Positions 1 to 64,000 of a stretch of 64,000 nucleotides of DNA are shown piece by piece. The DNA comes from Pavona decussata. Its lineage: Eukaryota. Position 1 is the first letter of the stretch. Every line of letters begins with the position of its first letter. A program made the translations under genes and the position numbers. The stretch lies in contig CDRNST010000126.1 of the NCBI GenBank assembly GCA_977016875.1, forward strand, positions 310,001 through 374,000, written 5' to 3'. Under the pieces are notes generated by a model that made no database searches, was not told where the DNA came from, and saw only the letters and a list, made by a program, of their open reading frames with translations.

Positions 1-293
1 AATGGAGTCTGCTGGATTTTTGAATATTGCAATTTCTGGAGTTTTGATTGGCTTAGCACCAATGGTATATGAGCTTATAGAGGCTTCCTCGGGGCATCGT
101 CCTCTTGTCGTCCACTTGCGATTGCAATGTTGGTTTCTATGCGATGATTATAGCCAACGAGGCTCTCGTTGGCTATCTATCAACTCGTCTCAAATGCGGG
201 CTCGTAGAGCAATTGTTAAATAGCACCTAGGAGAAAGGGTTCCCAAGGTTCACCACAAACAAATTTATTCATACTCTGTAAACATTTTCTCAG

Positions 294-3200
294 ACTGAAA
301 AACTTACATTCACTGAGAAGCCAGCCTTTGATAGCTCAGAATTCTGCTGCACCAGACATGAGATTCAAAGCAAGGTATGTTGATTGGCATCTTTTGACTG
401 CTGTTTAAACCCTATATAACGCAGGTAAGGGTTGTTTCATGGTGACCATTCTCTGACCTGTATGTTCTATATATCTGCGCTAGCTGACTATGCAAGAACG
501 TATAATTNNNNNNNNNNNNNNNNNNNNNNNNNNNNNNNNNNNNNNNNNNNNNNNNNNNNNNNNNNNNNNNNNNNNNNNNNNNNNNNNNNNNNNNNNNNNN
601 NNNNNNNNNNNNNNNNNNNNNNNNNNNNNNNNNNNNNNNNNNNNNTTAGAACTGCATACGACAACTTTTAACCTGCTGTAGACTTGCGAGAAATCTTCGC
701 CCTTCATTTGACACCACTCGACGTTCAATCTGACTATCGTTCTTTTGCCTTGTGGAATTTTGTTACTGACAGACGTTCGGGTTGGTCAAAGAGTTAAGAC
801 ATTCTTATATCAAGACTAGAAATATTTTTTTTAAACCAGCGCAACTATAGTGTTAAAGCGTGTAAATTAGCCGCAAAATATACTTTTAGCTCCTTGCATA
901 ACTTCTCTTTCTTTTCAATCAGGATGGAACTTTCGTCCCCATCACGATATTTCACCACAAAGATCTCAAAAAGAATGGAACAAACCCAATGTTACTTCAC
1001 GTATATGGTAAATTACACTTTTGTCTAGTGCCTACCTACTTTGCGTTTATCTCGAGCTGTGGTGATAACTTATCACTTGTGAGAGCGAGGCTAAGTGCAA
1101 AGCTTTTCGTATGAAAATTAGTTTTCATTCATATGCAAACAAAACTGATTTTCATATGAAAAGCTTTGCAAGTAGCCTCACTTTCATAATGAGGTTCAAA
1201 GCAACTTGGAGATGGCCTATTGCTGCTCAGAAGCTTTAACTTGAACCAATAATCTTTGAGTGAACCTGTAGATACCCTGCATTCTGTAGATCAAAGGTAA
1301 CTTGTCTGACAAAGTACTGCCAGTTTAGTAACAACAATTGAAGTATCGCATTTATTCTTAATTGCTTTTTATATTGTGAAGAGTGATGAGATTAGAATAT
1401 GTGCTGGTCTGAAATGACGAAGGATGGAAAAGAATGAGTTTGTTTGGTGAGAAATAACAGAGGGTCACCCCCAGGACTGGATTATTAAGATATTGTTATT
1501 AAGATTATTGTTAACATAGTTTGCCCTCCTTTGTCTTGCAGGCTCATATGGAATTAATGTGAACATGGGTTTTGAAGTGGAGAGGTTAAGCCTGTTGAAG
1601 CGTGGCTGGTGTCTGGCTTTCTGTCATGTCAGGTGATTCTGAGTAGAATGTAATTGCACGCAATATAAGATGCGGTCCTGAAGAATTTCATTACATGCAA
1701 CATGCAGTTGCGTTGCACAGCTAACAGCTTTGTGCAGAAGTAAAAACTTTCCTTCTCTGTTGATGGTAGTACATCGAAAAGTTGCACGGCAGATGTTTTA
1801 ATTTTTCTACTTAATTTTTCTTTAAACCTTTAGTCATACGATGTGTTTTTTGGTCAGTGACACGGCCATACTCAGAAAAAAGGTCATAGGTTCGACTCCT
1901 GTTGGGAGAAGTCGAGAGTATGCCTGTGTCATGGACGATCATATGCATAGCATGCTTCATATGATCGCTGAAGTTTAGAGACTGTCAAACGTATCCATTT
2001 GAACTGCAAAGGAATAGACCTTTATCACATTGCGGCCATGTTGAGTCTCAGGAGAATAAAAGCTTTGTTTTTGCACGGCAAGCCTCGCACTGAATTCGCG
2101 TCTGGCCAAGGCTTGCCGTGCGAAAACAAAGCTTTTTATTACTCGGAGACTCAACATGGCGGCCGAGTGATAAGGGTCTATTGTATCAGTTCCTTAACTT
2201 TGATTCTTTATTTTAACTGAATTTGTTTTATTTCCAGAGGTGGTGGTGAGCTGGGTCGAGAATGGTACTTACAAGGAAAGTTAAAAAATAAACACAAAGG
2301 ATTTGAGGTAAGGCTGTATGCAGCGCTTTTAAGTGTAATGTTTGGCGAAAAGTGACCTCAGTAAACAATAGTAAGAAAAATGAGAACTATATAGAACCTA
2401 GTTTATTTAATGGCCAATTTCTCACGAGTCTCCTATAGCTCAGTGACAGAGCGTCTATTCCCTTTTTCCGAGTTTGCCTGTGTTACTCACTGAATAATAC
2501 ATCATTCTCATGAATCTATTATTTAGCATGTTGTTCGCATACGTACACACTACACCAGTCGGATACACTAACCGCTGATCTGCTGGGAGACTGGTAGCGA
2601 ACGACGCCATATACTAGCTTCATGTGTGGCACGCGTCCACTTAGCAACGACAATTTTTTTAATGAGCAAAACAATCGCTCTCCGCCTGCGTTTTAAATTT
2701 TGGTACATTTATTTGCCGTCTTCTGTTAAGTGACAACGTAAAATGATCACATTCAAGGTTTTGTCGAGAACATGAGAACAAGATGGTGTATTTTTCGTTT
2801 TCAGTTTCTTAATGTGAACGCTGCTCTTATCAATTTGGTTCTTCGGTAGTATGCCGTTTTTGTACAAGCTGAACGAGTTGAAATAATGGCGAAGTAGCAA
2901 AAATAAAATACTAAAAAAATTATTTTCAAGTAACGTAAACGTTGTCGTTGGTGTTACCGTCGTCGCTGCTTATAATTAAGTTCCCTAACTGGTGGCAAAT
3001 CTCGGCAGGTCATAACAAAAGAAAAGAGAGATTTAGTATTTAGAAATGTTTCTTGCATTGGATAAAGAAAACAATTAGCAAAAATGTTGTAAGAAATTCA
3101 AACAAAAGTGGTAAGGAAACAGACTTACTATAGGCCTTTTGCACTCATCTAAAACGTTATTTTTTTATGACTTCAGGATTTTGAAGCCTGTGCACAAGCT

Positions 3201-3763
3201 CTGCACCGTCTGGGGTATTCCACTCCTGAGCTAACAGCTGCCTCCGGGACAAGTGCAGGAGGATTGATAGTAGGAGCCGTCTGTAATAGGTCACCAGGAC
3301 TCTTCAAGGCTGTTATTCTTAAGGTGGATTGACTAATTTATTGAATGAATGTACTAGGTTGCTCATTTACTGATTGCTGATTTTAATGTGATGTTTTGAT
3401 GACATTATCTCTGATTGCTTTTCGTTTTCCAGTCGGCTTTGTTACCGTTGCTTGATCGAACATCGATTTCGCGGATTTCAAAGCGATGAGGAGGCAGCGT
3501 GGTCGAGTGGTTAGGGCGCCGGACTTGAAATCCGGTGGTCCCGGGTTCAAGTCCCGCTCTGACTGCTAGCCGAAGTTGTTTCTCGGTAGCCCCGAGTTCA
3601 ACTCCTCGGCCGCGCTTGTAAATAGCCAGCAGGTCTGCCTCCTGCCAGTTGGGAATTTTAACCATGTTATTTTCAATTTATACTATTTCTTTACGAGGTT
3701 TAATGCTCGGCCCCACTAGCGCTTGTGCTATAAACACTGCCGAGGGTAAAAAAAGGTTATTAC

Positions 3764-3833
<70 letters not shown>

Positions 3834-6620
3834 TTTATTATTATTATTATTTCTGTGAGAAGTTTAGTTGTAGGAGAGAATTGGATACTAGCAGTCCCAT
3901 TCTTTTTAGTTGAGGGGCGAAAGCTAAAACTAATTATGCAGTACCCGCACCCTTATAAGCTGCAGCTACATTGTTTGTTGTTGTTGTTATTGTTGTTGTT
4001 GTTTTTTTCGGGGGGTGGGCTGAGAACATTGTACTGTTGTTCGTTCTTTTGACCCCTCAACCAATCATGTAAGACGTTGCAAACAATGCAGGTCGCCCAA
4101 GATTAAGACGCAGCAAAGCGAAGAAGCAACACAGTCAGTGTGAAAGGAGAGCAACTGTTCCTTTGCTTCTTTTGCTCACCATCTCGAAGGTCAAAAAGGA
4201 CTACATCGATGTAATTGTAACCAACCAATCAAAGATTCCTTTGAGGGGCCGCTTCAAGGCAGGATTTTGGTTCTATCCAAATTAAAATAACTGAGTTATA
4301 ATGCGTGTCATTATGTTCTATAGGTTCCATTTTTAGATATTTTGACGTCCATGTTGGATCCATCTCTCCCGCTGACCATTCAGGAATACGAGGAGTGGGG
4401 TGAACCCGGGTAAGACTGCAACCATTGTTATTGTTGTTGTTGTTGTTGTTTCGTTTGGTTCATTTTCGTACCTTAACCCTTTAACCCCTAAGAGTGCCAA
4501 TTAGCACATAATTCAATAACTCTTTTAATATTAATTTTGACAGATTTCTATGAATTTTTGACTCGGAGATGGTCTTGTGAAGGTCTACTCATTAAAAGGA
4601 TAAAAACTTAACCCCCTCCCATATGCGATATGGTTGACCACCCCCATAACTTTTAAACTTTTTCCCCCTAACAGGATTGGGACGTTTTTGAACTTTTAAA
4701 TTTTTACGTTTTAAGGCCATTTATCTCAGAGCCATAACTTCCTAGCAGTTATACGCGTAACTAACATTTCCCAATTCTTTTTACGAGTGCTACCTGGCCT
4801 GTACGCTATTAGACACTATTGTTCCCTCAGTAATTCGAGTATAGTTGCATTTTATACACCACTTGTGCGAAAAAGGGGTACGTGAAGCGTGCATGTGCAG
4901 TAAGCCACTACCTCTCTGCAAACTCTTTTTTTCAACTCAACCTCAGGCTATTCTTCTTCTTCTTCTTCTTCTTTTTTTTTTGAGGACGTTTTTTATCATT
5001 ATTTTATTTATTTGTCTTTTATTTTATTAGCCTTAAACTACAGAGAATGCAACATTTACAGTAATAAACACCGCATAGACTACTTATAATAATTACAATA
5101 CTGACAGTAACAATACCTACTATACTTGTAATAATTATAACTATACTTTCGATATTAAGGGCATTGTTGTGACGTATTAAGTCGTAGAGGACGATCCTGG
5201 TTGCGTGATCATATCATCGCCATTGAATTACTAATTAAAGCACAAAATTAGGTGGGTGAAAACCTGGTAAATCGACCTGTGAATATGACGTCTGTCAAAG
5301 GTCACTCAATATTCTTTAGAACCTTATAAGTGCATCTTGCATAAAAAAAAAAAAAAAAACACGTCCATCTTTTTTCCAGGTCAAGTGAAAGTGACTTTCA
5401 TTACATCAAGTCATATTGCCCATACCAGAACATTAGGGATCAGGTGCGTATTGCTTTGAAGGGTTTTCGGTCACTTCGCCCCATGCAAGATCGCAGATCG
5501 CTCCACACTACGGTTAGATCGCTCCACGTGATAGTTAAATCGCTCTATGCGGGTCACCATTGGAGCTTAAAGTGTATAACTTTGAATTCTGTCAGTGAAA
5601 CTCCACTGTTATTAACTTCCCACTGCACTTTTTAAAATCTTTCCAGGTAATCTTCTAAGCCTAAAATAAATAAATAAAGAAATCCTCTAAGCTCTGCATT
5701 CATGTGAAACTTTTAATATTCTGCTTGTTTATTTTCGAAAATTTGGTCCTCGAGCGAGTTTGAATTTCGTACTTTTAACTTTTTTCCACCAATAAACTTG
5801 CCTGAATTTTTGACAGATATATCTTCCTGGAAAATATGCGGAGTGTATTCAATCTTCTGCTACCTCATGCACTATTCCAAGCTTTTCATCCGTAAGGGAT
5901 GTCGGGTAATTGTTTGATTCGCGTCTCCGGGAAAGAGCTCTTAATCAAGGGTAGGTGCTGATTGAAAAAACCTTTCACAGTTACTGTCAAAATTCCCGCG
6001 CGCTTATTGGTTCGTTGTTGTTGTCTCTAAGAGTACAGACAGTACAATTGACGTCAGATGTAACACGCGTGCTTTCTCAGCGGAAAATAAAGCCAATTCC
6101 ACACGTACTTTTCCCATGTTAATGTAAAAAACAAAAACAAAAAAACAACAACAACAACAAATCGACGGCTGTTTTCTATGGTCTATACGACCATAAAATG
6201 ACGCCATAAAATGTTGAAAACTTGACAGTGAAACCACTCGCCCACTTGAGTTTTGAACATTTTATGACGTCATTTTATGGTCTGTAAGAGTACACGCCAT
6301 AGAAAACAGCCGTCGGGCGCGATTTGTTAAGTTAATTGTGTAACCCGTGTGCCCCTTTGTCCTTACAGCCTTACCCTGCTGTGATGGTCGGCTCTTCAAT
6401 GAATGATGACCGTGTGCCGTACTGGCTGCCTCTGAAGTGGGTGGCTCGTCTCAGAGACCAGTTGTCAAGTCTGCAGACATCCGAGACACCGCTTGTTGTG
6501 TGCAATGTTGATTATTACTCTGGACACTTTGGATCAGAAAATACTTACCGGCGGTTTGAACAGGTACAGAAACGAACGAATGGAGGGAGGGACGGATCGA
6601 TGGACGTACGATCAAATCAG

Positions 6621-6700
<80 letters not shown>

Positions 6701-7491
6701 GGTTTGATTAATTGATCGATCGATCGAACGGACAGACGTACGGACGAATGCATGAAGCAAAATATGGACCAACGGTCAGCGTAACGTTGATATGTCGATC
6801 GAAAGAGCGGGTGAGCAAGGGAGGGAATGGACAAACGAACGAACAAACGAGTTGAACGCGCATGGCTATTTCGTTTGCCAGTTCTGACTTTGGAACATGT
6901 AGCTACGTATTGGTAATTACATGTAGCTCATGCTTAACTTAGGTACAAAGTAATTTCAAGTGTGAAGTGAAAGGTATTGAAGTAGTTTCTGTGGCACTTT
7001 TTTTTTATCCTTGTGCAATGTGGTAATGACGTTTAAGTCTGAATGAAAGCCTAAAGCACTTTGACGCGTTTTATATAGACTGTTCACAGTCCCCCTATTT
7101 TTCCGTGGGATTGTCGACACGGGTACGCTTCGATGGAGCTGTTGCCATCTTGGTTAGTAAAAGTTAGCGCGATCTAGGGAGAGTGTCTGAAGTACCGAGG
7201 GGAGTGGAGTGGGGGTTAGTTGAGAGGGGGAGCGAAATTTTTCCCGCCGCCTCCCCACTCCCGCTCCCCTCGGTAGTTTAGACACTCTCTCCAGATCGCG
7301 CTCGCTTTTACAAACCAAGATGGCGACAGCTCCATCGAAACGTACCAGTCTCGAGAATCCCACGGAAAAATAGGGGGACTGTGAATAGTTTTTTATTGTT
7401 CAGTTCTGAATATTAACATACGTTGTTTGTTTCTTAGGCAGCAAAAGAGTATGCCTTTCTCCACAAAGTATTAGGACTGCCACTGAAGTAG
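294..7491 (+). CDS. PREPL: Prolyl endopeptidase-like / oligopeptidase-B-like serine peptidase (S9A), 3' nine exons; 5' part lies upstream of the window
   Basis: Phase-consistent GT-AG exons 294-374, 923-1007, 1542-1632, 2238-2307, 3177-3323, 4324-4409, 5380-5443, 6369-6563, 7438-7491. Motifs: SKDGTFVPITI, LLHVYGSYG, HVRGGGELGREWY, GTSAGG (catalytic Ser), VPFLD...EYEEWGEP, YIKSYCPYQNI, DDRVP (Asp), SGHFG (His), EYAFL..VLGL stop. AATAAA near 7597. Confidence 0.9.
508..645. other. Assembly gap (N run)
   Basis: 138 N. Confidence 1.
2012..2182. mobile_element. Hairpin MITE (ATAGACC-type termini)
   Basis: aatagacctttatcac...gtgataagggtctatt; almost the whole element is an inverted repeat. Confidence 0.75.
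2394..2512 (+). repeat. tRNA-derived fold-back repeat family, fragment
   Basis: acctagtttatttaatggcc...gagtctcctatagctcagtg...ttccgagtttgcctgtgttactcactgaataatacatcattctc, matching copies at 22.4, 23.3, 25.8, 33.1 and 37.1 kb. Confidence 0.7.
3490..3852 (+). mobile_element. tRNA-head SINE (Nin-domain-like core) with (TTA)n tail
   Basis: A-box-like gtggtcgagtgg, B-box ggttcaagtccc, core aaatagccagcaggtctgcctcctgccagttggga, ~95-nt (TTA)n tail at 3757-3852. Confidence 0.8.
5972..6336 (-). mobile_element. Non-autonomous hairpin-ended element (Crypton-like layout), apical loop partly deleted
   Basis: Inverted arms aacaaatcgacggctgttttctatgg...ccatagaaaacagccgtcg..gatttgtt (6157-6328); same family as 36440-36570; ATTGG box at the distal end. 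Confidence 0.5.
6621..6700. repeat. (ATTG)n microsatellite
   Basis: ~20 tandem units. Confidence 0.95.
7076..7390. mobile_element. MITE with long TIRs
   Basis: tagactgttcacagtccccctattttttccgtgggatt ... aatcccacggaaaaatagggggactgtgaatagt. Confidence 0.8.
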
Positions 7492-10400
7492 ACTCAAGGG
7501 TGGCAGGTCGCAGAGATCATAAGTGCACCTTGCACAAAGACCAGCAACGTAAAGCATCCTTGACATAAACAATGCGGAGCGGAAAGGCGGAACGTGAATA
7601 AATGAAGAAACGAAGGCAACGAAAAGTCTTTCCACACCTACAACCAATAGGTTACTTCTGGAGTCCCGTACCGTTGGCGGCACAAAGCCATTTGACTAGA
7701 GGTACCATGTCCCTCAAGGAAGCTGTTTGAAAGGGATTATGCCTTTATGTTAATAACAGTTTGAGAAGCCAAAGGTTGCAGTTCTACCTATGACAGCCCC
7801 ACCCCTTCAAAAAATGTTCCATTTTTGTTAAAAGTCGCTATATCAAGATACAGAAGCTCTTGACTTGTTTCTTTGACCATGGATGATAAAAATGTATTGC
7901 CGCAACTGGCCATAGTCGAGCCAACCTTTTCAAATCTGCTCTGGTTTTTGTTTTTTTAACCGGACCTCCATTCTTGCAATAAATTGAGGCTAACTCTTGG
8001 CTTTAAGTCTGAACTCCCTTTCTCTGGTACACCTGAAAACATTATTATACTGCACAAAAAAACAGCCTTAAGTTTTGCCAATATTCGCTTGAAATTTTCC
8101 GTGGTCTGCAATTTTGGAGTTTGCGGCATCACATTGTTTGCTGCGTAATAATTGGACAACCTGTGACGCTCCAACTTCTTATGGAACTGAAATATTATAT
8201 CCATGTTTGCCAAAGAAACTCGAAATTAGGCCAGTATTTCCAATAAGCCTCCAGTTTTTGGAGTAGCTGAGGTACGGTATCTAAACATGAGTTGATGTTC
8301 CCTTTGTTTTCTCGTGAGGGGGGGGGGGGGGGGGGAGGGTTTACTGATCACAAGACTTACCAAGCAGCCGGAAAATCCTGGTGACACGTTTAAAAAATGT
8401 CAAGGGATTATTCCATGTCGAAAGACGCAATAATACGGAAATACTTTAAACAAAGAAGCCAATTCTGAGTATGGGTGAAAGGGTGTCATCATCTGGTTAT
8501 ATTGGTTAGCTCAAGTTGACGCAAACAGCATTGTTTAAGTGTTGTTTACTCTGCTATGAGCGAGCGCGCAGGATTGTCTTGTTAAAACTGATAGTTTTTT
8601 GTTCGTTTTTGCAATTTTCTTGCATTTACGAGTACTTTAGGCCGCCTTAGGGAAGTCTTCCCAAGTTGGCCTTTTCATATGAGATGACTAGCCTGTCCCT
8701 GTCGATTAGGGTCTTTGCTTTAGCACCTTCAAACATGTCGTTTATAAAAACTCATGTCAAGCGACGTCATTTCAAGACCAAGGCGCTGTAATGGTTAAAT
8801 GTTATTCTCTACTATAACAAACCCACCGCCTTGTTTCATTCAGGTATCTTGGGTTTTGAGCGTTATGAGAGAGCATTGTTCCAAAATGGCAGCTGTTCAG
8901 AAATCATGACTCAATTCCCCCTGGACCATATTACGTCATCAACTTATTGCGTGGACATCAAACTATATCTTTATAGCTTTAATGCTATTGAAGTTTCGGG
9001 GGAGGGGGAGATTTTGTAGGTCACGAAAATGCAAGCCTTGTCCTTATTTCATACTTCAGAGAGAGGAAAACTTCGGTTGGGGTTTTTTTTTTCCGAATTA
9101 CTGTTTTCCTCGTTTTACTGTTTCCTCAAGACGAGTCCTTAACCATTCGGTTTAATTTACATGGAAAAGTAAAACTCACATTCACATGAATTGGTTTTGC
9201 ACCAAGTCTCTTTGGCTCGTTTCGAATAAAAGGTAAAAGGAACTCGGAAATGGCCGAAGAATTCAGAAGTTGCCCCGAAGATTCTTAAGGCCATTTACCG
9301 AAGGCTTAGGTTTTCGAAGTCTGGCGACGTTAAAACGAACAGAACGAAGGATTTATTTATAATTATTTGGACAAATTTGTTTGACATGAAACAGGTAATA
9401 GAACACAAATGGGAAGGGCGCAAACGGGAGTCCTTTGTCAGACGCCTACTCATGGAAACTAAAATAATTTAAAGTAAATAAAAAATAGCGATAAATGATT
9501 ATAAAAGGCTGAGGAAAAAAATTAACAGCATGAAGGACACGCGAACGAGCCATGGCCAAGAAAACTAATAGGAAGAGATAATTTCAAACGATTTCCGAGA
9601 TTTTAGGTGAGATGAAAGACAGAAATGCGCTGGTTATACGGAATTTCTACTCTTAATTATAATTATAAATAAGTAACAGGAACAACAAATTGAAAAATCG
9701 CTCGAACTCCCTGAACAGTTTTTTCAGATAAATGGATACTCGTCGCGTTTAAAAAATTCTCAAAATTGTGTTAGCCTTTGTCAAATTATCACGACACCCG
9801 ACCCTCTACAACCCACTTTACCTTGACGTGCGGCAAGAGTGACATTGATAGCAAGCAAATGTTGCGCAATCATAAGAAAAGGATGTTTTCGCCCACAAGT
9901 CATACAAGAGTACCTGCATTTACCCCAAAGGTACTGTAAACAGACCATTCTTTATTTTTTTTTTCCCCTTTTTTGGTCTAATAAGATTAAATTTAGAAAT
10001 ATAGTTGACTATAAAATAAGCGAAAAAACGGATGACGACGCCGAAACGCCGTTTCGTTTATTTGCTTATTTTTATAGTCACCGAACTGTTTTTTTTGTTT
10101 TTGTTTTTTTGTTGTTGTTTTTCACCTTGCTTCCTTCACAGACCAGGGACTGATTAAGAATCTTAAATATATTTTACTACCTTGGTTTTCATCGGAATCG
10201 ATTTCCCCCGAATTGCCTACTTCGCATTCAGTGACTAAAGATCCAAATTGTTTCTAAAAATCCTCTTATCCATACCCACGCTTTTCTTTTTACGACCTCC
10301 GTCGACTAGTGGTGGAATTTTTGAGTAGGAATTAATTATGAATGATATGGCCTATATTTATAACCAGAATATAAAAAGAACGTGATCTCTCTACAGATCA

Positions 10401-10868
10401 AATATTTCGGAGCCGCTGTAATTTTCTGATAAGTACTTCAAGTAATTTTTAAATGGCTATCGTCATGGCGATGTTTTAAGTGTTGGGTCAACATTGTGGT
10501 AATTCCCGCGCACGTATATTGATCCTAAAACACGAAAAGGACGACAACAAGTAGTTTCTCAAAGGCAGAATAAACTATAATCAAGATTTAGTGATTTCCT
10601 CAAGAAAGAAGGAAAATACTTGTTTTTGCCGGATTCCAAAAACACGCAATTTGCATTATCCTTTCCCAGTAGAGTAATTTTAAACCAAGGGCGCGATTTT
10701 TGGGCATATTTCGGATATTTCAAAATCCGAATACCTTGAAAACTTAAATATATTCTTTTTCTAAACATAAATAAGAATTCGATTCTTTTACTTTGGCCAT
10801 TGGGATAAGTTTTGGTTACCTGGCAACAGATGCAATATAGATTTCAGCGCATTCAGAATACACAGAAA

Positions 10869-11236
10869 AGGGAGTTTAAGAAACGAGGACGGCAACGGTA
10901 ACGAGAACGTCATTTAAAAATATAACTTCTCGTTTTTGTAACTCTTGCGCAATCATTTAAATTTGTTTAACTCGGAAAATGCTGGCGAACTCTCCAGGAA
11001 CAAAATTAGTATGAACGACGTCAAAGTAAGGAAAAATAAAGAAGATTTTGCGTCATACGCTACCGTTCTCGAGAAAAGCTAAAATTTGGTCATTTCACGT
11101 TGTTGTTTTGCAGAGGACGGCAAAGAAATGTACCAAAATGTAAAACGCACGCGCAAAGCGATTGTTTTTGCTCATTAAGCCCATTGTTTTATGGCGTTCT
11201 CGTTACCGTTCCCGTCCTCGTTTCTTAAACTCCCTA
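10869..11236. mobile_element. MITE (AGGGAGTTTAAG TIR family; partial copies at ~2640-2986 and ~60830-61016)
   Basis: agggagtttaagaaacgaggacggcaacggtaacgagaacg ... cgttctcgttaccgttcccgtcctcgtttcttaaactccct. Confidence 0.85.
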
Positions 11237-11421
11237 ATATGTCCCCAAAAACGCGCCCCAAAACTGAACCATTTTTCTGGATTTTCTTTTGTTCCAATAT
11301 GCCTTTTATCTTTCTAAAGTACTGAACCTCATAGCCCCAGTCATAAAATATCTTTATCTTTGCCTTCCTCTTCCTTCACGCCCACTGTTCTCTTCTAGAA
11401 GAGAAAAGCTCCGGCGTTAAA

Positions 11422-11680
11422 TACAGCTATTTCAATTAACGTTGTCGGTTCAAAGCATGAAGCTAAAAGACAAGACCGAAAGTTTAAGTGGGATTTTTAT
11501 GAATAAATTCATCAAAATCAGTCATGCCTGGAGAAAACAATAGGCTGTAATTAGCAGTACAATGACCTGCACGTGCAGGGATGATTTTGATGTAATTATT
11601 CATAAAAAAATCCCACAAAACATTGCGGTCTTGTCTTTTAGCTTGATTTTAATCCGACAACGTTAATTGAAATAGCTGTA
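11422..11680. mobile_element. MITE with TA target duplication (Tc1/mariner-type termini)
   Basis: ta-cagctatttcaattaacgttgtcgg ... ccgacaacgttaattgaaatagctg-ta. Confidence 0.8.
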
Positions 11681-12414
11681 TAGGAAGAAAGGAAGTCATT
11701 TCATTTTCGTCTAGACATTTTCCTTTCTCAGATATACATTATCTTTTAAGGGCACTTTTTGGCCCGTTTCGATGGGACATCTGTTCGAAAAGCCTTACTG
11801 AATCGCCTCACAAGTTTGTAGGATTAAATTGTGATGGAAAACTATACTTTTCTTTAGCGAAATGTCATCTTAAACTTTGGCATCACCGGAAAGCTAATTC
11901 CTTTTATTTTCGAAAGGGGAAAAAAATGGTGGTTTAAGTAAGTGCAAAATAAGGCAAGATACAATTTTCGAAAAGCCAACAGCAGATAGCAAATTCGGGG
12001 AATGAGATTCTTTTCCCTAAAACGTTAGTTCTGCTATTTGCGTTTTCAGTTGAATGCGAGCAGATCCAACTGTGATAACTTACATGAATATCACCTCATT
12101 CTTAGGTCATAAAACGATCCTGGTGAAGAACACAACTCTAACGACAACATTTTTTAGTGTTTTTCTGTTTCTCAGTCTTTGAACAATGTACATTCACAAT
12201 GCACATTCTTAACTTTAAAGTCAATAAAAAACCTTTACCTAAGAAGTCCTAAGGTTTACTGATTAAAACACGGGGCAGTTTCAACAAGCTTAATTCTTTT
12301 TTATTGACAAACTTGCAACTGTGGCAGTTCAATAACAAACATTAGGACTTTAGTTTAGCTTGTTCTTGGTAGTTCTTCTAATATCATGTGACTGGAGTGC
12401 TTCAATGGCGTCTA

Positions 12415-13326
12415 CTAGTCCTTCAAACTGTCTCCATCTTCTTCTTGACAGTTTAGTGAACGGGCGGCTTCACAAATGTTTCTTCGATAACGATCATACT
12501 GAAAACAGTAACATCCCCATTAGCATTAGCATGGAAAAAATTTCGAGCCACAGCCTTCCACGCAGTCCTTTTTAGTGGTTTCGTAATACGACTTCCCCTA
12601 AAAATGACTACGTGGGAGGCTAATACGGGGATAAGCAAAATCTTCTGTAGTATGAAACAGCAACGAGCATTATTATTATTCTCTCTCCTCCCCGCTCAGG
12701 GATGTGATGTTCAGCTGGCATAATGTCGCTGGTATTAATATAAATCTGGATAGGGTGACAACAGGACAATGTAGGGACCACAACTGAACTACCCCTCTCC
12801 CACAAAACTTTAGTCGACAGTACTATTCGATGCGTTACCCAAGCACTACTACGCTTCTATTGTAGCATCAGTACTTTATGACTATTAAAAGTGTTTTTTG
12901 ACTCAACGGGAAACTTCCTAAATCTTAATTACAACAGAAATCTTGATATGAAGCTAAGTCCATTCGTCGTCTACCTGTCATTGTAACGGTAACAACTAGA
13001 TACAAAGGGGAAAGTTCTGAACGTAAAATATTGAACTGAAGTCACATTCCAGGCTACTCAATGGCTCAAAACATCCTCGAAAACAAAACCCGTTCAATTA
13101 TCTCTATCGTGTGTCAACGACACTTGTGAAATTGATACAAAAAAAACTATTTAAAGTTGCTGACTTGAGACTGTCAATTTACCTCTCGTTTCCTAAGAAA
13201 TTCTCGGCGACCATTATTGACGTTAGTTGGCCATGGAGCGAATGCTTCGGCTTCTTGATAGCTAGCCAACAACAAGGTTGAAATACAGAAACAAAGCACA
13301 ACCAGCGAGGACGAGAACTTCTTCAT
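12415..13326 (-). CDS. Small secreted peptide precursor (75 aa), candidate amidated neuropeptide or bioactive peptide
   Basis: Exon 1 13326-13183 (48 codons, donor GAG|gtaaat), exon 2 12498-12415 (acceptor ttttcag|TAT, phase 0). Translation MKKFSSSLVVLCFCISTLLLASYQEAEA-FAPWPTNVNN-GRR-EFLRKR-EYDRYRR-NICEAARSLNCQEEDGDSLKD*. TATA-like TTAAATAG ~80 nt upstream of ATG, AATAAA ~110 nt after the stop. Confidence 0.8.
12552..12622. mobile_element. Short hairpin MITE (TAGCCTCCCACGCAG family; second copy 14707-14779)
   Basis: agccttccacgcagtcctttttag...ctaaaaatgactacgtgggaggcta. Confidence 0.7.
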
Positions 13327-13404
13327 AGCGATCAACACAACGGATCAGATTCCAGTGCTGGGTGTTATGGTAGAATTTCCTGTGTGCATAGCGGTTAATG
13401 GCCC

Positions 13405-13412
13405 CTATTTAA
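13405..13412 (-). promoter_or_regulatory. TATA-like box of the peptide precursor gene
   Basis: TTAAATAG followed by GGGC on the minus strand, ~80 nt upstream of ATG 13326. Confidence 0.5.
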
Positions 13413-16400
13413 GTAGTCCATTTGCGTTGTCATTCAAGCGTTTTTTTTTCCTTAATTGACTGCGATTAGAGTAACAGCTGCGTGCATGCTTGTTTCCTTT
13501 GTTGTCCATCCCCGACCCAGGAGACCGTGCGGATCGAAAACTTTAACTCCAACAAAAAAATCATTAATAGACGATACATTGCTAAAGAATTAACTAGTTG
13601 GTCCCATAGCCAATTGTGTGGTTAGATTTCTGAAGTCCTAGCTAATTCTTGCTTTAAGAATTATTCCGTTCAGTCACGAATTCAGTCGACTAATGCCGCC
13701 GATATTGAATGTATGACCGCTGCCGCCAAATTATGGAAATAACAACGCTCTTTGAAGTGAAAAACAGGTGTTGGTTTAAGTTTGTTTTCAATGACGTAAG
13801 TTTGTGAAGACCAGCAGATATTCCAGTATTCTTTTAAGAGAGTTTTTTTTTGTATCTAAAGTGAAATCTCTAGTTGAATCTTATTTTGAATTTTGGTCGC
13901 GACAAACAGATTTAGGTCAGCTAGCTGCCCTCAATGTACGAGAAAATAAGATGGTTTGTGAATTGTTAGGGTTTCAGATCAAGCAGTTTTGATTACCTCT
14001 ATACAATTATCCTCAACATTTAACGTAGTAAGATAGCACGTCCGTTTGTCAGAGGAAGAAATAAGTGACAAGACTGTATCACAATAGATTAAGGATGTAG
14101 TTTATAAAGAAATCGTGTTTCTGCGTCGGTGGGGAATTAACAAAAACGAATGTTTGGTTTTATCATTTAAGTTGATAAGGTAAATTGTATATCGTGTAAC
14201 GCTTGCCCTTTCAAAGCCCTTCGTCAGAGTGCATCAAGGAATTATTGTTTGTGGTTTCTCATCTACGCTATTGGTGAAACCATGGTCACGTGACAAACAT
14301 CGAAGAATAAATTAGTGAATGTAAAGCTTTTGTTAATTCTCTGTGAATAAGAGTATCGATTTAAAGCATGAATTTTTGTTCTAAGTCTTTGTGTTTTTTT
14401 CAGAATGAAACTAAGGAAGATTTAGGAGTCGAGCGACTGGTTTGGATACTTCTTTGTCATTTCGTCAATTCAAACTCTCGCAGCTGTCCGCGCAAACGGT
14501 CATCTATTTTTCTCTCTTTTTCGCTAATCTATCTCTTTTCGTTTAAAGTGCTTGTTGTACAAAATATAACGAAAGTGGAGGTGCTTGCAACACTATCAAT
14601 GATTTAGAGATGGCTTGGATCCCGGCGATATTATCTGCGTTCAGTTGTGAATAACAGGACAAGTTTTCTACCGAGCGCGCACATTTAAAATTACTTAGCT
14701 ACTTATTTAGCCTCCCACACAGTCGTTTTTAGGGGAAGAGGTAATACGAGTTCCCTAAAAACGACTGCGTGGGAAGCTACTACTCATTTGGAAAACCTGT
14801 AAATTTAATTTACCACACCGACTCATTTAGGCAAAATGATGCAAGGCAACTTCGTTTCGTAGTCAAAATTGTTTTAGATTTAATACTACATCCATATTTT
14901 TCTATTTCTCGTGCTAGCTGGAATTTCAAACAAAACTGGTCTAATTAAGCATAGTGAACCAGGCTTACTTGTTTTCATTCACCTAAGGGTGAGAGTGACA
15001 TAGGGCTAAGACCCAATTTACACCGAACGTCGCATAGGCCGGTTCGAATATAATTCAAACTGCAAAAAATCTGGCAGAAATCGCCGTTAATCTGCCCATT
15101 CATAAAACAAACAGCAGATGCGATTTTAATTATGAAACTTGAGTTATTTTAGACGCGCGCGTAGTATGCTATATTACAAATTCAATTTAAGTCAGCTAAA
15201 TGGAAGTCAATAGAAATTGCATTCAGACAGCAACGGTCCACCTCCGTACGTGAATGACTTAAATTACAATCAAAGTTAGTGGTAAAGTCCTAAATAGAAC
15301 AAGACTATGATATCGCATTTTTTCATCGTAGACTAATTCAGGTCGTATTTAGATCGAGGGAACGCGACCCACGAAGTCGGTCTGTTGTTAGCCCTGGCGC
15401 AGCTGAATACAGCTTAACATGCATTAGTTAATTATCGTATTTTTCTTCAGGGGCCGAGTTAATTAATCCGTGTCGAATTCCTATATTTTTTTAAATGAAA
15501 CTAATGTTTGAATTCCTGAATATTTGGCAGGTAGTAACGGTAGTCAAGATAGAGGCAAGTATTTGTATACTATAAACTTAACTTAATACATTACGAGAAA
15601 CGCTGATAATTAACCTAAGGAGAGTAAAATATGTTAATTCAAACCCGTTCAAAATTAATATATACTCTTTAGAGGTCACTAATAAATTCCATCAACATAA
15701 AAGATGTTAAGGGAATTTTGAATTAAAAGAGACGCACTAAAATAACTTTAATTATGAGATCATAAGATATATACCAACGGATATTGTTTTGAGAACAACA
15801 CCGCAAATTTGCTTTGAATAATTTATATCGTAAACTAAAAGATTCGTCGAAACGCCGGTGTAAAGGTTCTGAGGCCAAGAATTATACTTAAACTGTTAGA
15901 TTAAAAAGGAAGTTGGAAAAATGAAGGTTCTTCTCGAGTTTTAAGGAAACAGGTGGAACTGAATGTGAAGATCACCTGCTCTGTAGTGAACTCAAACCCG
16001 GCAGGAATTAAAGTACTGTTTGAGCACTAAAGGTCCGCTATCAGCTAATAGTCAAAGATGAGGTATCACTGGGCGTCCGTTTTTCATTTTCATAACAAAT
16101 ACATTCATTTTGTGTTGTTAAGTTAGTCTTTTTTTTTTTTTTTGTTCAATACAGAAGACGTTTCTTTATTTGATTTAAGATAAATGAAATACAAGTGAAA
16201 GCCTTTTCATTATTTGCATCGTAGAGTTTGACCTCGGAAATAACCAATTCCAACTCGTTTTAGTTAAATTTGAGTTCTTTATTCTGAGGCCAGTCTCAAG
16301 TTCATCTGCAAGCTACAGAGAAGGTAATAAAATCGCGTTGTTAAATTTTCATTTTTGTTGCAGTCTATTCATAACGGTTCTCTGCACTACACGACCTGTC

Positions 16401-16490
16401 AATTGTTCCCGAGTCAACAGAAGAGAAAACTGTAGACAAGCTTATCGAAAAATAGCCAATGGACGCACGCCAATACAACTTCACGGAGCG

Positions 16491-16679
16491 TTTTATTAAA
16501 GAAATAAAAAACGCGCCGAGTGCATTGTTGAGTTATATAAGCACGAGAGAAGTGCAGAGAGGCACGAGCCGTAGCTTAGGCGAGTGCCTCTCTGCACTTC
16601 TGCTTCGTGCATTGTGGAGTTAAACAGAACTCAGTTTGACCAATCACAGTGCTTGCTTGACCCTGGCTATTTTATAAAA
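16491..16679 (+). mobile_element. Internally deleted non-autonomous hairpin element (Crypton-like layout)
   Basis: Hairpin gaagtgcagagaggcac-GA-GCC-GTA-G(cttag)GC-GA-gtgcctctctgcacttc, then CCAAT box, end ctattttataaaa. Confidence 0.5.
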
Positions 16680-18175
16680 TATTATCAATGAAAAATATAA
16701 AAAGTTGACGCGCCTCAGTGTTTATCGATTTTAGATCACGTGACTCCCTCCCCCTCCCACCTCCCCACCGAGCATTGTTTCTTTGGTTTTCGCTTAACAC
16801 GTTAGATGACCCATTGATGTGGAGATGATGCAAAAAAAATTAAAATTAAAATTAAAGATACATGAAAACTTGAAATTATAAGTGGTTTTATTTTTCGAAA
16901 TATAAGTGGTTATATTTTTATTTTTAGAAAACGTGTTTGTTTGCATCGCGTGTGGCTTATTCCTATTTGGGTGCGCGATAAAACAATGGGGAATTCCAAC
17001 GTAAGCACGCACGTCGTTGACTAATTTTCCAACAATTCTGGAACATTTTCAGCCTCGTAGGTGGCAAAAATCTGTAGGCTGGTAAACAACTCGAGAATCG
17101 TGGAGTTTTGTCACGTTACCCTCACTAAAATGTCATATTCGACGGTGTTCAGCTATATTGCGATGAAACAAATGTGGTTTTCAGATGGTTACTCAGTACC
17201 AGCACGCATTACACTAAGAAAATGTGTGTTCTAGTCTCAAGGTGCTTTATTTAATTTTTACAACTGTTTCTGTTAAAACTGTTTCGATCAAGCCGTTTGA
17301 AGAATTTTAATATTCTGCTTCTCAAACCGGCACGAATTCAGAAAATATGGCAGTGTGTAGAAGCACGTGCAGTACGATGCGATCGCTGTATGAAAATTTG
17401 TAGGAAGGCGTCGAATCTAATTTACAAGCAATTTAGTCTTTTGAAAGTGTAAATTCCTTTGTCGATAATCGTTGATGGATTTTTTCAAACTGCGCTAGTA
17501 TTACAGGTGTTGCGGGGATGCATTGTTTGCCACGTTAGCTTTTGGCACGTAGTCTTTTAGTTTGGAAAGATCATCCACTTTACGGTTAACTAAAGCGATG
17601 ATAATTGGTTACAGTTATATATACGCCTTAACTATAGTTAACTATAGTAAGGAGAAGTCATGGAAAGTATGGAAAATTAGATCTTTTCATGAACATGATA
17701 GAATTGTTGACTCAATCTGTCTACTTGCACCTTGTATCAGACCGCCCTGTTGATATTCTTGACCGCATATTTTAAAGATCAAACAGGTTAATATTTTGCC
17801 ATGGAAAGATTTATTTTATAGTGCAAAAATTTCAGGATTTCCAAATTTATAGATTTTGTCCCCTACGTTCTTGAAAAGTCGTGTGGAATTTTGGGTCGGC
17901 ACACACGAGAGACGCCGCCGGTCCCAGGGAGTTGTCCTATCGTGTGAACCGGTACGGTTTGAATTAAAGGAAACAAAAACTTTCTGACCTTAAAGCTTTG
18001 TTAAATAAAGCTTTATTGTTGCTGTATGAACTAGTGGTCACTCCACCCATTCTTTCATCCCTCCTCTGCCACCAAGTTCTTACGGAGGTCTGGGACCTCT
18101 AATTCCTAACCTCGTGCCCAGGGCCATCTCCGTTTTCAAGATGGTGGCTGTGAATGATTAGGCAGATTTTTCGCA

Positions 18176-21100
18176 ATGTTGGGTTTCTGGGAGCTGTGTT
18201 TTCTGTTGTTTCTGTTACTGCTTGTTGTGAGGATTTACTTTTCCGACTGTGATGCAGTGCTCCACTTCTACGAAAGGTTTGCGAAGAAACCGGAACCACG
18301 ACTGCGAGGGAAAATCGTTTGGATAACTGGAGCGTCGAGCGGAATAGGGGAACATTTGGCATACAGACTGACTCAGTGTGGCTGCAAACTTGTGCTGTCT
18401 GCAAGGAGGAAAGATGAATTGGAGAGAGTGAAAGCTCAGTGTATCAGTATGTATGAAATGCTTGTCAAGATTTCCGGCGCACAGCCCCTTACATTAATTT
18501 AATGTATGCATTCTCTGACTCGAACTCTTAGGTCCCGTTTATGTGAAGAAAATTTGTCCCTGGTAGAAGGGACACTCGCTTACCCAAGCTTACCCCTGGG
18601 CGAGCCAACTTTTCCAAGATTTCCTTACAAAACTTGGCGAACCGTTTACATGAGAAACAAAAGGTTGTCTCGGCTAGAAGGGTGACCTGCCTTAAAAGCC
18701 GGGTCACCCTTTTTCAATGGTAGGGTCACCCTCCAAGCCGAGCCATTTTTTCTCCATATAAACACTTTGGCTCGCCCAGCCGGGTCAACTCCATCAAGGC
18801 GAGACAATCAGAGCATGCGCAATTGCTGTTGTCATTGGGAAAGATAAATGGTGTCAAGACTGAAGTCTAGCCCATCTGGCTTGGTAAAGAAGTGGTCTTG
18901 GAGCCGTTCTCTAGTGGAGTCAATTATTGACTGCCACTTGAAGGAATATAATAATAATAATAATCAATTTATATAGCGCTTTTTTATATAATATTCAAAA
19001 GCGCTTACAATATAAAAACGAAAAATTTAGTCGAAATCAATAAAATATAAAATTTAAGAGTAATCAATCAAACAAAAAGTAAGAAATAAAATAAACAAAG
19101 TAAAGAATAATCAGATGTCATATCCTTTTTTAAACAAAAATGTCTTTAAGTGTTTAAGTTCTTGGCGGTCCTTAAATTGCCAGAGGAAGCTTATTCCACT
19201 TGGATGGACCAGCAAAAGCGAATGCTCGATCACAAAAAGTCTTACATTTGGTTCGAGGCACCTCTAACAAAGTGAGGTCATTAGATCTCAAAGAGCTTCT
19301 GATTGATGCCTTTTCCCTGATGAGATAACAGATATAAAGTGGAGCGATACCATTTAACGCTTTGAAAACATGCAAGTAGTAATATTTTGAATACATAAAA
19401 GCCTCTGTGAGTTCAATGCCACCGATTTCAACGCCGACAAAGTGAAATTATATGAACAGGTTCGGCAAATGAATTGGCTGCAAAATATAAAAGCGCTTTG
19501 GACCAGTCGAGAAAACAGTCCTAGAGAAACCTGTGAAGGAAATGTCGAAAGAAAAATATAAGGCAGGCCTATAAAACAAACCATGATAAAGAAGCAGAAA
19601 TGATCAGCCAGCTCTTCGCTCAAGCAAAGGGGTCAACTTTTTTCTCATATAAACGCTTGCTGAAGTGGACTCGACTGGGAGGTTGACCCTCTTCCCTGGG
19701 ACAACTTTTCTCCATGTAAATGGGGCCTTACAACGACAACAACAACTTTATTTTCTTAATTTTTAACTGTTTACAATTGGACTGCCCCGCAGGTAGCTAG
19801 TGCTTTTCTTGCCGGGCCTGTCTACATACTCTCGTATGACAGTTGTACATGTGTTGTTAATGTATGGGGCAGTGCGGAAATATTTTCAATCGTTGTAGAT
19901 AAACAAACTTACAGTAGATTGAAGGCGGCCAAGCTGCCCCAAATCATTGGTAACTGGACTTACTAATTCCCACATTCTCCATTTCTCTTGAATGTGTTTT
20001 CCCAGTAAGTAAGTAAGTAAGTAAGTTTATTAACTTGACTAAACACTTAGTTAACCAGCTACTTTACAGGAATAGTCACAAAATAAAATAGTAATAATAA
20101 TAATAAAAGGAAAAAGTAATGAAAATGATAAATGAAAATACTGAAAAAGATGTGAAAGATACTATTTACAATGTTTCTAAGATTATTGAATATATAGTAT
20201 AAAATTGTATAAAATGCTTTAAAATATATCAGCATTTGATAACAACATGTAGCGGCCGGCCAAATCCGTATCTAATATCTGTTTCTTGAACAGTTTGTAA
20301 GAGTCCGCTTTTTGGTATTCATTCGGTAGTTTATTCCACAGGTTGGCTCCTTCGTATCTGAGTGATTTAAGTCCGTACTTAGTCGTATTTACTTTTGGTA
20401 ATGTCAAGATTTTGTCTCCTCGAAGATTCTAATTACTTTCTCTTAGTTCCACTAGATCGCATAGTGATTCTGCCACGCCCTGCCCAGTATTCACTTTGAA
20501 GGGCATTGATGGTAGCCTTTACAAGACTTGTTAGAAAGTGTGTTGTAGAAATTTAACTCAAGTGTGACAATGTGCAATCGAATTACCACAGTGTACATAT
20601 AGCCATGCAATAGATCAGGCTTTCCACATTACCAACATTTACTCTTGTGGAATCAGTCATCAATTGTCAATAACAATCAATGACAATTTTAAAGATGTTT
20701 TGATGAGTGAGTTTTGATTTAATTGATTGGCTGAATTAATTGAATTAGGATTAATCAATTGATTATTATTGATTATGATATTGATTAGAAATCAATAATA
20801 ATCATTAACAATGATACTGCCAGACTTATGAGCTATGCAGCTTAATTCACAAGATTGCTGCACAGTCTTATATATAGTAGATTATGCTGGCATTTTTCAC
20901 CTCATAGGTGATTTTTTTTATACACTCTTTTTTTTAAAAGAACTAATTTGGGGCTGAGGCTGAACGTTCTTATTTTTTAATTATTATTATTTTTTTGGCA
21001 ATTTGAGCCTGAAAATGTTCTTAACATGTTCTTAAAGTTGTGTGGTATAGTATTTCAATAAATCAATGCGGACGTCACCAGGAAACCTTAAATCAAAGTG

Positions 21101-24100
21101 CATTGTTTACTGTGATGTGGTATCAAGTTGCTTGTCACATGGTTGTGTAGCTTGCTTTGATGCCGTCAGACTACAAACTGAGTTGTTCTTCAGTGTATCA
21201 TGCAATAAGAAAACCACATTGTTAATGTTAAAAAACGGCCTTAAGTATTTAGTAATACATACATATATACTTTATTCATCCCCAGAGAGCTTTTCAGAGT
21301 AAAGGTATTTGAGTCAATTGTCCTCTCAGACTACAGTTTTACATTTCTTTTACTTTTATTTATACTTCTCACACACAAAAAAATGAGCAAAATAAAGATT
21401 CTTAATTAAAAACTGACTCTAAGCCTGGGTATGTTCTTAGTATGTTCTTAAAATTTTGGTTAATCTCAGCCTCAATGTTCTACAAAAAAGTTCTTATAAG
21501 AAAAAAAGAGTGTACAGTGAACCATGAGAGTGGTGCATATATAATAATATATAGTGTGAATTATCTTATGTATTGCATTATTTTCTCTAGATTTGACAAG
21601 TAAAATTTCTCCATTAACCTTTGAGGAAGACTTTCTTGTTCTTCCGCTGGATGTTACTGATTTCTCAATCCACGAGGACTGCGTAGACACAGTTATTCAA
21701 CACTTTGGCAAGGTAGAAAGAATTTTCAACAAAAACAGAGATGTTAATTTTAGTTGAATGGCTGGGGAACTAACCATAAATACACTTTTAATTAACCACC
21801 ACTAATAATATTCATAATTACAAAATTGCACTAGCCCTATAACTAACAAGATTAATTTCTTACTTACAATATATAAAATGCATTTTACATAAATTACAAA
21901 CAAAAAGAAAAACCACTTCCTTTACAAGATTGTGTAATAATGAATAGACTGAGTGGGGAGGAAACCCCAGGAGGCCCAAAGGCTTGTATAATGAGGTTGT
22001 CAATGATATGATTTTAAGATCACCACCACCTTACAATTTTCTCGGGTCCTCCCCAATAATGTTCCCCTCAGTAGCTTAGACTCTCTACCCAGATTGTGCT
22101 TACTGTTGAAACCAAGAAGGTAGGATTTCAATCGAAGCATTTGAGTCTTGAAAATCCCACAGAAAAAAAAAGGGGACCGTGAACAGTCTATGGTTTATGG
22201 AATGTACCATTGCAAGTCATCTCTGTGGCTACAAGTTGCTTGAAGATGGTCATACCACCCTTTGATACAGCAATTGAAAACTTTGTTGCATCACTGCAGT
22301 ACACCTCCGCCCAAAATTATACCCAGGCCACTGATCTCCTATAATTTAAAGAGACAGCCCTCAGGCTACTCACCCTTAGTTCTGCTGCTGGTTACCTGGA
22401 GTGTATATTGACAACTTTATTCATGAAATAAAATGTGATGGTATATTCTAAGCCTGGTGAATAAATGAGAATGATGTATTATTCAGTGAGTGACACAGGC
22501 ACATTTTCATCATTGACATTCAAATCCTAGCAGTACACAGGATGTTTGTCCCATAAATGAACAGTAGTTTAATGGCCCAACTCTCATGAGTCTCGTGTAG
22601 CTCAGTGGTAGAGCATCTGAACTAGTAATCGGAAGGTCTTAGGTTTGACTCCTGATAGGAGTACTCGGATTTTCTTTGTTACGAGTATGCCTGTGTCATA
22701 CTGAATAATACATTCTATTTACCATTTCACAGATTGATTTCCTAGTGAACAATGCAGGGTTAGCACAGCTTGGTTCTGCAGTACAGAGTAGCCTTGAAGT
22801 GGACCAGGCCATTATGAATGTAAACGTGCTGGGGACAATCTCATTAACTAAAGCTGTCCTTCCTCACATGATTCACAATAAACAAGGTCAAATCGTCGTC
22901 ATAAGTAGTGCATCAGGGAAAAGTGGTGAGTTCGAAATTAAATTTATGCTAACGTGCCTCTTTGTAATGTACAGTGTACATGTACGTGACTTTTTTAGAT
23001 TAAATGATCGAATCTCAATAGTTATACGCAGTTCACTGCACCGTGATAATTATATAATATTGCAATATTGTTTCTAGAATAAAAAGGAAAATTTGATTAT
23101 GGTTTTGATCATCATACCTTTTTGGTGTCTATTAACTGGTGACCACTCCTTTACTAATGTGATGTGCTACATGTAAACTTTGGAACTCTTTAAAAACTAT
23201 GTACAAATTATCAGCTTTAAGTCAGAGATGGAAGACTGGGCATCCAAGACGCACGTCTCAAGTTAAATTTCGCTTCTGCGATGCAAATTTTCTGCCTGTC
23301 ATCAACAAAATTTCATATGAGCCTAGTCTATGTCGTAGCTCCCACGAGCCTACTGTAGCTCATTGGTAGAGCATCCGAACTCTGATGTAGCAATCCAAAA
23401 GGTCATAAATGTAGGTTAACCTCCTGTTGGGAGAACTGAAATTTCCTTTTCTGAGTGTCCTCTGTCACTGACGAAAAAAAGGTCATTTTATTAAAGTGTC
23501 AAAGTATTTAGCGCAGATCAAATTGGAATTGATTTTTGAGGAGAGGGAAAACTGGAGTTTCCGCTGAGAAAAACCTCTCGAAGCAGGGACAAGAACCAAC
23601 AACAAATTCAACCCACATATGACGCCGAATCCGGGAATCGAACCCGAGCCACATTGGTGGGAGGCGAGTGCTCTCACCTTTGTGCCATCCCTGCTCCCCC
23701 AAAACTTCGTCTATCAAAATTTCACCAATGGTAAATCTTTGGTTACTCTGTGCATCCCTGACCATCCCAGATCATTAATTTTGAGCTGTTTTAAAAAAAA
23801 TACGCAGTGGCAAATTTAGTAGTGTGTAATGCGTCAGCTGGCAAGATGTTGCTCCACGTCCAAAAAATTGTTAGTTTTTTTTTTTTTTTTTTTTGCGATG
23901 TGTTTTTGGTTTCAAATTTTTCAGACCAGTTTGATTTTTGTTGCTTATAGTTCCGGCTTATAGAACGAATCTGAGTCAAAGGAAATTCAAAATTGAAGTG
24001 ATTTCAAACATCTCAGACTAGAAGCAAATACAGACCACAGCATGAAACTGAACTAAATTTTACTATTGATAATATCTTATTTTCTTCTAGCTGCTGGTCC

Positions 24101-27056
24101 AAATATGGCGTCATATACAGCTTCAAAACACGCTCTTCAGGTACATGTGTATAGATATTTAAGTGTACTCTCGAAAATATTTATGATCTTTAATAGTTTA
24201 AAATGGTTATCGTGACTGTTGCCAACATGGGTCATCCCTCGAAAAACATAAAGATCGAAATTCAGCGCTGCAAATGTCACAGAAGGAAAAGAACGAGAGA
24301 ATTCCGTGCATCGTCACCTTTCAAATACGTGACCATTCAGTCAAAAGGACCATTAAATGAAGATCCAAGGCGATCTATTAAAATCATTGATCCCTTAACA
24401 TGCAGCCCTGCAAATGCTATATATTGCATAGCATGCACTGTATTTAAAAGAAAAGGTATACATATACCGTACATTGGCGAAACGGTGAGTAGTCAAGGCG
24501 CCAATGTTTCCCGCGAACATCTGCGACACGTTGAGAGAAACTGAAAGGATACATCCATACCACTCGTTCTATGTTTAAGTCTTTCAGTTCATTCTTATAA
24601 ACCCTCGGTGATTTGTGGTCTTTCCCTACACTCTACATCAAGACTCTCCCAGGAGCTCTGTGTAGTTTTAGATCATCCAAGTAGTTTGCAGGTAAAAAGC
24701 TGGTGTTAGTTTGACTCTTATCAGGATTGAAACTCTGTGCCGTGAGGAGGGAAGCAGAGGGTTGGGGAGGTTTGGATTGTGGAGGGAGGAGGGGGAAGGA
24801 AGATACAATTATTCGTTATGGTATCATTTCTTGATGAAACTCCGAGGTCGTGACAATAGAGGAAATTACGACCAAAGTCTCACATCTATGACAATAAGCA
24901 ACGTCTGAAGAGCAGTGAGGCGAGCATGCCTCTTGATATTTAGGCTTTAATGGTTAACGATAAGTTAAGAATTTACACTAACCTTTTTTGCAGGGTTATT
25001 TCAAAACTTTACGCATGGAAGTTCACAATGATAACATCGGCGTCACCTTGGTTTGTCCTGGTTTGGTTTATTCAAACCTTCTGAAGAATGCACCTCGGGA
25101 AAACGTACAGGTATGGAGAAAACATACATACTTGAGTTATGCATTTGCCCTTGCAGGTAATTAGCGATGGCTAGGTTGCAGTTCTGCCACCTTAACATGA
25201 ATGCTCTCAGGTCCCTTAAGTGCCGTCTCTGTCTATAGGACACCTCACTCCGAATGTCTTGAAGTACTGCATGTAACTAATGATGCCCAGGTGTAAGTTA
25301 CTGCCTTGTAGAATTCACATGAACGACAATTGCGACAGTGGTCATTTTCAGTTTTCGTTAATTGACAAATATTAGAATTTAAATCCTTTTACCTTCATAA
25401 TGGATTCCGTCACTTCATCCTCTCTTGATTCCGTAAACTGTTTTATCTTAGTTGTGTTAAATATAACCGTTACCGCAATTTTTGAACCGGTAGAGCGGTA
25501 TCCAATTGAGTTTCGTAAAACGAAAACCAAAGTAATTTGTCTGGTCAATCACAAAAGACACAACTCGAAGCAAATAAAAGTAACCGGCGCCAAGCGCGGG
25601 AAAACGAGTGGGAGAAAGTCACGATTGGTTTTGGGTTTCATTGGTTGATAAAGTGGCGCCGAATTTTGCAAACCAATCACAGAGCCTAGTTAAACCAGAC
25701 TGAAGTAGATAAAATTTCTTTCGACGATTGAAAACCGCTCTCAAACAACGTCGCTCAATTGAAAAAATATTATGCGCGCATTCACCTAGTTTAATGGTCT
25801 TAGCTCCCACGAGTGTCCTGTAGCTCAGTGGAAGAGCATCCGAACTAGTAATCGGAAGGCCTTAGGTTCGACTCCTGATAGGAGCACTCGGAATTTCTTT
25901 TTCCGAGTTTGCCTGTGTCATTACTGAATAATACATCATTCTCATGAACTAATTAGCATCCAGCTGGGACCACGTTTAAACCAGTATTAGTTAAACTATT
26001 GCTCGACTGTTTGTTTGCAACGGGAAAAGTTTGAATCTCAAGCGCTGATATTACAAAAAGAAGTCTATAACTAAAGACTGAGGATTAGCGATATAGATAA
26101 GCTTATAAATTAGTGTCAGTGTTAATGAAGTACAGTACAGTCTAACGCGAGTATGGTTGATAAGTTTACATATAGGTGCCATCAGCTCCTCGTATCTATC
26201 AGTTAAACGAAATTAAATTTCCATGAATTCTAGAGCAGTTTTCAGTTAAGTGTCCGAGGTACTTCGTGTTTGCTTTGTTCTGCTTTACTGCGCTCTGTGA
26301 TTGGTTAATAGAACTCGTGTCACTTTCTCAACCTCGCGTGCGCTTTCCCCGCGTTTGGCTCCCAATTCTGATTGTTTCATTGCGCTGTTTGAGTCTGTTG
26401 TGATTGGCCAGAATAATAACTTTGGTTTTGGTTTTCAACCCCTTTATTGAAAATTACTTAAACACATGTGATTCACTCTATTTTACAGACGTATAGAGAT
26501 TTCACGTTCCCCCCAACGACCATTAAAACGGAAAGATGCGTGAACCTTATCACAATTGCTATGGTCAACTGTTTGGATGAAGTTTGGATTGCTACACCCA
26601 CAAGACTGTTTGACTTGTATCTCGGACAATATTTACCTTTGGTCAGAAATTGGTAAGATAGCTTTCAAGAATGCTCACACGCGGTTTCACAAAATTTCAC
26701 AACTCGATTGTTCAAGAGCCAAAATGTATGTACTGACTGTTCAATTTTATGGCCAAGTTTGCAGTAAAAGATAATTCTATTCGAGGGAAACTGATGATGA
26801 ATTCTTGGTCCGTCCTGAAATGATGTCTTAATGAGGTGTTGTTTTAGGAACGCGGATAAATTTTGGTGGCGCCGCATCTCATTCATGACGGAGAGCTGCA
26901 CTTGTTTACTCTTTGTGACTTTGTGCCATGTAAACCGCGTCGTAATGAGGTCCTTAACATTTCTTAGACGCAAGCCTCTGAAGCAAATTATTTTGTTCAA
27001 TGAATCTTGATTTTGTGACTTTCAGGTGGGTACAGTGGAAAAATAGGAACAAGTAG
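18176..27056 (+). CDS. DHRS7: Short-chain dehydrogenase/reductase DHRS7-like
   Basis: Phase-consistent exons 18176-18446, 21591-21712, 22733-22925, 24091-24140, 24994-25110, 26489-26652, 27026-27056. N-terminal hydrophobic anchor, VWITGASSGIGE, LVLSARR, LVNNAG, SYTASKHA (YxxxK), LVCPG, LDEVWI. Last exon may carry a 1-nt frameshift (alternative stop 27183). Confidence 0.9.
18530..19729. mobile_element. PIF/Harbinger-type non-autonomous element with nested insertions
   Basis: TIRs aggtcccgtttatgtgaagaaaatttgtccc / gggacaacttttctccatgtaaatggggcct, flanked by TTA-like triplets; interrupted at ~18835-19610. Confidence 0.65.
18948..19400 (-). mobile_element. LINE (L2/CR1 group) 3' fragment
   Basis: VFKALNGIAPLYI...LRSNDLTLLEVPRTKCKTFCDRAFAFAGPSKWNKLP, typical RT C-terminus, ending in an (ATT)n tail. 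Confidence 0.8.
20005..20480 (-). mobile_element. LINE (L2/CR1 group) 3' fragment with (ACTT)n tail
   Basis: LTLPKVNTTKYGLKSLRYEGANLWNKLP; aataaacttacttacttac tail. Confidence 0.8.
20921..21514. mobile_element. TIR element with TA target duplication
   Basis: tacactcttttttttta..aagaac ... gttcttataagaaaaaaagagtgta. Confidence 0.65.
22430..22715. repeat. tRNA-derived fold-back repeat
   Basis: Left arm gaatgatgtattattcagtgagtgacacaggca is the reverse complement of right arm tgcctgtgtcatactgaataatacattc; tRNA-like tagctcagtggtagagc...ggtttgactcc inside. Confidence 0.7.
23515..23700 (-). mobile_element. tRNA-head SINE with V-domain-like core
   Basis: ggggagcagggatggc...ggttcgattccc...ggtttttctcagcggaaactccagttttccctctcc. 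Confidence 0.75.
24340..24630 (+). mobile_element. Penelope-like element GIY-YIG endonuclease relic
   Basis: PRRSIKIIDPLTCSPANAIYCIACT...YIGET...REHLRHVERN. Confidence 0.75.
25491..25742. mobile_element. MITE (TAGAGCG..TTTTCAAT family; second copy 26231-26460)
   Basis: tagagcggtatccaattgag ... cgattgaaaaccgctct. Confidence 0.7.
25782..25946 (+). repeat. tRNA-derived fold-back repeat, best-preserved single arm
   Basis: tcctgtagctcagtggaagagcatccgaactagtaatcggaaggccttaggttcgactcctgataggagcactcgg. Confidence 0.75.
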
Positions 27057-29149
27057 AGGAATGGACTTCAGGAATTCCGGTCTGAGAATAGGACAAGAAG
27101 CGATCAAGGCAAGAGGGCAGGTCTCCGTAAACGCTCTATTCTGTAGTAATTCTAGATCAACTGCATCAAAATCATTAAGCTAAGCGTCGTTCGTCGGACC
27201 CGATGAAAAGCTGTAAAATATTGGGTTACAGTGTTTGTCGTTGAGATTACCAGTGCTTTGAAATAAGTTGTATTAACTTAACAGTAGCGTTTATTTCTTT
27301 TGATTTTCATCGTAAGGAAGAAATTGCAACCGACTTTATGCCGATAAAAGGATAAACATTCTCAAGCTGCCCTCACGTAATAAACATGCCGAGTTGGCTG
27401 TAAACTCGTAGGTAACTCCAACACATTTAAACGCGGGTAAATAGACCTTTTTCATAAGTGACAGCCAATTTATTATTCTATTCAATATATGTTAATTAGC
27501 CGCACTAACCTCATTTTAGAGTAAAAATTCTATTGAATTTTGCACATGCTAACGAGGCTAGTAAGGCTAATTTTTATGAAAACAAAAGAGTTTTTTATCG
27601 GCTGCCATTTATGTACCAAAGGGTAAAACCAACACTCCTAAACGGTAATTATTGAATGTAATAAACGTGTCAACCGTAAAGGTAACACAAATTAACGTTA
27701 AATGTGACAACAACCTGTTTTTCGCTTGACTATGGCAAGGCTTGACTAAAAAATTTTAGAGGCAATATCTATACCCACATGTACGAAATTCGAATTCAAG
27801 AATTCGAAATATCTTTATTACAATGAGTCTGCTGAGTAGTAAGGATAGTTGGCAACTTCTCAATCAAAGTTGCCGATAACAGAAAAGATGAACCTAGGTA
27901 ACACAAATAAACGCTAATGTAGCACTCGCTTGGTTTTCGCTTGCAATTGAATAATTGGCGAGGCCCATCTAAAACGTAAATTTAACTTTAGAGACCAATT
28001 TCGAGAATAAACTTTGCGCACCCGCCAAAGACCGTTTAGAATGAGGCCGATACTTTTCTATATGTGGGTACTAATATGTGTTAGGAATTAGTTATAAAAT
28101 GAAGATGAATTTAAAGAAAAGTACGAGTCTTGAATCCTTCAGTATGCGTGCTATCATGCACGCTTTGTCTGTTAAAAAATATCCTCGAGGCATTAACAAA
28201 TTTAATCTAAGAGATAATTGCAATTCCGGGCAGTTATATAATTTTTCCTTTCGTTGTTCAAAGGGTAACGATATCGTTGTTGTTGGATATTAAAAGGGAT
28301 GTGAATATGGAGATATAAACTCATTTCCGACCCACCAGCTTCAATAAAAAGTAAATTTTCTGGTTTCAACTTTTGTCTTAACTTGTTTTTTTTAACTCAC
28401 AAATTCGAAATAGAGATTGCGACTAAGAGTCGACGATTATTATATTTCTTTGGCACTTTTTTCTTTAAAAAAATAAAAAAAAATGTATTGCGCTTTTGTC
28501 CTTCCGCTTTGCAAATTAATTCCGCGGCTTTCAAACAACTGTCTATGTACAGGTCAAATGGATGATTTCATCAATTTGCTGGCATAGGAATAAGTTTTAA
28601 AAAACGAAGTTAGTTGACTTCGCAGTGTTGAAATTTGACATTCGGTACTAGTAGTAGATAAAGCATAAGCTCAATTCAAAGTTGTCAATTCCCAAACGTC
28701 TCTCTTAACAACATTGTCGGCTGCTACCAGTTTTAATGCTGTGCTTGTTTAAGCCTAACCACTCATCATCATTTGAGATAAAAGATATTCAAATCAGGCA
28801 ATTGTATAACAAAGTCCGTAAGGATATCTGTTTCAAGCTCACAGATGCACAATATTTTAAAAGTTTTGTCTAAAGATGACCAAGCACTATTGAATACAAG
28901 GTGAGGGAAGCTTGGATTGTCGTTCAATAGTGGTCATTCATTTCATCAGAGCATAGGTGAGAGGTTTACGTCAAGGACTCATTATTCCTAAATCCAGTGT
29001 TTGAACGTGCTTGAAAAAAATGATAATAAGGAAAAGAAATTCGCCCTGAACTGACATCTTCGAGGAAGAAACCCTTGGGTGTGCAGGCAGATCGCAGAGA
29101 CGCAGCACTGAAGTTATAGAGACTTGTTTAAAAGGGGTTTTTTTGTATC

Positions 29150-30043
29150 ATGAAAGAAGGTAGGGAATTATTTTCGACTTACGTCGTAAATTGCGTTTTC
29201 AACGTCGTCTTATCTTGTACCGCAGTCATCTTGAACATGGTAACATGCCATGCTATAAGAAGAACGTCTTCGTTATCAAAGCCTCTGAAGACTTTGCTTC
29301 TGAGTATGATTGTGTCTGATCTTGGCGTTGGCTTGTTGGTACAACCGCTACACATTACACGTCTTGCCATGGCGTTAGAGGAAAAAAATGTGCCAAGCAA
29401 TCCAATTTACCGCCTCGTGCACATAGCGTATCTCTTAACGTTGAATCTATTTTGTCTTGCGTCGTTCCTTAGTGTAATGGCTCTGAGTGTAGACAGATTC
29501 TTGGCCATTCATCTTCATCTCAGATACCAGGAACTTGTGACCCATAAGCGCGTTGCTTCTGTGGTGATCTCAGCTTGGCTGTTCAGCGCACCTCTTACGC
29601 TGATTAGTTTGTGGAGCTCGCAGAAAGTGACGTACTGGATTATTATCATAACTCAGGTTGTTTCTGTAATAACTGCAACATTTCTAAATTACAAGATATA
29701 TGTAGCCGTCCGCCGCCACGCGCATCAAATCCATGCTCTCCAGGTACTGCAAAGAACACAAAATGACGAAATAGTAAACGTCGGAAGGATGAGGAAATCC
29801 GGAGTCACTTCGGTTTACGTATATCTCACGTTCTTGGTTTGTTATTTGCCAAACATTTGTATTTTATTGATCGTCGCTGTAACTTCTGAACCAAGATTCG
29901 TTATGACGGTGATTCATTCTTACACCATGACCCTGTTGTTTCTTAATTCGTCTCTCAATCCTCTGATTTACTGTTGGAAGATGAGACACATTCGACTTGC
30001 TATCATGAACATACTGCCAAATCGAATTTTAAGACGGAACTGA
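29150..30043 (+). CDS. Intronless class A (rhodopsin-like) orphan GPCR of the melanocortin/adenosine-receptor-like cnidarian expansion
   Basis: 297-aa ORF, 7 hydrophobic segments, SDLGVGL (TM2), SVDRFLAI (DRY variant), CYLP (TM6), NSSLNPLIYCW (NPxxY). Confidence 0.9.
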   Translation: MKEGRELFSTYVVNCVFNVVLSCTAVILNMVTCHAIRRTSSLSKPLKTLLLSMIVSDLGVGLLVQPLHITRLAMALEEKNVPSNPIYRLVHIAYLLTLNLFCLASFLSVMALSVDRFLAIHLHLRYQELVTHKRVASVVISAWLFSAPLTLISLWSSQKVTYWIIIITQVVSVITATFLNYKIYVAVRRHAHQIHALQVLQRTQNDEIVNVGRMRKSGVTSVYVYLTFLVCYLPNICILLIVAVTSEPRFVMTVIHSYTMTLLFLNSSLNPLIYCWKMRHIRLAIMNILPNRILRRN

Positions 30044-30598
30044 AAACAAAAGAGCTTCTGGTAAACGAATACTGGTATAACAAAACCGTGTAAATATTTT
30101 TGCTTTGAAATGGTCTTTATCTTTATACCTCCATCGTTACTTTATCAAAGAAAAGATGCTAATATTGCTGCCATGAGTTGAATTGTGAGCGCTGGCAGCA
30201 CTGCATATGCTGTACCTCTATTTCTTTGGTACAGCAGCAGGTCAGCATCTCATTATTGAAAACAATTGTTACTTCTATATTTAAAGGTACTTGAAAAGTC
30301 TTTAAACCTGCAGCGCTAATCGTCTTTGTAAAATTGTAAGTGTACAATAATCGGTTTAACAACGTCTTGCCATGGCGTTAGAGGGAAAAAATGTGCTAAG
30401 CAATTTAATTTACCAATTTAAGTGTAAAATTGTAAGTGCACAAAAATCGGTTTAAGGACGCTTTTTCTAGCACATGTCATGAATATTCGTGGAAAACCGG
30501 CACTGTTCGGGGGCACTCAAAGCGAACATTTAAACCAAACAGAATCTTACAACTGAATTTCCAAGCTGCTGCGGGCTTTCCGAAAATGCTAGCTGGCC

Positions 30599-30840
30599 TT
30601 TGCTTCGCACTTCAGGACTTGGAAAGACATATTTGCCCGTGCGAAAACGAAAGGAACAAGTTTTTCTCTGTTGAGAAAATTTGAAGGGACGTTCGACCGA
30701 AGAAAACAAATGTAATGGAACTTTTGACGAAGCTTTGCTTCTCACATCAGGACTTGGAACGACATATTTGCCCGTCCGAAAACAAACGGAACAAGTTTTC
30801 CACTGTCGAGAATTTGAAGGGACGTTTGACTGAAGAAAAC
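30599..30840. repeat. Tandem duplication, two diverged ~110-135-bp units
   Basis: ctttgcttc.cac.tcaggacttggaa.gacatatttgcccgt.cgaaaac...tttgaagggacgtt.gac.gaagaaaac occurs at 30599 and 30733. Confidence 0.85.
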
Positions 30841-31959
30841 TTTATTTTTTTCTTCGAAATTTAATGGAACTTTTGAGGAGGCTAATAGGCCTCCCGGAAA
30901 GATATTCCACCGAACCAAACCTTTGGGTGCCTATAATTGTTACAAAACGTACAGCTAGTAACACTTTCACCCTTGCGAAAATATCATTATCAGTGCCATT
31001 AAAGACATCTGCTATTTTGTTGAACAATGAGTTGTTTCCTGTTTTGAGCTCCGCATTTTGTATTCATTTAATCGGTACGGATGCAGTGATATTCTAATGA
31101 GCGAGGAAATGATCGAGACTCAAGTTTGCCCGAGTCACCTGCATTTTAGACATAAAATGGAGTGAATAAATGAGTACAGAATTTTGGGAAGTAGCGGGCT
31201 GAACCCTTTTCGATGGGCGAAACGTTCTCCGAAAGGTGAAGACGGGATCGCTTTTTCACTCGTCTTAATGTTGTGTTTTAACGTTAATGATGTTTTCTTC
31301 GCGCCGATAGTGAAATGTGATTCAGAAAGCTAAAAATAAGACCAATTTGGCTCATGTAAAATTCAGTGCACGCGATAGTTTATCTGTTTTATTGCATAGT
31401 AAGTTTACATAAAAACAACGCGTGCAAAAGCATAAGTGTCTTCCGTAGCTGATTTAAGGAACTTGTATACACCGTTTGGTTAGTCTGTTTTGCCTGTCCT
31501 ACACCCCAACTTGAACTAAAAAAAATTTCAAAGCCTAGTCATTATTCAATACATTGCGAGGTGGACAATTGCAAATTCTTGATATTATGCGGCAGTATGA
31601 TAATATACGCGAAACGTGGAACAGATTATATATGTGCAAAATGTGTAGTCTAGATTCCCTGGATCTGGTTACGTGTGTTTCTCTCATTCTGCGCTTGGGC
31701 TACCTGTGATTTGCGTCCTGAAGCTTTTCCGGCTCGTTCAGGCCTGGAAGCTACTTAGTTGAGTGGGATTCCTGTCAACCAAGGCCCCTACTCAGGCTTC
31801 GTGCAGACAAACGAGGCAAGAGAGAACGGCTATGAACTACTAGGCTGGACCAAAGTGTTTCAGTTTTACTATAACGTGTTTTTGCACGGGGCAATATCCT
31901 TGCAACTTGCTCGTTCGGATTATAAAGCAAGAAAACGAGATTCGTTTTGGTCATCCTCT

Positions 31960-34900
31960 TCACTGAACTAAAATGTAGCCCATGGCCTTAGTGTCAGACG
32001 AACCTGGTCCCACGTTCCCACACGTGTTGGTATCGTCGATGTACCCGCCCGTTCCAAATCCGATTCTAGAGTCACAGGTGTTGCACAGGTTATTGTCGTT
32101 GTTAACAATGCCGATTCTCGCTCGTGATCCGATGCTGTGAGAACAAACTTGGTTAAAGCCTTCATAGTCACAGTAAGTCTGCAAGGTAGCCTTGACACCA
32201 ACAAGCGACTTCCAAGTATTGCGACCCAGTGTGGTGGACCGTTTTTGCCCATCAGCGATAAGTGAGTACAGAGACGGAACGATTTTGTTCCGCTTGAGGA
32301 CAATAAAGGTCAGCTGTGAGCCGATCTTCATACCAAGGCAGATCTTGGTGAAGGATGTGTTCCAGTAGGAAGGTAACTTGGTTTCCTTATCATCGAACCC
32401 GCTCTGTCCAGCTGTTAGATTGTATCCAGTTTTATTGGTCCAGTAAGTAGAGTCATAATGAAATGTGCTCTAAAAGAAAACGTTTTTTTAACAATAAATA
32501 CACCCGATCTTAAAGTGCCCCTAACCCTTCAATTTGTCTTCTTTTGGTGGATTTCTATATCTGTGAAGAACTCATTTTCAAAAATTTTTTTAGAAATATT
32601 GAATCCTTTTTATTTTACGAGCGCTAAAAGTTACTGAAATTTTTAAATTTTTGCGCGCTTTAAGCCCCGCTGGACAAATTTTTGTCTCGTGGGCTCATTA
32701 GGAACGAGCCAATGAGAAGCGTCCGATATTTGACACTTTCTTAGCTGTGACGTAAGAAAAGGACACCAGAAGGATTCAGAAGGAATCTTATGCATGCTGA
32801 TTCCTTTCTCTACATTTCGAGAGTTGCTGCATCCAAAAACCACACAGTTTTCAACCATTTTCTCTGTTTACAATTGAAGCATTACCGCGAATCTTCGGAT
32901 ATTTTTGCACGATGTCCTTTTCTTACGTCACGCTCCATATTTGGCCGAGTGGGGGACTAATGCGAAGGATAGGTGAAAATATCGACAAGACTGCCTTCAC
33001 TTCTAGCGCTCGAGAAAAAAAAAGGATTCAATATTTCTCAAAATTTTTTCCGAAAATGAGTTCTTGAAAGATATGGAAATCTATCAAAAGAAAACAAATT
33101 GAAGGGTTAGAGGCACTTTAAGCCTGGTGAATGAATGAGAATGATATATTATTCAATATACCTGTGTCACTCACTGATTCGTTCATTTACAAGGCTTAAA
33201 ATATACCATCACATTTGTTCCATTGCGCATATGCCACACATTGACATTTCAATCCTAGCAGTATACAGGATGTTTCAGTTTGTCCCATGAACCTAGTTTA
33301 ATGGCCTTAGCTCCCACGAGTCTCCTGTAGCTCAGTGGTAGAGCATGCGAACTAGTAATCGAAAGTTCTTAGGTTCGACTCCTTATAGGATCACTCGGAT
33401 GTCCTTTTTTTGTCCGGGTATACCTGTGTAACTCACTGAATAATACAACATTCTCAATAAACATATTAGTCAAATCAAATACATTTACTTCAAGTTCTAC
33501 AGATCCTTGTAATTACCTTTTTACCGTCAGTCTTCATGACCAGCGTCCATCCACCCCCTCCACATGCTCCAAGATCACTGGTCATGTGACAATAAAGCGG
33601 AAGTTGAACCGAATCCAAATTCAACAAGTAGGCTCTGTTACCGTAAGTGCTAAAAAGCAAGAAAAAGTTCTTTAAAACTCGATAATTATCCCATTACTTG
33701 TGGTTATTTATTGTGAAGAGAAGAGCCTATTGCCTACAGTTACAATCTTAGGTCAAACATTGCTTGTAAAAAGGTTCTATTTGATAGGTTAGGGTTAGAT
33801 GACCGTCTGGCATGTAGAACACGACGCAAGATTTTGTGACCATAAAATTTTAGTCGGATTTAACGCTAGTTTTATAGATTAATAATTGTACTTACAATGT
33901 AGTGATTTATTTTAAGGATCTTTACATAGTATTGTTATTGCATTAGCTCTGTAATTCAGCCATATGTTAGCTACAAATGAGTTTAATAAACGGTCTTTAC
34001 TATTTATTATTATTCAGTACCTCCTCGAGTTTTGCAAAACACAGTACAACTTTTACTTACATGTTTTTGTCATACAACTCCTTGCAACTCCGAGGAACTA
34101 AGGAAAGAAGAAATGCCAAACACACTCAGAAGGTGTAAGGATAGGTATGTGTATATCTTAAGAGCGCTGAAGTTTTTTAATCACTTTAAGATGACTTTGA
34201 CTTTACGTTAGATTTCATCATGATGTTGCTTTATTGTGAAATAGACAATAGAGATTAAGCACCACGTTTACGGCAAACGGCAAACGTGAGATTCGCGTTT
34301 ATGTTTTCTTGAAAATATGAGTACGTAGATGAAAATAGTACAAGATAATTCTGGCCTTTAATTCTAATGCAAAAACACTCAATTTTTCTTAGCAACTGAA
34401 AACAGCGAGCGGCAAATGAAGGATAAACATGGTCACGTGGTCATTTCTGCCGTTTGCTGTTTGCCGCAAACGTGGTGCATAATCTCTTTAATACCTCATG
34501 TTCGATGACGTATTAAATTTTCAACGTGATTCCGAGGTTCTTTGGAGGGGAAAAAAGTTTAATTTCAAGGCCAGGGGTTCACGGTTCTGCGCATGTCCAT
34601 AAATCAAAATACTTTTCGCCTTTGTTCGCTATGACCCAAGCCTGTTTAATTTTATTCGTTGTTTATGAACGATTCGGAAGGGAATAGGTTACTCAGGTGG
34701 TATTTTTTTTCATATGATTGCGTTGTTTCGAAAGCAAATAACTGTAAACACATCAACCGTGGAATAAATCATACGGCTCAACGCTAAATTTAATATCGAC
34801 AATATGAGTACAATCCACCAGCATTTTCTCTGAATTTTGGTCTTCAGTCATTTTGCTTGTACTAATTATAGAATGTGATTACTGAAGTACATGTGAGTGG

Positions 34901-37900
34901 GATTTTTAAGGAGAAAGACAGTAGCTATCCAGACGAGATCTGTGATTGGAGAACGAAACAATAGGTCATTGGTTGGGAAAAATGGATCCCCGACAAAAAA
35001 ACAATGGGAGCTACAGTACCACGGGACCAATGAAATTAGAGGTCTGGAAGAGGTACTGTACTCTCCTTTTTAAGGCCATAAAGTTGATAAGAAAGAGAAA
35101 AAAGCATTTAGATTCATGCACATGCGCTGAAATGTGAACCCCTTCCTTTAACATCAGTCGTAGTTTGTTGAATAGTTTTGAATACGACGAAAACCTATCA
35201 TTGGTTGGACCAAAAGCCCATCTCAGTGGCTCTTATCATAACGGTAAAGACCAGCACACTTCTGCTTTAGTCGTTTCAAAATTTTACATGCAGCTGCTTA
35301 AACATTTTACAGCGTTAAATTAAAAGAAGTGTCATTTACATAAAGGGCTTTAAACCCGAATTGAAGATGTAAACACCTTTCTTTACTTAGTCGTTGTTCT
35401 TTCCGGGTAAAGTGCAAAACGATATCATTCTGCACTAGACGTTTTGTAACTGCATTTGTATCATAGCGTACCAGGAATTGCTATGTGTAAGTAGTTGACA
35501 TTTTGAAATGTTTTTTTTTTGTTATCTCTATTATCTAGCATCGAATTATTTCTGTCATGATCAATCTATTTTTGCCTTTGAAAGTTGCCTAAATGTATAG
35601 GGTTATTTGAAACTGTAGATGACATGCGTAATGCTGAAACATGTCTTTTACTATTGTAGAAAACACTTTTAATTTGCCTGACAATCAAGACCCGATCCTT
35701 CATACCTTAATTGAGAGAGCGCTGGTACTACGCTAACATTATGTGTCAGATGTTTTCCTTTACCTTTTTCACACCTTTCTCCCCAGGTTCCAGTTTGACA
35801 TATGCAAAGGTATTTCTTGTCTGTGTAGCCATTCAGACAGGTTCCATTATGAAGGCATGGGTTGCTGGAGCATGGATTCTGCACAGAACAAAACTCAATT
35901 GTCATCTTTGCTTTTGTATTTTTTACCCCATGTACAACTGGCTTACGGTAGACAAATGCTGGCGGAGAGCAAATGATGGTGGTGATGACGAGGAAGTTCA
36001 TCGATGATTTTGTTATGATTTGACGATGATGACGNNNNNNNNNNNNNNNNNNNNNNNNNNNNNNNNNNNNNNNNNNNNNNNNNNNNNNNNNNNNNNNNNN
36101 NNNNNNNNNNNNNNNNNNNNNNNNNNNNNNNNNNNNNNNNNNNNNNNNNNNNNNNNNNNNNNNAAAAACAATACATTTTACAGTACAATATTACAACTAC
36201 TAAACAAAAGGCTGGTACAATAAACTTTAGATGATGAATGTTGATGATGAAAAAAGAAGAAAGGTAATGACGACGGTGAGATCGTGGTGGTTATATTATA
36301 GAAGGATCTTTGTTCACATGTTAGCCCTTATCAGAATACATTAGGACAATCAACAAAATTAGCTACAAATTAATACAATGTACAAATCGAAAGATCTTAG
36401 CAAACTTAGTAATCGTTGAAAATTTCAGCATGATAGCATGTTAATTAACAAATCGACGTCAGGTTTCTATGGACTAGACACTTATAGATCACAATATGAC
36501 GTCATAAGATGATCAAAATTCAAGTGGAACCACGAGCCGCAGGCGAGTGATTTCCCTGTCTTTTGACATTGAATAAATTGTCTCGTAATGCCGACACCTT
36601 CAATTTAGCAACAATTATAGTGTGAAAGAAAGGTGGTCGTAAATCTACACGAACCTCGGTGTCTCTGTAAGTAAAACTCCTTCGTCCCTTGAGATCACCC
36701 GGATGTAGACTGCGATCTGAATCGCTCAGTTGACAAAGAACTTTTTTGTTTACCGGTGGGCCAATGTTGAACGACACACACGTTCGTTCCATGGCACATC
36801 GTTCTTTGCAAGTGTGACCCATTCCCACGCTTAAAGAAATGTTCTTAATCACGTGACCTTCAAGGGCGTATCCAACTGATGGCGTGGCAAACTTCAAAGA
36901 TCGGCAAACGCCTCCGCATCCTTCTGCAGCACCACAGGAGCTCTCCGCGACTTCTTGATCTGTAAATAATAGCATCGCAATTACTGAAATATAGACGATA
37001 CAGCGAGTTGAAGGCTGAATTGCTACAGGAAAGTCTTGGAAAATAATTAGTTCTTGAGCAACTGTCAAAAATAGAGTGTGTTTTCGATGGCCATATTGGA
37101 GGAGCGAAACAATGCCTTGATTTTCCTTTGGGAAAAAAAATTTTTTTGAGAATGATGTATTGCTTTCAGTGAGTGACACAGGCATACTCGGAAAAAGGGA
37201 ATCCGAGTGCTCCTATCAGAAGTCGAACCTAAGACCTTCCAAGCTTTTGCAAACATTTGTTATTGTTTGACTTTTCCAACCTGGGCGCCATGAAAACATT
37301 CTATTAAAATTTTCTTTAATACCTGATGACTCCAGACAGCCATACAGCTCCACTCGCATTGATACGAACCCTTTCCAAGTGATCGGACGAAAACGGATGT
37401 AGCGTGCGTTGATTGGTGGGTTCAGTTCGTGATAAACTATTGTGTCCTGGTCTGTATTTCCATCAAAAACCTAAATCAGTTAATAGATTAAGTCAGGTAA
37501 GACGGCGGCGAGACCCAGTTGCTTAAAGGGGCTCTCACTGCCACGGAGATTTTGCCGCATTTTGACCAAAACTACTCAAATATTAAACGTAGAACTTTTT
37601 CTCTAACATGAAATTGTTCGTAGAGCGCCGAGGGGAAAATATAAACTGATTGCTTCAATGAAGAACAAACTATAAACCTGTTTTCAGCAATTTCTCCAAA
37701 ATACAAATTGGCCAATTCTTTCTATTTGTAATCCATTTCCATCCAAGCCATCCGCAGCAAAAAATAACAGCTACTAGCTTATGTATACACGTGGGGCAAT
37801 TGTTAACAATACTGAACCATTATATTAACATTTCCATCTATACAAATATGTTTTTACGCTATTTAAAGGTATACTAAAAACTGGTGACACTGCCCCTTTA

Positions 37901-40466
37901 AGGACCGCCGGACTTGTAATCGGTCCTGTCCTGTCCTGTCCCGTATTCATACCCCTGGCTGCCTGCGAGCAGAAATATTTTTGGGACCGATCACTTTTCG
38001 TCCGAGTTTGGTTTTCGTTCACGAATGTGATCGGTGTGACCTGATGACACGGGAACAGAAGCCCATCTATTAGGCAAAAAACTGAGTGAATAGAGCTCTA
38101 ACTGGGCAAGGAACATCATTTTGTTGCTTAGCACCGATCTGTAGTATTAAGGGTTAAGCACTGATTCGTTTTTGTTTTTTATTTTTTATTTATTTTTTAA
38201 TATTTATTTATTTATTTATTTATTTATTTATTTTTTTTTTTTTGGGGGGGGGGGTCCTCTAAAGTTTGTAATTTAAGTGAATGTTCAAGTTCATTTTGGG
38301 AGATAGAAAGGAGTGTTAGTCAAAAGATAGTCCCAAAAACATCTTTCTCAGTGTTTGCTGCGATTGCATGCAGCCAGCTACCATTTGAGAGTTTAAAAGA
38401 TGTTTATGTTCCATGCGTGTTGCTTTCTTATTTTAATATATGAAACATGTTGTATTTGAAGTAATAGATCAAACACGAGGAAGAGTGTTTCCTCCGATTT
38501 CCAAACACCGAGAAGTAGGTTGGAAAAACGAGGCGCAGCCGAGTTTTTTTTAACCAACCTCGAGGTGTTTGGAAATAGGAGAAAACACTCTTTCGAGTGT
38601 TTGATATGGCTTCTCAAACTACTGATAATTCTTGGAGAAATTCGAAGCAAAAGCTCACATTTTTAAACCTCCTCCTCGGTAGTGATTTCCTTTGTTTCGG
38701 CTTTATGAATTATTAATGAGTTTGAGAACTGTAGATGAAAGATTTAAAAGGGAGATCATCACCATTTGAGCAGTTGAGAAAATAAAGCCTGAAAAAAAAT
38801 TCAGTTGTGAAAGGGATTCGAACTCATGACCTATGCGATACCAGTACACTACCCTACCAACTGGGCTTTCAAGCCAACTGAGAAATGGTCTATTTTGTGA
38901 ATCCGTGAAGAATGATTAAAATGGAGTGAATGTATCAAATATCATTTATTTGATCGAACTACCGATGAGAGAATTCATTCATTCGTTCCGGTTCGTTTCA
39001 TACGTAAAATTACAATGAATTTTTTTTTATAGGTACAACTAAATCACTAGCGGTAATCATAGATGAAGGATCGCGTGCTGTGTCATGAAGATAATGAAAC
39101 TGGTTGGAATCTTCCAGCAAACAAATCACCAATTTTCTTGTGTGAACATGCTAATAGACCAAAACAACAACCGCTCTGTTTCCGGGAAAGTTACAACAAT
39201 TTTTAAAAGCTAATCGAGTAATCGTTTTTTTCGTAATAAGTCTTTTCATCCCACTCTTTATTCGTCCATGATCCAGTGAAAAAATATTTTGGAAGCCGAT
39301 GTATTGTACAATTATGTATGGAACTAAAAGCTTGCCAGTTTACTTCGTATTTTTCCTGCATGATTGCAACGGGATTCGCAGAAAGATGGGAAAATTTCGC
39401 CCGTAGTCGAAAACCATTAACATTGCAGGGTTCACTTCATTCCAACCTCTCGGGCAATGAAGGAAAATATTATTGAATGTGTGTTACCTTGTCCCGGTTT
39501 TGTCCTTGTTCCCTGTAGTACTGAAAGTTCGCAGTGTTGTTACTGTACTGCAGTTTGTACGTGGTTATCCACTGCAATTCATTGCCATGTCTTCCTTGCG
39601 TTGCTACTCGTGTCACCGTGGCTGTGTTATTCATCAGATCAATCTGGAGCCACGGGCTACTCTCTGCAGCGTGAGCTGACCAGGCGCCTCTTTTTATTCC
39701 ACTTCCTTGGAAGTTTAATCTTCCTTGGTGGGCTGCGTGATTTTTATCCACTTCAGAAGAGGCTCTTATCTGTGCGTCAGAAATTGCACCGCTCTCCATA
39801 CCGAGAGCCTCCCCACACGCTGCAAAATCGATGGACATATACTCATTTAGCCTCGTCCCCATTCGTCCTTGGCGCTCGGCTGAACGTTACTGTTGAAACG
39901 CCCAGGGCGGCCTCGGGCTATCGCACCCGGTCCCAAGCCTCCGACGGGCAACTTGGCTCGCTCGATAAGCGCGATTTGGGCATGGAAAGAGGCTGAAACC
40001 GAGTTTTTAAAATCAATCCACTATCTTCTCTGTGGCTGCTGAATGTTTACCCCTCCCTGTACTCGTAGCAAAGTGGAATAGGTTTAGGTATAATGAATTC
40101 GTCACAAAGTAAATACAAATTGCAAAAGAAAAAGACAATTAAAAATTACAGTGAAACAAGAAAGTGGCCGGAAGAGGGAATAGAACTTCCATTCCACTTG
40201 ACACCTAACTCCCATAGAATAAAAATTAGAAGTTCAGTAATGCATGCATTTATTTATACGATAAGTAAGTTAATTAAGAATACAAGTGATGATTAAGAAA
40301 TTGCTAAGAGAGAAAAAACTGGAACGTTTTATAGATAGATGAGGTTTGTAATGAATTTAGTTTCGGTTTAGTTACCTTGTTCTGCAATTGCGTTGCAATG
40401 AGTCCAGCCTCCCAAGATAAGAAAGGTGAATAAGAGAGGCCACACTAATGAAGTAAATCCCATCAT
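31960..40466 (-). CDS. Secreted mosaic protein: signal peptide, F5/8 type C (discoidin), PAN/apple-like, EGF, fibrinogen-N-like and USOMP5-like skeletal organic matrix domain (~556 aa)
   Basis: Phase-consistent exons 40466-40376, 39819-39488, 37470-37323, 36959-36655, 35878-35764, 34097-34061, 33649-33517, 32469-31960. Motifs [31 protein letters not shown]; [14 protein letters not shown]; [24 protein letters not shown]; [39 protein letters not shown]. An N gap sits in the intron before the EGF exon. Confidence 0.85.
32514..33117 (-). mobile_element. Non-autonomous Kolobok-type DNA transposon with THAP-domain remnant
   Basis: TTAA duplications at 32510-32513 and 33118-33121, ~115-bp imperfect TIRs starting AGTGCC, internal [29 protein letters not shown] (32858-). 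Confidence 0.8.
33122..33456. repeat. tRNA-derived fold-back repeat
   Basis: Both arm orientations present; gtctcctgtagctcagtggtagagcatgcgaactagtaatcgaaagttcttaggttcgactcc. Confidence 0.7.
34248..34490. mobile_element. MITE
   Basis: agagattaagcaccacgtttacggcaaac ... gtttgccgcaaacgtggtgcataatctct. Confidence 0.75.
36035..36163. other. Assembly gap (N run)
   Basis: 129 N. Confidence 1.
36440..36570 (+). mobile_element. Truncated hairpin element (same family as 5972-6336) with intact GA/GNA apex
   Basis: ttaacaaatcgac...ca-C-GA-GCC-GCA-GGC-GA-G-tg (36533-36547). Confidence 0.55.
37523..37901. mobile_element. TTAA-flanked MITE (Kolobok-type termini)
   Basis: ttaa-aggggc ... gcccct-ttaa. Confidence 0.6.
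38461..38728 (+). mobile_element. Non-autonomous hairpin-ended element with Crypton-like end architecture
   Basis: Hairpin 38468-38605; TTCTCAAACT (38611-38620) is the exact reverse complement of the far end AGTTTGAGAA (38719-38728). Confidence 0.65.
38758..38915 (-). repeat. Second tRNA-derived dispersed repeat
   Basis: Minus strand agcccagttggtagggtagtgtactggtatcgcataggtcatgagttcgaatccc (A/B-box-like, degenerate). Confidence 0.55.
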
Positions 40467-42076
40467 TCTCAGCCGATTGCTTCACAGGGCCGTTTCGTTA
40501 CTTACTCACTTGGAATGACTTTGCATGAACCGTATCTTAGTTTGCCACAGTGCTTCTGCAGAGAAAGAAAGAATCGTGATTGCTGTGGTCAACAGCGTTG
40601 ACGAAGAAGACAACGAAGTTACCATTATTCCTGCAACGTTTTAAATTACCTCTCTTCGCCATTGCGTTTTGTTTTGTTTGATTTGTTTTGCTCCCGGTTT
40701 TATTTTGGAATCTCCTCTGCTAGCGGTATACCCCTCAGCATACGATACATTAAATAATTCAAAAGATGAGTGAGCGTGTTAAGTGAAGATTCGACCCAAG
40801 GGCTGATGCAATCCTTTTTATATTCATTATTATTTTGAAGCCAAACGGCCTTATCAAAACCTGTCAGTCATACAGCCTATTCGAGAATTTCTGCATGGAA
40901 TTATTACATCGCAGCCTGAACAGTTTTGCCTGCAATTAGCAGAATCGCATTACTGTACTATTGTGAAACGACCACATTTGGAGGCCAAAACGAAGCCCTT
41001 CAGATACTTACATGAAGCGCTGTTAGAAAACCAAGGGATTGAGCCGATATCTCGATAGGGAAGAGTGCCAGTTTGGTTCACCAGTGCCTTGTCAAACAGT
41101 GTAAACAATGTAGAGCAACATATATACGCTTTTTTTTATTAAGATTCTTCTCTTGCTATCAAATAAAGTTGACAAAATTGACATAATAAAATTGTGTTTG
41201 ACAGTAGCAGTAAAGGAACATCCTTTATTTTTCATTTCTTTCTGGACAAAATTTCAATCGGTTACGGATTGGTCAGATTTAATTGCTGTGTGCCTAAAGG
41301 CGGCGTTCGAGACATTTTTGGCGACCAACATCCATATCAAATTAAAATGAGATAAAATAAAAGCATCAGCGCTGTTATTTGAATGAATCTTCATTAGCTT
41401 TTCGCCGCACAAACCTGAGTCACTCACTAAAATTAATTAAATAAAACAGAGATTCCCAACGGAGTCATTTATGGAAATATTCGTGTAGTCAGTGACAATT
41501 TAAATATTGCAATGGCAAAACATTTCCTAGAACGCAGAATCGTGTTTAACATTGACATGTTTGATTTGCTAATGCTTTTCCAAAAATATAGATTTTAGAT
41601 TTGTTTTGCCGACATATTTCGGAATACAAGTGGCGAAGGAACCTAGAAGAAACGTCACAACTAAATTGTGTCCGAGCTTTTCTTTACCCTTGTATCCCAA
41701 ACGACGCTAAAGTTTATCTATTAGTAGGTTATAATTTGCCCACGTTTAGACAGTTTGAGGTGACATTTCGCTGGGGAAACTTTATTTCTTCAACATAAGT
41801 AAAATCTGAAGATTGAGGTAATTAGGCCGAACGTAGAACACATATTGTAATGCTAAAATAAGCAGTTAGGTTTGTCCCTGCTGTTAACCGTGCGGCGAAA
41901 ACACAATGACACTCCGCGAGAGCTCGAAGTTTCGTGATTTCACAGTACTGACAGCAGTTACACCTGTCAACGGATCAATTCATAAGGTAAAATAGGACAC
42001 CGCTTATCTTTTATGCCGTTGTGATCTTGAAATATCATCACCAATAATTTGAGCTAGAAAAAAAACGCGGTGCTCT

Positions 42077-44179
42077 ATATATGTTATTGAACTAGCGTGA
42101 GGTCCGTATTGGGAAAATATTGGTCGAGTTCCTTTTTTTGCAAGTTTATGGACCGAGCCGAAGGCGAGGTCCATAAACTTGCAAAAAAAGGACGAGACCA
42201 ATATTTTCCCAATACGGACTGAACAAGCTAGTTCAATAAGGTTTTTATTATATAGGCTTTCCCGCTTGTTGCTTTCTAGTCCGCGTGAAACTTGTTTATG
42301 ATCAAGTTGTGCGAGAAAAAGTGCAAGAAAGCCTTCTCAATGCTGACGCGTACTCACAAACAAAAACCACGTGGAATAATTCTGATTGGCTCGCGCACGA
42401 AAAGGCGACTTTTTATTGGTCAAGGTTTGACACGAAAGTTTGACATGTCTCGTCAATCGAAGTGAAAAAGTTCGAAAAATGAAAATTTAGCTCATTTGAG
42501 ATTCCGAAGAAAATGCATTTCTTAAACGTGTTGAATGTTTAAAAGTGTCAACTTTTGAGAAAGACTTACTATGGAATGAATGAAAATAGATGAAATTGAA
42601 GCTTTTGTAGTCAAAATTGCATTTCAATCGTCTTCATCGTCACTTAAAATGGCTCGGCGCTTGCGAAGCGGTGGCTGATCATGATTCGTAATCTGGATGT
42701 TAAACGAGCAGTTTTGGAAATTTGCTCCTTGAAAAATAGCCGATCCGGCTTCTTTTGTGGTCGTCATACTGGTACTTTCCACTGTAGTTGTTGCCTGTGT
42801 ATTGCCAACTGCTTGGAGCTCGCTTGTGGTTGTTGATGAGCGACTGAGGGCTAACGACATTCTTCGTTGATGCTGAATGGAAGCCGATTTGTAGGAATCC
42901 AAGCTTTTCAGATTTCGATGTCCACTCAGTTGGGCCACGTAATTTTCAGGAACATCTGAATCCAGCAATCGTGAAATGCAGGTCTTTCGAACCGAGTGAT
43001 TGGTAACGCGTCCTTGCAAACCAGCATTTTGGGCAGCTTTGGTGAGTAGCTTCCCGATTTCATTCTTGCCAAGCGAACTTTTCTTGTACCACACTGCATC
43101 AGTAGCCTTTCTTTGATGTTTTACGGCCAAGTAGAATGGTGCCTCTGGTTGATTCATCTCGATGGGCCTGTGACTTCTCAACAGCTTATAGTACTTGACT
43201 GGACATCGCTCGTTATCAGTAGCTTGAGCAGTAGGATAAAATGCTCGGTGACCGCTTGCTTTGTCCTGCCCCTGGCGCGTCTTCGAGCCTCTCTCAGCTT
43301 TCCAGACCAGCATTTCATTGCCTGTGTCCGGGTCAGTTTCAAGGCTGACGTCGCCCCACTGAAGCCTTCTACTTTCATCTCTTGCTCTAAAGCCAAAATG
43401 TAAAGCCAGGAGCCACCAAACTGTGCGCTGTAGAGCAACCGGGTTGTGCTCGCCAAATTCTCCTTCGGCAAAGAGCTTGTCTTCTTCAACAGCGGTGACT
43501 TCTCGGCTTGCTTGTGGACGATTGCCTTTCCCTCTCTCCACGACAAGCTGTTCTCTTTTTGCACTTAGGACTTCTCGGGATAGCTTGAATTCGTCACCTT
43601 GAATGAGATTGGCTTGTGACCCGTGGGTATTAAGATAACGCTGGATGCTTCGTTGCAGGCAAGTCAGAGTTCCAGGTTCGTATTCGTCGCCATTTTTCTT
43701 TCTTACATCTTTAAAAAACGCGCAGAGCAGCAGATTAAGTTCCACCGAGGGTATTGTCTCAATATTCCTGAACTCGTTCCGTTGGTGGCAAAATTTTCCC
43801 CATATTTTAAGGTCAGATTTCGTTTTCTCTGTAGTGCTTCTGGCCTGCTGTTGCTCAATGAAGTCGCGGTACTCTGAGGCCTTGTCAACGGAATCTTCTT
43901 TGGTTTTTTCGTCGAGTTTGTTATTTTCAGAGCTTGTTTTCGTTCCTTCGTCAGTGCTCTTGGAGTTAAACTCCGACATCACGATTTAAAACGACAGTTC
44001 CTACTATATTAAGTTAATTGGAAACAGTTTTTACTTTGCGTTGTTAAAACTGAAACAGTAACCACGAAACACTTGACGCTAGCGGTCCATCTTAGCGGTC
44101 CGTATAGGAAAATTCGGACCGCTCAGGGAGCCAATTAAAATGCTCCTTTTCATCGCGGACCAGTTCAGCTATATAATAA
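42077..44179 (-). mobile_element. Crypton (tyrosine-recombinase DNA transposon), apparently full length, ~2.1 kb
   Basis: Absent from the paralogous site (cgcggtgtcgt|tgtaagtc at 46976/46977); no TSD, no TIR; single YR ORF; subterminal 156-nt palindrome 42084-42239. Confidence 0.88.
42624..43982 (-). CDS. Crypton tyrosine recombinase (DUF3504 / phage-integrase fold; ZMYM/QRICH1/KCTD1-related)
   Basis: Uninterrupted 452-aa ORF; FFKDVRKKNGDEYEP, catalytic set GFRARDE (R), GSKTRQG (K), TNHSVRKT (HxxR), SGHRN (H), LDSYK (Y); RCPVKYY, PFYLAV, WYKKSSLGKN; C-terminal NLS-like PPLRKRR. Confidence 0.92.
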   Translation of the reverse strand: MMSEFNSKSTDEGTKTSSENNKLDEKTKEDSVDKASEYRDFIEQQQARSTTEKTKSDLKIWGKFCHQRNEFRNIETIPSVELNLLLCAFFKDVRKKNGDEYEPGTLTCLQRSIQRYLNTHGSQANLIQGDEFKLSREVLSAKREQLVVERGKGNRPQASREVTAVEEDKLFAEGEFGEHNPVALQRTVWWLLALHFGFRARDESRRLQWGDVSLETDPDTGNEMLVWKAERGSKTRQGQDKASGHRAFYPTAQATDNERCPVKYYKLLRSHRPIEMNQPEAPFYLAVKHQRKATDAVWYKKSSLGKNEIGKLLTKAAQNAGLQGRVTNHSVRKTCISRLLDSDVPENYVAQLSGHRNLKSLDSYKSASIQHQRRMSLALSRSSTTTSELQAVGNTQATTTVESTSMTTTKEAGSAIFQGANFQNCSFNIQITNHDQPPLRKRRAILSDDEDD

Positions 44180-45193
44180 TGTAAGACTATTGCATCCGAA
44201 TGAATCAAGCGTTTACCAAAAGCAAAAACCTAAACGCTTAAAAAGGGTGGAAAAAAGGAGGACATAACGACTCTGGAAAGAGAAATAATTTCTTTGAGAG
44301 CTTTTGGCTGTATTGCCAACGAAGAATTTTCTTTGCAAGAGGAAATCCATTCCTAAGGGACTAAACTTCCTTGACATTAAGCCTGAATACGAACACGTTA
44401 AAACGTGTAAGCTCACTGAAAAGGGATCAGAAGGGTATTTCTATAACAACAAAAAGAAAAAAGATAACTTTCACCTTAGGCCTTGTTGTTCACCAATGTG
44501 TTGAAAGTTCACCAACCTTGATCTGTAGCTGAGTTGCATGCGGTGAAGCAGAAACGTGAGGTAAACAAGCAGGATAAATAGAAAAGCTATAAAAGTATTG
44601 TTGTGATTTTAAAGCTTCGAAGTTCCGTTTCTTCTTTTCGCTTTCGAGGTTCTACAGTTAAGTTTATCGAAGTTTCACAGAGTAGCAGAGATAGGCAAAG
44701 AAAGATGACAATCATTCGCTCTCCGAGCACACCTCAACAATACTTAACAAAACAAAACGGGTTATTGAAATAGCTGTCTCTGATCCGTAGTATTCTTTCT
44801 GATTAATTATGAATTTCACCAATGCAAGCACTGGAAATAATTAGCGTCAAAAAGCACCAAGCAAACGTCACGTTTGTAGAAACGGATTACAATTGTTTCG
44901 TTTTTGTTTGTTTGTCTTCACTACCTTATTTCGTCTTTTTACATTTTATCCTGTATGTATTCGAGTACATTTTTATGTGCATTAGTAACAACTCAGCGAT
45001 TTTTTCCTACAAACGCAACGCAACGTCGTTGCCCATGCGCAGCATGCGAGACAACTGGCAGGTGAGATTGTAATTGTAGCAGCTCCACTTCGTAACCGTG
45101 TTTGTCATGGCAAAATTGCGTTGTAAGTTGCGTTGCGCAATGATCATAACCACAAACTGATAGTGATAAATAAGAAATAATGAACGAGAAAGT

Positions 45194-45194
<1 letters not shown>

Positions 45195-45233
<39 letters not shown>

Positions 45234-45598
45234 GGCGCATCTCGTGATACTCGGGCTTCCTATGGGTGGTGGCTACTAATACAAGGATATTTTTGCGCGG
45301 TTTAAAACTTTTCGGGGAAAGCAGAATTTAGCAAGTGCTTTTGGTATCCGAAAAGAAAATTAGGGGTAACCATGCATTTTTCAGAGATAATAAAGCTTCA
45401 ATTTGAAAAACAAAACGCCATACATTGCTTTGTATTTTACTGCTTTTCAGAATAATTGTTGCTTAATTATCTCTAAAAAATTGTGTGGTTACCCCCAATT
45501 TTCTTTTTGGATTTTCATAGCCCTTCCTAAGATCTGCTTTTCCCGCAAAGTCATAAACCGCGCGAAAATACTTCGGTATTAGAAGGCACCGTCCTTAA
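45195..45598. mobile_element. TTAA-flanked MITE (Kolobok-type termini)
   Basis: ttaa-ggacggtgcctacta ... tagaaggcaccgtcc-ttaa, long internal inverted symmetry. Confidence 0.8.
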
Positions 45599-45599
45599 G

Positions 45600-46058
45600 A
45601 TATGTTTATAATGATTTCTCATCTGAATATGACCGTCTGACCAATAAGATGACATTGGCATTTAGGCGTTGTCAGGATATGCTAATTATTGTTCCAAAGG
45701 CTCTGACTAACAGATGGCCTGCTTATATTAAGTCTTTGTTTAAGCTAAGGGATAACGTAAAGAATCTCAGAGGAGTAAATAAATTAGTTTTGCCTAAGGT
45801 TAAAACCACATGGCATGGATTGAAATCCACAGTATATAGGCTTCTTCCAAAGCTTGGAACTCTCTCTCGGACGAGCTTAGGTCAATGGCTTATATAAAAT
45901 TATTTAGACAAGAAGTGCAAAAAATTTCATCTTTCGGATAACTCTTTTACTTAATTACATATGTACACATATTATTTGTTTCTTTCTCGGCATATTAGCA
46001 TGTATTTTGCTAGAGGCCTAAACAGCCTCAATCAGATCCGAGGGTAAATAAAGTTTCA
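45600..46058 (+). mobile_element. LINE 3' fragment
   Basis: PAYIKSLFKLR...NLRGVNKLVLPKVKTTWHGLKS; ends gagggtaaataaagtttcag. Confidence 0.75.
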
Positions 46059-46804
46059 GTTTTTTTCATGTCTTATATCGTCACATACCTACGTTATGGT
46101 GTTATTGTGGTGTTTGGGGATAACGTTTTAAAAATTAGTGTCAGTTTGGGGCAGTTGGAAACTCTGTCGCAACTCTGGCTACAAAATTATGATCATAACC
46201 ACAAACACTGCGTCTGTTTATAGAGAGAACCCGTATCTTCTTTTAGGTAAAGTGACGTCTTACCACGTCGCATGATAGCATTATGTTGATATTTTAAGGT
46301 CTTGTGACTGTTATGTACTGTTTTCAACAAAATTTAGGTTATGTTTGTATAGATGACTCAGCACAAACTTGTTCAAGGTAAATACCGGTGTATGTATGCA
46401 GAAGATGCAGAAGGGTACGTGCTAAATAGCCTCCTCCACAGGCGACTCCATTTTAAGACCAACTGGGGTTGCCTGTCGAACAGGCCACGTACTAAAATGA
46501 AAGGTAAATTGTGCTAACAATAGCCAATAGTACCGAATAACATCTAATAAATATCAGTTGAGTTATATTATTATCAGACGTGTCATAATTAAACCTGAAT
46601 TTAACAAGGGCAATCCTTTGCACCCTAAAGCGATCATGAATAATGAATAGCCAACAAGAACTTAAAAAGAATAATGAATAATTGGAAGAAACGCCCAAAG
46701 AATAATAAATAACAGAAGTCAAATTATTCAGCTTCCACCCCCGAGAAATAAGCAGTTTGGTTTCAGTTCCTGCTGTAAAACGTGAATGCTGCGAACAAAA
46801 AAAA

Positions 46805-47972
46805 AATGACAGTCGGCAAGAGCTCGAGGTTTCGTGATTTCACAGTAATGACTAGAAAGTTACACATGTCAAAGATCAATTCAAGTAAAAAAGGACACCG
46901 CTTATCTTTTATGCTGTTGTGATCTTGAAATATCATCACCAATAATTTGAGTTAGAAAAAAAAAACGCGGTGTCGTTGTAAGTCTACTGCATCCGAATGA
47001 ATCAAGCGTTTACCAGAACCAAAAACCTAAATGCTTAAAAAGGGTGGAAAAACGGAGGACATAACGACTCTGGACTGAGAAATAATTGCTTTGAGAGCTT
47101 TTGGCTGTATTGCCAACGAAGACTTTTCTTAGCAAGAGGAAATCCATTCCTAAGGGACTGAGTGAACTTCCTTGACATTAAGCCTGAATACGAACACGTT
47201 AAAAGGTGTAAGCTCACTGGAAAGCGATCAGAAGGGTATCGCTGTAACAACAACAAAAAAAAGGATAACAACTTTTATCTTAGGCCTTTGAGCAGAAACG
47301 ACTTTAACCTACGCGTAGAAAAAAGTTCACCAACCTTGATCTGTAGCTGAGTTGCATGCAGTGAAGCAGAAACGTGAGGTAGACAAGCTGGATAAAATAG
47401 CAAAAATATAAAATTGTTGCGATTTAAAAGCTCCGAAGTTCTGTTTCTTCTTTTCTTTATCCAGGTTCTACAGTTAAGTCTATCGAAGTTTCACCGAGTA
47501 ACAGAGATAAGCAAAAAAAGATGACAATTATTCGCTCTCCGAAAACCGGCTCTATGCAGTTGTTGCACACCTCAACAATACTTAACAAAAACAAAACGGG
47601 TTATTGAAATAGCTGTTTCTGATCCGCAGTATTCTTTCTGACTAATTATGAATTTTACCAATGCAAGCACTGGAAATAATTAGTGTCAAAAAGCACCAAG
47701 CAAACGTCACGTTTGTAGAAACGGATTACAATTGTTTCGTTTTTGTTTGTTTGTCTTCACTACCTTACTTCGTCTTTTTACTTTTATCCTGTATGTATTT
47801 GAGTATATTTTTATGTTCATTAGTAATAACTCAGCTTTTTTTTTTCAATAAACGCAACGCAACGTCGCTTCGCATGCGCAGCATGCGAGACAACTGGCAG
47901 GTGAAATTGTAATTGTAGCAGCTCCACTTCGTAACTGCATGTGTTTGTCATAGCAAAATTGCTTTGTAAGTT
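46805..47972. repeat. Local segmental duplication, copy 2 (empty Crypton site)
   Basis: Colinear with copy 1 once the Crypton is removed. Confidence 0.9.
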
Positions 47973-48852
47973 ACAGGAGAAGACAAGTCGTCTACTTTTC
48001 CCAGCGTTGCGAGATACGTTGCAGCGCGTTACATCTTTTCTGTAACTGGCAGTGTTGTGTTGCAAGCCTGACTCCTTGTGTAGCAGCAGCACTTTTAATG
48101 GAAGACAGGCCACGTGATCTACAGGATACACAACCTCATTCCCAGGGTCTCTCCTCTTCGGAACGAGGTTGCAGGATTTTCAACAGTTTATTGCGTCATA
48201 AGCCGCATGCGTTAACTCAAGTTTTAAAGCGGAACGTTTAGCCAAAAGTAGATTAAAAAATGAAACAACAGAAGGCACGCCATTATTTGATAGATATATT
48301 TTTTTAACAATTTTTACGACTCTGCGCTGTTACAGACATGGGAAGGGGTACAACATACGTTTAAAACTTGATACTGGTTGCAAAGAAACTGACAGACAAT
48401 TGTTCCATACAAACATGACAGCGTGTAATTGCAAGTCACGACAGCTCGGGTTATTACAAATTGTGACAATGTGTTATTTCAATTTACAACTGCCCCGGCC
48501 TGGTATTACCATTCACAAAAACTGAAACAGTCAAATTGCACAGTTGTGTCGGTGTTAGTCACCAGGGAACGGTTGCATAAAGCATCTTACTGAAGATATT
48601 TAGTGGGATTTTTCTGCAGTTGACTCCCGAGTTCCAAAGGATTTTCTGGATTACTATACCGGATTGCTTAGTTGAAGGCAGTTTGTTGAGATGCTTTATG
48701 CAACTGGGTCCAAACCTGGAAGTTGAAACTAACCTGTAACCTGGAACTGACTTTGTTTTGATACAAACCAAACGTAAATGCAAACTTGTCAGCAAAACAG
48801 CGACATGATTATGGTATGAAAAGCAGTGAGGTTTGTATCAAAACGAAGTCAT

Positions 48853-50224
48853 AGGGACACTCAACGACAGTTTTCTCTTAGATCCTTTAAAACGCTATTT
48901 TATGCTATCTGGAGTGCCTTTCAAGCTCTATAGGTTCATTTTAGGTTGCGCTGTAATATTTTTATCTGTTCGGTCATTCTAGGGGAACTTGAGCCTTTTC
49001 GAAATTACTAGGGCATTTTTGACGTTTTTGTCCAATTCCCGAAAGCTTTGGGTCTTATTAAAGGAGGAAAATTCAGGTATCCCACAATGCCTCGCTTCCA
49101 ACTGTATTATCAACTCGACGTTGATACGCGATCTCGCATTTGCGATGGGGCTTCTTGGAGTGAACGCTGATCTGCCCTCTCCGTCGCCATTGCGTGAATT
49201 GCTTAGATTTAGACAGTCAGAGTTATGTCAATTCGTCAAACTTAGCCTGTTGTCGGTTTCTAACGGTCATGGGACACGTTAGTTTTCCAAAAGACTTACG
49301 AGAGCGGCTTCTTTGCTTGTTTGTGCGATCAGAAACATTGAACGGCCGCTTGCCAGTCGACTCTTCTTCGACTTCTTCCATGCATTTACCGTTTGCTTGA
49401 ATATCGACTTAAAAGGAAGCATTTATCTCACCACTTGATGTCCTTACACGAATGGAACCGAACAGAATCGTGCTTAAAGTACTGTTCATTTCGACCGGGA
49501 AAACGAGTGATCGTTCAAAAGCAGTTACTATAAAAGCATTATGCAATTGTTCACATGTTTGGCGCCAATTTAGGCAAACTTCAACGAACACAAATTCCTT
49601 TAAAACATGGGGACTTAAGGGGACCTTGAGTAAAATTCAAAGGAGATACTATTCGAGCAACAACAGGCAAGATTTCACGCTAATGTACCCAGGATTGAAC
49701 TCGCTAGGGTCAAATTTGGGTCAAGCATTTGAGAGCCGCAAACGAACAAAGCGAGTCGATCATGTATACCACTCCAAACAATTGTATGTTTTTCTTTATT
49801 CTTAGGCAAATTAGCTGCGAAATTGTAATGCAAGCTTGAACTTAATTGCCAAAGCAATACACAAAACGATTTCAGTTACCTTACATTCTCAGATCCTGAA
49901 TAAGGAAAGATAGCCACTTGAAATTCAGTCGATTTCGGACTGCGCGCTCGCCTTCGCATCGATACTTGACACCTTCTAGTCGATAATTTTTCGCGGAGAC
50001 TCATGGGATACCTGATTTCTCCTCCTTTGGTTTTATTTCCTTTCCGAAAATCTTAGCTGACCTTTTTTCGGTACCCGAACCAACATTCTTATCAATCCGA
50101 AAACACTAGGCCTTAAATTTCCCATGTCACGAAACTTCGTGGTGAAAATTCCCTTTAGAAAATTGTAGGGGGTTAAGGGCTTTCCGAACAGGTAATTTAC
50201 CGAAACGATCCGTTGGGTGCTCCT
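48853..50224. mobile_element. Non-autonomous TIR DNA transposon (~1.37 kb) nested in another repeat
   Basis: TIRs agggacactcaacg / cgttgggtgctcct; flanking duplication GAAGTCA(T/A) at 48845-48852 and 50225-50232. Confidence 0.7.
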
Positions 50225-50414
50225 GAAGTCAACTCCACCCTCGTTTTCACTCAAAGGCTAGGTCACTAAGCACACGTATTTCGATAATTCACAACATTAT
50301 CAGAGATTCACGACAGCACAGGGGCGCATTCGACACTCAGTTTACCATTAGGCGCGTACACTACAAAAATGAAAAGAATAAAATGCAAGGAACCGCAAAC
50401 GAAAATGCTGCAGG

Positions 50415-50553
50415 TATAGAGTGTGTGCACGACGGCCATGTTGGAGGACCGAAACAATACAATGATTTTCCTTTGGGAAATATATTTTATTTTTATGCCA
50501 ATATCTTCTATTGTTTTAGTCCTCCAACATGGCCGCCGTGCGCACACTCTATA
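50415..50553. mobile_element. Hairpin MITE
   Basis: tatagagtgtgtgcacgacggccatgttggaggac ... gtcctccaacatggccgccgtgcgcacactctata. Confidence 0.8.
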
Positions 50554-50615
50554 AGCAGGATCTGTGAAAGATCTAATCAGCCAATTTTTTGAACCGGCTA
50601 CAGTACAAAAAAGGC

Positions 50616-51337
50616 TACAACCGACTCCCGATAACTCGAATCTTCAACGGAAATTGAAAAAGGTTCGAGTTATCGGGAGTTGAGAACAAATAAACGGAAA
50701 TATGGACAAAACGGTGTTTAGTGTGTTTCTCTTCACACAGTGTACATTCTAATTAAATTTAATTATGGAGAAGTCGAGTGAAAATGGAATTATTTCTAAA
50801 TTATAAAATAGAAACGTAACGCAACGTGAAAGAAAACAAGGCAGCAGGGGAAGACTACGTACTGCGAACTTGTAGGTTTCAAAGAGAACGACGTCGTGCT
50901 ACCGCTACAGAGTCCATGCGATTTACTTTTCGAGAAATACTTTTAAACACCCTGTCGCTTCTCAAGTTATCCGTTACTATCGATTATCCTTGAAAGTTTT
51001 CTAACGCTGCATTTCAAAGAATCGATATCAACCTCCACAAACAAACTAAAAGTCAATGGGGTAGCACAGTTCGTGTTGCAATCACAACCTCATCACGGCT
51101 CCTCTTCAAGCTCATTATCATTTGGCCGACATTCATGGTTCGAGTTATCGAGGGTAAAATTATATAGAAAATGATCTGAAGGGAAACGAAAACTGCTTCG
51201 AGTTAGCGGGAGGTTCGAGTTACCGAGGGTAGAATTACAGTAAATGTATGACGGAAATCCAGAGGAAATCGATTTTGTGTTCGAGTTAGCTGGTAGTTTG
51301 AGTTAACGAGGTTTCGAGTTATCGTGAGTCGACTGTA
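50616..51337. mobile_element. Tc1/mariner-pogo-type non-autonomous element
   Basis: ta-caaccgactcccgataactcgaa ... ttcgagttatcgtgagtcgactg-ta, repeated subterminal TTCGAGTTA motifs. Confidence 0.75.
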
Positions 51338-52039
51338 GCTACGCCGCTGGGTCAAAGATTGGCTGCATTATTTGTTTTGCGCATGCGATTATGGTTCAAA
51401 TTCACGTTAATAGTTATAAAAGAATCTCCTTCTTCAATAAACATTGGCAGAAATAGATGTTGTTAATAGACGCAATACTATCAATTGTTATTCAACAAAC
51501 GGTAATAGAGCACTGCCGAAATATGGTCATGGTGCACCGAATATTCGTCGCCCGTAGTCAACAGATATCCTGCGATATACGTAATTTTGTGCGTCGGGGA
51601 GACAAATGGCAAAATAAAGATCGTCTCTAGCTTTTCTACAATAAAACTATGCTTTATTATCAATGTGTTGATAATTAAAAAAAAATTATCCAGCTCAATC
51701 TTGAGGAATATCGCCTACTCGCTCTACGGTCTCGTCGGCTATAAAGTATCAGGCGATATTCCGCGCGATTTCGTACTCCGATAAAATATATTTCCAATGA
51801 CTGGGTGGCTTTCTATCTTCAAGATCTATTGCTAGGCTGGGTTTTGGATGTCATATATTGTACATTTAACCTGCTTTTGTCCATCACTTTGGAAACGTCA
51901 CGGGTAAATACGAGAAAAAATGAATAAATACTGGCCAACTGGGAGGCAGGTATAGCTAAGGTAGAAAGCACTCAGTCGGTTGCCTCAATGTAGGATATCC
52001 CTCAATTTGGATTTTCACACAAACACTTGTACTTATGAC

Positions 52040-54328
52040 CAGACTACGCACTCATACGCCTTTGCCTACCCGACAAATGGCGTCCAATGTCACTCCTCTG
52101 TTCAAACAAGATTGGTACTCCACCCACAAGTCGTCTTGCTTGATTTATTCGACTCACGTATCATTACAGCGGCTGCTTCATTTCCACCCAAAAACTGTAT
52201 GTTAGGTTATCATTTTCTTACGATTAAAAAAAATTTGATTCGTTCGCCTTGCTGATGGGACTGTAAACAGCCACGTAACGATAACCTCGAGTAAATACGC
52301 CTACAATATAAATAGAGCCATTCCAAATAGGCACAAAAACTGTGCGCAAGGGTTTCAATGGATGCACATGCATAGTAAACCGGCTGTAGGTACGAATGAA
52401 CCATGTGTCGGGATTTTGTGCGGTTCTTTTAATTTCAGTTTCTTTTTTCCGACGCTCGATGATACTACCATAATTATGATAATTTACACTTGTCAAGTTG
52501 ACTTACTTCTGTCGTCGGAGAGTATAATTGTTTTTCTCTTTGTGTCATCATTATTTTCAATTCTTTTTTCTGATCTCCAAAATACTTTTTTGCATAACGA
52601 ACCGTATTCAACATTTCAATCATTTTGTGTCAGTTGCTTTATTAAAGTTAGGAAGATATTTACACAGGAAAAATTGAAATTTCTTAAGTTAGGCAAACCT
52701 CGTTTACAGGGCCAGCACGTCTCGTTAACAAGGTCAGTGTTTTCGTGCGCCGTTGGCGGTCGAATTCACGAATATTTACTCTAAATTAAAGCGCTCCGCT
52801 ATTTGCATGTTCTGTTTGCCACGAAAAATGACACTATCTTCCAAAGCACTTAGAAAAGCGCCATTAGCTGCGGTTTTCAACACGTCTCAATATTCTGATA
52901 CGCTATAGCAGCTGGATTTACCGGTCTTTCCACATAAAATTGTCGCACAAGACATACAAGTTCCTCGTAATTACCCTCTTCCTTTTCACTTTCGGAGGGT
53001 TCTGCGAACGTTTTATCTTCAGAAAGTTTTTGCCCCTGTTTATTGTCTCCGTGTTCGTTTTGTAGAAGCGCTGTAGATTGCGTAGCGTCCTCTTTACCCC
53101 TACGAAATACAAAGTGAAGCAAGTAGAGGTCATTCAGTGATGCATACAATGGTTTTTAACATGGAAGGCTCCGAATTGTTAAAATAACGCACGGCAAGCT
53201 GAATTAGGGAACAAACTTACATTTCTCTTTTCATTTGTAGTGCTCTGTTTAAATCCGCTTGAGCTATGTACTTCTCTTCGTTACTGTCTGAAAAATGAAG
53301 CGGTGCATGATGAACATAATACTCCTATGTTTCCATAAGGACTGCATGATTTTGTGAATGTACGATTATAAAAGTGTAAAACTTTTTAAGGTGAGTGAAC
53401 GCGCGAAAAGGGAAGCCTTCTAAGTTGATTCCATATGTTGTTTCATGTTAAATTGTAATCAAAGCTCAGATCAGGCTTCGTATGACCAAAATTTATCACT
53501 CTTTTTTAAATTCATTATAATACTTTTTATAATTCCTTGTCACGTTCGATCAAAATGCTTTGCTTGCAATAAATATCTCATAGAAATTTTCCAGCTTGAA
53601 CAATTTATCAGTGAGATATAATTTAGAAAAATTAATTTGCTACGACTAATAATAAGATTGCGGCAAGGCCTAGGGGACTGAGAAATAAACATGGAAGCTT
53701 TGTCGCGTGGCGAGGCCATTTACACACGCGCCGAAGTCAGATCAAATATTCGAAAAGATCACACTGTTCAGCAGGTTTATCGATGAAAATTCAAGCGATA
53801 TTGACACAGCAGACTGCTGTTTGTAACGTTTGAATTAAACTTGGTCAAATATCAGTAACTCGCTGAAAAAATAAAATTTTTGACATCTTCTTCGGTTGTC
53901 ATTTGAGGCAAGATTCTACTAACCCATGTCATGTTGAATAAATCGCAGCGCTTATATTTTTCCCTGCAAATAATAATTATAAGAAATGGAATCCGATCGA
54001 CTCTCTAACACTATAATAGCACAGTGACAGGTGAAATTTTATCGCCAGAGTAAACATTTATGGTTCACAGAACTTACAAAAACGACTTTCTTTGGCAAGA
54101 TAAAGGTAACTCGCGAGCGGAAATATCAAGACAAACATTGTTACCTTTTGTAGCGAGGCGTTCAGTGATATGCCGAGAAGATAAACGAGATTTTTCCGTA
54201 TTTTCCTTGGATGCTTTTCGATGAATATCCGGCAGCTCAGCATTCGAGGTGATATTTTCGATATCTATTAAGTCAGTACACGCCGCTTCCAAACTTCTGC
54301 TGGCGTCATCTCTGTGTCTGTCCGCCAT
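52040..54328 (-). pseudogene. Decayed multi-exon gene of unidentified family
   Basis: Phase-compatible exons 54328-54145, 53287-53221, 53099-52922, 52636-52507 (in-frame TGA at 52618-52616 in LTQND*NVEYGSLCKKVFWRSEKR), then exon-like blocks ~52383-52248 (VHPLKPLRTVF) and ~52195-52040 (FWVEMKQPL**...VPILF) with a phase break and stops. Confidence 0.55.
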
Positions 54329-55886
54329 TATAGCAGCGATGACGAAGAAATAAAATCGGCAAAGCCACAAAATCAGTGTATGTTATCACAGTCGCACAGT
54401 TGAATACGCGTAAAATCGACTCCTAAGGGCAGTGGTCCAAAGCTTCCTGTTGAAAATCACCAATGTTCCATCTCAAGACCCATCGAACCGTTTCGGGGAG
54501 ATCCAAAACAGCCATTGCCATTGGTTTAAATCAAATTGTCGCATTGTGAATAATTAAACTGAGACAGGTGCAATTGAAGCTTTAGACAATGGATTTATTT
54601 TGTAAACAAAACTCTTCTAAAACTGGACTTAATATTCTGGATAAAAAAAAAACCACGTTCTGTTTTTCCCATAACAAAATACTTCTGATCTAGTTTCTGG
54701 ATCAGTTCTCGATAACGTAGATTTCCTAAGTATTCTATTTTAAATGTGTTTTGTGCATAAAATTTTCAAGATTATAAGCATCTGATCCATTAGTCGGTTT
54801 ATCGCTTTACATTTCCTCACGTCACAGATTTTCTGCTTCTCTAGAAGTAAAAAAAAAGTAATACAGGTCTGATTAAAAGAAAATAATTTATTTTGAATTG
54901 GAATCAAAGACAGTGTTGTATTCGTGAACAGAGGATGGTACCCCCCTTCTAGCAGCGTATTTTTGAGAATATGCAAAATTTGCAAACTACTTCGAATTCT
55001 TTATACTCGTTTCTAAACACTATGGTTTAAAAGGCAAAAATGAATGACAGCAAGAGAATTTGCATTTTAAGAGTCGTTGAAGTCTCTTTGGCTGAAAACA
55101 AAAGGAAGTCGCTGTTACGCTCTGTATAGTAGCTAATTCTGGAAAAAGAAACGTTTCATGTTGTAAGTGAATACTCGGGTCTGGCGGTCAGAGTTGTAAT
55201 TAACAATGAATATTGCTGTGCAAATGCACGCGAGCCTTTATTTGGTTATAGAAAATGGTCATACAAAGGGCCTGCCACTACCAGTAAGCTATAGTAAAGC
55301 GCCTGCCAAGCCTAAAGAGTTCATCGATTTATAATGAAAAGGAAAACCGCTTTTCAAAAAAAGATCAAACATCGTGTTTTCATTGTACAGTATTTCGGCT
55401 GGCCAGACAGGAAATGACGTAATGAACATGATGCAAAAAGTTAAAAATAGCAATGAAAAGATAAAAATGTTGATTACATTTTGTCACCTTTTTTTAAGCA
55501 ATATGGTTCTCCGGTTTTTGCGTTTTCGTTAAAGTGTTCTTCCCTGGCCTTACCTATTGAGAGTGAATTGAGAGTGAGAGTGCTTTACGTATTAAGAGTG
55601 AATTCTAGCGTTAGAACGATAAGGATTAGAAACTAAATGTTCAGAGCTAGTAGAAAGCTTAGATTTGATGCTAGGTTTGTCAAAAACCAAGCAATGTAGC
55701 GAGAGGTCAATAGCATTTTGAAGTCGCAGAAGTCAAATCAATTTATTCGAAAATTGAAAAAAATGTGGTTGCACCTTTACTTAATTTTTTCTAAAATGGG
55801 GAGGATGACAGGAGAGAATAGGAACAGTACTGTTCAATGTCTACCAGCTTGAATGCTTAAGGTTTATTAAGAGTCAGTGTTGAAGA

Positions 55887-56074
55887 TATCGGCTGGTTAA
55901 TAAAAACCGTGTCTGATAATGGTTGCCATCGCATGGATCCAAATTGGTCATCAGCTGTCCTGGCACCCGATCATTCTCCGCGGAGAATGATCGGGTGCCA
56001 GAACAGCTGATGACCAATTTGGATCCATGCGATGGCAACCATTATCAGACACGGTTTTTATTAACCAGCCGATA
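55887..56074. repeat. Near-perfect spacerless palindrome, 2 x 94 bp
   Basis: Centre ctccg|cggag at 55980/55981; one mismatch. Confidence 0.95.
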
Positions 56075-56337
56075 AGGTGACTGTGTTCTTGAAAGGGACG
56101 TCAGTGGTCCTCAGTCAGCGACCTCAAGTGGGTGCAACTAGCCCACGCAGTTCCCGGAGTCCTGGTCTGGTGTCTTGATGTTCTTGTGCTTGAAAAAAGG
56201 TTTTCAGAACTCCCGGCAGCAAATGTTCTTCGTCTAGATTTCGCATTAAAAAGGGAGAGATAATCCCATACTTTTTCAAATGTAAAAAAAAATTGAAATA
56301 AGTCAGATGATTTAACTAGATTATTCCTAGTTGAAGA

Positions 56338-56408
56338 ATGGATGGGTGGATGGATGGATGGATGGATGGATGGATGGATGGATGGATGGATGGATGGATG
56401 GATGGATC
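56338..56408. repeat. (GGAT)n microsatellite
   Basis: ~17 units. Confidence 0.95.
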
Positions 56409-57082
56409 GATGATCGATCAATCCGTCGATCATACATCCTTAAGTATACTCATCAAGGAGAAAGACTGTTATGAATCAAAGGAACACTTACGAGGCTAGG
56501 ATACATTGAAAATCATGAATTGAGTTATTGTTTTCCCCATAGCGTAAGGTATACCATTAACAGTAAACAGATACTCAGGGTTTTTTGTGAAACGTTTAAT
56601 ATATTTCGACACTGAATTTGGGTTGCAACACACTTTTTCTTTACGGTGTTATGTTATTAATTACCAGAAATAAAAACAGAGGAAAGTCGCTTGTGAGAGT
56701 AACTTAGATAAGGCTGTTAACAAGACTATCCATTAAAAGAGATGTTCGTATGTGAGAGTAGCCAATCTTAACAAAATATATATAACTAGGTGGCCTTTGA
56801 GAAAATCATATTATGTATTTTTACCTCTTTAACTTTCACCAACAATTGCAGGGACATTTATTTTAGGATTTTAAGGCGGCCAAAAGCTGAAATGACATGA
56901 CTATTGGAAGACTATTCGTTGGTACATACAAGCTAAGGTGAATTCTTACAAGCTCAATTCATTTCGTGAATCAAAATTAAATGCTCACCAAAGCGCCAAG
57001 AAAGTTCAATGTCTTTTCGATGGAAACCGGCTTGACGAGTTCATAACAGGTGGCAAGTACACTTAGGCGGATACTTAACGGT

Positions 57083-57597
57083 TTAGTTTTCTTTCTTATT
57101 TTTACGTTGCATAGTTTCTTGTTTCTTATCTTGGTGATGTTTTCCATGATATTTTTTCCTCGGCTTTTCACCTTTGTCGTATGTAGTAGCAGGAGTAGCG
57201 CCAGTGTCTGCTGGATATGGAGCGGGAGCCGGGCCACCAGATGTCGCTGGATATGGAGCCGGAGGACTACCAGATGTCGCTGGATATGGCGCCGGACCAC
57301 CAGATGTCGGTGGATATGGAGCCGCACCACCAGGTGTCCCTGGATAGGGAGCCGGAGGAGCACCAGGTGACCCTGGATATGGAGCTGGAGCACCCCCAGT
57401 GGTCGAAGGATATGGATTGGTACCCGGTGCTGCTGCACTAGGACGCACTGAAGGATTGCCTGCAGTGGCCGGCGGATATGGAGTCGGTGCAGGACCTGAA
57501 GGGGTAGACGGCTTTGGAGGAGCAGGGGTTGTTACCTGAGCTGGAAATGGCGATGTTGTTGTCCTTGCTGTTGGGTTTGTTGCTGTTGTTCTGGGAG

Positions 57598-57633
<36 letters not shown>

Positions 57634-57668
57634 CTGGGTTTGTTGTCGTTGTAGCTGTTGTTCTGGGA

Positions 57669-57699
<31 letters not shown>

Positions 57700-60600
57700 C
57701 TGGGTTTGTTGTCGTTGTTGCTGTTGTTGTCGACGTTGTTGGAGCTGAAGTAGAGGTCTGCAGGAAAAGAATGTCACTAATGAGTCACAGAATGAAATTT
57801 CCAAACAAGCGCGATACAAAGCACCAATGGGAACAACTGAAAACTTTCAGCACTTATAACGTTTGAAGGCTTTTTAATAAATCGTAAACTTCAGAACAAC
57901 TGCATGCTTTTGACTTTAATTTTAACTGAAGTTAATCGTTGTTAAAACACGGAAACACATTAATTTTTTTCAAATCGCAAAAGCTGGATCCCACCAGAAA
58001 ATGCCTAATTCGGAAAATTTTATTGCCTCACAGGCTTAAACTTCGTCCTAGAATTTCATCAATCCACTTTTGAGTTCCCTTTTTTTTTTTCGCGGTTTGA
58101 TAGTTTATTTGTTATGTGGTTGTTGTTGTTTTTGTTTTCTCTTTTTTTCTGTTTTTTGTTTTGCTATCGTTAACGACGGATGACATAATACCTCCTGGAA
58201 ACTCATAAAGCACAAACATGAAAAATATATTGTAGGAAGGCAAAGTTTTTCAGTGCATTAATTAAAATAAGATTTCTTTTGCTTACCTGCTTCGATTGGG
58301 GGGTAGTTGTAGGCGGGACGGGTGTCTGGGTCGGGTTCAAGTAGGGATATGGGTAGATGGGGCGGTAGGGGATATTACTGGGGCCAGGGTAGGGATATGG
58401 GTATGTGGAAAGATTAGGGATGGGCCACTGTCCGGGTTGGTACTGATACGGATGCAGAGCTTTGATGGGGTAGGGATATTGTTGGGTTGCTCGTGATGTG
58501 CGTCCGTACTTTTGGTAGCTACAGCTGTGTGGACATTTCCAATTTATGTCGGAGTTCGTTTGACAGTAGCCACTCTTCCCCCAAATTGGACAAACTGGAT
58601 GCTTATCTTCGTACCAGTTTCCAGTCTCTGAAAAAAGGAAATGTCAGGATCACATTGAGGGAACAACACCTGACAAGTTAGAATCCAGGCCCCGGCTGCT
58701 CAAAGAGTGGATAACTTTATCCACTGGATAAGTCACTATCCAACGGATAAAATGTATTGGTTGGAGTACATTTTATATGCTGGATAGCGATTTCAGTACA
58801 CTGGTTAACGTTATCCAGTCGATAAACACTATCCAGCGAATAAAATGTACTCCAACTAATACATTTTATTTACTGGATAGTGACTTATCCAGTTGATAAA
58901 GTTATCCACTCTTTGAACAATCGGGGCCAGGCAGGTTGCGCATTACGCAAAAAAGACATTCTAAACTCTATGTTGAAGTTCGTTTGACAGTATCCACCGT
59001 GCGCCCAAATTGGACAAACAGTTATTACAATTATTTGCTTATAATAATTGTTTTATCCTTCAACTCACTGATAACAAATCACAGTTTTATTGCAGAAACG
59101 ATCTTCTGAGGTCGTTATTTGTTTAAAGCTCTCTGACATTTTCCCCCCCAACACACGAAATAACGTATATTGCAGGAAATCTGCTATGTACAGACGAGGA
59201 ATATTGACTGCACCATGACCGTAATTGGGCAGTGTAACAGTGTGTTGAATAATGATGCAAGTTGTTCACTCAAAGTTCTACTAATATTAACTTAATGGAC
59301 TTTTTTTGCCTGATTCAAAATGAGTTTTAAAAAAATTTTGTCCCTTCAGCTCACTACGTTGGCATGTTCGATTTCTCTTTCGTTTCCTGATTTTAAACGA
59401 CGCAGATCGAAAAACTTGTATAATAGCACATTGATCAGGTAATTCGACTTCCACGTGACCGAAAGTCTTAAAACTTCCTTAATTATCAGTGCAACAATGA
59501 TGCTAATTCGCAGCATACATTCTATTAAGGACGGAGAGGGAAATGTATTTATTTCGTGTGATTCTAGGAAACTACTGTTCCCTGTGTTGTACTAACCTGG
59601 ATTAATAAAACTCAATAGCCTACCTGGCCCACAGAATTCGCAGGAAAATTTGCAGTTTTGCATCATGTAGTCTGGCAGTCTTTGACAGTCGCCTCGTCTC
59701 GCCCAACGTCTGCAGTGCCGTTCTTGATCTTTACACTGATTAGTGTTCCCTTAAAAAGGAACAAAAGATTCGTGTAAAAAAAACGCAATGAAAATGAGTT
59801 CAGTATCCTTGTAATTACTTTCTCTTTCTTTTGCATTTAATTCCATTTCTTTCTCGCTTTCCTCTTCCTTCATTCTTTTTGTTTCCTTCCTTCCTTCCTT
59901 CCTCCCTCGGTCCCTTCCTTCCTTCCTTCCTTCCTTTCTTTCTTTCTCCCTTACACCCTTCCTTACTTTCTGCCTTCCTTCCGTTCTTTCTCTTCCTTTT
60001 CTTAATATTTAACTTGTACGCATAACTTTTATCCTTTGATTGTCTGTTTACTATTTTAATCAATCGCATGCTGCGTTGTTCACTTTAAACGTGTGGTTAA
60101 AACTAACGACAACAATGTTTTTTCCTTTCAGTTCATACGTAAATTTAAGCCTTAAAACTAACTGTTATTTTCTTTCCTTAAATAAAGTAATTTGGAGAGA
60201 CTCTTTTATTTGACTTAATCTTAAAGCACGCTTATCAAGTGTTACCTGCATGGTTAACACTTGAGTACTGTAGTATAGTTTATTATGCAGTTGTTTCGAA
60301 CTTTTTTTTAAAATGTTGGTAAAATCCTATCCATTCAAATGTAGCTGTAAGCCTTAAAATGGAAAATACTTATTAGTTACTGATTTTAGTGCTACCGTTC
60401 AATTTGACATCCTAAGGTGTAAAATATATTTTAGCCCGCTGAATTCTCCATTTTAGTCCGCAAAATACGCCGCAATTCCCGACGAAGTTATTTTAATGTA
60501 ATATGCTATGATACTTTTATTTTATCGTTACCATTCTTGGAAGTTAAGAACTTAGATTTCACTTACATCCTTTCTTTGCACAATGGCGGCATGTCCAAAG

Positions 60601-62088
60601 GCATCGCAGTCCGATAGTTTCAAAATCCATCATACACTCTTCCTCGGTTTTTCCCTCACAATCAGTGTCTGGGTCATCCTCGCATTTACGGATATTGTAT
60701 ACTTGAAATATTCAAATAAAAATGAAAATAACTTATCGGTAATTCTCAGTAGTCCAGACGTTCAGCTAAGTGGCATGTGAAACGAGATATCTCGGCGCCT
60801 ATCCAGGAACCAAAATTGTAGGAGTGGCGTTCAAGTTAAAAAAGAAAATGAAAAATTCACCGTCGTATGTTCACGTTCTCCACAAAGCCTTGAATTTGGA
60901 CATTTCACGTTGTTGTTTTGCAGGGGACGGCAGAGCATTTTTTTTTTTGCTCATTAAACCTATTGTTTTCCGGCGTTGTCGTTGCCGTCGCCGTCCTCGT
61001 TGCTTAAGCTCCCTAAGATCTACCAAGATCCCCAAGATCCACCACTACTGAGTTTCCCCTTAAATCTTATCGTTTACTGTCTCTTACGAACCTGGGCCCG
61101 GTTAAATAAAGCATCTTAAGATAAGTGAGAGTCGATAAAATCTTTTGGAACGCGGGACTCGACTGCAGAAAATTCACACTTATCTTAAGATACTTTATGT
61201 AACCGGGTCCTGCATCCCTGTGAACAGATTTGCTGCAGTTAAGGAGCACGATTATGAATAATGCCAGTTAATTAGAAGACTCAAAATTTATTAATGTGAT
61301 ATCCATAACATTAAGCAAGGCAAAAAATACGGTCAAATGTATCCAGTTGTTTAGTTCTCATCATAGTTGAATATTTGGCACATATGAATTAATGAAGCTT
61401 CAGTAGAGGTCTCTTACGTTCTTTATACGGTATCGATGCTTGCAGCACTGATATTCTTTGTATCCATGTGTCTGCCAGAATCTCCCCACTTCCGGTGTCA
61501 CTAGCCGAACCAGTCTCCAAACCCGAAGCGGAAGTTTCTTCATAAACCTCGTTATCTGGAGGAACGAAACAAATGATTATCACTTCGAATCACTACACCT
61601 AGTTGATGGTCCAAATGAATAGAGTTTACGGATAGTACTCCACCACTCTATACACCTAGGGCGGCTACAGAACCAACAGAGGCTGCCACCCAAATGACCC
61701 CCCACACTCCCCGTGTGTCCTTTCTCTCCCCTTCTCTCAGCTATGTAATGACCCGATAAAACACGTGCTGCGAGTTTCAAAAACATTCCTGGAAAAGCGT
61801 GTGTCAATAGAGTTCACAACAACTATGCTTTTGTGAACGTTGGAAATTAGCATCGATAAAAACACCGCATACTAATAAGGGGGAGGTTTATCGATATAAA
61901 GTCACTGCACGTGATGTATTATCGACCATTTGATAGGTCAATGTGAGTCTTTTAAACAGCTGATAACTACCTTTCACTTGCAATCCAATATATAGTGAGG
62001 AGTCAAACTTGTTATACTTACTATTTCCGAGAGCACTGATAGCAAAGAGGAACAAAAGAGAACCAACCCAGACAGAATTTAACTTCAT
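57083..62088 (-). CDS. Secreted ShK-domain protein with Tyr/Pro-rich, Thr-rich mucin-like and APYP-repeat regions (~493 aa)
   Basis: Phase-consistent exons 62088-62022 (signal peptide MKLNSVWVGSLLFLFAISALG), 61555-61418, 60701-60567 (CEDDPDTDC..C..CLWTCRHC), 59749-59624 (CKDQERHCRRWARRGDC..YMMQNCKFSCEFC), 58627-58287, 57757-57083. Confidence 0.82.
58686..58930. mobile_element. PIF/Harbinger-type MITE with internal TTATCCA-TGGATAA repeats (related short element 61092-61212)
   Basis: cag-gccccggctgctcaaagagtggataac ... gttatccactctttgaacaatcggggc-cag. Confidence 0.8.
59860..59995. repeat. (CCTT)n-like polypyrimidine tract
   Basis: Degenerate CCTT/CTTT repeats. Confidence 0.85.
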
Positions 62089-62976
62089 TTTCTTGGAAAA
62101 AAAACTTTCCCTAAAATAAAATCGAGAGATAAATACAACAAATACCATGAAAATTGCACTCAACATCAACAACTCTTGAAATTAAATATTAATTTCAGCC
62201 CATGAATGTTAATACACCCAAGACCATGCAGGGTTGAGATATCAACAGACGAATTGTATTTCCGTTCAATGACATCCAGCCTAAGAAGGGAACGCTAGGC
62301 AGTGTGATGTGTACTAATAAAGGGTCCTCCACCACTGTTCTGGTAATTTGCTCAACATGAAGCTGGAGTGCTCTACAAGCATCACCTGACGGTTATCGAG
62401 AAGGCGTGCGGAATGAAACAAAACTGAGATGAAAATTGAGCTGAAAACATGAAAGAAAGATGACTACCTCACAGTGATCTTAAAGAACTTCGGGAAAGGC
62501 TAGAGAGTGCCAGTTGTACTCCTTGAAAGTTTTGGCAAGGATGTGCCTCCCGATTAAAAAAATTCGTAACCCTATTTCAGACCAATCTACGTTATTCTCT
62601 TTGTCCGTATTCAGAAATGAAGTCTGCTCATCTGAATAAAAAATGCTCAATCGCATTTTGTAATTTACAATGAAGTGTATTAATTATTCTCATTTTCGTG
62701 AAAAACTTATCAATACGTCAATAAACACTAGCGGTTGCAGTAAAAGCCATACTTATTTTAGAACAGAATGTTTAAAAAAATTCAATTTCAGACAAAAGTG
62801 GGAAAATCTATAAACAATTTTCAGGACAAGGCAGTGTTGCTTACATAGGCCGGGGGCGAATCCCTCCGGCCAAGAACGCTTGCATAATTAAAACGTGCAC
62901 TTTAATCCAATTACCTTAACATGTTTAGCTTATGCGACTTTCAAAAACTCAGAAAAGAGCGTCATTTGATGAAGCT

Positions 62977-63797
62977 CAGGCCCGTAGCAAGACTAAAACA
63001 ACTAAGGGGGCTCAGCAAAATGGTTAAAAAAAGATAACTACTCCCCCCCCCCCCCCCCCAAAAAAAAAAAAAAATAGACTGATTAGGGAGTTTTAGATGC
63101 AACGAAAACATAAAAAAAAAAACAGAAAAAAGTAGATTTAGTAAGTAAAACAATAACTTTGCACCTGCATCAAACTTTTTGGTACATTTTTTTTTCTGTT
63201 TCTTTTACGTGGACCACCATGTGAAGTTTCCTAATTTCACGTTTGAAGGAGGACGTAAACAAACGACGACAAATTTTCCTTTCTCTTTCAAAATTTGGTT
63301 TTAACCTGGCAGTAAGAATCCGACTGTGGGAGAATTTTTTCTCTGGCTCTTGAGAGGACATATTTGTGTGTCTTTCGACAACGTGCGAACACTAAATTGT
63401 TATACACTAAGGAAGTCTAAGGACATTAATTTTGTATTGCTATAAATGAGCGGATGCCCTAGAAAACAAGTTGTTTATTTTAACAGCTTTTAGGGCTTAA
63501 AATTGGTTGATTTCGATCCATTTTGGTTCTTATTTCCAATTCACAAGGTAGGAGTGCCCTTTCTGTTGTTGTTGTATATAAAAACAAACTGTTAGCGAAG
63601 GAAACTGAAAGGTAGTAAACACATTTTTAAAGGGCTGTGAAACGGCATTTGCAGCGTCAGAGTTAAAGACTGATTGCTGCACATTAATTTGATTTAATTA
63701 TTTATTTTTTGGCAAACTGTTTTGTAACTTCCAAAATTTCTGGGTGGGGGGGGGGGGGCCTCAAGCCCCCCCTGCCCCTCCCCCTGCTACAGGCCTG
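62977..63797. mobile_element. Non-autonomous TIR element with nested MITE fragment
   Basis: TIRs caggcccgtagca / tgctacaggcctg; flanking AAGCT duplicated (62972-62976, 63798-63802). Confidence 0.7.
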
Positions 63798-64000
63798 AAG
63801 CTTCTTTAATATTACAATGTAATCAAATTTCCAATAATAAATTTTTTTTTCATGCTTTACACTCTGGTTATCCCAATTTTGAACTGGAGAAGTAGAGAGG
63901 GCGTATGAGTTCGATTGTTAAGTCCTCCCTTTTCCATAGTTCAGGAAATAAATGATAGAGCAAATCCTAAATCTGATCTTCCCCGAATTATTTAAGGCAG

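Follow-up and report, generated by a model that had tools for sequence, protein, structure and literature searches.

Positions 38461-38728 of the window, the 64,000-nucleotide stretch of Pavona decussata DNA analysed here, hold a 268-base full-length copy of a repeat family of about 293 bp. Its ends are sharp (GTAAT...GAGAA), and the family alignment breaks off abruptly at 38461 and at 38728. An earlier note on this DNA had placed the arms B, B′, A′ and A, a spacer and three GA/GA pairs within the element, and all of these coordinates match the sequence (Table 1); the GGC-GCA-GCC apex that it described is likewise present, at 38532-40. The element is also non-coding, as the note had stated, with short open reading frames only, all of which run into the flanks.

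Table 1 Parts of the element at 38461-38728 and its flanks, in window coordinates.
Feature	Position	Strand	Remarks
Target left half-site TTGAA	38456-38460	+	Flank, outside the element; from the left flanks of 29 independent copies
5′ tail GTAATAG	38461-38467	+	Opening 7 nt of the element, from the alignment start; presumed crossover spacer
138-nt imperfect hairpin	38468-38605	+	From arm B (38468-76) to arm B′ (38597-605)
GA of tandem GA/GA loop 1	38477-38478	+	Partner 38595-96
GA of tandem GA/GA loop 2	38510-38511	+	Partner 38562-63
GA/GA loop 3	38530-38531	+	Partner 38541-42
Apex module GA-GGC-GCA-GCC-GA	38530-38542	+	Loop 3, 3-bp stem and GCA triloop
5-nt spacer ATGGC	38606-38610	+	Family consensus ATAGC; faces the 5′ tail when the ends are joined
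A′ box TTCTCAAACT	38611-38620	+	Complement of the 3′ terminus
Non-coding body	38621-38704	+	25 bp of the consensus missing here between 38654 and 38655
Conserved 3′-terminal 24 nt	38705-38728	+	Terminates in arm A (38719-28)
Target side, 7 variable nt then T at +8	38729-38736	+	Flank

Family ends and insertion target

The family has at least 1,076 copies in the 602-Mb coral genome, against no matches for the control, and the same 3′ end is found on 1,941 elements. Internal deletions vary among the copies. There are no terminal inverted repeats in the family, its two termini being unlike each other's inverse. Target-site duplications (TSDs), which the earlier note had expected to be lacking, are indeed absent from 29 flanks and from the reconstruction of a nested insertion. 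At that locus (L018), two elements separate the tail of a third from its B arm, and taking both of them out regenerates the intact 5′ end of the third exactly.

The flanks reveal a defined insertion target, TTGAA-N7-T. Across 29 independent copies, positions −5 and −4 are each T in 21, position −2 is A in 27 and, on the right side, +8 is T in 27 (P ~4e-12). Genome-wide, the +8 position is T in 1,411 cases and another base in 530, that is, T in 73% of copies and not in all. The left flank TTGAA resembles the element's own end GAGAA, a microhomology. With its two half-sites and 7-nt spacer, this target has the layout of a tyrosine-recombinase core site. Insertion is orientation-specific, and the junctions are uniform: the 7 nt past the left crossover always belong to the element, and the 7 nt past the right end always belong to the target.

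A foldback or MITE-type derivative of a cut-and-paste (DDE) transposon would share with this family its small size, high copy number and strong inverted repeat. Here, however, that repeat is internal and confined to one end, the termini are not inverted repeats of one another, and neither the 29 copies nor the nested insertion carries a TSD. We regard such an origin as extremely unlikely.

The recombinase lineage that shares the ends

A far-gap pattern search on a 351-bp sister family led to locus L084, in which a 1,911-bp element (118-2028) encodes a tyrosine recombinase only. Its sole gene consists of two exons joined by a GT..AG intron. In Pfam, the product matches DUF3504 (2e-17), Phage_integrase (31.8 bits; cutoff 27.1) and QRICH1, and its DUF3504-type domain is typical of animal CryptonA. 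An intact Crypton lies in the window at 42077-44179; the two recombinases share only 26% identity; their R, HxxR and H..Y motifs align. Public homologues number 238.

L084 and the 293-bp family have in common the 5′ tail, the hairpin plan, the TTCTCAA box and the last 24 nt. The tail that opens the autonomous elements L084, L085 and L087 reads GTAATAT, against GTAATAG in the window copy. Over the 3′ 24-25 nt, the family is 96% identical to autonomous L084, L092 and L093; between its hairpin and that of the L084 lineage, mean column identity is 78%, and both place their GA/GA loops at 17-18, 50-51 and 70-71. Relatives at 67-69% match in hairpin type as well as in the 3′ end.

The earlier note had expected the termini to lead to long copies with a tyrosine-recombinase gene. 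That expectation held at the level of the lineage, through the ends shared with L084, and not for elements with the family's own hairpin: pattern searches, which used exact anchors only, found no autonomous copy with that hairpin sequence, nor did patterns set immediately behind A′ or position 188 recover a long family element. Applied to the 293-bp family, the far-gap search returned only variants and L091, which is a small copy interrupted by a nested insert of 1.4 kb. Several other candidates were set aside. The C169 and C170 matches (query 1-199) are short variants, not long elements, and the five copies on C58, 3.4-4 kb apart, represent a tandem segmental duplication. L065, a 41% Crypton locus, contains both halves of a family copy, but it is not an autonomous master because several nested repeats separate those halves. 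The window Crypton family and its 75-40% relatives (30 loci, 18 downstream stretches) show no similarity to the 293-bp family. Replitrons, plant and algal elements with direct terminal repeats, were dismissed as well.

On this evidence the element at 38461-38728 is very probably a non-autonomous, MITE-like Crypton that bears recombination sites only. The proposal that it is a passenger of a tyrosine-recombinase family different from that of the window Crypton is borne out: it is non-coding and multicopy, and its termini and hairpin plan match those of elements encoding only a tyrosine recombinase, a lineage distinct from that of the Crypton 3.3 kb downstream. Because no autonomous copy with the family's own hairpin was found, it is the shared ends that point to mobilization in trans by a Crypton recombinase of the related L084 lineage.

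Non-autonomous Crypton derivatives are known from Rhodnius (CryptonI-1N1_RPro) and medaka (CryptonA-1N1/N2_OL) (Kojima and Jurka 2011, PMC3212892). Like them, the 293-bp family is short and non-coding, has both ends in common with an element encoding only a tyrosine recombinase, is far commoner than autonomous copies and lacks both terminal inverted repeats and TSDs. Terminal repeats of any kind were reported to be absent from animal Cryptons (PMC3212892). Unlike the Cryptons described there, the family has at one end a conserved 138-nt hairpin with GA/GA mismatches, followed by a mirror of the joined ends, and it has a readable, defined target.

A different affiliation is suggested when the element is read on the minus strand, where it shows a terminal repeat on the 5′ side with a subterminal match, then a 3′ hairpin with a short tail. 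This layout resembles that of Helitron2, an element with asymmetric terminal repeats plus a 3′ hairpin. Subterminal hairpins and orientation-specific insertion by a short target word without TSD are also features of IS200/IS605 and Helitron/Helentron elements, and would suit an element of Helentron/Helitron2 type, or one like IS200/IS605, mobilized by an HUH endonuclease. Against this, the long elements with these ends encode a tyrosine recombinase and no HUH Rep or helicase; no DDE, RT or HUH partner was found. Moreover, the ends are GTAAT...GAGAA and not TC...CTRR, and the target is not a dinucleotide but has two half-sites, one on each side of a 7-nt spacer. Movement by an HUH enzyme is thus very unlikely.

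Conservation of the terminal hairpin

Folded as DNA, the + strand of 38461-38728 reaches -57.0 kcal/mol (z = -8.6; none of 200 shuffles as good), and the predicted structure contains exactly three 2x2 GA/GA loops. A chance palindrome is excluded, because the stretch belongs to a repeat family with sharp alignment ends. Across 11 aligned hairpins, 19 of 55 pairs show compensatory changes and the GA/GA mismatches are unchanged. In the same 11-sequence alignment 97.1% of cells are paired, compared with 86.4% after shuffling (0/500 as high) and 32-50% when slid, although pairing in palindromes may also persist non-selectively, for example by arm-to-arm correction. TTCTCAA of the A′ box is invariant in all 11 aligned elements.

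The word CGAG is found six times on one strand of the hairpin and is kept in 28-30 of 30 family copies. Its occurrences mirror one another exactly within a palindrome that is otherwise complementary, and they persist while the stems co-vary, and the loop 1 CGAG has the same position in L084 and L087. The class of apex motif is enriched 34-fold genome-wide. In energy, the GA strand is favoured over its complement by a small margin, 0.8 kcal/mol here and more in 11 of 13 hairpins, which counts against a folded-strand reading. The hairpin of the window copy also has one additional single purine-purine mismatch, 38502 G / 38574 A (the position 35-36 loop G/A).

The intact window Crypton has the same design: a tail, a long hairpin with CGAG/CGAG loops, a C-GA-stem-GNA-stem-GA-G apex and, after the hairpin, a box complementary to the other terminus. 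It too lacks a TSD, and in both cases the right side of the target, about 7 nt from the crossover, resembles the B arm of the element itself. The two nevertheless have no nucleotide similarity. Their core arms are TTATT-type in the window Crypton and TCAAAC-type in the 293-bp family, and the gene is on the strand opposite the GA strand in the former, whereas it is on the GA strand in the L084 lineage. The layout of hairpin plus junction mirror is no quirk of one element, since it recurs in a lineage with a 26% identical recombinase and the opposite gene orientation. It is accompanied by a readable two-half-site target and appears to be all that a mobile derivative must keep.

The very stable fold might instead belong to a structured RNA gene or a hairpin-RNA (small-RNA precursor) locus that has been repeated by chance, and tandem GA pairs are common in RNA motifs. 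No Rfam family was matched, however (the best inside the element was SNORD69, with 22 bits against a threshold of 37), and sharp ends with a target preference are of the transposon type. An RNA role is very improbable, not least because the GA strand keeps no fixed orientation to the gene: it is antisense in at least six Crypton families and sense in the L084 lineage.

A candidate folded-strand route of transposition

We know of no work in which the mechanism of Crypton movement has been shown. The conserved fold-back end hints at recombination as a folded single DNA strand, which is a suggestion and not proof. The element would be excised as a circle. The ends, joined in the order A, tail, B, would then pair on the GA-rich strand with the internal mirror (B′-spacer-A′), and this pairing would lengthen the hairpin through the junction and restore, from that strand alone, a duplex-like core site. 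With the target, the recombinase would swap only the GA-rich strand, and replication would complete the insertion. When permuted at the junction and folded in silico, the consensus, the window copy, the sister family and L084 all stack A:A′ on B:B′; in these models, folding rebuilds a duplex-like core site with two arms from one strand. The earlier note saw in the element independent support for a folded substrate. An independent recombinase lineage and the compensatory changes do lend real extra support to a structural role for the fold, but are not proof that the substrate is single-stranded.

Folded single-strand sites are used by tyrosine recombinases in bacteria, where integron attC and CTX-phi attP(+) are acted on by IntI or XerCD; these sites are short (60-140 nt) and have extrahelical bases. 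As in attC and attP(+), an imperfect palindrome is predicted in the 293-bp family to rebuild a duplex-like core site from one strand, conserved unpaired positions mark the strand, and the insertion products fit the exchange of one strand followed by completion through replication. Unlike those sites, the family resides in an animal host and is known from sequence, its mismatches are tandem G.A pairs, and its site is complete only once two transposon ends have been joined.

The same identity can be combined with movement as an ordinary double-stranded circle (the Goodwin model), in which the hairpin would be accessory, perhaps by forming a cruciform, by binding protein as an arm-type array or by signalling replication or transcription. 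The joined ends alone do give a duplex site with inverted GTTTGA/TCAAAC arms, the target has the two half-sites that a duplex reaction requires, and CGAG, repeated on one strand, could be a protein-binding word. On the other hand, the exact mirroring of the CGAG words in a complementary palindrome and their survival of stem co-variation do not sit easily with this model, in which the internal junction mirror (B′-spacer-A′) has no obvious use. The uniform junctions also favour one-strand exchange, because a mixture of products would be expected if both strands were exchanged across a 7-bp spacer without homology. We consider the duplex circle a substantial possibility, if rather on the improbable side. 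That cnidarian Cryptons and their small derivatives transpose via a folded single DNA strand at TTGAA-N7-T type sites, with replication finishing the insertion, is put forward tentatively, the odds falling a little short of even. For the complete reading of the element, as a non-autonomous Crypton including the folded-strand step, we estimate a probability of about 0.5.

New here are the target layout and a second recombinase lineage with its small derivatives. If folded-strand transposition is true, integron attC and CTX-phi integration would gain their first eukaryotic counterpart, and a testable, probably active pair would be at hand in the young 351-bp family and the intact 1.9-kb element that partners it. 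An intact 1.9-kb element together with a 351-bp derivative that has dozens of near-identical copies also makes a practical test system. L084 carries the 5′ 177 nt of this derivative at 99.4% and its 3′ 173 nt at 98.8%, and the system looks recently active because at least 41 near-identical copies of the derivative are found.

Copies, ends and fold of the element

The element at 38461–38728 (forward strand) belongs to a transposon family with sharp ends, here called the 293-bp family. Searching the 602-Mb host genome with the window copy gave 3,826 first-look candidates, and all 40 that were scored were full-length, with 84–90% identity. A 25-mer from the hairpin foot had 1,076 genome matches at up to two mismatches, compared with 0 for the reversed control, and the terminal 14 nt occurred 1,941 times, compared with 9 for their control. 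When loci were compared with 600 nt of flank per side, similarity started at 38455–38461 and stopped at 38728 in every locus. Alignment of 30 copies placed the ends at GTAAT...GAGTTTGAGAA and yielded a 293-bp consensus, from which copies diverge by 1.0–7.4% (median about 3.4%). The window copy is 4.9% off this consensus and is missing 25 bp of it between 38654 and 38655; it contained no meaningful ORF when scanned.

The earlier note had described this copy as two complementary arm pairs (A/A′ and B/B′) with a hairpin, a spacer and three tandem GA/GA mismatches, a layout that direct reading and folding bear out. As single-stranded DNA, the copy folds at a predicted −57.0 kcal/mol (shuffle mean −25.6; z = −8.6; 0 of 200 shuffles as good). 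The minimum-energy structure contains three 2×2 internal loops of GA against GA with C–G closing pairs (38477–78/38595–96, 38510–11/38562–63 and 38530–31/38541–42), and its predicted apex is a GCA triloop atop a 3-bp G/C stem. The strand carrying the GA mismatches (GA strand) is predicted to be favoured over its complement by 0.8 kcal/mol in the window copy and to be the more stable in 11 of 13 hairpins, a modest advantage.

Features of the window copy and related elements
Feature	Length	Position	Strand	Remark
Tail, GTAATAG	7 nt	38461–38467	+	opens the element, precedes arm B
Arm B		38468–76	+	pairs with B′ (38597–605), enclosing a 138-nt imperfect hairpin
Spacer	5 nt	between B′ and A′	+	direct sequence reading
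Box A′	10 nt	38611–20	+	perfect complement of the terminal 10 nt, A (38719–28)
Sister-family copy	351 bp	L018:1804–2154	−	at least 41 near-identical copies in the genome
Autonomous Crypton	1,911 bp	L084:118–2028	+	ends of the 351-bp family plus a recombinase gene

Other repeats surround the window copy. A T-rich (TTTA)n-type microsatellite followed by T13 and G11 runs (38161–38255) lies 200 bp upstream, and a tRNA-like sequence (38808–38871, reverse strand; Rfam tRNA, 29.7 bits) lies 80 bp away, in a repeat that also occurs at three other loci (L008, L058 and L065) and is probably a tRNA-derived SINE. Elsewhere, five copies of the 293-bp family stand 3.4–4 kb apart in a tandem segmental duplication (G000:C58:1421693–1436545; loci L033 and L034) with units that are 89–96% identical.

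A second recombinase lineage

A sister family, with at least 41 copies at 100% identity across 349 nt among 483 candidates, has the 5′ GTAATA, the TTCTCAA box and the terminal 24–25 nt in common with the 293-bp family. Anchoring a search pattern on the sister family's A′ box and excluding letters 120 nt downstream led to three places, one of which (L084) is a long copy carrying the first 177 nt of the sister family at 119–295 (99.4% identity) and its terminal 173 nt at 1856–2027 (98.8%). This 1,911-bp element has TTCAA on its left side and, on its right, 7 nt and then T; its single gene lies on the strand of the GA mismatches and consists of two exons (ORFs 325–837 and 948–1784) separated by a short GT..AG intron. 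In domain and similarity searches run on each exon separately, exon 2 matched DUF3504 (2e-17) and Phage_integrase (31.8 bits, cutoff 27.1) and exon 1 matched QRICH1; animal CryptonA elements have this combination of domains (PMC3212892). The sister family and the intact-looking L084 Crypton look like a recently active pair.

Exon 2 is 26% identical (E = 3e-15) to the recombinase of the Crypton in the window (42077–44179), and the R, HxxR and H..Y motifs of the two line up. Exon 2 has 139 scored matches in the genome, among them other copies that are open, at 94%, and a lineage at 67–69%. In that lineage, the stretches read upstream for three members (L085, L087 and L088) carry the same tail and hairpin type, and those read downstream for two (L092 and L093) carry the same terminal 24 nt, then N7-T. 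Public databases contain 238 homologues at E ≤ 1e-20, one of them an entry labelled ZMYM4-like from Actinia tenebrosa, an anemone.

The 293-bp family resembles this lineage at both ends. Its terminal 24–25 nt match those of L084, L092 and L093 at 96% identity, and its first 157 nt have 78% mean column identity to the autonomous hairpins, with GA/GA loops at positions 17–18, 50–51 and 70–71 from the 5′ end, the GCA apex and a near-equal length to the A′ box in common. Three genome pattern designs for a long element with the family's own stem sequence returned nothing or variants. Two candidate masters were rejected: L091, a small copy, carries a nested insert of 1.4 kb but no recombinase, and L065 is two halves of a copy with several other repeats between them. 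As the ends are shared but no long copy with the family's own stem was found, the partner is known at the level of the lineage; a master with the 293-bp stem may be extinct or have been missed, or the family may be cross-mobilised through its shared ends. The long recombinase-encoding copies that the earlier note expected from the termini were found at lineage level, as L084, but not with the family's own stem, and its proposal of a passenger of a different tyrosine-recombinase family is supported. The window element is a non-autonomous Crypton of this second lineage.

The 293-bp family is of a known kind: Rhodnius and medaka also have non-autonomous Cryptons, which outnumber their masters (PMC3212892). 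Its hairpin end structure contrasts with the animal Cryptons of that survey, in which no terminal repeats were found (PMC3212892), and we found no description of a Crypton end structure of this type in the searchable literature.

Insertion target and empty site

The termini of the 293-bp family, compared with each other, are not inverted repeats, and no target-site duplication was found in the alignment of 30 copies with flanks. Among 29 independent copies, T-T-G/C-A-A is the preferred left flank (T at −5 and −4 in 21, A at −2 in 27), and the right flank has 7 variable nt and then T at +8 in 27 (binomial P ~4e-12). Genome-wide, the base at +8 after the shared 3′ end is T in 1,411 cases versus 530 with other bases (73%; expectation about 31%). 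The target is therefore a pair of short half-sites flanking a 7-nt spacer (TTGAA-type/N7/T), which is how a tyrosine-recombinase core site is laid out. The same arrangement is seen where the two ends of the element are joined (arm A, 7-nt tail, arm B), and head-to-tail tandems, in which GAGAA is joined straight to GTAAT, fit this likeness between element end and preferred target.

At locus L018 two nested elements, a 293-bp-family copy and a sister-family copy in head-to-tail order, separate the tail of a third copy from its B arm. The two lie on the opposite strand immediately after GTGTTTGAT, and removing both leaves TTCAA / GTAATAT / ATCAAACAC, in which the 5′ end is intact and has a target of its own. 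This empty-site reconstruction is exact (0 nt duplicated, 0 lost). Copies of the window's Crypton (L035–L057) have right flanks of TTAT(T) or TTAC about 6–7 nt past the end, like their own B arm; that family shows the same two-half-site logic in other letters.

Partner enzyme, ends and target all speak against a HUH element and against a DDE MITE. An RNA gene was considered and fails likewise, given the absence of any Rfam match inside the window element, the sharp ends and the target preference.

Hairpin covariation and a possible folded-strand step

For 11 hairpins (three 293-bp-family copies, three diverged subfamilies, the sister family and four autonomous elements), RNAalifold predicted 55 pairs, 19 of which changed on both sides with pairing kept, although independent compensatory events number fewer than 19 because most double changes separate two clades. 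On this structure 97.1% of cells were paired versus 86.4% with partners shuffled (0 of 500 shuffles as high), and sliding the 3′ partners by 1–3 columns lowered pairing to 32–50% and compensatory pairs to 1–4. Palindrome symmetry can also be maintained by non-selective arm-to-arm correction, but such correction would remove mismatches rather than preserve them. The GA/GA loops are unpaired with unchanged letters throughout the alignment, and their CGAG words are retained in 24–30 of 30 copies per position within the 293-bp family. Elsewhere in the window, a 188-nt near-perfect palindrome (55887–56074) has its centre at CCGCGG and about 91 paired positions; it does not belong to the GA-hairpin class and is unrelated to it.

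We simulated the circle junction by placing the last 14 nt ahead of the first 175 nt. In the predicted fold, A:A′ stacks on B:B′, so that the hairpin is continuous through the junction, with a small internal loop of the 7-nt tail opposite the 5-nt spacer; consensus, window copy, sister family and L084 give the same fold. A single strand could thus reconstitute a duplex-like core site that encloses the crossover point, GAGAA / G. The element ends would be joined as in a circle, the GA strand would fold through the junction, and the recombinase would exchange that strand alone with the target. Integron attC and CTX-φ attP(+) follow the same logic of folded one-strand exchange.

The chief rival reading is a conventional reaction of a duplex circle, in which the hairpin would be an accessory element. 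If two strands were exchanged 7 bp apart, heteroduplex and mixed outcomes would be expected. Element tail invariably occupies the 7 nt that follow the left crossover, and target sequence the 7 nt past the right end, with no homology between the two stretches; such invariable products fit single-strand exchange. We put a folded-single-strand step for the 293-bp family at roughly one chance in two. The earlier note's folded-substrate model gains an independent, internally consistent case from a second lineage and remains unproven.

In at least six Crypton families of this genome that encode a recombinase, the hairpin is capped by the apex motif C-GA-(2–5 bp stem)-GNA-(stem)-GA-G, which lies about 400–550 bp downstream of the gene on the opposite strand (10 of 10 in one set examined). 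The motif's 3-bp-stem version alone occurs 3,293 times, compared with 96 for the reversed control, and nearly all of the matches listed have complementary stems. The L084 lineage differs in having its hairpin upstream of the gene and on the same strand. Across lineages the GA strand keeps a constant relation to the element ends and a variable one to the mRNA, which argues for a hairpin acting in DNA rather than in RNA. At 36533–36547 the window contains the apex CGAGCCGCAGGCGAG of another hairpin family; this apex accounts for about one-third of the first 100 genome matches of the motif class. A third GA-studded hairpin type, with feet AACAATT...AATTGTT, occurs at L009 (~1200–1460, −), L012 (~143–400, +) and L064 (~3976–4235, −).
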